Below are positions 1 through 64,000 of a stretch of 64,000 nt of DNA, piece after piece. Each line of letters opens with the position of its first letter. Within the stretch, counting starts at the first letter, position 1. The notes below the pieces were generated by a model. The model did not search any database. It saw nothing but the letters and a program-made list of their open reading frames with translations, and had not been told where the DNA came from. Both the position numbers and the translations under genes were made by a program. Source of the DNA: Piscinibacter sp. (GTDB lineage Bacteria; Pseudomonadota; Gammaproteobacteria; Burkholderiales; Burkholderiaceae_C); NCBI RefSeq assembly GCF_041496605.1, contig NZ_JBGQEX010000003.1; one strand, 5' to 3'.

Positions 1-2
1 TG

Positions 3-227
3 GTTGCGCCGGGTGCACTCGGCTCGGCGGCCGAACGGCTGCGGCGCGAATCGGTTTCGCTGCGCGAGATGACCACCTGGCCCGGCATCAGCCTCGAGCG
101 GGCCAGTCGGCTGCTCAACGCGCTGTACCTCGCATCGGCGCTGCTGGTCACACGAACGCACCCGGCGGCGCGTGCCGAGCCCGGTTTTGTTCGCGGCTTG
201 TTCGGCGCACGCAAGCCGCGCCGCTGA
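3..227 (+). CDS. 3' end of an unidentified CDS (partial, runs off the window start)
   Basis: Frame 3 is open from the window edge to TGA at 225-227, with high GC3. Translation ends ...SLREMTTWPGISLERASRLLNALYLASALLVTRTHPAARAEPGFVRGLFGARKPRR. No family recognised. Confidence 0.4.
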   Translation, partial: VAPGALGSAAERLRRESVSLREMTTWPGISLERASRLLNALYLASALLVTRTHPAARAEPGFVRGLFGARKPRR

Positions 228-228
228 G

Positions 229-618
229 TCACGCGCTCGCGTGCGCCGGGCTGTCGGTCTCGTCGACGACGATGTCGACATGGGCGGCAAGCCGCGCCTG
301 CCGCTCCTTGCGGGCCGAGGCGAGCTGGGAGCGCGCCAGCAGCACGCGTTCGGCGATGTTGCGCGATTCGCTTTCTTCGGTCTCGATCTCGCTCGCCGGT
401 GCGCAGACGAACCCGCCGCCTTTCCACCACACGTAGACCTGCGCTCCCGGCTCCAACTGGTGCTGCGGGCTGGAGAACTTCATCTCGACAGCACCGAGGG
501 GCAGATCGAGGCGGATCATTCCTTTGTCGGTCACGCGGGTCTCGAAGCGACCGTGCTTCACCGGCTCGAGCAGGGCCGGGAAGATCGGCGTGTGCGGCCA
601 GCAGAGAACTCGGTTCAT
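229..618 (-). CDS. conserved hypothetical protein (129 aa)
   Basis: The ORF 229-696 is trimmed to the ATG at 618, which is preceded by an AAGGA Shine-Dalgarno. Codon usage is GC3-rich. Sequence begins MNRVLCWPHTPIFPALLEPVKHGRFETRVTDKG... No family confidently recognised. Confidence 0.55.
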   Translation of the reverse strand: MNRVLCWPHTPIFPALLEPVKHGRFETRVTDKGMIRLDLPLGAVEMKFSSPQHQLEPGAQVYVWWKGGGFVCAPASEIETEESESRNIAERVLLARSQLASARKERQARLAAHVDIVVDETDSPAHASA

Positions 619-835
619 GACAAATCCTTGTTGTTCGCGTTGGGGTGTGCCACAAGATATCGGAGCCGTCCCCAGGGCATGAACGTGAATTACCACCGCT
701 TACTGCACTTGCATGTCGTCGCTCGGCCGGTGCAGGCCCCCAATTCGCGCCGATGCGTGGTGGGCTGACGCCGGCGTCGCGCTCGACGCTACAGTGCTGG
801 CCGTGCCCCGCCGGCGTCGGGGTCGAGGGGGCTGC

Positions 836-1702
836 GTGTTTCGATGGAACGATGCGATTCGATGTATTGGTGCTGCCGCGCTGGCGGCCTTGGCCCCACT
901 GGCGGCGCGGGCCCAGGCCGCAGCGTCCGAGGCGCCGATCGACGATTCGGCCGCGCGCCCGCGTTGGGAGGTGGGGCTCGTGCTCGGCGGCGGGCGGGTG
1001 AGCGACTACCCCGGGGCCGATCAGACGCACTGGCGCAGCCTTGTCGCGCCCTTGCTCATCTATCGCGGCCCGATCTTGCGGGTGGATCGCGACGGCATCC
1101 GCGGGCGTCTGCTCAACACCAGCGACTTCGAGTTCGACCTGTCGGCCAGCGCCGCCTTCAACGCACGCAACAACGACGCGCGCCAAGGCATGCCGGACCT
1201 GGACTATCTGTTCGGCTTTGGCCCGCAGCTCATCTACAAGGGCTTGCGCGGCAACTTCGGCAGCCCGACGCTGCATCTCAAGGCCCGCGCGCTGATGTCG
1301 ACCGACTTCCGCCATATTCACGGGCGCGGCGTGGCGATCGACCCGGAGCTGCGTTGGCGCTGGGCCCCGCTGGCCGGGATGCCGGCGGCCTTGGCCTTTT
1401 CGGTGGGCCCGACCTGGGCCAGCCGGGAGCTGAATCGCTACTTCTACGAAGTCGAACCGGGCCAGGCCACGCCCACGCGCCCTGCCTACGTGGCGCGAGC
1501 GGGCTACCTCGGCACCGAGGCGACCCTGACGCTCAGCGGCCGCCACAGCAGCAAGCTGTCGTGGTTCGTGACGGCGCGCGGCATGTCGCTGCGCGGATCG
1601 GCCAATGCCGACAGCCCGCTGTTGCGCCAAAGCAGCAACCTCAGTGTCGGCGCCGGCGTGCTGTGGACGCCGTGGCAAAGCCAGGCACGGGCGGTCGACT
1701 GA
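836..1702 (+). CDS. MipA/OmpV family outer-membrane protein
   Basis: Signal peptide (AAALAALAPLAARAQA) followed by beta-barrel-like alternating segments and a C-terminal aromatic-rich end. Resembles the MltA-interacting MipA family. Start set at the GTG at 836 inside ORF 713-1702; the start is uncertain. Confidence 0.7.
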   Translation: MFRWNDAIRCIGAAALAALAPLAARAQAAASEAPIDDSAARPRWEVGLVLGGGRVSDYPGADQTHWRSLVAPLLIYRGPILRVDRDGIRGRLLNTSDFEFDLSASAAFNARNNDARQGMPDLDYLFGFGPQLIYKGLRGNFGSPTLHLKARALMSTDFRHIHGRGVAIDPELRWRWAPLAGMPAALAFSVGPTWASRELNRYFYEVEPGQATPTRPAYVARAGYLGTEATLTLSGRHSSKLSWFVTARGMSLRGSANADSPLLRQSSNLSVGAGVLWTPWQSQARAVD

Positions 1703-2066
1703 GACGACGGCACCCGCGTCGCATCGCTGGGGGCATTCAGCCACATTGATGCGGCTCGGCGCCGGCCGAGGCCGGGCCGATACACGCCAGACGCCAACCG
1801 TTCACCCGTCGTTTCGCAACGATGCGCTTGGTTGGCTTGGCGTTTTCATGGGCTGCCTAAGCTGAACCCATGCGTTTCGGGTTGCATCCGTCCCAGCCGG
1901 CGCCGCGTAGAAGTGACACAAGGCCCGGCGAGTTTGTCAGTGCAATTCGTACAGCCGGCGTCGCCGTCGTCCGACACCCTGAATCGTCGGCGGCCGATGG
2001 TGCGAGCCGTCGACGCTGCGTACGCTGGGGGCAGGCTGAATCTCACGCCTTGAAGGGGCACAGATC

Positions 2067-2288
2067 ATGAACGCTTCGACAATGTCTTCGCAGGAACGTG
2101 CCCACTACGAGTTGCGCTTCCGCTCGCTGTTCCACGAGGGACGCGCTTATGCCTTCCCGTGTGACGCCGCCGGCCGTGTCGACATGGACGCGCTCAGCGA
2201 TCGGGCCCGCGACAACTACTTCTATGCCCGCACGGTGATCGGGCGCGAGGTCTCGGTGCCGGCCGTTCAGCCCTGCGACATGCACTGA
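2067..2288 (+). CDS. small conserved hypothetical protein (73 aa), paralog of 9162-9383
   Basis: ATG preceded by GAAGGGG, with GC3-rich codons. 49/73 positions are identical to the 9162-9383 product in my manual alignment (shared AHYELRF-SL, GRAY-FPCDAAG-VDMDALS-RARDNY-YARTV). Confidence 0.6.
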   Translation: MNASTMSSQERAHYELRFRSLFHEGRAYAFPCDAAGRVDMDALSDRARDNYFYARTVIGREVSVPAVQPCDMH

Positions 2289-2327
2289 GCGGGCGCTGCA
2301 TGTGCGCGCGGCGCCGCCCGTGCGGCT

Positions 2328-2831
2328 TCAGTCCGTGCCCGGCCGGATGTCGGCGAAGCGGGCCCTGAACCAGTCGTCGAGCATCTGCTTCTCGTGGCGC
2401 AAGGGCTCGGAGGTGTCGTAACGGCTGAGCCGACGCAGATAGTCCATGTCGGCAATGCTCTCTTCACCGCTCTTGAGCACCTTGCCATTCGATTCCAAGG
2501 TATAGCGAACATTGATGCGCGGCCAGTCGGCCATGCCCTTGACGATGCGCACATTGGTCCCCGGGCGCCGACGCATCGGCCAGACGTTGCCGGCCAGGTC
2601 GACGTCGCGCACCTCGACCTTCAACAGCTGATCGGGCGCCAGGTAGCGCTTGCCCATGGCCTGCAGGTGCTGCGAGATGGCTCGCAGATTGGCGGCTTCG
2701 TCCGACGGCGTGGTGCCGGCATCGGCGAAGCGCGCCGAATCGACGAACGAGACCGTGACAATGCCCGCCTGCGCCATACCAGCAGCCGCGGCGAAGCACC
2801 CCAGAATCAGCACACGGGCAGAGGGTCGCAT
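2328..2831 (-). CDS. secreted protein, DUF3016-like
   Basis: N-terminal signal peptide (MRPSARVLILGCFAAAAGMAQA). The ~167 aa size and the motifs (FVDSARFADAG, INVRYTL) match my recollection of DUF3016 proteins. Confidence 0.6.
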   Translation of the reverse strand: MRPSARVLILGCFAAAAGMAQAGIVTVSFVDSARFADAGTTPSDEAANLRAISQHLQAMGKRYLAPDQLLKVEVRDVDLAGNVWPMRRRPGTNVRIVKGMADWPRINVRYTLESNGKVLKSGEESIADMDYLRRLSRYDTSEPLRHEKQMLDDWFRARFADIRPGTD

Positions 2832-2928
2832 AAGAGCCTCCTGAGTTGAGGCTTATTGTGACCCTCGCCCACCGCCCAAAGTTCAGACGCCTGCACCCAG
2901 CAGGGTTGTTGTGTCGCGGCCCCGATGG

Positions 2929-3987
2929 TCAGTTGCCGGGCACGATCATCGGCTCGAAGGTGAACACGTTGCGGCTGTGCGGATCGACCGACACCTTGAC
3001 CCAGTGGACGTTCGGGCTGCCGAAGGTTTCGACGCGGGTGAAGTTGGGCAGCAGGTGCGCCTGGTCGAACAGCGGCTTGTCGATCTTGAAGAAGTGCGTG
3101 TCGCCATGCACCAGCACCACCTGCCCGGCGAAGGCGGCGGTTTCGCTCGCGAGCGTATTGAGAAACGCCGTGTAGCCCTCGTAGCCCGGCAGGGCGCGCT
3201 CGTTGAGCGTCTCGGTTTCGGGCAGGTCGAAGCCCGGGTCGGCCTGGATGATCACCATCACGCCCACCGAGCGTTCGGCCCTGGCTTTCTGGAACGTGTC
3301 CTTCAGGAACTGGATGTTGGCCGCGTCGCGGGCGACGTACTCGGCGGTGTCGGCGTCGCAGTCCACCTGCGTGCGCACGCTCTTGGCACTCAGGCACTCG
3401 CCCGGCTTCACCAGGTTGTTGTTGCTGCCGGGCACGTTCAGGCCGACGAACACCACGTCGCCGTACTTCCATCGCGTGTTCTCGACATACAGCCCGGCCA
3501 GGGGACCCTGGTGCTCGAGCACGAACGGCCGATGGCCGAAGCTGTAGGGGCTCGCGAACATCGTCTGGCGGATGTAGGTCAGCCGCTCGAGGTTGTTGTA
3601 GCCGCCGTTGTTGGTGCGATGGCAGTCGGTCCACTCGTTGTCGCCGAGCACGTAGACCATCGGCGCCTTGAACGAGTTGAAGGTGTTGGCGGCCGTTGCG
3701 TAGACGTCGTTGGTGCACAGCGAGCTGCCGCTCTTGATGTCGCCGTCGAATACCGTGAACGCCACCTTTGCGGCGTTGATGTCCGCCACCAGCGGGGCGA
3801 TCTTCGGCGTCTGGGTGTCGGTGATGCCCGGGGTGATGTAGGGCATGTCGCCCCACAGCGCGAAGCTGAACGTGTGGCGGTTGGATTGCTCGTGCTCGCC
3901 CGCTTCAGCCAGCACGGCGGGGGCCATGAGGCCGATTGTCGCGGCCAACGCGGTTTGTCCGATCAGCTTGTGCGCCATGTGTTTCAT
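2929..3987 (-). CDS. secreted metallophosphoesterase (calcineurin-like)
   Basis: Signal peptide, then the motifs GDMPY, DGDIKSG, GDNEW and VHGDTHF, which are typical of the metallophosphoesterase fold. Confidence 0.8.
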   Translation of the reverse strand: MKHMAHKLIGQTALAATIGLMAPAVLAEAGEHEQSNRHTFSFALWGDMPYITPGITDTQTPKIAPLVADINAAKVAFTVFDGDIKSGSSLCTNDVYATAANTFNSFKAPMVYVLGDNEWTDCHRTNNGGYNNLERLTYIRQTMFASPYSFGHRPFVLEHQGPLAGLYVENTRWKYGDVVFVGLNVPGSNNNLVKPGECLSAKSVRTQVDCDADTAEYVARDAANIQFLKDTFQKARAERSVGVMVIIQADPGFDLPETETLNERALPGYEGYTAFLNTLASETAAFAGQVVLVHGDTHFFKIDKPLFDQAHLLPNFTRVETFGSPNVHWVKVSVDPHSRNVFTFEPMIVPGN

Positions 3988-4177
3988 CGCCGTCCTTGTG
4001 AATGGGATTGATAAGAAGCGCTGATGCTGCGGCCAGGGTGTGAAAGCTTCATGACACGGCCCCGCTGCGCCGCCGGGTGGGCGGCTGCGGTCTTGATTGC
4101 GCTCGGCGCGTCACCTATAACTAAACGCGGTCCGAGTCCCGCGCGGCCGCATGTTCTTGCAACGCAAGGAGCCCGCT

Positions 4178-4567
4178 ATGCTGACCAACTCCCACCTCAC
4201 CACCATTCTTCCGGTCGTGCAAATAGATCGTGCGCGCCGGTTCTACGAGGACAAGCTGGGGCTCGTGCCTGAAGGCGCGCATGCGGACGGGTCATTCGTC
4301 ATGCGCAGCGGCGATGGCGGCACGCTGGCCCTCATTCCGCGGCCTGACCGCAAGGCAGCCGAATACACCGCCCTGAGTTTCGAGGTGGACAACATCGACC
4401 GCGAAATCAAGGATCTCGAGCGCCGCGGCGTGAAGTTCGAGGACTACGACCTGCCCGACCTGAAGACGGTGAACCACGTGTTCTCCACCGGCGACGAAAA
4501 GTGCGCCTGGCTCACCGACACCGAAGGCAACATTCTCTGCATCCACGAAGACACGCGCCGGCACTGA
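4178..4567 (+). CDS. VOC (glyoxalase/bleomycin-resistance/dioxygenase) family protein
   Basis: ATG at 4178 preceded by AAGGAG. Sequence LTTILPVVQIDRARRFYEDKLGL...ALSFEVDNIDREIKDLERRGVKFED is typical of VOC-fold proteins. Confidence 0.8.
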   Translation: MLTNSHLTTILPVVQIDRARRFYEDKLGLVPEGAHADGSFVMRSGDGGTLALIPRPDRKAAEYTALSFEVDNIDREIKDLERRGVKFEDYDLPDLKTVNHVFSTGDEKCAWLTDTEGNILCIHEDTRRH

Positions 4568-4578
4568 GCGGCAGCTGA

Positions 4579-4606
4579 GGCACCCCGGGCGTCGCCACGG
4601 GGTGCC
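4579..4606 (+). terminator. GC-rich hairpin downstream of the VOC gene (possible terminator)
   Basis: GGCACCCCG / CGGGGTGCC forms a 9-bp perfect stem with a 10-nt loop, 12 nt after the stop codon. There is no U-tract, so intrinsic-terminator status is uncertain. Confidence 0.3.
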
Positions 4607-4771
4607 GATGGAATTGCAGGCTGGCGCAAGCGGCCGCCCCGGTTGCGCCGCCGTCGTCCTTCAGCCGCGCACGCGGCTCGGGCTCGGGCGCGTCAATCTC
4701 TTACAGACGCGCAACGCGTCGCCACCATGGACAGCCGTTAAACTCGCGCCCATTCGAGTTCTTGCTGCCCC

Positions 4772-5515
4772 ATGGCTGTTGCCCCCTTAGCGAACGCGCC
4801 TGCCGTCTTCGATCTGAAAAGTGCCGCGCTGACGCTGGTCGCGTTGGTGTTGCGAACGACCGACCTCGCCTTGCTGGCACAGGAGCTGGAGCTGCGCTTC
4901 GGCGACGCGCCCGACCTGTTCGACCAGGATCCGGTGGCGATCGACCTGTCTGCGCTGCGCGAGGAACCCGACCCCATCGATTTCGCCGCGCTGATCGCGC
5001 TGCTGCGGCGCTTCAAGATGGTGCCGGTCGCCGCCAAAGGGGGCAGTAGCGCCCAAATGGAGGCGGCTCGCGCGGCGGGCCTGACCGACGCACACGACCG
5101 CGCGCCGGCGCGCGCCGAGACCGTGGTGCAGGAGGTCGTCAGCGAGGTCGTTCGAGAAGTGAGCGTGCCTGGCCCGGCAAATGCAACCGTCGTGATCGAC
5201 AAGCCGCTGCGTTCGGGCCAGCAGGTGTACGCGAAGGGGGCCGACCTGGTGGTGCTTGCGGTGGTGAGCTTTGGTGCCGAGGTCATTGCCGACGGCCACA
5301 TCCATGTCTATGCGCCGCTGCGCGGGCGCGCGATGGCCGGCGCGCGCGGCAACACCGACGCGCGCATCTTCACGACCTGCATGGAGCCGCAGCTGGTCGC
5401 CATCGCGGGCATTTACCGCACCACCGAGACCGAACTGCCCGCCGACGTGCTGGGGCGCCCGGCGCAGGTGCGGCTCGACGGCGAGCGGATCGTCATCGAG
5501 GCCTTGAAATCATGA
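4772..5515 (+). CDS. minC: septum site-determining protein MinC
   Basis: The C-terminal beta-helix region (VIADGHIHVYAPLRGRAMAG...IFTTCMEPQLVAIAG) is followed directly by minD and minE. Confidence 0.9.
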   Translation: MAVAPLANAPAVFDLKSAALTLVALVLRTTDLALLAQELELRFGDAPDLFDQDPVAIDLSALREEPDPIDFAALIALLRRFKMVPVAAKGGSSAQMEAARAAGLTDAHDRAPARAETVVQEVVSEVVREVSVPGPANATVVIDKPLRSGQQVYAKGADLVVLAVVSFGAEVIADGHIHVYAPLRGRAMAGARGNTDARIFTTCMEPQLVAIAGIYRTTETELPADVLGRPAQVRLDGERIVIEALKS

Positions 5516-5547
5516 CCTCTTCCGTACTCTGAAAGGACCCCCGACCG

Positions 5548-6363
5548 ATGGCCAAAATCATCGTGGTGACCTCCGGCAAAGGCGGCGTCGGCAAGACGAC
5601 CACCAGTGCCAGCTTCGCAGCCGGCCTGGCGCTTTCCGGCCACAAGACGGCCGTGATCGACTTCGACGTGGGCTTGCGCAACCTCGACCTGATCATGGGC
5701 TGCGAGCGCCGCGTGGTGTACGACCTGATCAACGTCATCCACAACGAAGCCAAGCTGACCCAGGCGCTGATCAAGGACAAGCAGTGCGACAACCTGTTCG
5801 TGCTGGCCGCCTCGCAAACGCGCGACAAGGACGCGCTGACGCAAGACGGTGTCGAGCGGGTGCTGAAAGAACTCGCCGAGATGGGCTTCGACTACATCGT
5901 CTGCGACTCGCCGGCCGGCATCGAGACCGGCGCGCTGATGGCGATGCACTTCGCCGACGAGGCACTGGTCGTGACCAACCCGGAAGTCTCGTCGGTGCGC
6001 GACTCCGACCGCATCCTGGGCATGCTCAGCAGCAAGACCCGCCGCGCCATCGACGGCAAGGAGCCGATCAAGGAGCACCTGCTGATCACCCGCTACAACC
6101 CGAACCGGGTGCAGGGCGGGCAGATGCTGTCGCTCGACGACATCCAGGAGATCCTGCGCATTCCGCTGATCGGCGTGGTGCCCGAATCCGAGACCGTGCT
6201 CGACGCGTCGAACCAGGGCGTGCCGGCGGTGCACATGAAGGGCAGCGACGTCTCCGAGGCGTACAAGGACGTGGTCAGCCGCTTCCTCGGCGAGCACAGG
6301 CCGATGCGCTTCGTCGACGCGGCGCGGCCGGGTTTCCTCAGGCGCGTTTTCGGCGGGAGGTGA
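5548..6363 (+). CDS. minD: septum site-determining ATPase MinD
   Basis: Deviant Walker A motif ([10 protein letters not shown]) with full-length similarity to MinD, in minCDE context. Confidence 0.97.
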
Positions 6364-6367
6364 GCGC

Positions 6368-6631
6368 ATGTCATTCCTCACCTTCCTGCTCGGCGAAAAG
6401 AAGAAGACCGCCAGCGTCGCCAAGGAGCGGCTGCAGATCATCCTGGCGCACGAACGCAGCGGCCGCGGCGGCAGTCGGCCCGACTACCTGCCGGCGCTGC
6501 AGCGCGAACTGGTGGCGGTGATCTCGAAGTACGTGTCGATCCGCGCCGACGACATCAAGGTGCACCTGGAGCGCCAGGACAACCTCGATGTGCTGGAGGT
6601 CAAGATCGAACTGCCCGACGCCATTCGATAG
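6368..6631 (+). CDS. minE: cell division topological specificity factor MinE
   Basis: 87 aa. Sequence [30 protein letters not shown] is the canonical MinE N-terminus. Confidence 0.95.
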
Positions 6632-6640
6632 AGCGTGAAG

Positions 6641-6664
6641 CGAAGGGCGAGGGGGGGCCCTTCG
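6641..6664. terminator. hairpin between convergent minE and the FKBP gene
   Basis: CGAAGGGC / GCCCTTCG forms an 8-bp stem with an 8-nt G-rich loop in the 53-bp convergent spacer. Confidence 0.4.
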
Positions 6665-6684
6665 AGTGATTCGAGGCAGCGCGG

Positions 6685-7158
6685 TCAGCGCCCAGCAATC
6701 CCCAGCAGCTCCACCTCGAACTCCAAGGTCGCGTTCGGCGGGATCACGCCGCCGGCGCCGCGCTCGCCGTAGGCGATGGCAGCCGGGCACGTGAGCCGGG
6801 CCTTGCCGCCGATCTTCATGCGCTGCACCCCCTCGGTCCAGCACTTGATCACGCGGTTCAGCGCGAACTCGGCCGGCGCGTTGCGCGCATAGGAACTGTC
6901 GAATTCGCGGCCATCGAGGAAGGTGCCGCGGTAGTGCACCTTCACCGTGTCGGTGGCCGCGGGGCTGGCGCCGCTGCCGTCTTTCAACGAGCGGTAGACC
7001 AGCCCGCTGGCCGTGACGACCGCGTCGGCTTCCTTGGCCGCGGAGGCGGCGGCGTCGGCTTGCGCCCAAGCGGCCGGCGCGGCGATGAGGGCGAACAAGG
7101 CGCCAAAGAGAACAACTTTCACTGAGCATCTCCCGGGGTGACGAACAGGCGCCATCAT
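6685..7158 (-). CDS. FKBP-type peptidyl-prolyl cis-trans isomerase (secreted)
   Basis: Signal peptide followed by the FKBP core (VKVHYRGTFLDGREFDSSY...IPPNATLEFEVELL). Confidence 0.9.
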   Translation of the reverse strand: MMAPVRHPGRCSVKVVLFGALFALIAAPAAWAQADAAASAAKEADAVVTASGLVYRSLKDGSGASPAATDTVKVHYRGTFLDGREFDSSYARNAPAEFALNRVIKCWTEGVQRMKIGGKARLTCPAAIAYGERGAGGVIPPNATLEFEVELLGIAGR

Positions 7159-7201
7159 CGCTCAGGCTTCGTACACTGCTCCATTCGCCACCAGTACATC
7201 C

Positions 7202-8155
7202 ATGACCATCCTGCTCGCCCCGATGGAGGGGCTTCTCGACTTCACGCTGCGCGACATCCTCACGCGCATCGGCGGCATTGATCGTTGCGTGTCCGAGTTC
7301 ATCCGCGTCTCGGGCACGCTGCTGCCCGACCGCGTGTTCCTGCGCATCGTGCCCGAGCTTGCGCATGGCGGGCGCACACGCGCCGGTGTGCCGGTGCGCG
7401 CTCAGCTGATGGGCTCCGACCCAGTCTGCCTCGCGGAGAACGCTGCCAAACTCGCGGCTCTGGGCCCGGCCGGCATCGACCTCAATTTCGGCTGCCCGGC
7501 CAAGGTGGTGAACCGCCATCGCGGTGGCGCCGCGCTGCTCGACGAGCCGGAGCTGCTCGCCAAGCTGGTGGGCGCCGTGCGCCGTGCGGTGCCGCCATCG
7601 ATGCCGGTGTCGGCCAAGATGCGCCTGGGCAACCTGTGCGACACGCGTGCGCTCGAATGCGCGCAGGCCATTGCCAGCGGCGGCGCCGACGAGTTGGTCG
7701 TGCATGCCCGCACCAAGGCGCATGGCTACCGGCCACCCGCGTACTGGGAACGCATCAGCGACGTCCGCACTGCCGTCACCATCCCGGTGGTCGCCAACGG
7801 CGAGATCTGGAGCCGCGAAGATGCATCACGCTGCCGCGAGGTCTCCGGGTGCGACGCGTTGATGCTCGGCCGCGGCATGGTCAGCGATCCGGGCCTGGCC
7901 CTGGCCATCGCGCGGCCTGGCCATGCGGCCTTGAGCTGGCAGGCGCTGCTGCCCTTCATCGCCGAGTTCTGGCAGTTGATTCGCGCGCACATCGAACCGC
8001 GGCATCGCGCGGGCCGGCTCAAGCAGTGGCTGAACTACCTGCGCCGGCGCTATCCGGAAGCGGCGGCGGCGTATGCGGCCGTGCGCACCGTCAACCAACC
8101 GGACGCCGTCAGCGCCCGGTTGTTCACCCCCTCGCCCGCGGAGCACCTTCAGTGA
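7202..8155 (+). CDS. dusC: tRNA-dihydrouridine(16) synthase DusC
   Basis: Collinear with E. coli DusC as I recall it (LLAPMEG-LD, EFIRV, DLNFGCP, VSAKMRLG, LVVHARTK, ANGEIW, KQWLNYLRR). Confidence 0.9.
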   Translation: MTILLAPMEGLLDFTLRDILTRIGGIDRCVSEFIRVSGTLLPDRVFLRIVPELAHGGRTRAGVPVRAQLMGSDPVCLAENAAKLAALGPAGIDLNFGCPAKVVNRHRGGAALLDEPELLAKLVGAVRRAVPPSMPVSAKMRLGNLCDTRALECAQAIASGGADELVVHARTKAHGYRPPAYWERISDVRTAVTIPVVANGEIWSREDASRCREVSGCDALMLGRGMVSDPGLALAIARPGHAALSWQALLPFIAEFWQLIRAHIEPRHRAGRLKQWLNYLRRRYPEAAAAYAAVRTVNQPDAVSARLFTPSPAEHLQ

Positions 8156-8376
8156 AGACCTACAACATCGAGATGCAGCGCGTGAAGGCCATGTCCAGCA
8201 GCCACGGACTCATCAACGCGCAAATCGACGCACTGGTGCTGCCGTCGACTGCCGCCGAAGGCAAGACGCCGACAACGCTGCTGAGCATGAGCGAAGACAC
8301 GGCGCGCGTGCTGCAGGCCCTGCTGAAGACGCAGCTCGCCGAGGTCGACCGGCGCAAGGGCCGCAGCCAGCGGTGA
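8152..8376 (+). CDS. small hypothetical protein (up to 74 aa), possibly translationally coupled to dusC
   Basis: The GTG at 8152 overlaps the dusC TGA (GTGA), and an in-frame ATG lies at 8173. GC3-rich codon usage supports coding. No family recognised. Confidence 0.45.
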   Translation: MKTYNIEMQRVKAMSSSHGLINAQIDALVLPSTAAEGKTPTTLLSMSEDTARVLQALLKTQLAEVDRRKGRSQR

Positions 8377-8494
8377 CGCGCGCAGCGGCGTCGACCCGCG
8401 CGGCTGATCGCACTTCGCCGGCATCCCTAGGTTGAACTCGATGCGGGCGGCATCGGTGTCCGCTGGGCCGGAGCAATCTCGTACTCCTGTGTGA

Positions 8495-8517
8495 GCACAA
8501 CGAATCGGTCGTTGTGC
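8495..8517 (+). promoter_or_regulatory. perfect 9-bp hairpin in the leader of the 8543 gene
   Basis: GCACAACGA-ATCGG-TCGTTGTGC, ending 25 nt upstream of the ATG at 8543. Function unknown. Confidence 0.3.
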
Positions 8518-8542
8518 CGCGCCGACACAGGGAGCCCCAAAC

Positions 8543-9067
8543 ATGGCAAAGACGACGTTTTCGCTGAGCGCAAAGGTCGCGTTCCTGAAGATCCCGCCCG
8601 AGGCGTGGGACGCGATCATTCCGCACAGCCAAAAGATCTCGCAGGCCGTGGTCGAGTACTGGACCGGCGGCGTCGTGCGCGACATTGCGAATCGCCTGAC
8701 GGACCAGGCGGCACGCGAGCGGCTGACGGGGCTTGCGCGCGAGATGATCGTGTCGGGCACCAAGGGCCTGATCCAGGGATGGGAAGACGGCGACGACATC
8801 TGCCCGCCGTGGCCGCCATTTCCGCCGATCCCGTGGCCCGGCGGCTCCGGCCCCGGCAACCCCGACCCGATTCCATGGAAGACCGGCGTGACCGAACAGG
8901 TCGTGCTGGCCGACATGCTGCTGAGCCTGGCGGGCATCACCACCCAGGCCGGCTTCAGCAAGCAGCTCAAAGAGATGTCCGTGTCCCTCATCAAGGGCGC
9001 GTCGCGCCACTTGGTGGAGGACTTCGAAAAGACCCACGTGCAGCCGCGAATGATCGGGGCGAGTTGA
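8543..9067 (+). CDS. hypothetical protein with central Pro/Trp-rich linker (174 aa)
   Basis: ATG preceded by GGGAG, with GC3-biased codons. Contains ICPPWPPFPPIPWPGGSGPGNPDPIPW between two predicted helical halves. No family recognised. Confidence 0.6.
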   Translation: MAKTTFSLSAKVAFLKIPPEAWDAIIPHSQKISQAVVEYWTGGVVRDIANRLTDQAARERLTGLAREMIVSGTKGLIQGWEDGDDICPPWPPFPPIPWPGGSGPGNPDPIPWKTGVTEQVVLADMLLSLAGITTQAGFSKQLKEMSVSLIKGASRHLVEDFEKTHVQPRMIGAS

Positions 9068-9161
9068 GACGCGGCGGCCGGCGTGTGCCGCGTCGCCCCT
9101 CGTTGATCCGCCCCGCGCGCGTGCGACTGCGCCTTGTGCCCACCGGCAAGGAGCAAGCATC

Positions 9162-9383
9162 ATGAATCCGTCGATCTCGAACCCGCAGGCAGGCGCCCAC
9201 TACGAGCTGCGCTTTCAGTCGCTGGTCGACCAGGGGCGGGCCTATGTCTTCCCCTGCGACGCCGCCGGCCACGTGGACATGGACGCTCTCAGTGAGCGTG
9301 CCCGCGACAACTACCTGTACGCACGCACGGTGGTCGGGTGCGAGTTCTCGATGCCGGCGGTGCTGGTCAATCCCTTGCACTGA
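9162..9383 (+). CDS. small conserved hypothetical protein (73 aa), paralog of 2067-2288
   Basis: ATG preceded by AAGGAG. See the paralog comparison under 2067-2288. Confidence 0.6.
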   Translation: MNPSISNPQAGAHYELRFQSLVDQGRAYVFPCDAAGHVDMDALSERARDNYLYARTVVGCEFSMPAVLVNPLH

Positions 9384-9513
9384 GCCCAGTGCAGGGCCGG
9401 CGCGGCACGCCGCGACCGGGTGCCCACAGTTGACAACTGCTGCATTGGCTGCCGCTCACGTATGCTTGCGCGCGGGCCGAGCCGGATTCGGTCGCGCAGT
9501 GCAGGAGGCAAGC

Positions 9514-10128
9514 ATGTTCGGAGTGGCCGACTATGGCGCATTCGTCGCCGCGGTGATCGTGTTCCTGTTCATCCCGGGTCCGGGCAACCTGGCCCTCATC
9601 ACGTCCACCGGCAAGGGCGGTCGGCGCGGCGGATTCGCGGCGACCGCCGGGGTCATCGTCGGCGACCAGGTGCTGATGTGGCTTGCCGTGGCCGGCGTGG
9701 CGGCCGTACTGAAGGCGTCGCCATGGGCCTTCGGCGCGGTGCAATGGCTGGGCGCGGCGTACCTGGCGTGGATCGGCCTGCGCATGATCATTGCCCGGCC
9801 GGGCGACGCACCGGTCATCAACATCCGCCCGCGTCAGTACTTCCGGCAGGCGCTGGGCATCACGCTGCTGAATCCCAAGGCCATCGTGTTCTACATGGCG
9901 TTCTTCCCGCTCTTCGTCGACCCGGCACGCCACCAGGGCCTGCCGACCTTCGCCTTCATGGCCGCGACCATCGCCGCGTTGACCTTCCTTTACGCTGCTG
10001 CCGTGGTGCTGCTCACGCACCGGCTGGCCGACCGGTTGCGAGCGAGCCCGCGCATCACCCGGGCATTCAATCGGCTGGCCGGCGCGCTGTTGATCGGCTT
10101 CGGCGTCAAGCTCGCGCTGTCGAGGTGA
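9514..10128 (+). CDS. LysE/RhtB family amino-acid efflux protein
   Basis: ATG at 9514 preceded by GCAGGAGG. About 204 aa and hydrophobic, with FIPGPGNL and LLNPKAIVFY motifs typical of the LysE family. Confidence 0.9.
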   Translation: MFGVADYGAFVAAVIVFLFIPGPGNLALITSTGKGGRRGGFAATAGVIVGDQVLMWLAVAGVAAVLKASPWAFGAVQWLGAAYLAWIGLRMIIARPGDAPVINIRPRQYFRQALGITLLNPKAIVFYMAFFPLFVDPARHQGLPTFAFMAATIAALTFLYAAAVVLLTHRLADRLRASPRITRAFNRLAGALLIGFGVKLALSR

Positions 10129-10182
10129 GCTGGGACACCACACTGGCGCCACAATGGCGCTGAATTCGATCCACTGCACAAG

Positions 10183-11115
10183 GTGATGCCCACGCCCACC
10201 GCCCCCATCAAGACGCCGCTCGGCCAGGACGAACTGCGCCATCGCACACGCGGGCTCGGGCAGCGCCACCGCACGATACTGTTGCTGGTCGACGGCCGAC
10301 GCCCCGTCAGCGAAGTGCTCAGCCTGGCGCTCAAGGCCGGCGCCGAGACCAGCCATTTCGAGGAACTGGTGCGCCTCGGCCTGGTCGAGCTGCCGACCGA
10401 GGCGATGGCGCCCGAGCCGCGCGAGACGGCGCCCGGCAGCCTCGACCAGGTGCGCGTGACCAGCGTCGAGCTGGAAGTGCCCGAGGAACCCGAGGTTTCC
10501 GAGCTGCCGGAGACCGCGCCGCCGGTGGCCCTGGCGCCGCCGCCGTTGACCGATGTCGTCGAACCCGAGCTACCGGATGACGTCGGCACTCAGCTGCCCA
10601 TGGTTCACGACGAGCCGCCAGTGGCCCACGCCGAAGCGGCACCCGCTGCACCCCACGCTCCGCCCGTGCTGCGCATCGAAATCCTGCCGCCGCCGGCCCC
10701 CGCCGCGCGACCCGAGCCGGCTGCGCGACTGGAGCCGGTCGCGCGGCCCGCGCCAGTTCAGCGGCCAGTGGCTCGGCCGATGACCGCGCCGCAGACGTCA
10801 TTCACGCCGGTGGCCAGCAGCCCGGCCGTGCCGGTGCAGAAGGGTGACGATGCATGGCTGCAGCGGGTGCGCGAGCTGTTGGTCGACACGCTGCGCCTCG
10901 ACGCGCCGTTGTTCAGCGCGCGGACCTTCGTGCGCGTGCGCAGCGCGCAGTCGGCCACCGAGCTGATCGATCTGGTTTGGGAGATCGAACACCACCTGAG
11001 CCACGCGCGCCATTCGCGCAGTGAGTTGATCAGCCTGCAACGTGCCCGCGAAATGCTGGGATTGGGCAATACGCTGGTCGCCTACGACAGCGAGCCGGGG
11101 CCCGACGACTGGTAG
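10183..11115 (+). CDS. hypothetical protein with Pro/Ala-rich central region
   Basis: 310-aa ORF with GC3 bias. The structured N-terminus (LLLVDGRRPVSEVLSLA...LVRLGLVE) and C-terminus are separated by low-complexity PEPAAR-type repeats. Confidence 0.55.
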   Translation: MMPTPTAPIKTPLGQDELRHRTRGLGQRHRTILLLVDGRRPVSEVLSLALKAGAETSHFEELVRLGLVELPTEAMAPEPRETAPGSLDQVRVTSVELEVPEEPEVSELPETAPPVALAPPPLTDVVEPELPDDVGTQLPMVHDEPPVAHAEAAPAAPHAPPVLRIEILPPPAPAARPEPAARLEPVARPAPVQRPVARPMTAPQTSFTPVASSPAVPVQKGDDAWLQRVRELLVDTLRLDAPLFSARTFVRVRSAQSATELIDLVWEIEHHLSHARHSRSELISLQRAREMLGLGNTLVAYDSEPGPDDW

Positions 11116-11144
11116 GAGCGGCCTCGACGCTGGCTGATGGGTTC

Positions 11145-11543
11145 TCAGCTGACGATGCGTGCGCCGCGCTCGTTGAACAGCGCGCGCAGCACCGATCGAT
11201 GGCAGCGGGTTTCGTCGTCGCAATAGCATCCGAGCGACAGGTTCGTGCGTTGTGACAACGCAGCCAGCAGGTCGAGCAGGTGGCTCGCGTCGGGCTCGTT
11301 CATCGCGTTGCGAAAGCGTTTGGCAAAGGTGGTCCAGGCCTGCTCGTCGCCGTCGGCCACCGCCTGCTGTGCCAACTTCATCAGCTCCACGCTCGGTGCC
11401 AGCATCGGCAGCCACACGTCGTAGTAGTCGCGCGACGCGAACTCCGCCTTGGGTACACCGCGCGGCGGCCTGCGCACGCTGCCCAGGCGCAGCCCTTCGT
11501 CCGCGGCGCGCGGCGTGCCGAGTTGCAGGATTCGCAGGGCCAT
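11145..11543 (-). CDS. DUF488 family protein
   Basis: WLPMLAPSVEL and LGCYCDDETRCHRSVL motifs, characteristic of the DUF488 (YeaO-like) family. Confidence 0.8.
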   Translation of the reverse strand: MALRILQLGTPRAADEGLRLGSVRRPPRGVPKAEFASRDYYDVWLPMLAPSVELMKLAQQAVADGDEQAWTTFAKRFRNAMNEPDASHLLDLLAALSQRTNLSLGCYCDDETRCHRSVLRALFNERGARIVS

Positions 11544-11623
11544 GTCAGTGCGGGCGCGAGTCTGTCAATGTTAGGGTAGCCTGCCATGAAACATCCGCCA
11601 GGTCGAAATCGAACTTTCCCGCA

Positions 11624-12211
11624 ATGAGCACCGACATCCACCCTGACCCCGAACTGGCCATTGCCGAGACGCGCGCCTGGCTGATTCGCGCCGTGATCGG
11701 TCTGAACCTGTGCCCGTTCGCTCGCGCCGTGCAGGCCAAGAACCAGATTCGCTATGTGGTGAGCGACGCCACCGAGCCGCAAGCCTTGCTCGACACGCTG
11801 CGCGGCGAGCTGCGGCGTCTGGCCGATGCCGACCCGGCCGAGATCGAGACCACCTTGCTGGTCCACCCGCAGGTGCTGACCGACTTCCTCGACTACAACG
11901 ATTTCCTGGACCTGGCCGACGCGGCGGTCGAAGACCTCGGCTACGCCGGCGTGTTGCAGGTGGCGAGCTTCCACCCGCTGTACCAGTTCGCGGGCACGGC
12001 GGCCGATGACGTGAGCAACGCCAGCAACCGCTCGCCGTACCCGATGCTGCATTTGCTGCGAGAGGAGAGTGTCGACCGCGCGGTGGCGGCATTCCCGCAA
12101 GCGGACGCGATCTACGAAACGAACATCCGCACGCTGCAGGCGCTGGGGGCGGAAGGCTGGGCGGAACTGCAGGCGCAAATCAAGTGCGACGTCGTAGACG
12201 GGAAACGGTAA
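11624..12211 (+). CDS. DUF1415 domain protein
   Basis: ATG at 11624 within ORF 11252-12211. The GLNLCPFA motif and ~195 aa size match my recollection of DUF1415. Confidence 0.65.
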   Translation: MSTDIHPDPELAIAETRAWLIRAVIGLNLCPFARAVQAKNQIRYVVSDATEPQALLDTLRGELRRLADADPAEIETTLLVHPQVLTDFLDYNDFLDLADAAVEDLGYAGVLQVASFHPLYQFAGTAADDVSNASNRSPYPMLHLLREESVDRAVAAFPQADAIYETNIRTLQALGAEGWAELQAQIKCDVVDGKR

Positions 12212-12303
12212 TTTCGCAGTACACGCGCCGTGCCGCGGCGGCTACCATGGGGGTCAACTAGACCCTCGTTCGATGGGTCTGACCGAGGCGCCTGCACCAT
12301 CGC

Positions 12304-12591
12304 ATGACCATGATTGAAAAGTTGTTCGCCGGCGTCGCGCTGGCTGTGTGTGTGGTCCTGCTGGTTCGACTGTGCCTGGGCACACGTCGCCAGCAGCGCT
12401 TTGACGCGGCCGTGCGTCGGGCGACACAGGCGTGCCGGCGTGGGGCGCTGCGGATCTACCGCTGGCGTTCGTCGCGCCGCGAGGCAGAGCGCGTCGCCGA
12501 GGAGGCGATACGCCGTGCCCAAGAGGGTGTCCAGCGCGACGGCAACGTGTACCGGCCGCGCTCGTTTCGCGGGCCGCGCAAGCCGCACTGA
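12304..12591 (+). CDS. small membrane-anchored Arg-rich hypothetical protein (95 aa)
   Basis: One N-terminal TM segment (LFAGVALAVCVVLLVRLCL) followed by a basic tail. Coding status is uncertain. Confidence 0.4.
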   Translation: MTMIEKLFAGVALAVCVVLLVRLCLGTRRQQRFDAAVRRATQACRRGALRIYRWRSSRREAERVAEEAIRRAQEGVQRDGNVYRPRSFRGPRKPH

Positions 12592-12594
12592 GGA

Positions 12595-12613
12595 GCGCCC
12601 GTGGGCCGGGCGC
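12595..12613. terminator. short hairpin in the convergent spacer before the glnS stop
   Basis: GCGCCCG-TGGGC-CGGGCGC, a 7-bp stem. Confidence 0.25.
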
Positions 12614-12639
12614 CGGTGCTTGCGACTACACCGGCTGCT

Positions 12640-14706
<2,067 letters not shown>

Positions 14707-14926
14707 GGGCGGTGGCTACAAGGGCAGGGCACTGTCTGCCCGGGGCGAGCGTCGGTGCGGCCCATTCTATTCGTGGGGTCGGCAGCCGGGTGTGCGTGCC
14801 TGGACTCTGCGCAGCGCAGTTCCGTTTACGTGTCTTTACGTCGGCGACGCTGCCCGCCGTCAACGTGTCCCGGGGGCAGCCGCGTTGTCTGAGGGCGCGC
14901 AACATTGCGCAGAAACGGAGCAACTC

Positions 14927-15379
14927 GTGAAGAAGCTATTCGCCATCGCGCTCGCCACCGCCACCTGTGCATTGGCTTCCGGTGCCGCACAGGCCGGCAA
15001 CGTGTATTGGTCCATCGGCATCAGCGCGCCGCCGATCGGGACCGTGATCTCCAACGCACCGGTCTATAGCGAGCCGGCACCCGCGTATTACCCCGCGCCG
15101 GTCTACGTTCCGCCGCCGGTCGTGTACCGCCCTGCGCCGGTCGTGGTCGCTCCGAACCCGGTGTACTACGGCACTGCGCCGGTGGCGTACGGCGGCTGGC
15201 AGCGGGTCGGCTACTACCCGCGTGAATGGCAGCACTGGAACTACGAGCAGCGCCGCCACTGGGAAGAACGCCAACGCTGGGAACAGCGCCACGATCGGCA
15301 CGACGAATACGGTGAACGCCACGACGACAGGCGCTGGGCGCCGGTGCCGGCGGACCCGCGCCGTCGCTCTCACGATTGA
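14927..15379 (+). CDS. secreted low-complexity protein (Pro/Val/Tyr-rich, then Trp/Arg/His/Glu-rich)
   Basis: GTG at 14927 preceded by AACGGAG, followed by a signal peptide (KKLFAIALATATCALASGAAQA). See the findings. Confidence 0.55.
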   Translation: MKKLFAIALATATCALASGAAQAGNVYWSIGISAPPIGTVISNAPVYSEPAPAYYPAPVYVPPPVVYRPAPVVVAPNPVYYGTAPVAYGGWQRVGYYPREWQHWNYEQRRHWEERQRWEQRHDRHDEYGERHDDRRWAPVPADPRRRSHD

Positions 15380-15420
15380 CCCGGCCCGGGCCGCCTCACG
15401 CGGCCCGGCGTTCGTTGCGC

Positions 15421-15444
15421 GGGGTGGGCCGAACGGCCCACCCC
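15421..15444. terminator. perfect 10-bp hairpin between convergent genes
   Basis: GGGGTGGGCC-GAAC-GGCCCACCCC, lying between the stop at 15379 (+) and the stop at 15461 (-). Confidence 0.5.
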
Positions 15445-15460
15445 GTTCACATTGCGGCAC

Positions 15461-16291
15461 TCACATCGGCTTGAACAGGTGCGCGTACATGCGGCTCACC
15501 ATCAGCTTGTCGGCGTGACCGCGCAGCGTCAGCGTGATCTTGCCGGCCTCGTCGCGCAGCGCGGTGGCAATCGCATCGCAGCGCACCACGGTGCCGCGGT
15601 GGATCTGCCAGAAACGCTGCGCGTCGAGCTGCGGCTGCAATTCGCGCAGCGAGATTCGGATCAGGTGTTCGCGCTCGGCCGTGATCACGCGCACGTACTT
15701 GTCTGCCGCCTCGAAGTACAGCACGTCGTCCACCGGCACCATGTGGATCGCGTTCCCGACGCTGGCCTGGATCACGCGCAGCGGGCTGGCCGGCGGCGCC
15801 GCTGCGGCTTGCCCCATCACGCCGCCGCCGACGAGCCCGCGCAACTGCTCGATCACCGCGCTCAAGGCGGGCGCGTCGACTTGCTGGCGTGCGCGCAGGC
15901 GCAGCGCTGACTGCAGGCGCGCACAGGTTTGCGCCAGTCGATCGGGTTGCACCGGCTTCAACACGTAGTCCACCGCCGCGCGCTCGAACGCCTGCAGTGC
16001 GTACTGGTCGTAGGCCGTCACGAACACGATCAACGGGAACGGTTTCGTTTGTGCACTCGTCTCGGGCCAGTCCTCGGCCAGCGCCTGCGCCGCTTCGAGC
16101 CCCGACATGCCGGGCATGCGAATGTCGAGAAACAGCAGGTCGGGTTGCAATGCCAGCGTTTGGGTGAGCGCGGCCTCGCCGTGGCCCACGGTGGCGACGA
16201 TGCTCAGCTCGGGCCACAGGCGGGCCAGTTCCGCCTGCAGGTTTGCCGCCAGCAGGGGTTCGTCTTCGGCAATCAGTGCAGTGGCGTTCAT
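15461..16291 (-). CDS. LytR/AlgR family response regulator (REC + LytTR)
   Basis: The REC domain (ALIAEDEPLL...LFLDIRMPGMSG) and a C-terminal LytTR domain (YFEAADKYVRV...LRELQ...FWQIHRG). The ATG at 16291 overlaps the kinase stop (ATGA). Confidence 0.9.
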   Translation of the reverse strand: MNATALIAEDEPLLAANLQAELARLWPELSIVATVGHGEAALTQTLALQPDLLFLDIRMPGMSGLEAAQALAEDWPETSAQTKPFPLIVFVTAYDQYALQAFERAAVDYVLKPVQPDRLAQTCARLQSALRLRARQQVDAPALSAVIEQLRGLVGGGVMGQAAAAPPASPLRVIQASVGNAIHMVPVDDVLYFEAADKYVRVITAEREHLIRISLRELQPQLDAQRFWQIHRGTVVRCDAIATALRDEAGKITLTLRGHADKLMVSRMYAHLFKPM

Positions 16292-17370
16292 GGTGTCGTG
16301 ACAGGAATTCGAACGGTGGCGAGCGTGCCGCCCTCGGCGTCGGCGGCCGGCTCCAGTTCCAGCGTGGCGGCCGCGCCGTACAACGCGCCAAGCCGCTCGC
16401 GCACCTGCTGCAGCCCGAAGCGGGTGCTGTCCACCGATGGCTCGTTCAGGCCGGCGCCGGTGTCGCGCACGTCCAGCACCAGTTGTGCGCCGTCGAGCCG
16501 GGCGCTCACGCTCACGCGGCCGCCGTTCACGTGTGGCTCCAAACCGTGCTTGATGGCGTTTTCCACCAGCGGCTGCAGCAGCAGCGGCGGCACGGGCCGG
16601 TCGGCAAGACCGGGCGGCAGGTCGAAGCTGGCGTCGAGACGGTCGCCCATGCGGACTTTCATCAGGTCGAGGTAGTCGGCCACACGGGCGAACTCGGCCG
16701 ACAGCGGGTGCAGCGACGCGCGTGATGCACCGAGCGTGGCGCGCAGGAAGGCGATCAGGTGGTCGAGCATGGCTTGTGCGCGCGGCGGGTCGGTGCCGAT
16801 CAGCACCCGCAGGTTGGCCAGCGTGTTGAACAGCATGTGCGGCTCGAGCTGCGACTCCACCAGCTTGAGCTGGTGTTCCGCGGCGATGCGCTGCGCGGCC
16901 TGCGTGCGCGCTTCCATTGCGGCCATTCGGCCACGCGCATAGAAGACATAGGTGCAGCCGATGGAGACGACGAAGGTCACCGCCAGGATGAGAAACAAGG
17001 CGCGTGGGCCGTGCAGCGGCAGGCCGGATGTTCGTTGCACGCCGGTCAGCAGGTCGCCCAGCGAGTGGCCGGCGAAGTAGCCGACCACCGCAGACACGAC
17101 GATCCATGGCCCCATCACGCCCCAGCCCGGCCAGTTGTGTTGCGCGCCGAGGTTGTCGGGCGCACGTTTGCGCAGTCGATAGGCCATCCCGAAGCGGCCC
17201 GCTTCGATCAGCCCCTGAATGATCGCCCCGATGCAAAGCGAGTAGACCAGCGTGATGCCGAACGGGTTGCCCAAGGTCACGCTCATGAAGAAGGCGATGC
17301 ACACCGCCAACACGATGCCGATTCTCAGCTCGCGCCAGAGCAGCTGCCGTAGGGTGTAGGTGGGGATCAT
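16288..17370 (-). CDS. LytS/YehU-type sensor histidine kinase
   Basis: Multiple N-terminal TM helices, a His_kinase box (LEPHMLFNTLANL) and an HATPase_c region (LLLQPLVENAIKHG...DTGAG). Confidence 0.9.
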   Translation of the reverse strand: MIPTYTLRQLLWRELRIGIVLAVCIAFFMSVTLGNPFGITLVYSLCIGAIIQGLIEAGRFGMAYRLRKRAPDNLGAQHNWPGWGVMGPWIVVSAVVGYFAGHSLGDLLTGVQRTSGLPLHGPRALFLILAVTFVVSIGCTYVFYARGRMAAMEARTQAAQRIAAEHQLKLVESQLEPHMLFNTLANLRVLIGTDPPRAQAMLDHLIAFLRATLGASRASLHPLSAEFARVADYLDLMKVRMGDRLDASFDLPPGLADRPVPPLLLQPLVENAIKHGLEPHVNGGRVSVSARLDGAQLVLDVRDTGAGLNEPSVDSTRFGLQQVRERLGALYGAAATLELEPAADAEGGTLATVRIPVTTP

Positions 17371-17394
17371 GCTGCGAGCCGCCGCGGCTTCGGG

Positions 17395-18306
17395 TCAGCC
17401 GCGAGCCGTTTCGGCGGTGCCCGGTGCCGCCTCACGCCGGCGTGCGCGCAGCTCTGCGGTGGTGCTGCCGGGACCGTGCGGCGCCCAGCCCGGCGGCATG
17501 AACAAGGCACCGAAGAACGCGCGCAGGCTGCGCGCTTGGGCCAGGTCGCGCAGCAGGCTCGCCCATTGCGCGAACTCGATCCACAGCGGGTTGTAGCTCG
17601 TCATCGGATGCACGAGGCCATAGCGGCAGTGCAGGTCGTCGCGTTCACGCACGTAGGTGCCGAACAGGCGGTCGAACACGATCAGCACACCGCCGTAGTT
17701 GGCGTCCAGGTACTCGGGGTTGGACGCGTGGTGCACGCGGTGCGCCGACGGCGTGTTGAGCACGTACTCGAGCCAGCCCAGCCGGGGAATCCAAGTGGCG
17801 TGAATCCAGAATTGATAGAGCAGGTTCAGGCTCAGCACGGCAAACACGATGCGTGGGTGGAAGCCGAGCCAGATCAAGGGCACGAAGAACAGCGTGGTGC
17901 CGGTCAACTTGCCGAACACGCCGACGCGATACGCCGCCGACAGATTGAGCTGGTTCGGCGAGTGATGCACCGCGTGATTGCCCCAGAACCAGCGCACGCG
18001 ATGCGCCGCGCGGTGGTACCAGTAGTAGCAGAACTCCTGGCCGACAAAGAGCACCAGCACGGCCACCCAGGTGTCGAGTTCGATGGTCGCGACGCGATGC
18101 CGGACGGCCCATATCACCAGCGGCGTGGCGATCGACAGCGGCACGAAGAGCCCCACCGCGATGCGCGCCACCAGGTCGAATGCCGACACACCGAGGGCCC
18201 GCCAGTCGTAATGAGCGCGCCGCGACAACACGACAGCTTCGATCAGCGACAGCACGAAGACGGCCGGCGCGGCAACGAACAGCAGGAACTTCTCGAGCGG
18301 GCTCAT
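17395..18306 (-). CDS. sterol desaturase / fatty-acid hydroxylase superfamily membrane protein
   Basis: Histidine boxes HRAAH, HAVHH and HRVHH within a polytopic membrane protein. Confidence 0.85.
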   Translation of the reverse strand: MSPLEKFLLFVAAPAVFVLSLIEAVVLSRRAHYDWRALGVSAFDLVARIAVGLFVPLSIATPLVIWAVRHRVATIELDTWVAVLVLFVGQEFCYYWYHRAAHRVRWFWGNHAVHHSPNQLNLSAAYRVGVFGKLTGTTLFFVPLIWLGFHPRIVFAVLSLNLLYQFWIHATWIPRLGWLEYVLNTPSAHRVHHASNPEYLDANYGGVLIVFDRLFGTYVRERDDLHCRYGLVHPMTSYNPLWIEFAQWASLLRDLAQARSLRAFFGALFMPPGWAPHGPGSTTAELRARRREAAPGTAETARG

Positions 18307-18667
18307 GGGGCGATGGTTTCGTCAGAGGCGTTGCAGTGTGCCGCGGCTTGGCCGGCGGCGCCAGCGCGCTGCGACAGCCCGACACGACAAGGCCGCGAAA
18401 CGCCGCCCGATGGCGCGAAATGCACCCGACTGCGCGGCGCGTTGCGCCGGCGCCGTTCGCGCGGTGACAGCCGCGTGGCCGCGGAGTGTGAAGTTTTGGC
18501 CGTCGGCAGCGGAATCCCCATCCGGCACAGGGCGGCGACACAGGCCCCCTTCCTATAATGCGGAAGAGAAATCGTGTCGCTGAGCACACGGAAGGGGGAA
18601 GTGTGGTTCGTGGTGCTCTTGCACTGAGGGGTCGGGTCTGCATCGGACCGGACCGCTTTGATTCGCC

Positions 18668-19414
18668 GTGGGGGATGGGGTGAACCTCGACTTCACGGTT
18701 CGTCGCTGGTCGGCCTGGGCGCCGGGGCTGGCGTCGGCACCGCAATGGCTGGCGTGGGCGCATGAGCCCAGCACGCCAGAGGGTGACGACCAGCCGGCGC
18801 TTGCCGAGATGCCGTCGATGCTGCGCCGCCGCATGAATCGCCTGGGCCGCATGGCGCTGCAGTCCAGCTGGGATTGCCAGCTCGATGACCTCGCCATGCC
18901 GACGGTGTTCGCCTCGCGCTACGGTGACGTGGGCCGCTCGCTGGCCCTGCTCGAAGACCTGGCGCGCGATGCCGTGGTGTCGCCCAACGGCTTCAGCCTG
19001 TCGGTTCACAACGCGATCGGCGCGATGTATTCCATTGCACGCGCCGACCGCAGCAACGCCATCTGCGTGGCCGCCGGCCGCGCCAGTGCGGCGGCCGGGC
19101 TGGTCGAGGCAGTAGGCTTACTGGCCGACGGCGCCCCCGAAGTGCTGCTGGTCTGTTACGACGAAGCCTTGCCCGCCGACTACGCCGACTTTCGCGACGA
19201 ACCGCCGTGCGTCTGGGCCTGGGCCTGGCGCGTCGCGCGCCCCGGCGCGAGCGAGCGCCGGCTGAGCCTGCGCGCGCTCTCGTCCGGCACGCACGAAGCC
19301 GCGCCCGCGGGGCTGCCGGCATCGCTCGACGTGATGCGCTATTTCCTCGCCGGCGACGCCTCGCTCATGCAGCACATCGATGGCCGGTGCTGGGACTGGC
19401 AGCGCCATGACTGA
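18668..19414 (+). CDS. beta-ketoacyl synthase chain-length-factor-like protein (ApeC-like)
   Basis: About 245 aa KS-N-like protein lacking a catalytic Cys context (WSAWAPG...FSLSVHNA). It is the first gene of the cluster. Start is either the GTG at 18668 or the GTG at 18680. Confidence 0.65.
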   Translation: MGDGVNLDFTVRRWSAWAPGLASAPQWLAWAHEPSTPEGDDQPALAEMPSMLRRRMNRLGRMALQSSWDCQLDDLAMPTVFASRYGDVGRSLALLEDLARDAVVSPNGFSLSVHNAIGAMYSIARADRSNAICVAAGRASAAAGLVEAVGLLADGAPEVLLVCYDEALPADYADFRDEPPCVWAWAWRVARPGASERRLSLRALSSGTHEAAPAGLPASLDVMRYFLAGDASLMQHIDGRCWDWQRHD

Positions 19415-20267
19415 GCGTTTGCCCCCGGCCACGGAATACCGTGGCCACCCCCCGAGGGTGTTCAGTCCCGGTTTGGGGCGGCCCGGCGCCGTGACTGAGC
19501 GCCTCGATCGCTACTGGCGCATCTGCGCCACCGGGCTGTGCTTCTCCGGCTTCGGCATCGGCGGCTTGTGTCTGCGCCTGATCGCCTTTCCGCTGCTGCG
19601 CCTGGCGGTGTGGCCGCAACCGCGCCGCACCGCGGTGGCACGCTGGCTGGTCCATGCGTCAATGCGCTCCTTCGTCTGGCTGATGCGCACCCTGGGCGTG
19701 CTGAGCTACGACGTGCGCGGCGCCGAGAAGTTGCGGCGCGGGGGGCTGCTGGTGCTCGCGAACCATCCGTCGCTGATCGACGTGGTGTTTCTGATCTCGC
19801 TGGTGCGCCGCCCCGACTGCGTCGTCAAAGCGCCGCTGCTGCGCAACGCCTTCACGCGCGGGCCGGTGCGCATGGCCGGCTTCATCTGCAACGACTCGGG
19901 TGCTGGTCTGGTCGACGACGCCATCGCCTCGCTGCGCGCCGGCAACAACCTCATCATCTTTCCCGAGGGCACGCGCACACCGTTGTCGGGCGAGTTGCGG
20001 CTGCAGCGCGGCGCGGCCAACGTGGCGGTGCGCGGCGGCATCGACATCACGCCGGTCGTGATCCGCTGCCGCCCGCCCACGTTGACCAAGGGCGAGAAGT
20101 GGTATCACGTACCCTACCGGCGCGCGCACTTCGATATCGTCGTCGGTGACGACATCGCCGTGAGGCCGTTTCTTGACAATCCCGCCGGCGACGCGCTTGC
20201 CGCGCGACGCCTTACCGACACCCTGGCCGAATACTTTGCCCTGGAGCTTGCCCGTGCCGACGCTTGA
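19407..20267 (+). CDS. lysophospholipid (PlsC-type) acyltransferase (ApeD-like)
   Basis: HX4D motif (NHPSLIDV) and the FPEGTRT motif. The ATG at 19407 overlaps the upstream stop. Confidence 0.85.
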   Translation: MTERLPPATEYRGHPPRVFSPGLGRPGAVTERLDRYWRICATGLCFSGFGIGGLCLRLIAFPLLRLAVWPQPRRTAVARWLVHASMRSFVWLMRTLGVLSYDVRGAEKLRRGGLLVLANHPSLIDVVFLISLVRRPDCVVKAPLLRNAFTRGPVRMAGFICNDSGAGLVDDAIASLRAGNNLIIFPEGTRTPLSGELRLQRGAANVAVRGGIDITPVVIRCRPPTLTKGEKWYHVPYRRAHFDIVVGDDIAVRPFLDNPAGDALAARRLTDTLAEYFALELARADA

Positions 20268-20514
20268 GCTGGAAATCAAGGAACTCATCATCTCTTCGCT
20301 GGCACTGGAAGACATGGCGCCCGACGATATCGATGCCGCCGAACCCTTGTTCGTCGAAGGGCTCGGGCTCGATTCGATCGACGCGTTGGAGTTGGGCCTG
20401 GCGCTGCAAAAGCGCTACGGCGTCACGATGAACGCCGATGCCGAGGTCACACGCCAACATTTCTCGAGCGTCAATGCGCTGGTGGCCTTTGTTTCCAGCC
20501 AACGGGTCCGCTAA
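20254..20514 (+). CDS. acyl carrier protein 1
   Basis: Phosphopantetheine attachment motif (GLDSIDALEL). The GTG at 20254 overlaps the upstream gene. Confidence 0.8.
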   Translation: MPTLELEIKELIISSLALEDMAPDDIDAAEPLFVEGLGLDSIDALELGLALQKRYGVTMNADAEVTRQHFSSVNALVAFVSSQRVR

Positions 20515-20544
20515 GTCGCATCGCTTTCACCTGATCGTGCCGCC

Positions 20545-20802
20545 ATGACCAAAGACGATATCCACTCCAAGATGGTCGAGATCCTGCAGGAGACCTTCGA
20601 CATCGAGCCGGCGCGCGTGCGACCCGAGTCGCTGCTCTACGACGATCTCGACATCGACAGCATCGACGCGGTCGACCTGATCGTGCGCTTGCGGCCGTTG
20701 GTCGGCCGCCGCCTGCAGCCCGAGGCCTTCAAGAGCGTGCGCACGGTGCAAGATGTGGTCGATGCGCTGTACCGCCTGATGAATGACGCAGCTGCGGCTT
20801 GA
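20545..20802 (+). CDS. acyl carrier protein 2
   Basis: DIDSIDAVDL motif in an 85-aa protein. Confidence 0.85.
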   Translation: MTKDDIHSKMVEILQETFDIEPARVRPESLLYDDLDIDSIDAVDLIVRLRPLVGRRLQPEAFKSVRTVQDVVDALYRLMNDAAAA

Positions 20803-20814
20803 GGTTGTCTAGCA

Positions 20815-21357
20815 GTGCGCAATGCTGTTCTCGCCGCGCTGACGGTGCTCTATCCGCTGGTCGTATACCTCGGGCTCGGCCACTTCGAGCCGCGCTGGCT
20901 GGCGTTCCTGTTGCTCGGGCTGGCGCTCGCGCGCCTGACCACGTCGCGCGAGCGGGTGTGGTGGGCCGCTGCGGTGCTGGCCGCGGTGCTGGCGCTGGCC
21001 ACATTCCTGGCCAACGCGGCCTTGCCGCTCAAGCTCTACCCGGTCATCGTCAGCGGCTTGTTGCTCGCGCTGTTCGCGGCGAGCCTCGCGCACCCGCCGA
21101 CGGCCGTCGAACGGCTGGCACGGCTGACCAACCCCGACCTGCCCCCGAAAGGCGTGGCCTACACCCGCAAGGTGACCTGGGTGTGGTGCGGCTTCTTCGT
21201 GCTCAACGGCACGCTGGCCGCGGCCACGGCGCTGTGGGGCAGCGACGCCGCGTGGGCCCTCTACAACGGGCTCATTGCTTACGGTCTGATGGGCCTGCTG
21301 TTCGGCGGCGAATGGCTGGTGCGCCGGCGCGTGATGGCCGGGAGCGCGCATGTCTGA
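20815..21357 (+). CDS. integral membrane protein (COG4648 / ApeG-like)
   Basis: Five to six TM segments, in the conserved position between the ACPs and the adenylating enzyme as in APE clusters. Confidence 0.65.
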   Translation: MRNAVLAALTVLYPLVVYLGLGHFEPRWLAFLLLGLALARLTTSRERVWWAAAVLAAVLALATFLANAALPLKLYPVIVSGLLLALFAASLAHPPTAVERLARLTNPDLPPKGVAYTRKVTWVWCGFFVLNGTLAAATALWGSDAAWALYNGLIAYGLMGLLFGGEWLVRRRVMAGSAHV

Positions 21358-23047
21358 GTGGCTGCCGTTGACGGAGGTCGCGTCGAGAGCGGGCCTGTCC
21401 GATCGCGCGGTGGCGTGGCGCGACGCGCAGGCGCTCGACCGCGCCGCATTCCTGCGCGAGGTCGGTCGCTGGCAAGCCGCTTTCGCAGCACAGTCGGGGC
21501 AGCGCTTTGCCCTCTACATCGAGGATCCCTTCGACTTCGCTGCGGCGCTGTATGGCGCGTGGCACGCGGGCAAGACACCGTACCTGCCTGGCGATGCGCA
21601 GCCTGCCACCATCGAGCGCCTGACGCGCCTGGTCGACGGCCTCGCGGGTGATCTGCCGGGCGGCATGCGCCCGGCCGACGAACCTGCGCCGCAGCCGACG
21701 CGCTCGCTCGACCTCGTCGACACGCGCGTGGTCATGTTCACCTCGGGCTCCAGCGGCGAGCCGGCCGCGCTGGAGAAGAAGCTGGCCCAACTCGACGCCG
21801 AGATCCACACCCAGCACGCGGCCTTCGGCACCCGCTGGGCCCGCCATGCCGACCTGAGCGTTTACGCGACGGTGTCGCACCAGCACATCTACGGGCTGTT
21901 GTTCCTGGTGCTGTGGCCGCTCGCCGCGGGGCGGCGTTTTGTCACCCGGCGCCTGGCCTATGCCGAAGAGATGGCGGCCCGGCTCGGCCCGGCACCGTCG
22001 CTGCTGGTGTCCAGCCCCGCACACCTCAAACGGCTGCCCGAGTCCATCGACTGGACGCTCGCGCGACGCGGCCTGCAGGCCGTGCTGTCGTCGGGCGGGC
22101 CCCTGCCACCCGAAGCAGCGCTGCAGGCGGCGCAATGCTTCGGCGCGGCGCCGATCGAGATCTTCGGCAGCTCCGAAACCGGCGGCATCGCGTGGCGCCA
22201 GCGCACCGTCCACGCCGACCGTTGGCAGCCGCTGCCACAGGTCGAGTGGCGCATCGACGACGGCCTGCTCGCCGTGCGCTCGCCGTACCTGCCCGACGCG
22301 CAGTGGTGGCTGACCGCCGACCGCGTTCGCGCCGACGCCGACGGCAGTTTCGTGATGCTCGGCCGCGCCGACCGCATCGTGAAGATCGAGGAGAAGCGCG
22401 TCTCGCTGAGCGCGATCGAGCGGCGCCTGGCGGAGTCGCCGCTGCTCGCTGATGCGCGTGTGCTGGCGCTTGCGGCCGGCACCGGCCTGCGCGTGGCGGC
22501 GGTCGTGGTTCTCAGCGACGCGGGGCGCGCCGCGCTGGCGGCGCAGGGCCGGCGCGCCTTCAACGAGGCGCTGCGCGCATGGCTCGCCGGCAGCGTCGAA
22601 CGCATCGCGCTGCCGCGCCGCTGGCGTCATGTGGCCGCGCTGCCGGTCAACGCGCAAGGCAAGACCACCGAGGCCGCGCTGGCGGCGCTGTTCGACGACG
22701 ACATGCCAAGCGTGCAATGGATCGAGTGCGGCGCGACCGAAGCCCGCGCCGAGTTCAGCGTTGAGGCCGGTGATGCGGCCTTCGACGGGCACTTCCCTGC
22801 GGCGGCGATCCTGCCCGGCGTGATCCAGCTCGACTGGGCCATTCGTTGCGGGCGCGACTGCTTCGCGCTCGCAGCGCCGGTTGCCGGGCTCGAGGTCCTC
22901 AAGTTCCAGCAGCCGGTGCTGCCCGGCACCAAGCTGACTCTCGCGCTGCATTGGAAGCCCGAGACGCGGGCCATGACGTTTCGCATCACGTCGACCGCCG
23001 GCGTGCATGCCAGCGGCCGCGTACTGTTCGCGGTGTCCGATGTTTGA
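21350..23047 (+). CDS. AMP-dependent synthetase/ligase fused to a C-terminal hotdog dehydratase domain
   Basis: The adenylation motifs (FTSGSSGEP, GSSETGG, DRIVKIEEKRV) are followed by a FabA/FabZ-like hotdog domain (FDGHFPAAAILPGVIQLDW). Confidence 0.85.
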   Translation: MSEWLPLTEVASRAGLSDRAVAWRDAQALDRAAFLREVGRWQAAFAAQSGQRFALYIEDPFDFAAALYGAWHAGKTPYLPGDAQPATIERLTRLVDGLAGDLPGGMRPADEPAPQPTRSLDLVDTRVVMFTSGSSGEPAALEKKLAQLDAEIHTQHAAFGTRWARHADLSVYATVSHQHIYGLLFLVLWPLAAGRRFVTRRLAYAEEMAARLGPAPSLLVSSPAHLKRLPESIDWTLARRGLQAVLSSGGPLPPEAALQAAQCFGAAPIEIFGSSETGGIAWRQRTVHADRWQPLPQVEWRIDDGLLAVRSPYLPDAQWWLTADRVRADADGSFVMLGRADRIVKIEEKRVSLSAIERRLAESPLLADARVLALAAGTGLRVAAVVVLSDAGRAALAAQGRRAFNEALRAWLAGSVERIALPRRWRHVAALPVNAQGKTTEAALAALFDDDMPSVQWIECGATEARAEFSVEAGDAAFDGHFPAAAILPGVIQLDWAIRCGRDCFALAAPVAGLEVLKFQQPVLPGTKLTLALHWKPETRAMTFRITSTAGVHASGRVLFAVSDV

Positions 23048-23777
23048 CGCCGTCGTGGTGATCCCGGTTTACAACCACGGGGTTCCGGCCGTGCGCATGG
23101 TGAAGGCCGTGCGCCAGCTCGGCTTGCCATGCATCCTTGTCGACGACGGCAGCGAGGCGCAATGCGCCGCGATGCTGGCCATTGCCGCCGTGCAGCCGGG
23201 TGTGCGGCTGCTGCGGCTGCATGCCAACCAGGGCAAGGGCGGCGCGGTGATGGCCGGCCTGCGCGCCGCGCTGCAACAGGGCCACACGCATGCGGTGCAG
23301 ATCGATGCCGACGGCCAGCACGACGCGCGCGACATCCCGGCGTTCCTCGATCTGGCGCGCACCCACCCGGGCGCGGTGATTTGCGGCAACCCGGTGTACG
23401 ACGCGTCGGTGCCGCGCTCGCGGCTGATCGCGCGCTACGCGACGCATGTGTGGGTGTGGATCAACACGCTGTCGCTCGACATTCGCGATTCAATGTGCGG
23501 CTTCCGGGTCTATCCGCTGGCTCCGGTGGTGTCGCTGATCGACAGCGTGCACATCGGCCAGCGCATGGATTTCGACACCGAGGTGCTGGTGCGCCTGCAC
23601 TGGCGCGGGGTGGCCGTTTTCAACCGCCCGACGCGCGTGACCTATCCGCGCGACGGCGTCTCGCACTTTCGCTTGTGGCGCGACAACGTGCTGATCTCGC
23701 GCATGCATGCGCGACTGTTCTTCGGCATGGTGCTGCGGCTGCCGTGGCTGCTGTGGCGGCGGGTGAGGCCAGCATGA
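23040..23777 (+). CDS. family 2 glycosyltransferase
   Basis: VVIPVYNH...VDDGS...DADGQH, the GT-A DxD architecture. The ATG at 23040 overlaps the upstream stop. Confidence 0.85.
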   Translation: MFDAVVVIPVYNHGVPAVRMVKAVRQLGLPCILVDDGSEAQCAAMLAIAAVQPGVRLLRLHANQGKGGAVMAGLRAALQQGHTHAVQIDADGQHDARDIPAFLDLARTHPGAVICGNPVYDASVPRSRLIARYATHVWVWINTLSLDIRDSMCGFRVYPLAPVVSLIDSVHIGQRMDFDTEVLVRLHWRGVAVFNRPTRVTYPRDGVSHFRLWRDNVLISRMHARLFFGMVLRLPWLLWRRVRPA

Positions 23778-23886
23778 GACACGTCGTGTCGCTTTCCGCA
23801 TGGCGGGCCGAGCGCCGGGCCGCTCCCAAGCCGGCCCGCGCCCCCGCGGGGGGCCGTCCGCCGTATCCGGCGGGCGGGGGGCTCCA

Positions 23887-24822
23887 ATGAGCACATCGAC
23901 GCGTCATTGGGCCCACCTTGGCGAGAACACCTTCGTCGCCGGCACCTGGCTGCTGTGGGGCGTGCACCGCGTGTTCGGCCGCACGCTGTTCCGCGTCTGT
24001 CTGTTCCCGGTCGTCATCTGGTACTGGGCCGCGAACCCGATGGCGCGAGCGGCGTCGCTGCAATACCTGCAACGCCTGCAGGCCGCCAGCGGCGTGATCG
24101 GTCATGCGCCGGGCTGGCGCGACACGCTGCGTCACTTCCTGTCGTTCGCCGACACGCTGCTCGACAAGCTGCTCGCCATCAGCGGGCGCTACCCGTTCGA
24201 GCGCGTGCGCTGCGAGGGCCAGGACGCCGTGCGGCGCACGCTGGCCAGTGGCCGCGGCGCAATGATCGTGACGGCTCATGTCGGCTGCCTGGAGCTGTGC
24301 CGCGCGCTGGCCCACCACCATGGCGGGTTTGCGTTGACGGTGCTGGTGCACACGGCGCACGCCGAGCGCTTCAACCGCATCCTGCAACGGCTCGACCCCG
24401 GCAGCCGCGTGCGCCTGCTGCAGGTCACCGAGGTCAGCGCCGCCACTGCGGTGCTGCTCGGCGAATGCATCGAGCGCGGTGAACTGGTCGCCATCGTCGG
24501 CGACCGTGTGCCGGTGCGTGCGAGCAAGACGATCACGCTGCCCTTCCTCGGCGTCGATGCGCCGCTGCCGGTCGGCGCCTACGTGCTGGCCGCGTTGCTG
24601 CGCTGCCCGCTGTACTTCATGGGGTGCGTGCGCGAGGCCGGCGGCCATGTCGTGGTCTACGAACGGCTCGCCGATCGTGTCGAGCTGCCGCGCGGCCGGC
24701 GCGACGAGGCGCTGCGCGAAGTCGCGCAGCGCTATGTGCGCAGCCTCGAAGCCATCGTGCGGCGCGCTCCTTTCGACTGGTTCAACTTCTTCCCGTTCTG
24801 GGATCAAGGCACAACGACATGA
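23887..24822 (+). CDS. LpxL/HtrB-like (lipid A-type) acyltransferase
   Basis: N-terminal TM segment, TAHVGCLE (HX4-acidic-like) and GDRV motifs. The size and layout resemble late lipid-A acyltransferases. Confidence 0.7.
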   Translation: MSTSTRHWAHLGENTFVAGTWLLWGVHRVFGRTLFRVCLFPVVIWYWAANPMARAASLQYLQRLQAASGVIGHAPGWRDTLRHFLSFADTLLDKLLAISGRYPFERVRCEGQDAVRRTLASGRGAMIVTAHVGCLELCRALAHHHGGFALTVLVHTAHAERFNRILQRLDPGSRVRLLQVTEVSAATAVLLGECIERGELVAIVGDRVPVRASKTITLPFLGVDAPLPVGAYVLAALLRCPLYFMGCVREAGGHVVVYERLADRVELPRGRRDEALREVAQRYVRSLEAIVRRAPFDWFNFFPFWDQGTTT

Positions 24823-26375
24823 ATGACAGGCATCACCCTGCGGCCCACGTCCGCTTCGACGGGAGCGCGCTGCGCATCGAAGACGTGGTGGCGCTCGCTC
24901 GTGGCGGCAGCACGGCCGAGTTGTCGCGCGACAGCGCGTTCCGGCAGCGCATCCAGCGCGGCGCCGACTTCCTCGACCGCCTGCTGCGCGAAGACGGCAT
25001 CGTCTATGGCGTGACCACCGGCTATGGCGACTCGTGCACCGTGGCCATCCCGCCGGAACTGGTGGCGCAGTTGCCGCACCGGCTCTACACCTATCACGGC
25101 TGCGGCCTTGGCCGCATGCTGGCGCCGCAGGAAACGCGCGCCGTGCTCGCGGTGCGCCTCGCCTCGCTGGCGCAGGGCGTCTCGGGGGTCAGCGTGGCGC
25201 TGCTCGAGCAACTGGAACAGCTGCTGGTGCACGACGTGCTGCCGCTGATCCCGGCCGAGGGTTCGGTCGGTGCGAGCGGCGACCTGACGCCGCTGTCGTA
25301 CGTGGCGGCGGTGCTGTGCGGCGAACGCGAGGTGTTGTATCGCGACCAGCAGCGGCCTGCTGCCGAGGTGCTGCGCGAGCTGGGCCTCGCGCCGCTGCGC
25401 CTGCGGCCCAAGGAGGGGCTCGCGATCATGAACGGCACCGCGGTGATGACCGCGCTGGCCTGCCTGGCCTGGCAGCGCGCCGCCTATGTGAGCCGCCTGG
25501 CGACGCGGCTGACGGCCTGCAACGTGCTGGCCAGCGCCGGCAACGCGCACCACTTCGACGAGGCCTTGCACGCCGTCAAGCCGCACCCGGGCCAGCAGCG
25601 CGTGGCGGCACGCCTGCGCGAAGACCTGGCCAGCGATCGCCCGGCGCGCAACGAACACCGGCTGCAGGACCGTTACTCGCTGCGCTGCGCGCCGCATGTC
25701 ATCGGCGTGCTCGAAGACGCGCTGCCGTGGTTGCGCAGCTTCATCGAGAACGAGCTGAACAGCGCCAACGACAACCCGATCATCCTCGCCGACGCCGAGC
25801 AGGTACTGCACGGCGGCCACTTCTACGGCGGCCACATCGCGTTCGCGATGGACAGCCTGAAGACCGCCGTGGCCAACGTGGCCGACCTGCTCGACCGCCA
25901 GCTCGCCTTGCTGGTCGACACGCGTTTCAACCACGGACTGCCGGCCAACCTGTCGGGCGCGGTCGGTCAACGCTCCACCGTCAACCACGGCTTGAAGGCG
26001 CTGCAGATCAGCGTGTCGGCGTGGACCGCCGAGGCGCTCAAGCTGACGATGCCGGCCTCGGTGTTCTCGCGCTCGACCGAATGCCACAACCAGGACAAGG
26101 TGAGCATGGGCACCATCGCCGCGCGCGACTGCCTGCGCGTGCTCGAACTGACCGAGCAGGTGTGTGCCGCGATGCTGATTGCCGCGCGCCAAGGCGTGGC
26201 GCTGCGCCAGCGTGATACTGAGATGCCCGCGATGGCCCCGAGCCTGGCGAACTTCCTCGGCGACCTCGGTCGGCGCGTCCCGCTGATCGAAGAGGACCGT
26301 GCGCTCGACGGCGAACTGCGCGCGCTGCTCGCCGCACTGAGCGACGAAGCCTGGACCCTCTATGACGACGCCTGA
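24819..26375 (+). CDS. MIO-dependent aromatic amino acid ammonia-lyase (HAL/TAL/PAL family)
   Basis: Ala-Ser-Gly MIO triad in GSVGASGDLTPL, together with YGVTTGYG, NDNP and QDKVSMG motifs. The ATG at 24819 overlaps the upstream stop (ATGA). Confidence 0.92.
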   Translation: MNDRHHPAAHVRFDGSALRIEDVVALARGGSTAELSRDSAFRQRIQRGADFLDRLLREDGIVYGVTTGYGDSCTVAIPPELVAQLPHRLYTYHGCGLGRMLAPQETRAVLAVRLASLAQGVSGVSVALLEQLEQLLVHDVLPLIPAEGSVGASGDLTPLSYVAAVLCGEREVLYRDQQRPAAEVLRELGLAPLRLRPKEGLAIMNGTAVMTALACLAWQRAAYVSRLATRLTACNVLASAGNAHHFDEALHAVKPHPGQQRVAARLREDLASDRPARNEHRLQDRYSLRCAPHVIGVLEDALPWLRSFIENELNSANDNPIILADAEQVLHGGHFYGGHIAFAMDSLKTAVANVADLLDRQLALLVDTRFNHGLPANLSGAVGQRSTVNHGLKALQISVSAWTAEALKLTMPASVFSRSTECHNQDKVSMGTIAARDCLRVLELTEQVCAAMLIAARQGVALRQRDTEMPAMAPSLANFLGDLGRRVPLIEEDRALDGELRALLAALSDEAWTLYDDA

Positions 26376-26784
26376 CCTGAGCTGCGAGATCGAGGTCGTC
26401 CCGGCGTTCTTCGACCTCGACCCGATGGACATCGTCTGGCACGGCCACTACGTCAAGTACCTCGAGTTGGCGCGCTGCGCGCTGCTCGAACGCTTCAACT
26501 ACAGCTACCCGCAGATGCGCGAGTCGGGCTATGCCTGGCCGGTGGTCGACATGCGCCTGAAGTACGTGCGAACCGCGAGCTTCGGGCAGAAGCTGCGCGT
26601 GCGCGCCGAGATCGTCGAGTGGGAGAACCGGCTGCGCATCGAGTACCTGATGCGCGACGCGCAGACTGGCGCCAAGGTCAATCGGGCCAGCTCGATCCAG
26701 GTGGCGGTGGACATGAACACGCGCGAGATGTGCTACGTGTGCCCGCCGGTGCTGTGGCAGCGGCTCGGGGTGGCGCCGTGCTGA
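26362..26784 (+). CDS. 4HBT/YbgC-type acyl-CoA (acyl-ACP) thioesterase
   Basis: Hotdog fold with the DLDPMDIVWHGHYVKYLE motif. Confidence 0.85.
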   Translation: MTTPDLSCEIEVVPAFFDLDPMDIVWHGHYVKYLELARCALLERFNYSYPQMRESGYAWPVVDMRLKYVRTASFGQKLRVRAEIVEWENRLRIEYLMRDAQTGAKVNRASSIQVAVDMNTREMCYVCPPVLWQRLGVAPC

Positions 26785-27410
26785 CGCGGCGACGGTGCCT
26801 GTCGCTGATCGGCGTGGCCGCGTGGCTGCCGCTGTGCGTGCATGCCGCCGATCTGCCCGCCGACGTTCGCGCGCGCCTCGACGACGCGCCGGTGCTGCGC
26901 GGTGACTTCGAGCAGACGCGCACGCTCAAGGGCTTCAAGAACCCGCTGGTGTCGCGCGGTGATTTCCTGCTGCTGCTCTCGCGCGGCGTGGTCTGGCGCA
27001 CCCGCACGCCGTTCGCGTCGACGCTGGTGGTGACGCGCGAGCGCCTGCTGTCGCGCGGCGCCGACGGCGCGACGACGGCGAAGATCGACGCTCGCACCGA
27101 ACCCGGCCTGCGCGCCGTCAACGAAGTGATGTTCGCTCTGCTCGCCGGCGACCTGGCCACGCTGGCGCGGCACTTTCGCATCGACGGCGAACTGCTCGAA
27201 GGGCAGGGCTGGCGCCTGGTGCTGACACCGGTCGATGCGATGCTCGCCGGCCAGTTCACGCGCCTTGGTCTCGAAGGCGACCGCCACGTGCGCCAGGTGC
27301 AGTTGGACGAGCGCAGCGGCGACCGGACGGTGATCCGCTTTGCGTCGCTGCATGCCGCACAGGAGCCGACGCGCGAAGAGGAGGCACGCTTTGAGTCGGC
27401 CGGCTCGTGA
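26778..27410 (+). CDS. LolA-like outer-membrane lipoprotein carrier protein
   Basis: Signal peptide followed by LRGDFEQTRTLKGFKNPLVSRGDF, typical of LolA-like proteins. GTG start at 26778. Confidence 0.72.
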   Translation: MLTRRRCLSLIGVAAWLPLCVHAADLPADVRARLDDAPVLRGDFEQTRTLKGFKNPLVSRGDFLLLLSRGVVWRTRTPFASTLVVTRERLLSRGADGATTAKIDARTEPGLRAVNEVMFALLAGDLATLARHFRIDGELLEGQGWRLVLTPVDAMLAGQFTRLGLEGDRHVRQVQLDERSGDRTVIRFASLHAAQEPTREEEARFESAGS

Positions 27411-27498
27411 GCGCCCCCAGGCCGCCGCCTCGCGGCGTCCGCCCCCCAAGGGGGTCAAGGAAACTTGGGGCGGCCCGGCGTTTCCTTGTGAGCTGCGG

Positions 27499-29838
27499 AT
27501 GAGCACCGGTCCCGCCGCATCGGTGTCGCGCGCGCCGCATGCGCTCGCGCTGGCGTGGCTGCTGGTGGTGCTGCTGGTGGCGGCCCACCAGTGGACGTTC
27601 TGGCATGCCGACCGGCTCGATACCGACGTGCTCGCGCTGCTGCCGCAAGACGAGCAGTCGCCCGAACTGGGCCGCGCGACCCGGCAGCTCGCCGACAGCG
27701 CGGCGCGTTCGATCATGGTGCTGGTGGGCGCGCAAGACGGGGCCGCGGCAACGCAGGCCGCCCAGCGCTTCGACGCCGTCTGGCGCGAGCGCGACGGCGC
27801 ACTGGCCGGCGGCGCCACGCCTTCGCTGGGCGCGGGGCGTGAGGCCGTCGATGCACTGCTGCCGTGGCGCGACCGCCTGTTGACGGCTGCGCAGCGCGAG
27901 CGTTTGCAGCACACGCCGCCGGCCGCTTTGGCCGAGTCCGCGCTGGCCAGCCTGCACCAGCCGGGCGCCGGCCTGCTCCTGTCGGATTGGCGTGCCGACC
28001 CGCTCGGCCTGTGGCCGCAGTGGTGGTCGCAGCGGCTCGCCGGCACGCCGGCGCGGCCGCGCGACGGCGTGCTGGCGTTCCACGCCGACGACATGGAGTG
28101 GGTGCTGCTGTCGCACGACGTCGCTGGCTCCGCCTTTGCGCTCGACGGCAATGCCGTGCACGGTGCGGCGCTGCAGGCGGCCGAGGCGGCAACCCGTGCG
28201 CTGGTTCCGCAAGCGCGTGTGCTGACGGCGGGTGTGCCCTTGCACGGCGAGGCGGCAGCGGTGCGTGCGAACCAGGAAATCAACCTGATCGGCTGGGGTT
28301 CGCTGGCTGCCATCGTGTTGCTGATGTGGCTCGCGTTCCGCTCGCTGTGGCCGATCGTGCTGGTGGTGGTGACGCTGGCGGTCGGCTGCATGACGGCGTT
28401 GTCGGTGACGGCGCTGGTGTTCGACCGCGTGCACCTGATCACGCTTGTGTTCGGCGCCAGCCTGGTCGGCGTGGCCGAGGACTTCGGCATCCACTATTTC
28501 GCCAGCCGCATCGGCCGCCCCGAACTCGCGCCGCAAGGGCTGTTGCGCCTGCTGCTGCCCGGGCTGCTGCTGGCGCTCGCGACCAGCGTGATCGCCTACC
28601 TGATGCTCGGCCTCGCCCCGTTTCCCGGCCTGCGCCAGATGGCGCTGTTCTCGGCCGTGGGCTTGTCCGCCGCGTTCATGACGATGGCTTGCTGGTTCAC
28701 GCTGCTGGACCGCGGGCGGGTGCGTGCCAGCGCCTTCGCGAGCGCGATCGGCAACAGCCTGGCGCGCTGGCCTCGCGTGCGGATCACGCGCCGCAGCACG
28801 GCGTTGGCCGGCGTGCTCGCGCTGCTGGCCGCCGCCGGCGTGGCTCGGCTTCAAGCCAACGACGACGTGCGTCAATTGCAATCGTCGCCGCCGGTGCTGC
28901 AGCAGTCGCAGCGCGAGGTGCAGCGCTTGCTGCAACTGCCCAGCCCGGCGCAGTTCCTGTGGGTCGGTGGCGCCACGGCCGAGGACGTGCTGCAGCGCGA
29001 GGAACGCCTGACGCCGCTGCTCGATGCACAGGTGGCCGCGGGCATGCTCAAGGGCTATGTGGCGCTGTCGGACTGGGTGCCGTCGCTGGCACGCCAGCAA
29101 GCCGATGCGGCGCTGACGGCGCGTGTCGAGACGCAGGTGCTGGCGCAGGTCGGCCAGGCGCTCGGCGAAAACCTGCAGCGCCCGGCGTTCGACGCTGCGC
29201 CGCTCACGCCGCAGGGCGTGCTGGCGCGCCCGGAGTCGGCCGCGCTGCGCGGGCTGTGGCTGGCCGACGCCGGCCACGGGCCGGGCAGCGTGGTGCTGCT
29301 GCAAGGGCTTGCCGACGCGGCGCAGGTCGCAGCGGTCCGCGCGGCCGTGCAGGGCGTCGATGGCGTACGCTGGGTCGACAACGTCGCCGAGATCTCCACG
29401 CTGATGGCGCGCTACCGCGTCTCGATGTCGCTGTTGCTGCTGCTTGGCTATGTCGCGGTGTTGCTCGCGCTGTGGTGGCGCTTCGGCCGCGCCGCGTGGC
29501 GAGCCTGGCTGCCGACCGTGCTCGCGGCGGTGTTCAGCCTGGCCATGCTCGGATGGCTCGGCGAGAGCTTCCAGCTGTTCAACGTGCTGGCGCTGATCCT
29601 GCTGCTGGGCATCGGCGTGGACTACGGCATCTTCCTGCTCGAACACGACGGCGACGGTTCGGCCTGGCTCGCGGTCGTGCTCGGCGCCGCCAGCACCTTG
29701 CTGTCGTTCGGCCTGCTCGGGTTGTCGAGCACGCCGGCGTTGCGCGCTTTCGGCCTGACGATGGCGCTGGGCACGGCCTGCGTGTGGCTGCTGTCGCCGA
29801 TGTTCCGCCCCAGCCGTCCGCCGCAGCCCGGGCGCTGA
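27499..29838 (+). CDS. MMPL/RND-superfamily membrane exporter
   Basis: About 780 aa with two 6-TM bundles (…FDRVHLITLVFGASLVGVAEDFGIHY… and …LGIGVDYGIFLLEH…). Start taken at the ATG at 27499 inside ORF 27340-29838. Confidence 0.85.
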   Translation: MSTGPAASVSRAPHALALAWLLVVLLVAAHQWTFWHADRLDTDVLALLPQDEQSPELGRATRQLADSAARSIMVLVGAQDGAAATQAAQRFDAVWRERDGALAGGATPSLGAGREAVDALLPWRDRLLTAAQRERLQHTPPAALAESALASLHQPGAGLLLSDWRADPLGLWPQWWSQRLAGTPARPRDGVLAFHADDMEWVLLSHDVAGSAFALDGNAVHGAALQAAEAATRALVPQARVLTAGVPLHGEAAAVRANQEINLIGWGSLAAIVLLMWLAFRSLWPIVLVVVTLAVGCMTALSVTALVFDRVHLITLVFGASLVGVAEDFGIHYFASRIGRPELAPQGLLRLLLPGLLLALATSVIAYLMLGLAPFPGLRQMALFSAVGLSAAFMTMACWFTLLDRGRVRASAFASAIGNSLARWPRVRITRRSTALAGVLALLAAAGVARLQANDDVRQLQSSPPVLQQSQREVQRLLQLPSPAQFLWVGGATAEDVLQREERLTPLLDAQVAAGMLKGYVALSDWVPSLARQQADAALTARVETQVLAQVGQALGENLQRPAFDAAPLTPQGVLARPESAALRGLWLADAGHGPGSVVLLQGLADAAQVAAVRAAVQGVDGVRWVDNVAEISTLMARYRVSMSLLLLLGYVAVLLALWWRFGRAAWRAWLPTVLAAVFSLAMLGWLGESFQLFNVLALILLLGIGVDYGIFLLEHDGDGSAWLAVVLGAASTLLSFGLLGLSSTPALRAFGLTMALGTACVWLLSPMFRPSRPPQPGR

Positions 29839-29870
29839 CGCTTGCCACCCCTTCGAGAGAGAACACACCC

Positions 29871-30944
29871 TTGCAACAGAAAAGCTTTTCGCCCGCGACG
29901 CAGACCGCGTTTGCCGCGCGTTTCGAGGCGCAGAAGATCGCCTTCGGCCCGGTCGTGTTCCAGTGCGTGCGCTATGCCTGGAAGCGCGGCATGCTGAAAG
30001 CCCTGGGCGAGGCCGGCGACCGCGGGCTGCACATCGACGACCTGGCGGCGACGGGGCAATGGACCGCCTATGCGCTCAAGGTGGCGCTCGAATCCTGTCT
30101 GTCAGCCGGCGTGGTGCGTCTCAGTGAAGACCGCTATGTGCTCGACAAGACCGGCTACTGCGTGCTGACGGATGCGATCACCCAGATCAACTTCAACTTC
30201 GTGCACGACGTCTGCTACCGGGGACTGGCCGATCTGGATCGTTCGCTCGACGAGGCGAGCCCACTCGGGCTCAAGACGCTGGGCGATTGGCCGACCATCT
30301 ACGAGGGCCTGGCCAAGCTGCCCGAGCCGGCCAAGTCGAGCTGGTTCGCCTTCGATCACTTCTATTCCGACACCTCGTTCCCGAGCATCCTGCCCGACGT
30401 GTTCGCGACGGCGCCGCGTCGGCTGATGGACATCGGCGCCAACACCGGCAAGTTCAGCTGCGCGGCGCTGGAACACAACCCGACGGTCGAATTGCACCTG
30501 GTGGACCTGCCGCAGCAGTTGGCCGTGGCCGACGCCACGCTGCGCGCCGCCGGCGTGCGCGAACGCGCCCACCTGCACGCGGTGGACATGCTGGACGCGC
30601 CATCGCCATTCCCGACCGGCATGGACCTGATCTGGATGAGCCAGTTCCTCAGCTGCTTCAGCGAGCCGGCGATTGCCAGCATCCTGCGCCGCGCCGCCGC
30701 GGCGTTGGCACCGCAGGGCCAGTTGCTGATCATGGACACCTTCTGGGACCGCCAGCGCTACGACATTGCGGCGTATTGCCTGATCAACACCTCGCCTTAC
30801 TTCACCGCCATCGCCAGCGGCAACAGCAGGGTCTACGAGAGCACCGACTACATCCGGCTGTGCGAGGCCGCCGGACTGAAGCTCGTCACCGCGCGCGACG
30901 GCATCGGTTATTGCCACTCGCTGCTGCGATTTGCCCGAGGCTGA
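29871..30944 (+). CDS. class I SAM-dependent O-methyltransferase (with N-terminal dimerisation/wHTH-like domain)
   Basis: Motif I (LMDIGANTGKF) and layout like plant/bacterial small-molecule O-MTs. Putative TTG start at 29871; the start is uncertain. Confidence 0.78.
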   Translation: MQQKSFSPATQTAFAARFEAQKIAFGPVVFQCVRYAWKRGMLKALGEAGDRGLHIDDLAATGQWTAYALKVALESCLSAGVVRLSEDRYVLDKTGYCVLTDAITQINFNFVHDVCYRGLADLDRSLDEASPLGLKTLGDWPTIYEGLAKLPEPAKSSWFAFDHFYSDTSFPSILPDVFATAPRRLMDIGANTGKFSCAALEHNPTVELHLVDLPQQLAVADATLRAAGVRERAHLHAVDMLDAPSPFPTGMDLIWMSQFLSCFSEPAIASILRRAAAALAPQGQLLIMDTFWDRQRYDIAAYCLINTSPYFTAIASGNSRVYESTDYIRLCEAAGLKLVTARDGIGYCHSLLRFARG

Positions 30945-30946
30945 AC

Positions 30947-31492
30947 ATGAGCGCGTCGGCGTTCCCGCTGCGTTGCGTTGTGCTTCTGGCCGCGTTGCTG
31001 CTTGGTTGCGCCACGCCGCCGGCCGGCCACCGCGAGGCACCGCTGCTGCGCCTGGCACCGGCTGCGCTGGGCCGCACGCTGGCGCTGCAGCAACAGCTGG
31101 TGGTCGAGGCGCGCGGGCAGACCCAGCGTGTGGATGTGCTGCTCGAAGCCGACGCCGATGCCGTGCGCCTGGCCCTGCTGAACCTGGGGCAAACGGTGGC
31201 AAGGTTGGAGTGGGACGGCCAACAATTGCAGGAGACGAGGGCCGCGTGGTGGCCAGCCGAGGTTCGCTCCGAGCGCATCCTCAGCGATCTGCAACTCGTG
31301 TGGTGGCCGGCCGATGCGGTGCGCGCGGCCTTGCCGGCGGGTTGGGCGTTGAGCGCGAGCCCGGCGCAGCGCGAACTGGTCGAAGGGAGCGAGCTCGTGA
31401 CGGTGGTTCGCTACCTGTCGCCGACGCTCGTGGAGTTGGACAACCGGCGCGCGGGCTACCGCCTGCGCATCGAATCGGTGCCGCTGAACTGA
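30947..31492 (+). CDS. DUF3261-like lipoprotein
   Basis: Lipobox (LLLGCATP). The size and position before the KS gene are as in APE clusters. Confidence 0.68.
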   Translation: MSASAFPLRCVVLLAALLLGCATPPAGHREAPLLRLAPAALGRTLALQQQLVVEARGQTQRVDVLLEADADAVRLALLNLGQTVARLEWDGQQLQETRAAWWPAEVRSERILSDLQLVWWPADAVRAALPAGWALSASPAQRELVEGSELVTVVRYLSPTLVELDNRRAGYRLRIESVPLN

Positions 31493-32673
31493 TGGCGATC
31501 TTTCTCAATCATCTGGGCCTCGTGTGCTCGCTCGGCCTCGGGCAAGTCGGCGTGCGCGAGGCGCTGTTTCGTGCCGATGCGCCGCAGGGCATGACGCACA
31601 CCGAAGCCTTCAGCCCCGGGCGCATGCTGCAGCTCGGCGAGGTGACGGCGCCGCTGCCCGACAGCAGCGCGTGGCCGTTGTGGCACCGCAGCCGCAACAA
31701 CGCGCTGCTCGCCGCGGCGCTGCAGGAAATCCGACCGGCTGTCGATGCAGCCATCGCTCGTGTGGGCCCGGCGCGCGTGGCCATCGTGCTGGGCGGCAGC
31801 ACCTCGGGCGTGCGCGAAGGGGAGGCGGCGGTGCGCACGCGCCGCAGCACGGGCCAGTGGCCGGCGGGCTACGACTATCGGCAGCAGGAGCTTGCGTCGG
31901 CCAGCGCGTTCCTGGCCTGGCTGCTCGGCACGGCCGGCCCCGCGCATGTGATCTCCACCGCCTGTTCGTCGGGCGCCAAGTCGCTGGCGTCGGGGGCGCG
32001 GTTGCTGCAGGCCGGCCTCGCCGACGTGGTGATCGCCGGCGGCGTCGACACCTTGTGCCGCTTCACGCTGGCCGGCTTCACGGCGCTGGAGTCGGTGTCG
32101 GCGACACGCTGCAATCCACTGTCGGTAAACCGCGACGGCATCAACCTCGGCGAAGGGGCGGCGCTGTTCGTGATGAGCCGCGAGAACGGGCCGGTACGCC
32201 TGGCCGGCTGGGGCGAGACCTCGGACGCGCACCACATCTCCGGCCCCGACCCGACCGCGCGCGGTGCGATCGACGCGATGAACCTGGCGCTGACGCGAGC
32301 GCGAGTGGCCGCGTCGGAGGTCGACTACGTCAACCTGCACGGCACGGCCACGCCGCAGAACGACGCGATGGAAAGCCGCGCCATCGTGCAGGCCCTGGGC
32401 GCGCAGGTGCCGGTGAGCTCGACCAAGCCGCTGACCGGCCATGCGCTGGGCGCGGCGGGCGCCATCGAGGCCGGTTTTGGCTGGCTCGCGCTGGTGGACA
32501 ATCCCACCGGGCTGTTGCCGCCCCATTGGTGGGACGGACAGGCCGACCCCGAGTTACCCGAGCTTCACGTGGCGTCGCCCGGCGAACGCTTGGGTCGACC
32601 GCTGCGCCACGTGCTGAGCAACTCGTTCGCATTCGGAGGCAGCAACGCGAGCCTGCTGCTCGCGCAGGGGTGA
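31492..32673 (+). CDS. beta-ketoacyl-ACP synthase (ApeO-like)
   Basis: Active-site Cys context (STACSSG), His residues in HISGPDP and NLHGTATP, and a C-terminal SNSFAFGGSN. Confidence 0.9.
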   Translation: MAIFLNHLGLVCSLGLGQVGVREALFRADAPQGMTHTEAFSPGRMLQLGEVTAPLPDSSAWPLWHRSRNNALLAAALQEIRPAVDAAIARVGPARVAIVLGGSTSGVREGEAAVRTRRSTGQWPAGYDYRQQELASASAFLAWLLGTAGPAHVISTACSSGAKSLASGARLLQAGLADVVIAGGVDTLCRFTLAGFTALESVSATRCNPLSVNRDGINLGEGAALFVMSRENGPVRLAGWGETSDAHHISGPDPTARGAIDAMNLALTRARVAASEVDYVNLHGTATPQNDAMESRAIVQALGAQVPVSSTKPLTGHALGAAGAIEAGFGWLALVDNPTGLLPPHWWDGQADPELPELHVASPGERLGRPLRHVLSNSFAFGGSNASLLLAQG

Positions 32674-32678
32674 GCCGC

Positions 32679-33137
32679 ATGTCCGTCGACGAGATGACGA
32701 TGATCGAGAACTACATTCCGCACCGCGCGCCGATGCGCCTGATCGACCGCCTGATCGAGGCCGACGACCAGCACGTGCTGGTCGAGGCCGACGTGCCGGG
32801 CGAAGGCCGCTTCGTGCGCGACGGCGAGATGCCGACCTGGGTCGGCATCGAACACATGGCGCAGGCGATCGCGGCGTGGGCCGGCGCGCGCGCCCGGCGC
32901 CGCGGCCAGCCGGTGCGGCTGGGCCTGCTGCTCGGAAGCCGCAAGGTCGAGATGCGCCGCGCCACGCTGCCGGCCGGCGCGACGCTGCGCATTCACGCAC
33001 GCTGCGAACTGCTGGCCGACAACGGGCTCGGCATGTTCGAGTGCCGCATCACGCTCGGCGACGAAGAGGTCGCGAGTGCGTTCGTCTCGGTGTTCGAACC
33101 CGAGGACGCAATGAGCTACCTGGCGCGTTCGTCATGA
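32679..33137 (+). CDS. hotdog-fold 3-hydroxyacyl-ACP dehydratase (ApeP-like)
   Basis: IPHRAPMRLIDRL...GIEHMAQAIAAW, typical of the FabZ-like dehydratases found in APE clusters. Confidence 0.8.
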   Translation: MSVDEMTMIENYIPHRAPMRLIDRLIEADDQHVLVEADVPGEGRFVRDGEMPTWVGIEHMAQAIAAWAGARARRRGQPVRLGLLLGSRKVEMRRATLPAGATLRIHARCELLADNGLGMFECRITLGDEEVASAFVSVFEPEDAMSYLARSS

Positions 33138-33865
33138 GCGATCACACCGTGCTGGTCACCGGATCGAGCCGCGGCATCGGGCGCGCGATTGCGCTGCGCC
33201 TGGCGCGCGACGGCTTCGATGTGGTGGTGCATTGCCGCCAGGCCGTCGAGCAGGCGCGCGCCGTGGCCGACGACATCACGGCGCTCGGCCGCAGTGCGCG
33301 CGTGCTGGCTTTCGACGTGGCCGACCGGCAGGCCGCTGCACAGGCGCTCGAGGCCGACATCGAGGCCCATGGCGCCTACTACGGCGTGGTCTGCAACGCC
33401 GGCATCGCGCGCGACGCGGCGTTTCCGGCGATGTCGGGCGAGGAGTGGGACAGCGTGATCCACACCAACCTCGACGCCTTCTACAACGTGATCCACCCGC
33501 TGGTGATGCCGATGGTGCGGCGGCGCAAGCCGGGGCGCATCGTCACGTTGGCGTCAGTGTCGGGGCTGATCGGCAACCGCGGGCAGACCAACTACAGTGC
33601 GGCCAAGGCGGGGCTGATGGGCGCGAGCAAAGCGCTGGCAGCCGAGCTGGCGAGCCGCGAGATTACGGTCAACTGCGTGGCGCCCGGGCTCATAGAGACC
33701 GAGATGATCGAACAACGTGTGGTCGACGAGGCCCTGAAGATCATTCCGGCCAAGCGCATGGGGCGTCCGGAGGAAGTGGCCGCGCTGGTGGCCTTCTTGA
33801 TGTCTGCCGACGCGAGCTACATCACGCGGCAGGTGATTTCGGTGAACGGGGGGATGTTCGGGTGA
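33134..33865 (+). CDS. 3-oxoacyl-ACP reductase (FabG-like SDR)
   Basis: TGSSRGIGRAIA cofactor motif, NAG, and the YSAAK catalytic motif. ATGA overlap with the upstream gene. Confidence 0.93.
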   Translation: MSDHTVLVTGSSRGIGRAIALRLARDGFDVVVHCRQAVEQARAVADDITALGRSARVLAFDVADRQAAAQALEADIEAHGAYYGVVCNAGIARDAAFPAMSGEEWDSVIHTNLDAFYNVIHPLVMPMVRRRKPGRIVTLASVSGLIGNRGQTNYSAAKAGLMGASKALAAELASREITVNCVAPGLIETEMIEQRVVDEALKIIPAKRMGRPEEVAALVAFLMSADASYITRQVISVNGGMFG

Positions 33866-35091
33866 AGCGTGTTGTCATCACGGGGGTCGGGGCGATCAGC
33901 CCGCTGGGTCACGACTGGTCCAGCGTGCAGAGGTGCTTGCGCGAGGGTCGCAACGTGGTTCGCTACATGGCCGAGTGGGACGTCTACGACGGCCTGAACA
34001 CGCGGCTCGGTGCACCGGCGCAAGCCTTCGATCTGCCCGCGCACTACAACCGCAAGTCCACGCGCAGCATGGGCCGTGTGGCCTTGATGGCCACGCGCGC
34101 CAGCGAGCTGGCATTGGCGGATGCGGGCTTGTCGGGCCACCCGATGGTGCAGGACGGTCGCATGGGCATCTCGTACGGCTCGTCGGCCGGCACACCGACG
34201 GCGGTGGGCGACTTCGGGCGCATGTTCGCCGAGAAGACCACCGAAGGCATCAACGCCACCACCTACATCAAGATGATGTCGCACACCGCACCGGTGAACA
34301 TCGGCGTGTTCTTCGGCATCACCGGCCGCATCATCACGACCTCGAGCGCCTGCACCTCGGGCAGCCAGGGCATAGGCTATGCGTTCGAAGCGATTCGCGC
34401 CGGCTGCCAGGTGGCGATGCTGGCCGGCGGCGCCGAGGAGCTCGACGCCAGCGAGGCGGCCGTGTTCGACACGCTGTTCGCGACCAGCGTGCGCAACGAC
34501 CGACCCGACACCACGCCGCGCCCCTTCGATGTGGACCGCGACGGACTGGTGCTCGGCGAGGGCGCCTGCACGCTGGTGCTCGAAGAGCTCGACCACGCGC
34601 GCGAGCGCGGCGCCACCATCCTGGCCGAGGTGGTCGGCTACGGTACCAACAGCGACGGCACCCACGTCACGCAACCGAACGCGCGCACGATGGCCACCGC
34701 GATGCAGCTTGCGCTGCGCGACGCGGCACTGGAGCCGCACGACATCGGCTACATCAACGCCCATGGCACCGCCACCGACCATGGCGACGTGGCCGAGACC
34801 ACCGGCACCTTCGGCGTGTTCGGGCGCGCGGTGCCGATCAGTTCGCTGAAGAGCTACATGGGCCACACGCTGGGCGCCTGCGGCGCGCTCGAAGCCTGGA
34901 TGACGGTCGAGATGATGCGCAGTGCCTGGTTCGCGCCGACCATCAATCTCGAACAGGTCGACCCCAAGTGCGGTGCGCTCGACTACATCATGGGCGCCGG
35001 GCGCGAGATCGAGACCGATTGCGTCATGAGCAACAACTTCGCCTTCGGCGGCATCAATACGTCCTTGATCTTTCGCCGCTGGCGAGAATGA
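33862..35091 (+). CDS. beta-ketoacyl-ACP synthase II-like (ApeR/FabF-like)
   Basis: SSACTSG active site, NAHGTAT, GHTLGACG and NNFAFGGINT. GTGA overlap with the upstream gene. Confidence 0.93.
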   Translation: MKRVVITGVGAISPLGHDWSSVQRCLREGRNVVRYMAEWDVYDGLNTRLGAPAQAFDLPAHYNRKSTRSMGRVALMATRASELALADAGLSGHPMVQDGRMGISYGSSAGTPTAVGDFGRMFAEKTTEGINATTYIKMMSHTAPVNIGVFFGITGRIITTSSACTSGSQGIGYAFEAIRAGCQVAMLAGGAEELDASEAAVFDTLFATSVRNDRPDTTPRPFDVDRDGLVLGEGACTLVLEELDHARERGATILAEVVGYGTNSDGTHVTQPNARTMATAMQLALRDAALEPHDIGYINAHGTATDHGDVAETTGTFGVFGRAVPISSLKSYMGHTLGACGALEAWMTVEMMRSAWFAPTINLEQVDPKCGALDYIMGAGREIETDCVMSNNFAFGGINTSLIFRRWRE

Positions 35092-35131
35092 GCGCCTTTT
35101 CTGCCACCCCACTCGACGAGGAGAAACCAAG

Positions 35132-35575
35132 ATGAAGAAGACTCTGCCTTTGGTTCTGGCCCTGATGACTGCCGCGCTGGCGTCGCCGGCAGGGGCGCGC
35201 GACACGGCGGTCAAGTTGTCGTTTGCCGAACTCCTGGATTCGCCCCAGGCCAAGTCGAAGCTCGACGGGTCGGTGCAGTTCTTCCTGGCCGGACAGAAGA
35301 CGCCGAAGGTCATCGAGCGCAAGGGCGAGGACGTGTCCAACAAGAAGACCAACGGCTTCAACAAGGACGTGACGACCGGCTGCCAATGGGCCGCGCTGGC
35401 CGCGCTGATCGCGTTCCAGGACAAGGCCAAGCAGATGGGCGCCAATGCGGTGGTCGACATCGTGAGCTTCTACAAAAGGGACACGTTTTCCAGCGCCACC
35501 GAATACCAATGCCACGACGGCGCCTTCGTCACCGGCGTGACGCTCAAGGGCACCTACGCCAAAGTGGCGAAGTAA
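35132..35575 (+). CDS. secreted 147-aa protein, tandem paralog A
   Basis: Signal peptide. Shares the blocks KLDGSV, ERKG-DV and AKQ-GANAVVDIVS-YK--TFSSATEY-CH with the next gene. Confidence 0.7.
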   Translation: MKKTLPLVLALMTAALASPAGARDTAVKLSFAELLDSPQAKSKLDGSVQFFLAGQKTPKVIERKGEDVSNKKTNGFNKDVTTGCQWAALAALIAFQDKAKQMGANAVVDIVSFYKRDTFSSATEYQCHDGAFVTGVTLKGTYAKVAK

Positions 35576-35613
35576 CCCGTTCATCAACCCGAAAAGAAAG
35601 AGGAGTGAATCGA

Positions 35614-36057
35614 ATGAAGAAGTCGCTTGTTTTGTGCCTGATGGCTGCCACCCTCGCCGCTCCGGCCCTGGCGCGCAACACCGAGTACAAGCTGTCGTTG
35701 GCCGACGTCATGGGCAGTCCCGAGGCGAAGGCAAAGCTGGACGGTTCGGTGAAGTTCTACTTCGGCGAAAAGACGATGCCCGCCGGCGCCGAGCGAAAGG
35801 GCGATGACGTGATCAACCGCATCGCCAAAGGCGCCGGGCGCAACGATGACATCAACGCCTGCAAGGCTGCGGCGGTGGATGCGTTGGCGGGCCTGCAGGA
35901 GCGGGCCAAGCAACTGGGCGCCAACGCGGTGGTCGACATCGTGAGCTACTACAAGAACACGACGTTCTCGAGTGCCACGGAATACGAATGCCACGCGGGC
36001 GGCACCGGTGGCCACCTGACGTTCCGGGCCACCTTCGTCAGCGTGCCCGCGAAGTGA
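35614..36057 (+). CDS. secreted 147-aa protein, tandem paralog B
   Basis: ATG preceded by AGAGGAG. It has a signal peptide and is a paralog of 35132-35575. Confidence 0.7.
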   Translation: MKKSLVLCLMAATLAAPALARNTEYKLSLADVMGSPEAKAKLDGSVKFYFGEKTMPAGAERKGDDVINRIAKGAGRNDDINACKAAAVDALAGLQERAKQLGANAVVDIVSYYKNTTFSSATEYECHAGGTGGHLTFRATFVSVPAK

Positions 36058-36058
36058 T

Positions 36059-36757
36059 GTGACGCAGCCGGCGAAGCTCTGGTGCGGCAGCGTGGCCCCG
36101 CAGCTGCGCCACGCTGCCGGCTGCAGCGTGCCCTGGCTGTCTCCCGCAGAAACCCTGCGACTGGCCACGATCACGGCGCCGCGCCGACGCGACCAGTTCC
36201 TGGCCGGCCGCTGGCTCGGCCGACAGGCTCTCGCGGCGCGCCACGGGGGCCTGCCGCAGGACTGGCAGTTGTCCGCACCGGCCGACGCCACCCCTCAAGT
36301 CACCGGCGGCCCCATCGTTTGCTCCAGCACCCTCGGGCTGTCACACAGCGGCGACACGGTCGCGTGCGTGTTGGCGGACAGCGCGCTGGGCATCGACGTC
36401 GAACGCCATGGCCGACGTGTGCTGGACCTTGCGGGCCTGGCCGACCTGGCACTGAGCGACGTCGAGCGCATGTACTGGCTGGAATTGCCCGTCGAGTCGC
36501 GCCAGGTCGGGTTCCTGGGCTGGTGGACGCTCAAGGAGGCGTGGCTCAAGGCGCACGGCCGAATGCTGAACCCGGCCACCTTGCGTGGCATCGTGGCATT
36601 GCCGGTTCGCGCCGAAGCCGCGAACGCGCGGCTGTGGTGCGAGGCCGATTTCACGCTGGCCTTGGTCGGGCTGGATGCGGCCACGCCGCTCGACCTTGCA
36701 ACACCCTCGCCATCCAGCGTGGTGCAGTGGTGGCAAGTCAGCGAGGCGGCGGCCTGA
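36059..36757 (+). CDS. 4'-phosphopantetheinyl transferase (Sfp/EntD type)
   Basis: GIDVE and W-LKEAWLKAHG motifs. The GTG start lies 2 nt after the upstream stop. Confidence 0.8.
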   Translation: MTQPAKLWCGSVAPQLRHAAGCSVPWLSPAETLRLATITAPRRRDQFLAGRWLGRQALAARHGGLPQDWQLSAPADATPQVTGGPIVCSSTLGLSHSGDTVACVLADSALGIDVERHGRRVLDLAGLADLALSDVERMYWLELPVESRQVGFLGWWTLKEAWLKAHGRMLNPATLRGIVALPVRAEAANARLWCEADFTLALVGLDAATPLDLATPSPSSVVQWWQVSEAAA

Positions 36758-36760
36758 GCG

Positions 36761-37237
36761 TCACACCAGATGTTCCGCGCGCGGCGACGCGCCGCGCAGG
36801 AAGATCGTCGCGCCGTCCACGCTGGACAGCGGTGCGTGCAGCGTGTCTTTGTGAGCCAGATGGAATCCGCCCGCCGCCAGCAGAAGGTCGTCGCCGATCT
36901 GCAGGCGGCCCTGCATGACGACGCACTCTTCGTCGATCGGGTGGCGGTGCGGCGGAATCACGGCGCCGGGCTGCAGGCGCAGCAGGTAGGACATGATGCC
37001 TCCGCTTTCGTGCAGCACCTTGATGTGCACGCCCGGCAGAAACGGGCTCCAGTCGCCGCTGCCGGGTTGCACCGTGACATGGCCTCGCTCAGCCGCGGCA
37101 ATGCGCTCGAACACCCGTTGCTTGATGCGCGATGCGGTGGTTTCCGGCAGCGGTTCGGGCGCCTGCGCTTCGGCGAACGCGGCCAGCAGGTCGGCGGCCA
37201 GGGCCGACCGCTCGTCGTCGGGGCGGGAGGTGTTCAT
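36761..37237 (-). CDS. ChrR-like cupin-domain anti-sigma factor
   Basis: The N-terminal anti-sigma region is followed by a cupin domain (LRLQPGAVIPPHRHPIDEECVVMQGRL). Its ATG overlaps the sigma-factor stop (ATGA). Confidence 0.72.
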   Translation of the reverse strand: MNTSRPDDERSALAADLLAAFAEAQAPEPLPETTASRIKQRVFERIAAAERGHVTVQPGSGDWSPFLPGVHIKVLHESGGIMSYLLRLQPGAVIPPHRHPIDEECVVMQGRLQIGDDLLLAAGGFHLAHKDTLHAPLSSVDGATIFLRGASPRAEHLV

Positions 37238-38001
37238 GATGCGGCCGTGGGGGAGGGTGAAGTCTCGGCCAAAAGCGTTCGCAGTTTGGCCTGGGCCCGA
37301 AGGATCAGCGATTTGACGGTGCCCAGCGGCAACCCGGTTTCGTCGCTGACCTCGCGGTGTGACAGCTCGCGGTAGTAGGCCAGGCCGAGCACCCAGCGCT
37401 CCTGCGGCGAGAGTTCGGCCAGCGCACCGTGCAGCCGGCTGTGCGCCTGGACTGCGGCCAGCAGATCGACCGGGCCCGGTGCCTCGCTCGGCTGTGCGGC
37501 ATCGTCGTCGGTGTTCTCGACTTCGGGAGAAGCCTTGTGGCGGCGAAGCAGGTCCAGTGCGCGACTGCGCACAATGGTGAGCAGCCAGGTCACAAGGCTG
37601 CCGCGCGCGGCATCGAATTGGGCAGCGTCGCGCCAGGCCTGCAGGTAGGCGTCGGCCACCACGTCTTCGACGTCGGCCGGCGGCACCATGCGCCGCGCCA
37701 GCGCGTGTGCGTAGCCTATGGTGAGGTCGTAGACACGCTCGAACGCGCCTGCGTTGCCGGCCGCGGCGGCCTGCAACAACGAGGCGAGCAGCGCATCCCG
37801 CGCACCACGCGCCGCGGCTGCATCGGCCGCGTCGTCGGACCGCGAGCTTGAAAAGGGGGAAGCGGGAGCCAAGCGGAGAGTGCCTCGTGAGTGCGCATGC
37901 GCCGACGAGCGCGGCCATGCCGCAGGCGACATTAGCAGATCGTTGGCGGCGTTGCCAGTTGGAGCCAACAGGGCAGGTGCTGCGCGGACGGCGGTGGACA
38001 A
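37234..38001 (-). CDS. ECF (sigma-70 family) RNA polymerase sigma factor
   Basis: Region 2 (FERVYDLTIGYAHALARRM...DVVADAYLQAW) and region 4 (LSPQERWVLGLAYYRELSHREVSDETGLPLGTVKS). The true start is probably downstream of 38001, either the ATG at 37932 or a non-ATG codon. Confidence 0.85.
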   Translation of the reverse strand: MSTAVRAAPALLAPTGNAANDLLMSPAAWPRSSAHAHSRGTLRLAPASPFSSSRSDDAADAAAARGARDALLASLLQAAAAGNAGAFERVYDLTIGYAHALARRMVPPADVEDVVADAYLQAWRDAAQFDAARGSLVTWLLTIVRSRALDLLRRHKASPEVENTDDDAAQPSEAPGPVDLLAAVQAHSRLHGALAELSPQERWVLGLAYYRELSHREVSDETGLPLGTVKSLILRAQAKLRTLLAETSPSPTAAS

Positions 38002-38089
38002 GGCATTCTCCCGGGAACACCCGGACTACGGACGAGGCGCCGCGCTGGATGCAACAACCCTGCTGCGCGGCGGGCCGTCGACGCCGTGG

Positions 38090-38614
38090 TCAGCGTGCCG
38101 CGAGCAGCTGCGAGCGCACGGATTCGATGCGCTCGCGGTTGACGCCGAAGTCGCCGCTGCCCACGCGCGAGGCCGAGCGAACCTGGACCACGTTCGCCAC
38201 CGGGTCGAACCAGAACTCGGTGTCGTCCACGTACTTCATCAGCCGGGTCGTGAATTGCGCGTACAGATAGCCCGGCTCGATCTTCACGATGCGCGCGCCG
38301 GGCATGCCTTCGGCGATGGTTCGGATGCGCCCCATCGTCGCGGGCCCGTCGCCCACGAGCGGCAGTGGCGCGATGTCGGCATAACGGCGCATCGGGTGGT
38401 CCGGGTACAGCGCGGCCTGGCTGGTCACGCTGTTGGGCGTCTTCGACGGCGGCTTGAGCCGGCCGTCGCGCACACCCAGGTCGTCGGGCGCGTGGCCCTG
38501 CAGCATGCCCAGCTGGCCGACCAGCAGCGCAGCGAGCGCGATGAGCGCGACGGCGATGACAAGCCATTTGACGACGAACATGATGGCGCGCGGGCAAGGA
38601 TGCTTCGCTGCCAT
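38090..38614 (-). CDS. DUF1499 domain membrane-anchored protein
   Basis: N-terminal TM segment, then a YVDDTEFWFD motif as I recall it for DUF1499. Start at the ATG at 38614 or 38581. Confidence 0.65.
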   Translation of the reverse strand: MAAKHPCPRAIMFVVKWLVIAVALIALAALLVGQLGMLQGHAPDDLGVRDGRLKPPSKTPNSVTSQAALYPDHPMRRYADIAPLPLVGDGPATMGRIRTIAEGMPGARIVKIEPGYLYAQFTTRLMKYVDDTEFWFDPVANVVQVRSASRVGSGDFGVNRERIESVRSQLLAAR

Positions 38615-38676
38615 TGTGACCCCGCCCGCGGCTATATTGGTCGCCCGTCCACCGCCGCCGCCGACCGGAGACCTGC

Positions 38677-40425
38677 ATGTCCTTGTTCGATCAGTCCTCG
38701 CGCCTGCGCTGGTGGCCTTTCGCCCTGTTGCTGGCGAGCCTGCTTGGATGCACGTCGCCGCCCTTGCCGCCGGCCACGCCGGCGCCGACGCCGGCCAAGG
38801 CGGCCGCCACCGAGCAGCCGTCGGCACCGACGGCGAAGCCCGAACCGGTTCGACCCGCGGCCACGGCGATCGCGCCGTCGCTGCCCTACAGCGCCGCCGT
38901 GGCGGCGCGATTCCCCGATCCGCCGGTGAGCTACCGCACGCCGGCCTTCGAGCCCGGCCATGCCGGCTTCACCAGCAACGCCGAGTTGCATGGCGTGCTG
39001 CGCGATCTCGCGCGCTCCACGGGTGCCGCCGGCGGCAGCATCGTCAAGCTGTTGCCGCTCGGCAGCTCGCAATCCGGTGTGCCGCTCGAGGCTCTGCTGT
39101 TCACGCGCAACCCCGATGCCGAGCCCGATGCCCTGCGACGTGCCGGACGCCCGACGGTGCTGTTGGTGGGCCAGCAGCATGGCAACGAGCCGGCGGGCAG
39201 CGAGGCGCTGATCGTCATCGCGCAGGAGCTCGCGCAGGGCTCGCTGCAGGCGCTGCTGGAGCGCATCAACGTGGTGATCCTGCCACGCGCCAATCCCGAT
39301 GGCGCGCAAGCCGACCAGCGCGTCACGGCCAGCGGCATCGACGCCAATCGCGATCACCTGCTGCTGAAGACGCCCGAGGCCCAGGCGCAGGCGCAACTGG
39401 TCCGCGAGTACCGTCCGGTGGTCGTGGTCGATGCGCACGAATACACCGTGGTCGGCCCCTACCTGGAGAAGTTCGGCGCGGTGCAGCGCTTCGACGCGAT
39501 GGTGCAGTACGCGATGACCGCAAACCTTCCGGAGTTCCTCAGCAAGGCCTCGGAAGAGTGGTTTCGCCAGCCGATGCTGGCGAGCCTGAAGCGCGAAGGC
39601 CTGACCAGCGAGTGGTACTACACCACGTCGGACGACCCGACCGACAAGAAAGTCTCGATGGGCGGCACGCAACCCGACACCGCCCGCAACGTCAGCGGGC
39701 TGGCGAACGCGATCAGCTTCCTCATCGAAACACGCGGTGTCGGCATGGGCCGCACGCATCTGAAGCGTCGCGTGCACACCCATGTCACGGCGATGAGCAG
39801 CGCACTGCGGCAGGCCGCCACCCATGCCGAGGCGCTCGTCAAGCTGCGCCAGTTCGTCGACAACGACGTCAGCGCGCAAGCGTGCCAGGGCGAAGCGGTC
39901 ATCCTGGCGGAGCCGACGCCGAGCGAGTATTCGTTGTTGATGCTCGACCCCGTGACCGGCGCCGACAAGCCGCTCACCGTGGCGTGGGACTCGGCACTCG
40001 CGCTGCACACCGTGAAGGCCCGGCCGCGCCCCTGCGGCTACTGGCTCGCGGCCGATCAGACCGACGCGGTGCTGCGCCTGCGCGGCCTGGGCGTGCTGGT
40101 GCAGCAACTCGCCGAGACCGGCGTGATGCGCGGCGAGACCTATCGCGAGACGGCGCGCGAAGACGGCGTGCGCGAAGACGTGCGCGGCAGCATCGCCGAT
40201 GCGGGCGGCGTGCTGCGCCTGCAGGTGGAGACGGTGCCCGCGCTGATCGACGTGGGCGCCGGCAGCTACTTCGTGCCGCTCGACCAGCCGCTGGCCAATC
40301 TGGTGCTGGCGGCGCTCGAGCCCGACACGCAGAACAGCTACGTTGCCAACCGCATTCTCAGTGGCGTGGCGAGCGAGGCGCGCGTGATGGGCCGCCCCGA
40401 CATGAAGATGGTGCTCGTGCCTTGA
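38677..40425 (+). CDS. M14 family zinc carboxypeptidase lipoprotein
   Basis: Lipobox (LLASLLGC). Contains the HGNEPAG (HxxE zinc ligands), RANPDG and DANRDH motifs. Confidence 0.88.
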   Translation: MSLFDQSSRLRWWPFALLLASLLGCTSPPLPPATPAPTPAKAAATEQPSAPTAKPEPVRPAATAIAPSLPYSAAVAARFPDPPVSYRTPAFEPGHAGFTSNAELHGVLRDLARSTGAAGGSIVKLLPLGSSQSGVPLEALLFTRNPDAEPDALRRAGRPTVLLVGQQHGNEPAGSEALIVIAQELAQGSLQALLERINVVILPRANPDGAQADQRVTASGIDANRDHLLLKTPEAQAQAQLVREYRPVVVVDAHEYTVVGPYLEKFGAVQRFDAMVQYAMTANLPEFLSKASEEWFRQPMLASLKREGLTSEWYYTTSDDPTDKKVSMGGTQPDTARNVSGLANAISFLIETRGVGMGRTHLKRRVHTHVTAMSSALRQAATHAEALVKLRQFVDNDVSAQACQGEAVILAEPTPSEYSLLMLDPVTGADKPLTVAWDSALALHTVKARPRPCGYWLAADQTDAVLRLRGLGVLVQQLAETGVMRGETYRETAREDGVREDVRGSIADAGGVLRLQVETVPALIDVGAGSYFVPLDQPLANLVLAALEPDTQNSYVANRILSGVASEARVMGRPDMKMVLVP

Positions 40426-40486
40426 TGCATCCACCCAGCGAAGCGCGGCGTATACCTTGCATGACGCCCGCCATCGAGGAGATGAC

Positions 40487-40990
40487 ATGCCCCGCTTCGC
40501 AGAAGTGAGCCACCAGGAGTGGATCGCCGCACCGATCGACAAGGTGCGCGCCCAGTTTGCCGACCTGAACCACCATATCGCTGTCAACGTGCACCCGAAG
40601 CTGCGCTTCGAGCTGCTGTCGCAAGGCGAGCGGCACGCGTGCTTCGTTCAGGAGGTGCGCTTGCTCGGCATCAAGCAGCGCGACGTGTTCGAGCGCGAAA
40701 TCGCCCCCGATGGCCTGAGCATGGTCGACACCTCGGTCGAGGGCTTCAACAAGGGCGGTTCGCTGCGCTTTCGGTTTGCGCCCGAAGACGTCGAAGGCCG
40801 CGCCGGCACCAAGGTGGGCGTCACGATCCGCTTGCCGCTGCCGGCGCTGATGGGCTGGCTGCGCCCGCTGCTCGAAATCCAGGTCCGGCGCGAGCTGCGC
40901 GCGGCCGTGCAGGAAGACAAGCACGACCTCGAGGTGCGCGGCTATCCGGCGCCGGTGCAGCGCGAGCTGACGCACGGTCTGGTGGCGTAG
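40487..40990 (+). CDS. SRPBCC (START/polyketide cyclase-like) family protein
   Basis: ATG at 40487 preceded by GAGGAG. About 167 aa, with the pattern IAAPIDKVRAQFADLNHH... typical of the SRPBCC fold. This is a weak family call. Confidence 0.55.
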   Translation: MPRFAEVSHQEWIAAPIDKVRAQFADLNHHIAVNVHPKLRFELLSQGERHACFVQEVRLLGIKQRDVFEREIAPDGLSMVDTSVEGFNKGGSLRFRFAPEDVEGRAGTKVGVTIRLPLPALMGWLRPLLEIQVRRELRAAVQEDKHDLEVRGYPAPVQRELTHGLVA

Positions 40991-41104
40991 TTTGCCGGCG
41001 GCGCGCGCACGGTGTTTGCGCGCCGGTGTCTGTCCGCAATATCCCTCGGTTCGATCTGGCGTTCAGGCCCTACGATGGGCGCCACTCCGGAAAGGCCGCC
41101 GCCG

Positions 41105-41944
41105 ATGGACACTTCCGTGCCTGTGCCTCCCCAGCGCTTCTACCGCCACCGCCTGCCGGTGCGGCTGATGCACTGGATCAACGTGATCTGCCTGACCATT
41201 CTGTTGATGAGCGGGCTGACCATCTTCAATGCCCACCCGAACCTGTACTGGGGCAAAGACTCGAGTTTCGGCCACCCGTGGTTGGCCATCACCGCCACGT
41301 CGGTCAACAACACGGCGGTGGGCGTGACGCGCATCGCCGGCCACGAGTTCGTGACGCACGGCGTCCTCGGCGCGTCGCGCGTCGGCGATTCGAACGCCCT
41401 TGTGGTTCGCGCCTTCCCGTCGTGGGCCACCATTCCGGGCCCGCAGTGGCTGTCGATGGGGCGCCACTGGCATTTCTTCTTTGCTTGGGCCTTCATCCTC
41501 AACGGCCTGGCCTACCTGCTCTACGCGCTGTTCAGTGGCCACCTGCGGCGCGACCTGCTGCCCACGCGCACCGAGCTGCGCCGCATTGGCACCTCGATCA
41601 AGGACCACCTGCTGTTTCGCCACCCGACCGGCGAAGCTGCCAAGCGCTACAACGTGCTGCAGAACATCGCCTACCTGGTGGTGATCTTCGGCCTGTTGCC
41701 GCTGGTGGTGCTGGGCGGCATGGCGATGTCGCCGATGCTCGACGCAGCACTCAGCGGCTGGGTCGACCTTCTCGGTGGGCGCCAGTCGGCGCGCACGCTG
41801 CATTTCCTGGCGGCCGCAGGGCTGCTGCTGTTCGTGCTGATCCACGTGTTCGAGGTGCTGGTCAGCGGCGCGTGGAACCATTTGCGCTCGATGATCACCG
41901 GCTACTACACGGTGCCGGCCGACAAGACGGAGAAGTCAGCATGA
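41105..41944 (+). CDS. cytochrome b561/b-type membrane subunit (partner of the Mo-oxidoreductase)
   Basis: RLMHWINVICLTILLMSG heme-ligand His context, 4-5 TM segments and a second His cluster (LHFL...HVFEV). Start is 41105, 41075 or 41012. Confidence 0.78.
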   Translation: MDTSVPVPPQRFYRHRLPVRLMHWINVICLTILLMSGLTIFNAHPNLYWGKDSSFGHPWLAITATSVNNTAVGVTRIAGHEFVTHGVLGASRVGDSNALVVRAFPSWATIPGPQWLSMGRHWHFFFAWAFILNGLAYLLYALFSGHLRRDLLPTRTELRRIGTSIKDHLLFRHPTGEAAKRYNVLQNIAYLVVIFGLLPLVVLGGMAMSPMLDAALSGWVDLLGGRQSARTLHFLAAAGLLLFVLIHVFEVLVSGAWNHLRSMITGYYTVPADKTEKSA

Positions 41945-42723
41945 GTGAATCGCAAACCATGTCGGGCCGGCGCCGCGTCTTGCGCGGCGCCCTGGCCGCC
42001 GCAGGGACGATGTTCCTCAGTGCCTGCGACAGGCTTTCGCAAAACGAGTCGTTCGTCAATCTGCTCAAGAGCGCGCAGCACCTCAGCCGCTCGGCGCACA
42101 AGGCCGTCACCGGCCGCAAGGCGATGGCGCAGGAGTTCAGCGAGGCCGACGTGGCGCCTCGGTTCCGCAGCAACGGCACGCTGATGCCGCGTGATGCGAG
42201 CTACCGTGCGCTCGTGATGAACGGCTTCGCCGACTGGAAACTGCAGGTCGGGGGACTGGTCGAAAATCCTGCCGCGTTCTCGCTTGCCGAATTGCGCGCG
42301 ATGCCGTCGCGCACGCAGATCACCCGCCACGATTGTGTCGAAGGCTGGAGTGCGATCGGCAAGTGGAAGGGCGTGCAGCTGAGCCACCTGCTGGAGCAGG
42401 TCAAGCCCTTGCCGCAGGCCAAGTACGTGGTGTTCCGCTGCGCCGATTCGATGGACAACGGCCCCAACGACTCCACCTACTATGAGAGCGTGGACCTCGA
42501 CGACGCCTACCATGTGCAGACCGTGCTCGCCTACGAACTCAACGGGGCGCCGCTGCCGATGAGCAACGGCGCGCCGCTGCGCGCTCGCATCGAGCGCCAG
42601 CTCGGCTACAAGCACGCCAAGTACCTGATGCGCATCGAACTCGTTGATAGCTTCGAGAAGATTCGCGGCGGCAGTGGCGGCTACTGGGAAGACCAGGGCT
42701 ATGAGTGGTACGCGGGGATCTGA
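41941..42723 (+). CDS. molybdopterin-dependent oxidoreductase (sulfite-oxidase fold, YedY/MsrP-like), Tat-exported
   Basis: Twin-arginine signal (SGRRRVLRGALAAAG). HDCVEGWS, the molybdenum-ligand Cys context, and GYKHAKYLMRIE. ATGA overlap with the cytochrome gene. Confidence 0.88.
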   Translation: MSESQTMSGRRRVLRGALAAAGTMFLSACDRLSQNESFVNLLKSAQHLSRSAHKAVTGRKAMAQEFSEADVAPRFRSNGTLMPRDASYRALVMNGFADWKLQVGGLVENPAAFSLAELRAMPSRTQITRHDCVEGWSAIGKWKGVQLSHLLEQVKPLPQAKYVVFRCADSMDNGPNDSTYYESVDLDDAYHVQTVLAYELNGAPLPMSNGAPLRARIERQLGYKHAKYLMRIELVDSFEKIRGGSGGYWEDQGYEWYAGI

Positions 42724-42747
42724 CGGCCCCCCAGTCGCTTCGCTCCT

Positions 42748-42794
42748 GCCCCCGAGGGGCGCCTCCCTTGGCCCGGGGGACCGGGCTTCGGGAG
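42748..42794. terminator. two GC-rich hairpins in the convergent spacer
   Basis: GCCCC-CGA-GGGGC (42748-42760) and CTCCC..GCCCGG-GGGA-CCGGGC..GGGAG (42763-42794). Confidence 0.3.
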
Positions 42795-42844
42795 TGGCTT
42801 GAGGGGGCGGGCTGGCTGCGCCTCACCCTCGCGTGCGCAGTGGG

Positions 42845-44359
42845 TTATCGGCGACGTGACGTGCCGCCGCCGAAGATGCCGCCCAGCACGCCGCGGATGA
42901 TCTCGCGGCCGACGGTCGTGCCCATGGTGCGCACGGCCGACTTGGCCATCGCCTCGACCATGCCTTCGCGTTTGCCGCCGCGCGGGCCGGTGCTGCCGAA
43001 CAGCACGTCGCCCAGGCCTCCGAGCATGCCGCCGGCACCACTGCCGGCAGGCGGCGTGGCGGTGGCCGCCGCATCGACGCTGGCCACCGCGCGGACCTTG
43101 AGCTTCTCGTAGGCCGACTCGCGGTCGACGGTCTTCTCGTAAACGCCGGCCACCAGTGAATTCGCGATCAGTGCGCTGCGCTGGGCCGCGGCGATCGGGC
43201 CGATCTGGCTGCCGGGCGGAATGACGAACACGCGTTGCGTCACGCTCGGGCGCCCCTTCTCGTCGAGCAGGCTGACCAGCGCCTCGCCGACCGCCAACTC
43301 GGTGATGGCGGTTTCGATGTCGAGCTTGGGGTTGGCGCGCATCGTGGTCGCTGCAGCCTTCACGGCCTTCTGGTCGCGCGGCGTGAACGCGCGCAGCGCG
43401 TGCTGCACGCGGTTGCCGAGCTGGCCGAGCACGGTGTCGGGAATGTCGAGCGGGTTCTGCGTCACGAAGTAGACGCCGACGCCCTTGCTGCGCACCAGGC
43501 GCACCACCAGTTCGATGCGCTCGATCAGTGCCGCGGGGGCTTCGTTGAACAACAGGTGGGCTTCATCGAAGAAGAACACCAGCTTGGGTTGATCGAGGTC
43601 GCCCACCTCCGGCAGCTGCTCGAACAGCTCGGACAGCATCCACAGCAGGAAGGTCGCATACAGCCGAGGGCTGTTCATCAACTTGTCGGCGGCGAGGATG
43701 TTGATGACGCCTTTGCCGTCAGTGGACTGCATGAAGTCGGCGATGTTGAGCATCGGCTCGCCGAAGAACTTGTCGCCGCCTTGCGCCTCGATCTGCAGCA
43801 GCCCGCGCTGGATGGCGCCGATGCTGGCCGCGCTGACGTTGCCGTACTCGGTGGTGAACTGGCTCGCGTTGTCGCCCACGTGCTGGAGCATCGCGCGCAG
43901 GTCCCTCAGGTCGAGCAGCAGCATGCCGTTGTCGTCGGCGATCTTGAAGACGAGTTGCAGCACGCCTTGCTGGGTCTCGTTGAGCGCCAGCATGCGCGCC
44001 AGCAGCAGCGGCCCCATGTCGCTGACGGTGGCGCGCACCGGATGGCCTTGCTCGCCGAATACGTCCCAAAGTGTGGCGGGGCAAGCGGCGGGTGGCGGCG
44101 CGGTGAGGCCACGCTCCTTCAGCACCGCGGCCAGCTTGTCGCCGATCTTGCCGGGCTGCGTGATGCCGGCCAGGTCGCCTTTCACGTCGGCCATGAACAC
44201 CGGCACGCCGAGGCGGCTGAAGTTCTCGGCCAAGGTCTGCAGCGTGATGGTCTTGCCGGTCCCGGTGGCGCCGGTGATCAGTCCGTGCCGGTTTGCCAGC
44301 GCGGGCAACAGCAGGCACTCGGTGGGGCCATTCTTGGCGATCAGGATCGGGTCGGCCAT
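42845..44359 (-). CDS. HerA-like / DUF853 (YjgR-type) P-loop NTPase
   Basis: Walker A (GATGTGKT), Walker B (LVFFFDEAH) and a Gly-rich C-terminal tail. ATG at 44359 preceded by GAGGAGG. Confidence 0.88.
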
Positions 44360-44786
44360 CGGCTCCTCCTCGGTGGAAATCGACACACGGGAAGCCGCAG
44401 TCTAGCCCCGAATGCACGCAGCGCTTGCCGCGGGCGAGTTCGACACCGCCGTCGTGCCGGACCCCGACACGCAGTCGAAAAGCGTGTCGCGGTACAGGAT
44501 GCGCCGCCGGTCGGTGTCGTATACCGCGACCAGCGTTCGGCAGTCCGTCGGTTGGGTCGGACAACAGTTCCGGATCGACGGCCGAAGCTGGTTGCGCGGA
44601 TGGTCGCGCGATCAGCACCCATTACGCGGCAAGCGCTGCGCACAGAAATGCGAGGGCGCGTGCACACCTGCCGCGCCCGCCAAAGGCCGCGGTCGCCATC
44701 AAGGACCTCCCTGGCTACCCTTTGACGAGCGCTGCGTTGCATGCGGCCTGCCCGCGCCGCTCAACGTGCCCGAATCGGCGCGCGGA

Positions 44787-45224
44787 TCAGCGCTGCCAGG
44801 CAGCAAGGAATGCGCCGAAACGCTCGGCGCGTGGCGCGCCAAGCGGCAATTCCTCGACACCTAGCCCTGCAACCCTCGAGGTCACGCCCAAGCCGGGGGT
44901 GATGGCAAGCAGCGGGTTGCCCGAATCGTAGCCCGGCGCGTCGCCGACCCATGCATTGACCCAATACCCGCGGTCGAGCACGTCGCGCGTGTAGATGCGA
45001 AGCGTCGCGGTAAGTATTTCGTCGGCCGACTTGGCGGCATAGCGGCCTGTGCCCGAGGACATCCAGGCGTTTTGCCATTCGTCGGCGGCGGCGACCGGCC
45101 GGTGCTGGTATTGCTCGAGCAAGGCGTTGAAGCTTTCATCGCCATCGGCGGCGCTCGCCGGGCCTGCCATCACCGCGGTGGCCAGCAGCGCCAGGCGCAT
45201 CACCTGCTTGAGTTGCGAGTTCAT
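44787..45224 (-). CDS. secreted hypothetical protein (145 aa)
   Basis: ATG at 45224 preceded by AAGGAGG, followed by a signal peptide (LALLATAVMAGPASA). No family recognised. Confidence 0.6.
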   Translation of the reverse strand: MNSQLKQVMRLALLATAVMAGPASAADGDESFNALLEQYQHRPVAAADEWQNAWMSSGTGRYAAKSADEILTATLRIYTRDVLDRGYWVNAWVGDAPGYDSGNPLLAITPGLGVTSRVAGLGVEELPLGAPRAERFGAFLAAWQR

Positions 45225-45509
45225 CGAGATCCTCCTTCGTGGACATGGTGGCCGTCGTGGTCGCGCCGTGGGCATCGCTACTACCGGATCCTGCAGGCGC
45301 GACGACGGCACGACGACCGTGTCCAAACGGTAGATGCGCCGCACGTCACGCGCCGGAAAGTGTGCCGATCGAAAGCCGAAAGTTCGCCGAAACCGCCAGA
45401 CGCAAGCGTGTCGTGCACCACGGCCGTGCCACGTCGGCCGCCCTTGCCGGGGTCTGATGCCGACGCCACAATCAACCTTGACTGGCGTGTCGCAACGGGA
45501 GGGCAGTCC

Positions 45510-47270
45510 TTGAACAGCAAGACGCTGGCGTCGCGCGTTCGCATCGGATCGAGCACTTTCGACCCGGCGCGCGCCGAACTGCTCGGCCAAGGCGGCGACC
45601 CGGTGCACCTGCGCCCGCAGGCGATGCGCGTGCTCGAGATGCTGCTTGCGCATGCCGGACGCGTTGTCACGCGCGACGATCTCATCGCTGAGGTTTGGCC
45701 AGGCGTGGTTGTGACTGACGACTCGCTCGTGCAGTGCATCGGCGACATCCGGCGGGCGCTGGGCTCCGATCACCGACTGCTGCACACCGTGCCGCGACTG
45801 GGCTACCGCCTCGATGTGGCGCCGGCGACGGATCCCGAACCTGCTGTCGATCGAGCGCCCGATCGCTGGAAGACTTTTGCCGCCTCGATCGATGCGGTCG
45901 TCGGTCGCCTGGTTGCCGCGGTCGTCGGCGACCCCGATGGGGCCAGCGAAACCCGCGCTGCGGCATGGGGGCCGCGGCATTCGCGTGCCATCGCGTGGGG
46001 GGGCGCCGCCGTCGTCCTTGCGTTACTCGGCTGGCTGATCGGCCATGACGGCGGGCCGCTGTGGGGGCGTGGCGCACTGGCCCCCGGCCTGTCACCCACG
46101 GTGGCGGTGCGGTTCCGCTACGACGCGCCGACCGCTGCGCTGAAGGAACCGGCCGCGACCTTCGCGGCCGGCGTCGCCGATCAATTTGTCGCCGATCTCG
46201 TCCGCAACACCGAGCTCAGGTCGGTGTCGGTGCCTGCCACGGCAGGCGACGCCTCGGTCGGCGAATTGTCGCGCAGGCTGGGCACGCAGCTCGTCGTCGA
46301 AGGACGAGTGCAAGTTCGGCCGACCGGTCTGCTTCTGACAGTGGAACTGGTCGACGGTTCGAACGGGAGTGTGCTGTGGGTCGACCGCAGGGAGGCCAGG
46401 CTCGAACAACTGGCGGTCGACCGGGAGGCGCTTCTGCGCCGCATCGCGCGCAGTGCGCACGCGTCGATGCGGCTGGAGGCCGACGCGGTCGTCCTGCCAA
46501 TGCCGCCGCGCTCGCTCGACGTGTACCTGCCGGTGACCCGCGCGCTGGCTCGCGTGCACCGATTCGATCGCGACGAATACCGTATCGCCCGTGAGGAGCT
46601 GGCGCAGGCACTTCAGCGCGAGCCGGAATTCGCGCTGGCGTGGGCGGTCCTGGGCTGGCTCGACGCCGTTGATGCCATCGCCCGCATCACCGGGGACTTG
46701 TCCGACGAGCGCAGCAGCGATCTCGTCGCGCAGGCCGACCGCGCCATCGCGCTGGATCCGCGCCTGACGCTGGCGCATCAGGCGCGCTCGCTGGCGCTCG
46801 TCAACGCCGGATACCGGGCCGAGGCGCTGAAAGCCGCCGAAGGGGCGCTGAGGCTGTCGCCGCTCGATCCCCAAAGCTACCTGGTGTTGGCGAACGCACT
46901 GGTGGCCAACACGCGCATGGCCGAGGCGACGCGCGCGATCGATCAGGCGCAGTCGCGGTACCCGGTCCCGCCGGTGGTGTTCGACTACGTGCGCGCCAAG
47001 GTGCTGTGGGGCAACGACCGGTTCGACGAGGCGGTGGGCGCCGCATCGCGCTGCCTGGAGAAGGTGCCGCATTTCGTCGCGTGCCGCGGGGTTCGGGCGG
47101 TGGCGAGCGATGCAATGGGCCGGCTCGAGGCGGCGCGCGAAGACCTGAAGGAGTATCGGGTGACCGTGCCTGGCGCGCCGACGCACACGCTCGGCCCGGG
47201 CTCGTACGGCGTGCCGAAGCTGAAGAACGACTGGCTCGCGGAGATTCGCAGCGAGAACGGACTGCCGTGA
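45510..47270 (+). CDS. OmpR/CadC-type winged-helix transcriptional regulator with TM segment and TPR-like C-terminal domain
   Basis: LRPQAMRVLEMLLAHAGRVVTRDDLIAEVWPGVVVTDDSLVQCIGDIRRALG...VPRLGYRL is a trans_reg_C domain. Putative TTG start at 45510 preceded by GGGAGGG; the start is uncertain. Confidence 0.75.
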   Translation: MNSKTLASRVRIGSSTFDPARAELLGQGGDPVHLRPQAMRVLEMLLAHAGRVVTRDDLIAEVWPGVVVTDDSLVQCIGDIRRALGSDHRLLHTVPRLGYRLDVAPATDPEPAVDRAPDRWKTFAASIDAVVGRLVAAVVGDPDGASETRAAAWGPRHSRAIAWGGAAVVLALLGWLIGHDGGPLWGRGALAPGLSPTVAVRFRYDAPTAALKEPAATFAAGVADQFVADLVRNTELRSVSVPATAGDASVGELSRRLGTQLVVEGRVQVRPTGLLLTVELVDGSNGSVLWVDRREARLEQLAVDREALLRRIARSAHASMRLEADAVVLPMPPRSLDVYLPVTRALARVHRFDRDEYRIAREELAQALQREPEFALAWAVLGWLDAVDAIARITGDLSDERSSDLVAQADRAIALDPRLTLAHQARSLALVNAGYRAEALKAAEGALRLSPLDPQSYLVLANALVANTRMAEATRAIDQAQSRYPVPPVVFDYVRAKVLWGNDRFDEAVGAASRCLEKVPHFVACRGVRAVASDAMGRLEAAREDLKEYRVTVPGAPTHTLGPGSYGVPKLKNDWLAEIRSENGLP

Positions 47271-47418
47271 CGGCCGCGGCCGATCTTTCCACGCGCGCGC
47301 CGACCGGCCCCGATCCAGCCCTTAAAATTCGCCCCTTCGGCTGGACATTTCGTCGCCCGACGGAAAACAGTTTGTCGCAACAGGCGGGCCTGGCGGTCCA
47401 ACGCAGGAGAAGTCATCG

Positions 47419-48141
47419 ATGGCCGGTCATTCCAAATGGGCAAACATCCAGCACCGCAAGGGGCGTCAGGACGAAAAACGCGGCAAGGTCTGGACTCGCG
47501 TGATCCGCGAAATCATGGTCGCGGCACGCCAGGGCGGCGGTGACGTCAAGGACAACCCGCGTCTGCGCCTGGCGGTGGAGAAGGCCAAGGCCGCCAACAT
47601 GCCGGCCGACACTGTCAAGAAGAATATCGACAAGGCCACCGGCAACCTCGAGGGCGTGAGCTACGAGGAGATCCGCTACGAGGGCTACGGCATCGGCGGC
47701 GCGGCGATCATCGTCGACTGCATGACCGACAACCGCGTGCGCACCGTGGCCGAGGTGCGCCACGCCTTCAGCAAGTACGGCGGCAATCTGGGCACCGAAG
47801 GCTCGGTGGCGTTCCAGTTCAAGCATGTCGGCCAGTTCGTGTTCGCGCCGGGCACCAGCGAAGACAAGGTAATGGACGTGGCGCTCGAAGCCGGCGCCGA
47901 CGACGTGATCACCGACGACGACGGCGCCGTCGAGGTGCTGTGCGCGCCGCCCGACTTCGAGGCGGTGAAGAACGCGCTCGAAGCGGCGGGCCTGAAGCCC
48001 GAGGTCGCCGAGGTGACGATGCGCGCCGAGAACACCGTCGCGCTCGCCGGCGAGGACGCGCAGCGCATGCAGAAGCTGCTCGACGTGATCGAAGACCTGG
48101 ACGACGTGCAAGACGTGTTCCACAACGCCGACATTCAGTGA
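47419..48141 (+). CDS. YebC/PmpR family DNA-binding transcriptional regulator
   Basis: [23 protein letters not shown] is the canonical N-terminus, in a 240-aa protein. Confidence 0.95.
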
Positions 48142-48172
48142 GTCGTGATTCGTGAATCGTGAATCGTGATTC
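48138..48172. repeat. five tandem heptamers GTGAnTC (left arm of an inverted heptamer array)
   Basis: GTGAGTC GTGATTC GTGAATC GTGAATC GTGATTC. The yebC-family TGA (48139-48141) lies inside the first unit. Confidence 0.95.
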
Positions 48173-48587
48173 GAAACCCGTTCCGTCAACGCACCGCGAC
48201 CTCGACGCGTGGAAGAAGTCTGTTGGCATGGCGCGCCTGGTGTACGAGGAAACTGCGGTCTTTCCGAAGCCGGAACAGTTTGGTCTGACACATCAGATGA
48301 GGCGAGCCGCAGTTTCGGTGGCGTCGAACATTGCAGAAGGCGCCGGGCGCAGGTCGAGCCGCGAGTTCGTTCAGTTTCTCAGCATCAGTGCGGGGTCGTT
48401 GGCCGAGCTTGACACGCAGATGGAGATTGCTGCTCAACTGGGCTACCTTTCGCCGCAGAGTTCCTTGTGGTCGGCTCGGGATGATGTTGCGCGTCTGGTC
48501 ATCGCACTGCGTCAATCGATACAGCGACGCGTCGAGCAACAGCTCGGCGCCCCTCGAATCACGAATCACGAATCACGAATCACATGA
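48159..48587 (+). CDS. four-helix-bundle protein (23S rRNA intervening-sequence protein family)
   Basis: DLDAWKKSVGMARLVYEETAVFPKPEQFGLTHQMRRAAVSVASNIAEGAGRRSSREFVQFLSISAGSLAELDTQMEIA is the family hallmark as I recall it (PF05635/TIGR02436). The start is uncertain because the GTG at 48159 lies inside the repeat. The stop overlaps the purD ATG. Confidence 0.85.
   Translation: MNRDSKPVPSTHRDLDAWKKSVGMARLVYEETAVFPKPEQFGLTHQMRRAAVSVASNIAEGAGRRSSREFVQFLSISAGSLAELDTQMEIAAQLGYLSPQSSLWSARDDVARLVIALRQSIQRRVEQQLGAPRITNHESRIT
48556..48583. repeat. four tandem heptamers GAATCAC (right arm, reverse complement of GTGATTC)
   Basis: GAATCAC x4, exact. It ends one base before the purD ATG at 48584. Confidence 0.95.
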
Positions 48588-49864
48588 AAGTTCTAGTCAT
48601 CGGCGCGGGCGGACGCGAGCATGCGCTGGCGTGGAAACTCGTCCAGTCGCCCAAGGTGCAATCGGTGTACGTGGCGCCCGGCAACGGCGGCACGGCCATC
48701 GACAACCGGCTGCACAACGTTCCGATCACCGACTTCCATGAACTCGCCGACTTCGTGCAGACCGAGAAGATCGCGTTGACGGTGGTCGGGCCTGAAGGGC
48801 CGCTGGCGGCCGGCGTGGTCGACGTGTTCCGCGAACGTGGCTTGCGTGTGTTCGGCCCGACCAGGGCTGCCGCGCAGCTGGAAAGCTCCAAGGCCTTCGC
48901 GAAGGAGTTCATGAAGCGGCACAAGATCCCGACGGCCGCCTACGAAACCTTCGTCGACGCGGCCAAGGCGCATGCCTATGTCGACGCCAAGGGCGCGCCG
49001 ATCGTCATCAAGGCCGACGGGCTGGCGGCCGGCAAGGGCGTGGTCGTGGCCACCACGCTCGTGCAGGCGCACGAGGCCATCGACTGGATGCTGCAGGACA
49101 ACAAGCTCGGCGTGCAGCACAACGAAGGCGGCGCCCGGGTCGTCATCGAGGAGTTCCTCGAAGGCGAGGAAGCCAGCTTCATCGTGCTGTGCGATGGCAA
49201 GAACGTCATTTCGCTGGCTACCAGCCAGGACCACAAGCGCCTGCGCGACAACGACGAGGGCCCCAACACCGGTGGCATGGGCGCCTATTCGCCGGCGCCG
49301 GTGGTGACGCCCAACGTGCACGCGAAGGTGATGCACCAGATCGTGCTGCCCACCGTCCAGGGCATGGCCCGCGAGGGGATTTCGTTCACCGGTTTCCTCT
49401 ACGCCGGCCTGATGATCGACGCCTACGGCGACCCGCGCACGGTGGAGTTCAACTGCCGCCTCGGTGACCCCGAGACGCAGCCGATCATGATGCGGCTCAA
49501 GAGCGACCTGTTCGACGTGCTGGTGCATGCCGCCGACGGCACGCTCGACCAGGTCGAATTGCACTGGGATCGCCGCGTCGCGCTGGGCGTGGTGATGGCC
49601 GCCGAGGGGTACCCATTGAACCCGCGCAAGGGCGACTTGGTGACCGGCTTGCCCCACGAGGCAGCCGACGCGGTGGTGTTCCATGCCGGCACCGCGCTGC
49701 GCGGGCACGAGATCGTGACCGCGGGCGGGCGCGTGCTGTGCGTCACCGCCATGGGCGATTCGGTGAAGCAGGCGCAGCAACGGGCCTACGACACCTTGCA
49801 GGGCATCCACTTCGATGGCGCGCAGTTCAGGCGCGACATCGGGCACCGTGCGATCAAACGCTGA
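48584..49864 (+). CDS. purD: phosphoribosylamine--glycine ligase
   Basis: MKVLVIGAGGREHALAWKL, with full-length PurD similarity and an ATP-grasp fold. Confidence 0.97.
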   Translation: MKVLVIGAGGREHALAWKLVQSPKVQSVYVAPGNGGTAIDNRLHNVPITDFHELADFVQTEKIALTVVGPEGPLAAGVVDVFRERGLRVFGPTRAAAQLESSKAFAKEFMKRHKIPTAAYETFVDAAKAHAYVDAKGAPIVIKADGLAAGKGVVVATTLVQAHEAIDWMLQDNKLGVQHNEGGARVVIEEFLEGEEASFIVLCDGKNVISLATSQDHKRLRDNDEGPNTGGMGAYSPAPVVTPNVHAKVMHQIVLPTVQGMAREGISFTGFLYAGLMIDAYGDPRTVEFNCRLGDPETQPIMMRLKSDLFDVLVHAADGTLDQVELHWDRRVALGVVMAAEGYPLNPRKGDLVTGLPHEAADAVVFHAGTALRGHEIVTAGGRVLCVTAMGDSVKQAQQRAYDTLQGIHFDGAQFRRDIGHRAIKR

Positions 49865-49900
49865 GCCTGCCTTTCACACGCTGAGCCTGCCATTCACACG
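49861..49900. repeat. 20-bp tandem direct repeat spanning the purD stop codon
   Basis: CTGAGCCTGCCTTTCACACG followed by CTGAGCCTGCCATTCACACG (one mismatch). Confidence 0.9.
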
Positions 49901-49905
49901 CCCAC

Positions 49906-50508
49906 ATGCAAGTTCTCGGTCGGCCGGTGCAGTTGCGCGGCAGCGCTCTGGCGCGCGTGCTGCTGCGCGCGATGGGCTGGCAGGTGCGTTTTGAAGGATT
50001 GCCCGCTCTACAAGGCGTTGCGATCGTCTACCCGCACACCTCGAACTGGGATTTCGTCATCGGTCTGCTCGCCAAGTGGAGCATTGGGATGCCGGTCACG
50101 TTCTGGGGCAAGGACAGCCTGTTCCGGCTGCCGCTGTTCGGGCGCTGGCTGCGTTGGCTGGGCGGCAGGCCGGTCGACCGCCACGCGCCGCAGGGCGTCG
50201 TCGGCCAGATGTCCGACGAGCTGAAAGCCGCGCGGCGTGACGCTCGCTTCATGTGGCTGGCGCTGTCGCCCGAAGGCACGCGCAAGCGGCAGCACGCTTG
50301 GCGCACGGGCTTTTACCATGTGGCGTGCGCGGCGCAGGTGCCGCTGGGTCTCGTCTACTTCGACTATCCGCAACGCATCGTCAGTGTCGAGCGCTTCATG
50401 ACGCTGAGCGGCGACACGGTGGTCGACATGGCCGAAATTCGAGACTATCTTGGCCACCACGTCGGTAAGCGGCCGTCGCAGGCCACACCGATTCAACTCA
50501 AACCATGA
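49906..50508 (+). CDS. 1-acyl-sn-glycerol-3-phosphate acyltransferase family protein
   Basis: HX4D motif (HTSNWD) and the SPEGTRK motif, in a 200-aa protein. Confidence 0.8.
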
Positions 50509-51419
50509 AGACACAAGACGTTCGCGACTATCTGCTGGGTCTGCAGGCCCGCATCGTCGGCGCGATGGAGGCCGACGACGGCACGCCGTTCATCACCGAT
50601 CGCTGGGAGCGCGAACCTGATAGTGCGCTTCAAGGGGAAGGCCTGTCGCGACTGGTCGAGGAAGGCGGCCTGCTCGAACGCGGCGGCTGCAGCTTTTCGC
50701 ACGTGAAAGGGCGCGCGCTGCCGCCTTCGGCCACGCAGCACCGGCCCGAGCTGGCCGGTGCACCGTTCGAGGCGATGGGCGTGTCGCTGGTGTTCCACCC
50801 GCGCAATCCGTACGTTCCGACGGTGCACATGAACGTGCGCATGCTGTCCGCGTTGCCCGAGGGGCGCGACCCGGTCACCTGGTTCGGTGGCGGCATGGAC
50901 CTCACGCCCTACTACGGCTTCGAAGAAGACGCGCAGCACTTCCACCGCGTGAACCGCGACGCGCTGGCCCCGTTCGGAGCCGACCTGTACCCGCGCTTCA
51001 AGCGGTGGTGCGACGAGTACTTCTTCCTCAAGCACCGCAAAGAGCCGCGCGGCATCGGCGGCGTGTTCTACGACGACTTCTCTGAACTCGGGTTCGAAGC
51101 CAGCTTCGCGATGACGCGCGCCGTCGGCGACGCCTTTCTCGCCGCCTACCTGCCGATCGTGCAGCGGCGCAGGAATGTCCCGTACGGCGAGCGCGAGCGC
51201 GACTTCCAGGCCTATCGGCGCGGCCGCTATGTCGAATTCAATCTCGTGTTCGACCGCGGTACGCTGTTCGGGCTGCAGTCGGGCGGGCGTACCGAGTCGA
51301 TCCTGATGTCCATGCCGCCGATCGTGAAGTGGCGCTACAACTGGCAGCCCGAAGCCGGCACACCCGAAGCGCGGCTGTACACCGACTTCCTCAGGCCACG
51401 CGACTGGGCAGCCGCTTGA
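50505..51419 (+). CDS. hemF: oxygen-dependent coproporphyrinogen III oxidase
   Basis: [26 protein letters not shown] and RGRYVEFNL motifs. ATGA overlap with the upstream gene. Confidence 0.96.
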
Positions 51420-52009
51420 TGCGCATCGGCCTGTTCGGCGGCAGTTTCGACCCCGTGCACAACGCGCACGTTGCACTCGCGCAGACCGCGCTCGATCACC
51501 TGCAACTCGACGAAGTGCGCTGGATACCTGCCGGCCAGCCGTGGCAGAAGAACCGCCAGCTCACGCCAGCCACCGATCGCGAAGCGATGGTCGCGCTGGC
51601 GATTCAACGCGAGCCCCGTTTCACGCTCGAACGCTGCGAACTGCAGCGCAGCGGCGCCAGTTATACGCTCGACACCGTGCGCGAATTGCAGGCGGCGCAG
51701 CCCGGCGCGCAGTGGTTCCTCATCATTGGCCAGGACCAGTACGCCGGCCTGCACACCTGGCGCGACTGGCAGGAATTGCTGGGCCTCGTGACGCTCGCCG
51801 TGGCCAAGCGGCCCGGCGCGTCGGCGCCAAGCAACCCCGACGTGATGCAAGTCGCGCACCGCGAAGTGGCCCTGCCGATGATGGACATCTCGTCCACCGA
51901 GATTCGCCGGCGCATCGCCGAGGGCCGGGGTTTCACCGGCATGGTGCCCGATGCCGTGGCGCGCTATATTGACCAACACCACCTCTATCGAGGGCAATCC
52001 GGGAGCTGA
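51419..52009 (+). CDS. nadD: nicotinate-nucleotide adenylyltransferase
   Basis: GLFGGSFDPVHNAH (HxGH-type) and ISSTEIRRR motifs. The ATG at 51419 overlaps the hemF stop. Confidence 0.93.
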   Translation: MRIGLFGGSFDPVHNAHVALAQTALDHLQLDEVRWIPAGQPWQKNRQLTPATDREAMVALAIQREPRFTLERCELQRSGASYTLDTVRELQAAQPGAQWFLIIGQDQYAGLHTWRDWQELLGLVTLAVAKRPGASAPSNPDVMQVAHREVALPMMDISSTEIRRRIAEGRGFTGMVPDAVARYIDQHHLYRGQSGS

Positions 52010-52621
52010 ATGGACATTCGTAAACTGCAACGCGCCATCGTCGATGGTCTGGAAGACGTGAAAGGCCACAACATTGCGGTCTTCAACACCGAGCATCTGT
52101 CGCCGCTGTTCGAGCGGGTGATCATCGCCTCCGGTACCAGCAACCGGCAGACCAAGGCGCTTGCCGCCAGTGTGCGCGACGCGGTCAAGTCCAGGGGCTT
52201 CGGCGTCACGCGCACCGAGGGCGAAGACAACGGCGAATGGATCATCGTGGATTGTGGTGCGGCCGTCGTGCACGTGATGCAGCCGTCGATTCGCGACTAT
52301 TACCACCTGGAAGAAATCTGGGGCGACAAGCCGGTGAAGATGAAGATCGACACCGCGCCGGTGAAGCTGGTGAAGGCCGCTGCGCCGCAGAAGGTGGCGT
52401 CGACCAAGGCACCCGCGAAGACTGCGCCGCCAAAGAAGGCCCCCGCGAAGAAGGCCGCGGTGAAGAAGACCGTGGCAAAGAAAGCGCCGGCGAAGAAGGC
52501 GCCGCCCCGGACCGGGGTCACGCGAACCGTGGGTGTGAAGAGCGCGGCCGCCAAGAAAGCGCCGGCCAAGACGGCGCCGGCAAAGAAGTCGGTTGCGAAG
52601 ACCGCAAGCCGCCGCGCGTGA
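52010..52621 (+). CDS. rsfS: ribosome silencing factor RsfS with C-terminal Lys/Ala/Pro-rich extension
   Basis: The N-terminal ~112 aa match RsfS/YbeB ([19 protein letters not shown]...[16 protein letters not shown]). A ~90 aa AKKAP-type tail follows. Context is nadD-rsfS-rlmH. Confidence 0.88.
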
Positions 52622-53085
52622 AGCTCGTGCTGGTCGCGGTGGGCCAGCGCCCGCCGGCTTGGGCCCAGACGGCCTACGACGACTTCGCCAAGCGTTTTCC
52701 GCCTGAACTGCGGCTGGAGCTGAAGGCCGTCAAGGCCGAGCCCCGTGGTTCCAAAACCGCCGAGCAGTTGATGGCCGCGGAGGCAGCGCGCATCGAGGCG
52801 GCCATTCCCAAGGGCGCGCGGCGGGTGGTGCTCGACGAACGCGGCACCCGCCTGAGCACGCTGCAGCTGGCCACACGCATGACGGCCTGGATGAACGACG
52901 GCCGCGATGTTGCCCTGATCGTGGGCGGGCCGGACGGCCTGGACGCCGCGTTGAAGGCCCGCGCCGACGAGACACTGCGCCTGTCGGACCTGACGCTGCC
53001 GCATGCCTTCGTGCGCGTGCTGCTGGCGGAAGGCCTGTACCGCGCATGGACGGTGATGGTGAACCATCCGTATCACCGTGAGTGA
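52618..53085 (+). CDS. rlmH: 23S rRNA (pseudouridine1915-N3)-methyltransferase RlmH
   Basis: About 155 aa SPOUT protein ending ...[21 protein letters not shown]. The GTG at 52618 overlaps the rsfS stop. Confidence 0.93.
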
Positions 53086-53107
53086 GACGATCGGTATCCT
53101 GTTCGGG

Positions 53108-53182
53108 CTGAGGTATCGAAGCCCTCGACCGGTCGGCACGGGCACTTCGACGGTGAAGCCACCCCGTCCTGAGGTATCGAAG
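53108..53182. repeat. two copies of the 14-mer CTGAGGTATCGAAG, 61 bp apart, in the rlmH-maf spacer
   Basis: Exact copies at 53108-53121 and 53169-53182. An imperfect TCGAAGCCC...GGGCACTTCGA inverted repeat lies between them. Confidence 0.85.
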
Positions 53183-53205
53183 GATCAGGGCTAACGGAAG
53201 CCTGG

Positions 53206-53817
53206 ATGACCACCGATCACACCTTCATCTACCTCGCGTCACAGAGCCCGCGCCGCCGCCAGTTGCTGCAGCAACTGGGGGTTCGCCACGAGTTGCTGTT
53301 GCCCGGGCCCGAAGAGGACGCAGAAGGCCTGGAAGCGGAAGTGCCGGGCGAGATCCCGCTCGCCTACGTGGAACGCGTGACGCGCGCCAAGCTGCACGCC
53401 GCGCAACGGCGCCTCACGGCGCGCCAGCTCCCCGCCGCACCGATCCTCTGTTCGGACACGACCGTGGCGCTCGGCCGGCGGCTGCTCGGCAAGCCCGCAG
53501 ACGCCGCCGCGGCGCAGGCCACGCTCACGCTGCTGTCCGGTCGCACCCACCGCGTCATCACGGCCGTCGCACTGGCCTGGGGCCGGGATGAGGCGCTGGC
53601 GGTGAACGTCTCGCGCGTGCGTTTCGCGACGCTGACGGCGCAGCAGGTCGCGCACTACGTCGCCAGTGGTGAGCCGTTCGGCAAGGCCGGCGCCTACGCG
53701 ATCCAGAGCGCCGCAGCGGCGTGGATCGCCCATATCGAAGGCAGCTACTCCGGTATCATGGGTTTGCCCCTGTACGAGACGGCACAACTGCTGAGACAAG
53801 CGCGCGTCAGGTTCTGA
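53206..53817 (+). CDS. maf: Maf family nucleoside-triphosphate pyrophosphatase
   Basis: [12 protein letters not shown] and GKAGAYAIQ motifs. Confidence 0.9.
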
Positions 53818-53852
53818 ACGTCTGAGCGCGCCGCCACAACAACATACCGTCC

Positions 53853-55334
53853 ATGCAAGACATCCTCATCAACTGGGCTCCGCAGGAAACGCGTGTCGCC
53901 GTGGTCGAGAACGGCGCCGTGCAAGAGCTGCACATCGAACGCACGCTCGAGCGCGGCCTGGTCGGCAACATCTACGCCGGCCGCGTGGCCCGCGTGCTGC
54001 CCGGCATGCAGTCGGCGTTCATCGACATCGGCCTGGAGCGCGCGGCGTTCCTGCATGTGGCCGATGTGAATATGAATGGCGGCACGCAGCGCGGCGATCA
54101 CGGGCCCGGCGCGCCGCCGCCGCCGCCGATCGAGCGCCTGGTGTTCGAAGGCCAGACACTCACCGTGCAAGTCATCAAGGACCCGATCGGCACCAAGGGC
54201 GCGCGGCTGTCCACGCAGATCAGCATCGCGGGCCGCCTGCTCGTGTTCCTGCCGCAAGACGACCACATCGGCATCTCGCAGAAGATCGGCTCGCCCGAGC
54301 TGCGCGAGCAACTGCGCGCCCGCATGACGGTGCTGGTGGGCAAGCCGGAAGAGGGCGGCGGCGGCTTCATCCTGCGCACCAACGCCGAGGAAGCCACCGA
54401 CGACGACCTGGCCGACGACATTGCGTACCTGCGCAAGACCTGGGGCGCGATCCGCGAGCGCAGCTTCAAATCGCCGTCGGGCACGCTGCTGCACCAGGAC
54501 CTGAGCCTGACCGAACGCGTGCTGCGCGACCTGGCACACGACGCCACGCAGTCGATCCGCATCGACTCGCGCATGCAGTTCGACGCGCTCAAAGCCTTCG
54601 GCGAGGAATTCACGCCCACGTCGGTGAGCAAGCTCGAGCACTACAAGGGCGAGCGGCCGATCTTCGACCTCTACAACATCGACGAAGAGGTCACCAAGGC
54701 GCTGGGGCGGCGCGTCGACTTGAAGTCGGGCGGCTACCTCATCATCGACCAGACCGAGGCACTGACCACGGTCGACGTGAACACCGGCGGCTATGTCGGC
54801 GCGCGCAATTTCGACGACACGATCTTCAAGACCAACCTCGAAGCCGCGCAGGCAATTGCGCGCCAGCTGCGCTTGCGCAACCTGGGCGGCATCATCATCG
54901 TCGACTTCATCGACATGGCACGCGAGGAACACCAGGCGGCGGTGCTGGCCGAGTTCCGCAAGCAGCTCGCCCGCGACCGCACCAAGATCACCGTCAGCGG
55001 CTTCACGCAGCTCGGCCTGGTGGAGATGACGCGCAAGCGCACCCGCGAGTCGCTCGCGCACATGCTGTGCGAGCCATGCCCGACCTGCGAAGGCAAGGGC
55101 CAGGTGAAGACGCCGCGCAGCGTCTGCTACGACATCCTGCGCGAGATTCTTCGTGAGGCACGACAGTTCAACCCGAAGGAGTTCCGCGTCATCGCATCGG
55201 CGTCGGTGGTTGAGATGATGCTCGACGAAGAGAGCCAGCATCTCGCCGGCCTCTCCGATTTCATCGGCAAGCCGATCTCGCTGCAGGCCGAGGCCACTGG
55301 CTCGCCGGAGCAGTACGACATCGTGCTGATGTAG
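53853..55334 (+). CDS. rng: ribonuclease G
   Basis: S1 domain (GNIYAGRVARVLPGMQSAFIDIG), the RNase E/G catalytic core (VDVNTGGY, IIIVDFIDM) and a zinc link (CPTCEGKG). Confidence 0.93.
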   Translation: MQDILINWAPQETRVAVVENGAVQELHIERTLERGLVGNIYAGRVARVLPGMQSAFIDIGLERAAFLHVADVNMNGGTQRGDHGPGAPPPPPIERLVFEGQTLTVQVIKDPIGTKGARLSTQISIAGRLLVFLPQDDHIGISQKIGSPELREQLRARMTVLVGKPEEGGGGFILRTNAEEATDDDLADDIAYLRKTWGAIRERSFKSPSGTLLHQDLSLTERVLRDLAHDATQSIRIDSRMQFDALKAFGEEFTPTSVSKLEHYKGERPIFDLYNIDEEVTKALGRRVDLKSGGYLIIDQTEALTTVDVNTGGYVGARNFDDTIFKTNLEAAQAIARQLRLRNLGGIIIVDFIDMAREEHQAAVLAEFRKQLARDRTKITVSGFTQLGLVEMTRKRTRESLAHMLCEPCPTCEGKGQVKTPRSVCYDILREILREARQFNPKEFRVIASASVVEMMLDEESQHLAGLSDFIGKPISLQAEATGSPEQYDIVLM

Positions 55335-55488
55335 GGGTTCACGGCGTCTCGCCTCGTACCACTTTCCACAAGCAAGACCCTGTCAAAGAAGGAGTTTCTG
55401 GCTTCAGCGACTTTCTGAGATCGGGTGGCAATTGGCGAACGAATGGGTGCGTCGAAATGGGTGTAAATGGGCGCACTATTGGTGTCCG

Positions 55489-56538
55489 ATGATCCAGACC
55501 GCCTCCCTCCAGATCACCCCCGACATGCTGAGCCTCGTCGCCGGTATCGACGAGTTCAAGGGCGCTTGGCGGGCCCTTGGTAGGTTGGCACCGGATCGGC
55601 TGTCAGCACTGCTGCGGGTCGCCACGATCGAAAGCATCGGATCGTCCACCCGCATCGAGGGGAGCAAACTGTCCGACCGCGATGTCGAGCGCTTGCTGTC
55701 GAACCTGCAGGTCCAGACGTTCAGCACCCGCGACGAGCAGGAGGTCGCAGGCTACGCCAAAGTCATGGAGATGGTGTTCTTGTCGTGGCAGGACATTGCC
55801 CTGACCGAGAACCACATCAAGCAGTTGCACCGCGACTTGCTGACCCACAGCGAGAAGGACGCCTGGCACCGCGGCAGCTACAAGACTTCGACCAACAGCG
55901 TCGTCGCGTTCGACGAGAACGGCAAGCAGCTCGGTGTGGTGTTCGAGACGGCCACGCCATTCGACACCCCGCGGCTGATGACAGAACTGGTGACCTGGTT
56001 CAACGAGGAGCGCGGGGCAGGGCGCGTGCACCCGTTGCTGCTGATCGGCATTTGGGCGGTAGTCTTCCTCGAAATCCACCCGTTCCAGGACGGCAACGGT
56101 CGCTTGAGCCGCGTGCTCACCACCTTGCTTTTGTTGCAGTCCGGCTATGTCTACGTGCCCTACAGCTCTCTCGAAAGCGTCATAGAGCAGAGCAAGGAGG
56201 CCTACTACCTGGCTCTGCGCCAAACGCAGGGCACGATCCGCACTGAAGCGCCGAACTGGCAGCCGTGGCTCCTGTTCTTCCTGCGGGCGCTGGCCGAACA
56301 GGTGAGGCGCCTGAACCGGAAGATCGAACGCGAGAAGATGGTGCTGGCCACGCTGCCGGAGTTGTCGCTGCAGATCGTCGAGTTTGCACGCGAGCATGGC
56401 CGGGTGACGATGGCCGACGCGATCCGGCTCACTGGCAGCAGCCGCAATACGTTGAAGCAGCACTTCCGCGCTCTCGTGGAGCGCAGTTCCTTGGCGCAGC
56501 ACGGCAGCGGCCGCGGCGTCTGGTACGAGCTCGAGTAG
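55489..56538 (+). CDS. Fic family protein (class-II-like, with C-terminal winged-helix domain)
   Basis: Fic motif HPFQDGNGRLSR at 56077-56112 and a candidate cis inhibitory motif S-T-R-I-E-G at 55645-55662. TAG stop. Uses more TTG/AGG/ATA/GTA codons than its neighbours. Confidence 0.9.
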   Translation: MIQTASLQITPDMLSLVAGIDEFKGAWRALGRLAPDRLSALLRVATIESIGSSTRIEGSKLSDRDVERLLSNLQVQTFSTRDEQEVAGYAKVMEMVFLSWQDIALTENHIKQLHRDLLTHSEKDAWHRGSYKTSTNSVVAFDENGKQLGVVFETATPFDTPRLMTELVTWFNEERGAGRVHPLLLIGIWAVVFLEIHPFQDGNGRLSRVLTTLLLLQSGYVYVPYSSLESVIEQSKEAYYLALRQTQGTIRTEAPNWQPWLLFFLRALAEQVRRLNRKIEREKMVLATLPELSLQIVEFAREHGRVTMADAIRLTGSSRNTLKQHFRALVERSSLAQHGSGRGVWYELE

Positions 56539-56586
56539 GGTGCCCAATGCCGATGGCTACAGCCTCGAACTCAAGGCAACCTCGCG

Positions 56587-57201
56587 TCACGGCGCCGGCT
56601 TGACGGCCTCGAGTTCCCACAGGAAGTGCGTCAGCCGATGGCGCCAGCGGCGGTTCATCAGGCGCAGCTTCTGGCGCGTCGTCAGCGGCGCCGAGACCAG
56701 CGAATCGAGGTACACCACCCATTCGGTGCGCAGCGGCCTGAAGGCGCCGCTGAAGCCGTAGATGTGGCCGAGCGGCTTGTCGCCGCAGAAGTACTCGTGC
56801 GAGTGTTCGGAGATGAAGTTGACGTGGGTCGGGTCGACGAACGCCGCCTGGCTCGGGAAGGCGGGGGTCAGCGCGTAGAGCCGGCCACCGGGCGCCAACA
56901 CGCGCCAGATCTCGTTCATCAGGTTGATGAACGGGAACCAGGTGCTGCGCCCGTCGGGCGTCGTCAGCAAACGCGGCACATGCTCGATGAAGTCGTAGGC
57001 CGACACCGAACCGAAACTGCTGTCCGGGTAGGGGATCGGATCGAGCACGACATTGGCGCAGCGGAACTCGGCCTCAGGTGTCGATTCGAGCGGGCGGATG
57101 TCGACGCCGCACAACTCGCGCCGGCCGTAGGGGTTGCGCGGCGAAATGCCGCAGCCGAGATCGAGGTGCCGGTCGGGAAGGGAAGGCATCGGGGACTCCA
57201 T
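56587..57201 (-). CDS. class I SAM-dependent methyltransferase
   Basis: Motif I (HLDLGCGISP) and a post-I/II region (VLAPGGRLYALTP). Start is the ATG at 57201 or 57189. Confidence 0.75.
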   Translation of the reverse strand: MESPMPSLPDRHLDLGCGISPRNPYGRRELCGVDIRPLESTPEAEFRCANVVLDPIPYPDSSFGSVSAYDFIEHVPRLLTTPDGRSTWFPFINLMNEIWRVLAPGGRLYALTPAFPSQAAFVDPTHVNFISEHSHEYFCGDKPLGHIYGFSGAFRPLRTEWVVYLDSLVSAPLTTRQKLRLMNRRWRHRLTHFLWELEAVKPAP

Positions 57202-57212
57202 CGTTGAATCGC

Positions 57213-58217
57213 TCAGCGGGTGGGGGTGACGGCGGGAAAGCGCGCTTCGATGCCGCGTGAAGCGAGCGTGCGTCGGATGTCGCGGTGGCGCCAGCGCCAA
57301 CGCCAGCGCTTGAAGGGGCTGCGCGCCTCGTCCCACAACAAGGCCGCGAAGCGCCAGGCGGCGCGTTCGCGCCGGCCGTCGGTCCAGCCGCTGGACTCGG
57401 ACACGTCGATCAGGTGGCGCAGCGCCTGCGCATTGCCCTCGCGCACATGCTCGAAGCGCAGGTCACGATGGCGCTGCAGCAGCAAGGCGCGATTGCGCCG
57501 CATCAGCTCGTGCTGGCGCGTGCCCATCGCCGAGAAGCTGGCGCTTCCGACATGGGCGACGAACACGTCCTCGGCGATGACCTGCGCGAAGCCGGCCTGT
57601 CGCAAGCGCAGGCTGAAGTCGAAGTCTTCGTAGTAGCCCAGACCGAATGCCGGGTCGAGCCCGCCGAGTTGCTGCCACACCGAACGGCGCACCGCGACGC
57701 AGAAGAAGTCGGTCCGATAAGTGGGTGTCAGCAGGCCGGTGGGCGCGCGCATCGCGGCGGCGCCGATATCGGCCACCTGGTCCATCGGCACGTCGGGCAT
57801 GGGCAGGCGCTGGCCGTTGCCGGCGGCGTTGGTCACCGGCCCGACCATCGCCACGTCGGGTGGCACCCGGGCCAGGCTTGCCAGCAGCGCCGGCAACGCC
57901 CCCGAGGGGAACAGCGTATCGCTGTTGACGAGACAAATCCATTCGCCGCTGGCCACGGCAGCGCCGGCGTTCATGCCGCCCGCGAATCCCAGGTTCGTTG
58001 CCTGTGGCAGGTAGTTGAGGGCAGGCCAGCGCGCCGCGAGCTCGGAGCATCGACCGGCCGAGCCGTCGTCCGACCCGTTGTCGACCAGGATCAATTCGGT
58101 GCGCGGGTCATCCAGTGCGCCGGCCAGCGTCGCCATGCACGGGCCGGTCGTGGTGTCGAAGCGCTTGAACGACAGCACGACCAGCGACAGCCCCGCCGAA
58201 GCGGGCGCGGCGCTCAC
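57213..58217 (-). CDS. family 2 glycosyltransferase
   Basis: LSLVVLSFKRF...LILVDNGSDDGS...LVNSD, the GT-A architecture. The GTG at 58217 overlaps the upstream stop (GTGA). Confidence 0.85.
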   Translation of the reverse strand: MSAAPASAGLSLVVLSFKRFDTTTGPCMATLAGALDDPRTELILVDNGSDDGSAGRCSELAARWPALNYLPQATNLGFAGGMNAGAAVASGEWICLVNSDTLFPSGALPALLASLARVPPDVAMVGPVTNAAGNGQRLPMPDVPMDQVADIGAAAMRAPTGLLTPTYRTDFFCVAVRRSVWQQLGGLDPAFGLGYYEDFDFSLRLRQAGFAQVIAEDVFVAHVGSASFSAMGTRQHELMRRNRALLLQRHRDLRFEHVREGNAQALRHLIDVSESSGWTDGRRERAAWRFAALLWDEARSPFKRWRWRWRHRDIRRTLASRGIEARFPAVTPTR

Positions 58218-59122
58218 CACAGCGCCTCCAACCGGCGGCGCCAACGCTTGAGCCGCCGGCCCAGCCGCGACATGGCCGAGCGCCTGCCGATCGCGTCGAG
58301 TTCGAACTCCCAGTTCGACTGGTACACCGCGCCGAGGAACTGCTCGGCCAGCTTGTCCGGCGTCTCGCCGAGCCGGCGCAGCGCGAACCACTGCCATTCA
58401 TGGTGGTAGACGCGAAACAGCGGTTCGATCGGATCGATCGGAATGCTGCGGTACGCGAGCAGCGCCTCGCCGTACCAGCGGATCTCGGTGGGCGCATGTT
58501 CGATCGCGTCCCACAAGGTCCAGCCGCGCGGTGCGAGAAAACGCTCGTGCAGGTCGGCCCACACACGCGCCGACCACAGCAGCGGCTGCGGGCCGAAGTC
58601 GTAGTCGGGGCCGACGCGGCCGAACAGCGCCTTGATGCGCTGGCTCTCAGCGTGGAAATGCCGCGCCACGTCGGCGTGGCCGCGGTTAACCGCCAGTTGC
58701 AGCAGCTCGCGCGATTGGTGCAGCAGCGTGTACGGATGGCCTGCCGGATGAAGGAAATCGTCGCGCCCGATGTCGCGCAGGAACACCGTGTCGGAGTCGA
58801 CGCACAGGTAGCTGCTGCAGCCGAGCAGCCGCCACGCGTCGGCCTTGATGACCTGCTGCGAGCGGTAGCCCGGCGTGGCGCGGTAGCGCTCGAGCAGGCC
58901 CTTCGCGGCGGCCTCGGGATGGCTGCGCACGATGTCTTCATCGCTGACCAGCTCGGGGCGATGAGCCGAGAGCACGTCGCGAAACAGCGCGAGGTCGTCC
59001 TGCGGCACGGCGACGACCACCGGCAGACCCTGCGGGTTGTGTGGCGCCAGCGAGTCCAGCAGGCGTTTCACCCGCACGGCATCGCCGCGGTACGACTTGC
59101 ACACCAGCGCGAAGTCAGCCAT
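58214..59122 (-). CDS. hypothetical protein, possibly a nucleotide-sugar transferase-like enzyme
   Basis: 302-aa GC3-biased ORF with coupled overlaps on both sides. It has a CVDSDTVF (DxD-like) motif. The family is not confidently recognised. Confidence 0.55.
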   Translation of the reverse strand: MADFALVCKSYRGDAVRVKRLLDSLAPHNPQGLPVVVAVPQDDLALFRDVLSAHRPELVSDEDIVRSHPEAAAKGLLERYRATPGYRSQQVIKADAWRLLGCSSYLCVDSDTVFLRDIGRDDFLHPAGHPYTLLHQSRELLQLAVNRGHADVARHFHAESQRIKALFGRVGPDYDFGPQPLLWSARVWADLHERFLAPRGWTLWDAIEHAPTEIRWYGEALLAYRSIPIDPIEPLFRVYHHEWQWFALRRLGETPDKLAEQFLGAVYQSNWEFELDAIGRRSAMSRLGRRLKRWRRRLEALW

Positions 59123-60407
59123 GGTCCACCGCCGACAGGATGCGTTGCACCGCATCGGCCACGGTGACCGGCGGCACCGCCACGTCGCTCAGCGCGCCCG
59201 CACGCCAGCGTTCGATCGCGGCCTCGAACGCGGCTTCCACCGCCGGCTGATCGGTGCTCGGTGCCACCGAGCCGCCGTGCGACGTGACCAGCGCATCGAG
59301 CTGCGCGTTGCGATGCGTCAGCGCGAGCACCGGGCGGCGCGCCCAGAAGTATTCATACAGCTTGGACGGGATGTATTCGAGGCAGTCCGACAGCTCGCCG
59401 TGCAGCATCAGCAGCACATCGACTTGCTGCATGCGCTGCATCACGCGCGCGCGGCCGGACAGGCCGGTCTGCGGGTCGAACTCCAGCCGGCCGATGGGCC
59501 GCACCACATCGCGCAGCGCCAGCACGTCGACGGCCTGTGCGGCATCCGGATCCAGGGCGCTGCCATAGATCTCGAGCCGCAGCACGGCGCGCAACTCCGG
59601 GCGGCGATCGAGCAGCGCCGCCAGTGCCCGCAGCGCCGGCGCCATGCTTCGCGTGGGGGACAGGGAGCCGAAATGGCCGAACACGCATGCGTCCCCACGC
59701 TGGTACTCGGTGTGCACGACTGGCGGCTCGGCACCCGGCAGCACGACGATGCCTCGCGACCCCAGCTCGGGGTGACGCCGCCGCGCGGCTTCGAGCGCGC
59801 CGTCGGTGAACCACCATGCCAGGTCGGCATCGCGGCAGATGTGCGCTTCGAGTCGGGCCAGAAAGCGCTCGTGGCGGTTGTTCGGAGCGCGGCCCGGCAT
59901 CACCAGGGGGTCGTGGACCTCCGCGATCCAGCGGCAACCCGTCCAGCGTTTGAGCCAATAGCCGGCGAGGTGGGCGGAGAATACGCCGCCGGTGCTGTAG
60001 ACCAGCTCGATGTCGCCGCGCCGAATCAAGCGCATGCCGTGAACGGCCGCGGGCAGCGCCCACGACCACTGGCTGCGCACGCCCGACAGCAAGCGCTCGA
60101 TGCCGATGAAGGGTGCGAGCAGCACGCTCGCGAGCAGCGTGGCGATGCGGTAGCCGAGGCCGCGCCCCCAACGCCGCGCCAGCAGGTGGCGCAGGTCGAA
60201 GCGGATACCGGCGGGCCCCCACGGCAGCAGTTGCAGGTGGGCGAACCGGGGGTCCGGTGAGCCCATCACGCCACTGAGCACGACCGGCTCGATCCCGGCG
60301 GCCATGAGGTGGGGAATCTTGTCGGTGATGGTCAGGCTCTCGGCGCGCCCGTCGACGTTGAAGGCGTGCGACAAGATCAGCCAGCGGCGCTTGGCGGCCT
60401 GAGTCAT
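59115..60407 (-). CDS. GT-B (family 4-like) glycosyltransferase
   Basis: C-terminal motif IPSKLYEYFWARRPVLALT, typical of GT1/GT4 enzymes. The ATG at 60407 overlaps the upstream stop (ATGA). This is only the 3' third of a 1207-codon ORF in the track. Confidence 0.7.
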   Translation of the reverse strand: MTQAAKRRWLILSHAFNVDGRAESLTITDKIPHLMAAGIEPVVLSGVMGSPDPRFAHLQLLPWGPAGIRFDLRHLLARRWGRGLGYRIATLLASVLLAPFIGIERLLSGVRSQWSWALPAAVHGMRLIRRGDIELVYSTGGVFSAHLAGYWLKRWTGCRWIAEVHDPLVMPGRAPNNRHERFLARLEAHICRDADLAWWFTDGALEAARRRHPELGSRGIVVLPGAEPPVVHTEYQRGDACVFGHFGSLSPTRSMAPALRALAALLDRRPELRAVLRLEIYGSALDPDAAQAVDVLALRDVVRPIGRLEFDPQTGLSGRARVMQRMQQVDVLLMLHGELSDCLEYIPSKLYEYFWARRPVLALTHRNAQLDALVTSHGGSVAPSTDQPAVEAAFEAAIERWRAGALSDVAVPPVTVADAVQRILSAVDHG

Positions 60408-60988
60408 CGGCCCGCTTTGGGCACGCGTCCCATCAGGTAGAACTCGTCGTTGGGCCGCATCGACGTCACGTTGGCCATGCGATCCGACAGCCCGAACAGC
60501 GCGGTGATGCCGGCGATGTCCCAGGCATCTTCGTCGCTGAAACCGTGCTCGCGCAGCGCCGCGAAGTCGGCGTCGACTATTGATGCCGAGTCGTTGCAGA
60601 CCTTCATCGCGAAGCCGAGCATGGCTTGCTGCCGCGGCGTGATGTCGGCTTTCAGGTAGTTCACCGCCACCTGGTCGGCCAGCAGCGGCTTCTTCTCGTA
60701 GATGCGCAGCAGCGCACCGTGCGCCACCACGCAGTACAGGCAGCGGTTGGCGCCGCTGGTGGCGACGATGATCATTTCCTTGTCGCCTTTGCTCAAGCCC
60801 GATTCGCGCAGCAGCAACGCTTCGTGATAGGCAAAGAAGGCGCGGAATTCGTCCGGCCGGTGCGCGAAGGTGAGGAACACGTTGGGCACGAAACCCGCCT
60901 TCTCCTGCACCTCGAGAATCTTCTGGCGGATGTCGTCGGGCACGCTGTCGAGCGTGGGCACCGGGTAGCGGCTGACCGGCTGAGTCAT
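60404..60988 (-). CDS. carboxymuconolactone decarboxylase / AhpD-like peroxidase-related protein
   Basis: ATSGANRCLYCVVAHG core motif of the CMD/AhpD fold, in a 194-aa protein. Confidence 0.85.
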   Translation of the reverse strand: MTQPVSRYPVPTLDSVPDDIRQKILEVQEKAGFVPNVFLTFAHRPDEFRAFFAYHEALLLRESGLSKGDKEMIIVATSGANRCLYCVVAHGALLRIYEKKPLLADQVAVNYLKADITPRQQAMLGFAMKVCNDSASIVDADFAALREHGFSDEDAWDIAGITALFGLSDRMANVTSMRPNDEFYLMGRVPKAGR

Positions 60989-60991
60989 GGT

Positions 60992-62728
60992 TCAACTCCT
61001 GAATTGCAGCGCATGAAGCCGAGCGTACAGGCCGCCATGCGCCAGCAGCTCGCGGTGACTGCCCTGCTCGACGACGCGGCCGGCCTCGAGTGCCACGATG
61101 CGGTCGGCGCGCTCGATGGTGGACAGGCGGTGCGCGATGATGAGGCTGGTGCGGCCCTTCATCAGCGTTTCGAGCGCCTGCTGCACCAGGCGTTCGGACT
61201 CGGAGTCGAGCGCCGACGTGGCCTCGTCGAGGATGAGGATCGGCGCGTTCTTGTAGATGGCGCGCGCGATGGCCAGGCGCTGGCGTTGCCCGCCGGAGAG
61301 CTGGCTGCCGTTGTGGCCGATGTCCGAATCGATGCCCTGCGGCAGCGTTCCGACGAATTCCAGCAGGTTGGCGCCCCGCAAGGCTTCGCGAACGCGCTCG
61401 CGATCCACGTCGTCGCCGAGCGCGACGTTGGCCGCCACGCTGTCGTTGAACAGGATCACGTCCTGGCTGACGAGCGCGAACTGCCTGCGCAGCGCCTCGA
61501 CGTTCCATTCGGCAACGGGGTGCCCATCGAGCAGCAGCGTGCCCGCTGTCGGCTCGATGAAGCGGGGCAGCAGGTTGACCAGCGTCGACTTGCCCGCACC
61601 CGACGGGCCCACCAGCGCCACGGTGTCGCCGGCGTGCAGTTCCAGGTTCAGGTCGTCGAGCGCCGGCGCCTGGTCGTCGCGATAGCGCAGCGAGACGTTG
61701 CGCAATTCGATGTGCCCGTCGGAGCGGCCGGGGTCGAAGCTGCCACCGCGCTCGGCGGGCGATTGGTCGATGAGCTGCACGCCCTTGTCGAGCGCCGCCA
61801 GGCCGCGCGTGATCGGCCCGGCCACTTCGGACAGGTGCTTGATCGGCGCCACCAGCAGCAGCATCGAGGTGACGAACGCGACGAAGCTGCCGACCGAGCC
61901 GCCGCCCTGGCCGCTTTGCCACAACGCGGCCACGATCACCGCCGACAGCGCGCACGCGGCGAGCACCTGCGTGACGGGGGTCATGGTGGCGGCGGCCACC
62001 ACCGACTTCAGCGACAGCCGGCGCAGGCTGTCGCTGACCCGCGCGAAGCGCGTGGCCTGCGACGCCTCGGCCGCATGCAGGCGCACGATGCGCCAGGCGA
62101 GCACGTTTTCTTCGACCACGTAGGCGAGTTCGTCGGTGGCTTTCTGGCTCGCGACGGTGAGACGGTGCAGCCGCTTGCTGAGCACGCGCATCGACAGCGC
62201 CAGCGCCGGGAACAACACCCCGACGAACAAGGTGAGCTGCCAGTTCAGCCACAGCAGATACGCCAGCAGCGCGACCAGCGTCAACGAGTCCTTGACCAGC
62301 GACTGCAGTGAATACACGAGCTGGTTGGCGCCGTTCTGCACCTCGTAGGTCAGCGTGTTGACCAGGCTGCTCGCGGAGTGGCGCGTGAACAGCGCCGCTT
62401 GCGCGTCGAGCATGCGCCGGAACATGGCCTCGCGCATGGCCACCATGCCGCGGTTGGCGGCCCAGGCCAGGCCGTACTGCGCGATGAAGCCGGCGAACCC
62501 GCGCACCGCGAACAGGCCGATGATCGCCAGCGGCACGATCCACAACGGAAGCTGGCCGCCCTTGAAGCCGGAGTCCAGCAGCGGCTTCATCATCGCGGGG
62601 ATCATCGGTTCGGTGGCGGCACCGATCGCGGCGCCGGCCACGGCCAGCACAAACCCGCGCCGGCTGTCGAGAAAGAACGGGGCGATGCGCGCAAGGCGCA
62701 GCTTCAGCGACAACACGGGAGACGTCAT
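60992..62728 (-). CDS. msbA: lipid A export ABC transporter permease/ATPase MsbA
   Basis: Six-TM domain followed by Walker A (GPSGAGKST), the signature LSGGQRQR and Walker B (ILILDEATSALD). Confidence 0.93.
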   Translation of the reverse strand: MTSPVLSLKLRLARIAPFFLDSRRGFVLAVAGAAIGAATEPMIPAMMKPLLDSGFKGGQLPLWIVPLAIIGLFAVRGFAGFIAQYGLAWAANRGMVAMREAMFRRMLDAQAALFTRHSASSLVNTLTYEVQNGANQLVYSLQSLVKDSLTLVALLAYLLWLNWQLTLFVGVLFPALALSMRVLSKRLHRLTVASQKATDELAYVVEENVLAWRIVRLHAAEASQATRFARVSDSLRRLSLKSVVAAATMTPVTQVLAACALSAVIVAALWQSGQGGGSVGSFVAFVTSMLLLVAPIKHLSEVAGPITRGLAALDKGVQLIDQSPAERGGSFDPGRSDGHIELRNVSLRYRDDQAPALDDLNLELHAGDTVALVGPSGAGKSTLVNLLPRFIEPTAGTLLLDGHPVAEWNVEALRRQFALVSQDVILFNDSVAANVALGDDVDRERVREALRGANLLEFVGTLPQGIDSDIGHNGSQLSGGQRQRLAIARAIYKNAPILILDEATSALDSESERLVQQALETLMKGRTSLIIAHRLSTIERADRIVALEAGRVVEQGSHRELLAHGGLYARLHALQFRS

Positions 62729-62782
62729 GGACCGGCATTATCGCGGGCTGCCTACAATCGCCTGCCTCGCGCCCATTCCTCC

Positions 62783-63613
62783 ATGTCCTCTGTCACGTTG
62801 TCGGTCATCGTCATCACGCGCAACGAAGCGCACAACATTGCCGGCTGCCTGGGCTCGGTGGCGTTTGCCGACGAGTGGGTCGTCGTCGATTCGGGCAGCA
62901 CCGACGGCACGCGCGAGATCGCGCAGCAATTCGGTGCGCGCGTCGTGGCCACCGACGACTGGCCCGGTTTCGGCGCGCAGAAGAACCGCGCGCTGGCACA
63001 GGCCCGAGGGCGCTGGGTGCTGAGCATCGACGCCGACGAGCGCGTCAGCGACGAATTGGCGCAAAGCATCCGCCGTGCCGTGGCGGCCGACACATCTGGA
63101 CAACAAGCTCACGCTTCCACGCAGCAAGGCGGCGCACAGCCTGTAGGCTACGAGCTGTCGCGGCTGTCGAGCTTCTGCGGGCAGTGGATGCGCCATGGCG
63201 ACTGGTACCCCGACCGCGTGCTGCGCTTGTTCCGCCGCGAGGCAGGCCGGTTCTCGAACGACATGGTTCACGAGCGGCTCATTGTCGACGGCCCGACCGC
63301 GCGGCTGTCGGGCGAGTTGCTGCACGACACCATGCCGACGCTCGACGACGCCATCGACAAGATGAACAGGTACACCTCGGGCCGCGCACTCGACAAGGTG
63401 CGTGCCGGCAAGGCGGGCGGGTTGGCGTCGGCGCTGTCCCATGCGGCGTGGGCGTTCGTGCGCTGCTATTTTCTGCACCGCGGCTTTCTCGACGGGAGGC
63501 TCGGTTTCGTGCTGGCCGTCTATGTGGCCGAGGGCACTTACTACCGCTATCTGAAGATGGGTCTGCTGGCAAATGCCGCAGCAGTGAACCAAGCGGTCAA
63601 TTCGGGGTCTTGA
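62783..63613 (+). CDS. family 2 glycosyltransferase (LPS-core type)
   Basis: LSVIVITRNE...VVVDSGSTDGT...SIDADE, with a C-terminal amphipathic region like KdtX/WaaE-type enzymes. Confidence 0.88.
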   Translation: MSSVTLSVIVITRNEAHNIAGCLGSVAFADEWVVVDSGSTDGTREIAQQFGARVVATDDWPGFGAQKNRALAQARGRWVLSIDADERVSDELAQSIRRAVAADTSGQQAHASTQQGGAQPVGYELSRLSSFCGQWMRHGDWYPDRVLRLFRREAGRFSNDMVHERLIVDGPTARLSGELLHDTMPTLDDAIDKMNRYTSGRALDKVRAGKAGGLASALSHAAWAFVRCYFLHRGFLDGRLGFVLAVYVAEGTYYRYLKMGLLANAAAVNQAVNSGS

Positions 63614-64000
63614 ATGCTCATGCTCAATCGAAGACAGTTCTCCGCCGCCTCGGGCCTCTTGTTGTCTGCGCCGGCCTGGGCCCAATTCCGCGTCGAGATC
63701 TCGGGCGTCGGCGCCACCCAGGTGCCGATCGCCGTCGTGAAGTTCCGCGACGAGGAACGCACGAACCAATCAGTCTCGGGCATCGTGCGGGCCGACCTGG
63801 AACGCAGCGGCGTGTTCCGCAACATCGACGCGCCCGGTGCGCTCGACGAAACCAGCCATCCGACGATGAGCGACTGGCGGGCGCGCGCCGCCGATGCGCT
63901 GGTCGCCGGTTCGGTTTCGCGGTTGGCCGACGGGCGCCTCGACGTGCGCTTCAAGCTCTGGGACGTCGTCAAGGGCAGCGAGATCGGCGGCCTGAGCAAT
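63614..64000 (+). CDS. tolB: Tol-Pal system protein TolB (5' part, runs off the window end)
   Basis: Signal peptide, then FRVEISGVGATQVPIAVVKF...IVRADLERSGVF...ADALVAGSV, the TolB N-terminal domain. The frame is open to the window end. Confidence 0.85.
   Translation, partial: MLMLNRRQFSAASGLLLSAPAWAQFRVEISGVGATQVPIAVVKFRDEERTNQSVSGIVRADLERSGVFRNIDAPGALDETSHPTMSDWRARAADALVAGSVSRLADGRLDVRFKLWDVVKGSEIGGLSN

Follow-up and report, generated by a model that had tools for sequence, protein, structure and literature searches.

The spacer between yebC and purD in Piscinibacter sp. is filled by one small gene bracketed by inverted arrays of tandem heptanucleotides, which raises the question of what kind of element occupies this spacer and what its arrays do. 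Intervening sequences (IVSs) of rRNA that bear an S23p ORF have been known since about 1990, genes for a "four helix bundle protein" (PF05635) are scattered across genomes and are found even in cas operons, and the abundance of heptanucleotide repeats in bacteria is unexplained. We analyzed a window of 64,000 nt, the term referring to the whole stretch of DNA (contig NZ_JBGQEX010000003.1 of assembly GCF_041496605.1), together with the orthologous site in relatives and a genome set of 80 loci with PF05635 genes. The locus is a real IVS-type cassette lying outside rRNA.

Both arrays were confirmed where an initial annotation, made from the letters of the sequence, had placed them, as were the reading of the ORF through the right arm and its overlap with the purD start (Table 1). 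The TGA stop codon of yebC (48139-48141) lies inside the first left-arm heptamer. The cassette ORF starts at a GTG within the fourth heptamer, 18 nt past the yebC stop, and this GTG is the sole possible start before the conserved N-terminus because an in-frame TGA occupies 48153-48155. At its other end the ORF continues across the right arm (...APRITNHESRIT) to a TGA that shares the ATGA with the purD start. The arrays encode the N-terminal 5 and the C-terminal ~10 residues of the protein, both predicted to be disordered.

Table 1. Coordinates of the features in and around the yebC-purD spacer of the Piscinibacter window.
Feature	Position	Strand	Remarks
yebC (TACO1/YebC family)	47419..48141	+	PF01709 (E 7.6e-61), PF20772 (E 4.7e-31)
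Left arm, 5 tandem heptamers	48138..48172	+	GTGAGTC GTGATTC GTGAATC GTGAATC GTGATTC
Inverted repeat, 5' half	48145..48174	+	30 nt, predicted stem strand
Cassette ORF, 142 aa, PF05635/TIGR02436 four-helix-bundle	48159..48587	+	fills the yebC-purD spacer stop-to-start
Inverted repeat, 3' half	48554..48583	+	includes the right arm
Right arm, 4 exact GAATCAC	48556..48583	+	directly abuts the purD ATG at 48584
ATGA, purD start overlapping the cassette ORF stop	48584..48587	+	
purD (phosphoribosylglycinamide synthetase)	48584..49864	+	PF01071, PF02844, PF02843

The two halves of the inverted repeat are 93% complementary over 30 nt and formed the outer stem in the minimum free energy fold of 48120-48600. 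The predicted stem of ~30 bp has two A.A mismatches and a duplex dG of -48.8 kcal/mol, in agreement with the ~28-bp stem with A.A mismatches that had been proposed. Both arms are tandem head-to-tail heptanucleotide repeats (at least three copies, intergenic), with a period of 7 and with 5.7 and 4.1 copies in TRF. A two-unit pattern allowing up to two mismatches matched seven times in the window, always within the two arms, while 0.36 matches were expected from shuffles and seven were reached in 0 of 100 shuffles. TRF and our own scan found no other period-7 array of similar quality in the 64-kb window.

No Shine-Dalgarno sequence was found upstream of purD at the cassette-bearing locus, whereas GGAGG precedes the purD ATG in cassette-free relatives. 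The promoter scan of the cassette gave no promoter-like site, and the terminator scan gave a single hairpin of terminator type, weak and short, in the ORF, a number not above that expected by chance. Rfam gave no family match in or around the cassette and no rRNA in 47300-49000, and PADLOC gave no match to a defense system. The neighboring genes encode a Trans_reg_C/TPR regulator, YebC, PurD, an acyltransferase, coproporphyrinogen oxidase, and a cytidylyltransferase-like protein (PF01467, truncated at the end of the locus).

Profile searches placed the product in the four-helix-bundle family to which it had been assigned, with matches to PF05635 (E 5.5e-32, 110.6 bits against a cut-off of 33.8) and TIGR02436 (E 1.1e-30, 106.1 bits against a cut-off of 24). 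Its closest solved homologue is XCC0516 of Xanthomonas campestris (PDB 2GSC, E 3.9e-45). The AF2 model (pLDDT 91.2) has four helices at residues 16-32, 43-62, 67-93, and 102-130, and in Foldseek this model matched 2GSC (rmsd 0.8, TM 0.92-0.94), 2RLD (TM 0.75-0.84), the Avd structure 4DWL (TM 0.83), and 8UB7. The PDB entries 2GSC and 2RLD contain five chains each, from which we infer, by analogy, a pentameric assembly of the cassette protein. The protein is basic (pI about 10) and, by its dN/dS of 0.08-0.15 among the yebC-purD orthologues, is under purifying selection. By base composition its gene is foreign to the flanks and persistently AT-shifted, with a GC3 of 0.64-0.70 versus 0.90 in the flanks of all four orthologues; PF05635 genes were lower in GC than their own flanks in 80 of 82 loci. 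No homologue was found in GenBank phage records.

The orthologous site was compared among 74 metagenome relatives with a readable purD start and YebC 77-93% identical. In 73 of them yebC and purD were still neighbors, separated by no more than 270 nt, and these 73 spacers contained neither a PF05635 gene nor a heptamer array. The cassette-free spacers showed no array scars, and 327 kb of cassette-free yebC loci contained no period-7 array (0). Orthologous cassettes in the same spacer were found in lineages with YebC only 69% identical, and the cassette at this site is old and stable and not a recent insertion. In a one-protein NJ tree, which is weak, cassette-bearing and cassette-free lineages were interspersed, and either a single ancient gain or repeated gains may lie behind this pattern.

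The arm units at this site are GTGATTC/GAATCAC in the window and in locus L005, GTGATCC/GGATCAC in L166 and L168, and GTGATCG/CGATCAC in L169, with duplex dG values of -37 to -67 kcal/mol. Between these orthologues the two arms have changed in a compensatory manner. In L005 the ORF likewise starts at a GTG within the array, and the ATGA overlap is found again in L005, L166, and L168.

The annotation had regarded the cassette as a discrete, possibly mobile module. Its discreteness and patchy distribution were borne out by the relatives, while the idea of a recent insertion was not, given the cassettes shared at 69% YebC identity. Direct repeats adjoining the cassette were scored at 45 borders and showed no consistent target-site duplication: 24 borders had none (0 nt), 16 had 1 nt, four had 2 nt, and one had 3 nt, and the window cassette had none (0 nt). 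No transposase or recombinase was found among the neighboring genes, and no second cassette copy was found in the 64-kb window. Because a target-site duplication, a transposase, and a second copy were all missing, mobility stays conjectural.

The package of one gene and inverted heptamer arrays recurs across phyla, as comparison of the 80 loci (85 PF05635 genes scored) showed. The density of period-7 arrays was 1.18/kb near the gene versus 0.11/kb elsewhere in these loci (~10-fold), and other repeat periods were rare, at 0-0.08/kb. At least one array lay beside 56 of the 85 genes and arrays lay on both sides of 32; between one in four and one in three PF05635 genes had no detectable arms. The sequence of the unit varies between loci; nevertheless, the consensus units of two-sided loci were reverse-complementary (at most one mismatch) in 30 of 32 cases, versus 5.9% for arms taken from different loci. 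This covariation was scored by unit-level complementarity and not per base pair because tandem arms pair in several registers. Conversely, 40 of 42 inverted array pairs spaced 300-650 nt apart enclosed a PF05635-like ORF. The ORFs inside those pairs include divergent members that had not been used in locus selection. In an independent collection of viral contigs, an array was near the PF05635 gene in 18 of 33 loci.

We propose a class defined by period-7 arrays on both sides within ~100 nt, reverse-complementary units, and arms 350-500 nt apart, and the window cassette has all of these features. A typical arm has 4-5 units and is about 31 nt long, and the strand that leads into the cassette is rich in G (38-42%, with 10% C). 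One locus (L015) contains several cassettes with different units. None of the 80 genome loci (0/80) had a 23S rRNA signature near the PF05635 gene, and the class extends well beyond rRNA.

Several general traits were considered and rejected. An exclusive tie of the arrays to this gene family failed, as 30 viral-contig loci picked by array sequence contained 74 arrays and no PF05635-like ORF; in L214, an inverted pair surrounds an unrelated ORF of ~52 aa. GTGA is not a universal core of the unit, being found in 40% of the genome set and rarely in the viral set, and its excess in the genome set probably arose from relatedness and from a ranking bias introduced by the array-encoded tail of the query. 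Reading through the right arm is not a general trait either but is particular to this lineage: of 47 cases, the stop codon preceded the right array in 32, fell within it in 11, and lay beyond it in only four.

The best explanation as a whole, to which we assign a probability of roughly 60%, is an IVS-type cassette in the transcribed yebC-purD spacer that would work as follows. Having no promoter or terminator of its own, the cassette would be co-transcribed with yebC and purD, and its arms would pair in the transcript into a duplex of ~30 bp. The cassette RNA would be structurally separated from the host transcript and possibly cut out, because RNase III cuts such a duplex in the homologous 23S IVSs. 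The left array supplies the yebC stop and, 18 nt on, the GTG start of the ORF, and purD has lost its own ribosome-binding site. Ribosomes are probably passed from yebC to the cassette ORF and on to purD, opening the stem on the way, since the array holds the stop and the GTG start, the ORF extends through the right arm into the ATGA, and purD has no ribosome-binding site. As right-arm read-through is so rare, this coupling chain would apply to the present locus and not to the class as a whole. Arms of tandem units pair in several registers, and therefore slippage would leave the stem intact. Judging from its homology to the XCC0516 and Avd pentamers, the protein is probably a nucleic-acid binder, and its target may be its own stem or arrays.

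We also considered that PF05635 pentamers are a dedicated partner of heptanucleotide arrays, with one 7-nt unit per protomer, and that they would maintain, homogenize, or spread the arrays together with their own cassette. This extension, which leans on the typical arm of 4-5 units and on a pentameric protein and was likened to the relation of RAYT to REP, is speculative and in our judgment improbable.

Part of the evidence can be read differently. The arrays may be frame-independent translational adaptors that stop and restart ribosomes in any frame, with arm pairing being secondary. As 7 is not a multiple of 3, the TGA and GTG of each unit appear in all three frames. In the window, the array provides both the yebC stop and the GTG of the ORF ahead of a purD without a Shine-Dalgarno sequence; across loci, the array contained the in-frame stop upstream of the ORF in 20 of 41 and the start codon in about 15, and many cassettes start directly after the stop of the upstream gene. 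The mean distance of 28 nt between arrays and upstream ORFs (Rehm et al.) and the Beggiatoaceae TAACTGA repeats, which finish 1 nt ahead of start codons, fit this reading as well. However, with unit composition preserved, the enrichment of stops on the entering strand was weak (26 versus 20.2 expected, P = 0.02), and the scarcity of stops on the leaving strand was accounted for by composition. Shine-Dalgarno-like motifs in the entering arm were rejected as a feature, as enrichment was absent. Many units contain no stop or start codon, and units of the GTGA type may be over-represented through the ranking of the 80 loci. Adaptors would also leave the kept complementary downstream arm (30/32) unaccounted for, and we regard this reading as tentative, with odds well short of even.

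A DNA hairpin or cruciform, or repair of one arm templated by the other, would account just as well for the covariation of the arms that the preferred RNA-level reading draws on. The arrays could act at the DNA level as a hairpin or cruciform, as protein-binding iterons, or as substrates of recombination or template switching, with the RNA stem as a by-product; through them the cassette would be gained, lost, inverted, or copied. Templated repair in a DNA hairpin would yield concerted evolution of the arms, and the patchiness of the cassette among close relatives, the scar-free spacers, and the AT-shift of the gene, typical of mobile DNA, are consistent with this. The same applies to short inverted pairs without a gene (L015 at 722-956, L041 at 6119-6330, L182, and L185) and to Xanthomonas, where 70 of 186 arrays are in inverted pairs. 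Against it, the 45 borders lack a target-site duplication, no transposase or recombinase is nearby, the same spacer was held through long divergence (YebC 69%), and inverted repeats yield inversion and not excision. Both neighbors run in the same direction as the gene in 46 of 70 loci and both in the opposite direction in six, an orientation bias that also points to a constraint at the transcript level. A primary function in DNA is in our view rather doubtful.

Far less credible is an ordinary lineage-specific gene lying by chance beside slippage-prone simple repeats to which it has no functional link, the arrays being no more than intergenic repeats common in certain genomes. Among the long simple repeats of bacteria, heptanucleotides are the most frequent (cited in PMC4679880 and PMC4692102), many arrays exist without the PF05635 gene, and the cassette is old and stable at its site. 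This reading is contradicted by the 10-fold, period-7-specific enrichment over the remaining intergenic DNA in these loci and its replication in the independent viral-contig collection, by the pairing and co-varying of the arms with compensatory changes at the orthologous site, and by the lack of arrays in 327 kb of related DNA and elsewhere in the window. A remnant or accessory gene (Avd) of a diversity-generating retroelement (DGR) can be practically dismissed, since the weak similarity (NF033474, E 0.0039; PHROG "Avd protein of DGR", E 2e-9; the predicted structural match to 4DWL and 8UB7) amounts in NF033474 to 17.5 bits, far under the cut-off of 80, reverse transcriptase is absent among the neighboring genes, and the family members that match best, XCC0516 and BT_0352, belong to no DGR.

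Under the preferred reading of an IVS-type cassette, the comparisons of sequence indicate that IVSs with an S23p ORF and the scattered PF05635 genes are one element type with heptamer arrays as its arms, and that this type can occupy any transcribed spacer. If so, it offers a handle on the role of PF05635 proteins and on the origin of IVSs, and it bears on the reason for a repeat period of 7. PF05635 genes in operons (cas, acc, nrd, and pur) would then probably be passengers and not functional partners, which is a warning to annotators. At this locus, the essential purD would appear to depend on translation of a passenger ORF, which would offer such an element a simple route to being hard to lose. 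If the dedicated-partner idea were also true, it would unite rRNA IVSs, the STRR, GGGAATC, and TAACTGA repeats, and the heptanucleotide excess of bacteria.

Among known systems, the architecture is that of the 23S rRNA IVSs, as the initial annotation had recognized. The IVS of Coxiella burnetii has a 28-bp terminal stem, its S23p ORF is preceded by tandem heptamers, and RNase III was mapped to cut at the first of these (PMC4990558). The 23S IVSs of C. burnetii, Leptospira, and Brucella resemble the cassette in the S23p/PF05635 protein within the loop, the terminal inverted repeats giving a stem of 28-30 bp, the total length of ~430-450 nt, the variable-copy tandem heptamers before the ORF, and a GC content below that of the host. 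They differ in sitting in helix 9, 25, or 45, whereas the cassette sits between two protein-coding genes. The Coxiella ORF was judged dispensable, untranslated, and decaying (PMC4990558), whereas the cassette ORF is conserved (dN/dS about 0.1) and apparently coupled in translation. Cleavage by RNase III was shown for the 23S IVSs, and by analogy we infer such processing of the cassette transcript. In the full-text literature, a link between PF05635 and heptamer arrays was not found beyond this single-species note on Coxiella.

The cyanobacterial STRR and heptamer repeats and the Beggiatoaceae TAACTGA repeats resemble the cassette arms in consisting of 3-8 tandem 7-nt units, being intergenic, and often abutting start or stop codons. 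In published descriptions they are direct repeats, dispersed and suspected of a role in regulation (PMC4679880; bioRxiv 10.1101/2022.06.06.494920), and neither a pairing as inverted arms around a gene nor a protein partner has been put forward for them. REP/RAYT systems and MITEs share with the cassette a single gene between short inverted repeats and, in some genomes, dispersed copies and gene-less pairs of the repeat. The cassette differs from these systems in its variable tandem heptamers in place of a conserved palindrome, in a protein without HUH or transposase motifs, and in borders that gave no target-site duplications. Avd is basic and has the same fold as the cassette protein (TM 0.83 with the model), and it forms a pentameric barrel. 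All five protomers of the Avd pentamer take part in gripping an RNA stem-loop, which is encoded beside the gene for Avd itself (bioRxiv 10.1101/2023.10.23.563531). The cassette differs from the Avd system in having neither a reverse transcriptase nor template and variable repeats.

Parallels outside rRNA come from Nostoc and Xanthomonas. A PF05635 gene on a Nostoc plasmid lies between nrdB and nrdA and is flanked by TAGGGAG and CTCCCTA arrays. Xanthomonas has about 186 GGGAATC-type arrays, which were treated as G-quadruplex-forming repeats and not linked to the PF05635 family (PMC4692102); most are not beside a PF05635 gene, whereas the window holds just two arrays. One four-unit GGGAATC array lies 6 nt past bccP and overlaps the start of XCC0516 by 17 nt (PMC4692102 supplement). 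The XCC0516 orthologue of X. vasicola fills the accB-accC spacer stop-to-start between GGGAATC arrays and arrays of the reverse complement of GGGAATG, so that the layout is that of the yebC-purD cassette with a different unit in a different host operon.

The ORF that fills the yebC-purD spacer of the window is bracketed by inverted heptamer arms. The array positions and the placement of the yebC stop codon in the first unit, as described in the initial annotation, were borne out by the sequence, and so was the reading of the ORF through the right arm into a terminal ATGA that overlaps the purD start. The fourth heptamer contains the only possible start codon, the GTG at 48159, which lies 18 nt past the yebC stop. 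The arms, which had been proposed to pair, were recovered by repeat search as a 30-nt inverted repeat with 93% complementarity, and they formed the outer stem of the minimum-energy RNA fold of 48120-48600. The two-unit heptamer pattern (at most two mismatches) had seven matches in the window, every one at the two arms (shuffle mean, 0.36), and no further period-7 array of comparable quality was found in the rest of the 64 kb.

Coordinates of the yebC-purD cassette in the window
Feature	Position	Strand	Remark
Left arm, five heptamers (GTGAGTC GTGATTC GTGAATC GTGAATC GTGATTC)	48138-48172	+	read from the sequence
yebC stop codon	48139-48141	+	within the first heptamer of the left arm
Cassette ORF, 142 aa	48159-48587	+	sole ORF between the arms
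Right arm, four exact GAATCAC	48556-48583	+	abuts the purD ATG at 48584

Two other repeats were observed in the window. A 20-nt direct repeat (CACACGCTGAGCCTGCCwTT, 2.4 copies, 49854-49901) starts in the purD stop region, duplicates the stop-codon context, and ends 4 nt ahead of an acyltransferase ATG (49906). An ORF at 52010-52621, RsfS/iojap-like by eye alone, contains 15-nt tandem repeats (52406-52587) that specify a C-terminal tail rich in Lys, Ala, and Pro (KAPAKK-type).

The cassette protein is a clear member of the four-helix-bundle family to which it had been assigned (PF05635, E = 5.5e-32; TIGR02436, E = 1.1e-30; both well over the cut-offs in the HMM search). It shares 49% identity with XCC0516 (2GSC) across the structural alignment (profile E = 3.9e-45). 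Its predicted structure is a four-helix bundle (pLDDT 91) with an rmsd of 0.8 to 2GSC and, in the structure search, a TM score of 0.83 to the DGR protein Avd; the array-encoded residues at both ends were predicted to be disordered. The protein is under purifying selection (dN/dS of 0.08-0.15), and its gene has diverged at synonymous sites roughly three times as far as the flanks. In all four lineages, the GC3 of the cassette gene was 0.64-0.70, compared with 0.90 in yebC and purD. Among the 80 genome loci described below, the flanks also exceeded the PF05635 gene in GC in 80 of 82 cases, and a lower GC was likewise recorded for the Coxiella IVS (PMC4990558).

The yebC-purD cassette is one example of a widespread association between this gene family and heptamer repeats. 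We fetched 80 genome loci encoding relatives from Proteobacteria, Bacteroidota, Acidobacteriota, Planctomycetota, Verrucomicrobiota, and other phyla, none of which had a 23S rRNA signature within 3 kb. In the roughly 200 nt around the gene, the density of period-7 arrays was 1.18 per kb, against 0.11 per kb elsewhere in the same loci; periods 4-6 and 8-12 gave 0-0.08 per kb. The initial annotation had asked whether such arrays always flank the same family in relatives; at least one array was found at 56 of 85 PF05635 genes and arrays on both sides at 32, with a unit that differed by locus (e.g., CGTGAAA, GGTTTTC, GAGTGAG, CAGTGGT, TAGTGGT, and GGGAATG). This two-thirds is a lower bound, because flank-to-flank complementarity was significant in 8 of the 28 loci without a detected array and the degenerate arrays of a Xanthomonas vasicola locus (L058) escaped the detector. 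In 30 of the 32 two-armed loci, the consensus units of the two arms were reverse-complementary with at most one mismatch, compared with 5.9% for arms of different loci. A typical arm had 4-5 units (median, 31 nt), and the arms were typically 350-500 nt apart, leaving room for the ORF and little more. After removal of redundancy, 42 inverted pairs had a spacing of 300-650 nt, and 40 of them had a PF05635-like ORF inside; two of these 40 ORFs were divergent members located elsewhere in the loci, which had not been the basis for fetching. A second set of 33 viral-contig loci, independent and untruncated, had arrays near the gene in 18 (1.05 per kb near vs 0.22 per kb far). As a control, related yebC loci lacking the cassette, 327 kb in total, contained no period-7 array.

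The strand entering the cassette from either side was 38-42% G and 10% C in the arms of the genome loci (L006-L085), the viral-contig loci (L171-L203), and the window. This asymmetry is explained neither by Shine-Dalgarno-like motifs, which were not enriched in the arms, nor by stop codons, whose enrichment was weak when composition was preserved. The apparent GTGA core of the units may stem from relatedness and ranking bias.

Arrays exclusive to PF05635 were rejected: 30 viral-contig loci, picked solely by GTGATTC x3 or GTGAAAC x3, held 74 arrays between ordinary genes (sometimes 6-12 per contig, with several unit types) and no PF05635-like ORF. As Xanthomonas also has about 186 arrays (PMC4692102), the presence of the gene is predictive of arrays, but the reverse does not hold. 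One phage-like 9.7-kb contig (L230, IMG/VR 3300018080_005493) carried 12 period-7 arrays, built from six or more different units, between small genes at 1300-6500, including an adjacent inverted pair (1313-1385) and interleaved pairs of different units (e.g., 3913-3943/4770-4800, AATATTC/GAATATT, and 4312-4340/4996-5021, CGTGAAA); the PF05635 gene was absent. A Desulfobacterales MAG (L015, 700-5600) carried two PF05635 cassettes in 6 kb, whose units (GGTTTTC and GTTTTCT) are related without being identical, and a third unit in a gene-less inverted pair (AAAGTTC/GAACTTT) with 167 nt between.

A second independent example of stop-to-start placement is the XCC0516 orthologue of X. vasicola, which fills the accB-accC spacer and is flanked on each side by GGGAATC arrays. 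In X. campestris, the corresponding array lies 6 nt past bccP, with a 17-nt overlap at the XCC0516 start codon; that study drew no connection between the repeats and the gene family (PMC4692102). The orthologue in X. vasicola NCPPB 2417 (L058, 2971-3444) has an apparent frameshift near the run CAGCCAGCAGCCAGCAG and its C-terminal helix is carried on in another frame, reflecting a pseudogene or a sequencing error. On the Nostoc edaphicum plasmid pNe_5 (L205, 602-1098), a cassette with TAGGGAG/CTCCCTA arrays lies between nrdB and nrdA and departs from the usual co-orientation, as both of these genes are on the other strand. PF05635 genes have been recorded inside cas operons (PMC3936711), and these, like the Nostoc case, are best read as passengers.

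For the history of the site, 80 metagenome relatives were fetched by the window YebC (77-93% identical), and the purD start was within the contig in 74. The two genes were adjacent in 73 of them (spacer of -7 to 270 nt, about 160 nt or less in 70) and separated by a 1.9-kb gap in one; none had a PF05635 gene or any array remnant. The cassette was present in the window's own lineage, including four 100% identical metagenome contigs, and in the yebC-purD loci L005 (YebC 91% identical, cassette protein 73%), L169 (partial YebC, 89%), and L166/L167 and L168 (YebC 69%, cassette protein 57-60%). The initial annotation had suggested a discrete, possibly mobile module; the empty spacers favor discreteness, and the mobility part gained no support, as neither a target-site duplication nor a mobility enzyme was found. 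The yebC stop is provided by the array or lies directly beside it in L005, L166, and L168, and the ORF of these loci terminates in an ATGA overlapping the start of purD; the L169 ORF stops a few bases short of the purD ATG. The window and L005 have GTGATTC as the left-arm unit, L166 and L168 have GTGATCC, and L169 has GTGATCG; the other arm has altered in step (GAATCAC, GGATCAC, and CGATCAC, respectively). Such matched drift at an orthologous site constitutes compensatory change, and the arm-arm duplexes had energies of -37 to -67 kcal/mol. The carriers were interspersed with cassette-free lineages on a neighbor-joining tree of one protein, YebC, which leaves three histories to choose from: an early gain followed by several losses without scars, more than one gain at this site, or allelic replacement via the conserved flanks. 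The cassette-free loci closest to the window (L087, L089, and L092) share a 79-93 nt spacer (e.g., L087 3218-3300) with a conserved GC-rich hairpin, CCGGCCTCC...GGAGGCCGG, that holds the purD Shine-Dalgarno sequence; no trace of it was found in the cassette-bearing lineages.

The cassette appears to ride on host transcription, because it contains no promoter-like site and the gene was co-directional with both neighbors at 46 of 70 loci and opposed to both at six. Its one short terminator-like hairpin did not exceed chance expectation. Pairing in the transcript is the best-supported role of the arms. In Coxiella, a 28-bp terminal stem closes the homologous ORF-bearing IVS, and three to four tandem heptamers (GACAGAT, strain-variable in number) precede the S23p ORF, with an RNase III cut mapped to the first heptamer (PMC4990558); by this analogy, the 30-bp cassette stem would be an RNase III substrate. 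Translation could form a chain from the yebC stop to the GTG, both in the left array, and onward through the right arm to the ATGA on purD. The GGAGG found before purD in cassette-free relatives is missing after the cassette. Translating ribosomes would open the stem and pass on to purD, and such coupling would render the cassette harmless and purD expression dependent on it. Read-through of the right arm is rare among cassettes. Binding of the protein to its own stem or arrays is plausible, since it is basic (computed pI of about 10) and all five protomers of its structural relative Avd grip an RNA stem-loop (bioRxiv 10.1101/2023.10.23.563531).

Identity as a DGR Avd was rejected (Avd score of 17.5 against a cut-off of 80, no RT among the neighbors), and the cassette differs from transposons in showing no target-site duplication. 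As heptanucleotide simple repeats, the arrays belong to a type already catalogued for Xanthomonas, cyanobacteria, and Beggiatoaceae (PMC4692102, PMC4679880). A full-text search outside the subscription journals found no literature tying them to PF05635 genes beyond the single-species Coxiella note, and the wider gene-repeat association seems not to have been pieced together previously. Among the closest known systems is the 23S rRNA IVS, which has the same parts but a different location, and the cassette appears to be an IVS-type PF05635 element placed in the mRNA spacer between yebC and purD.
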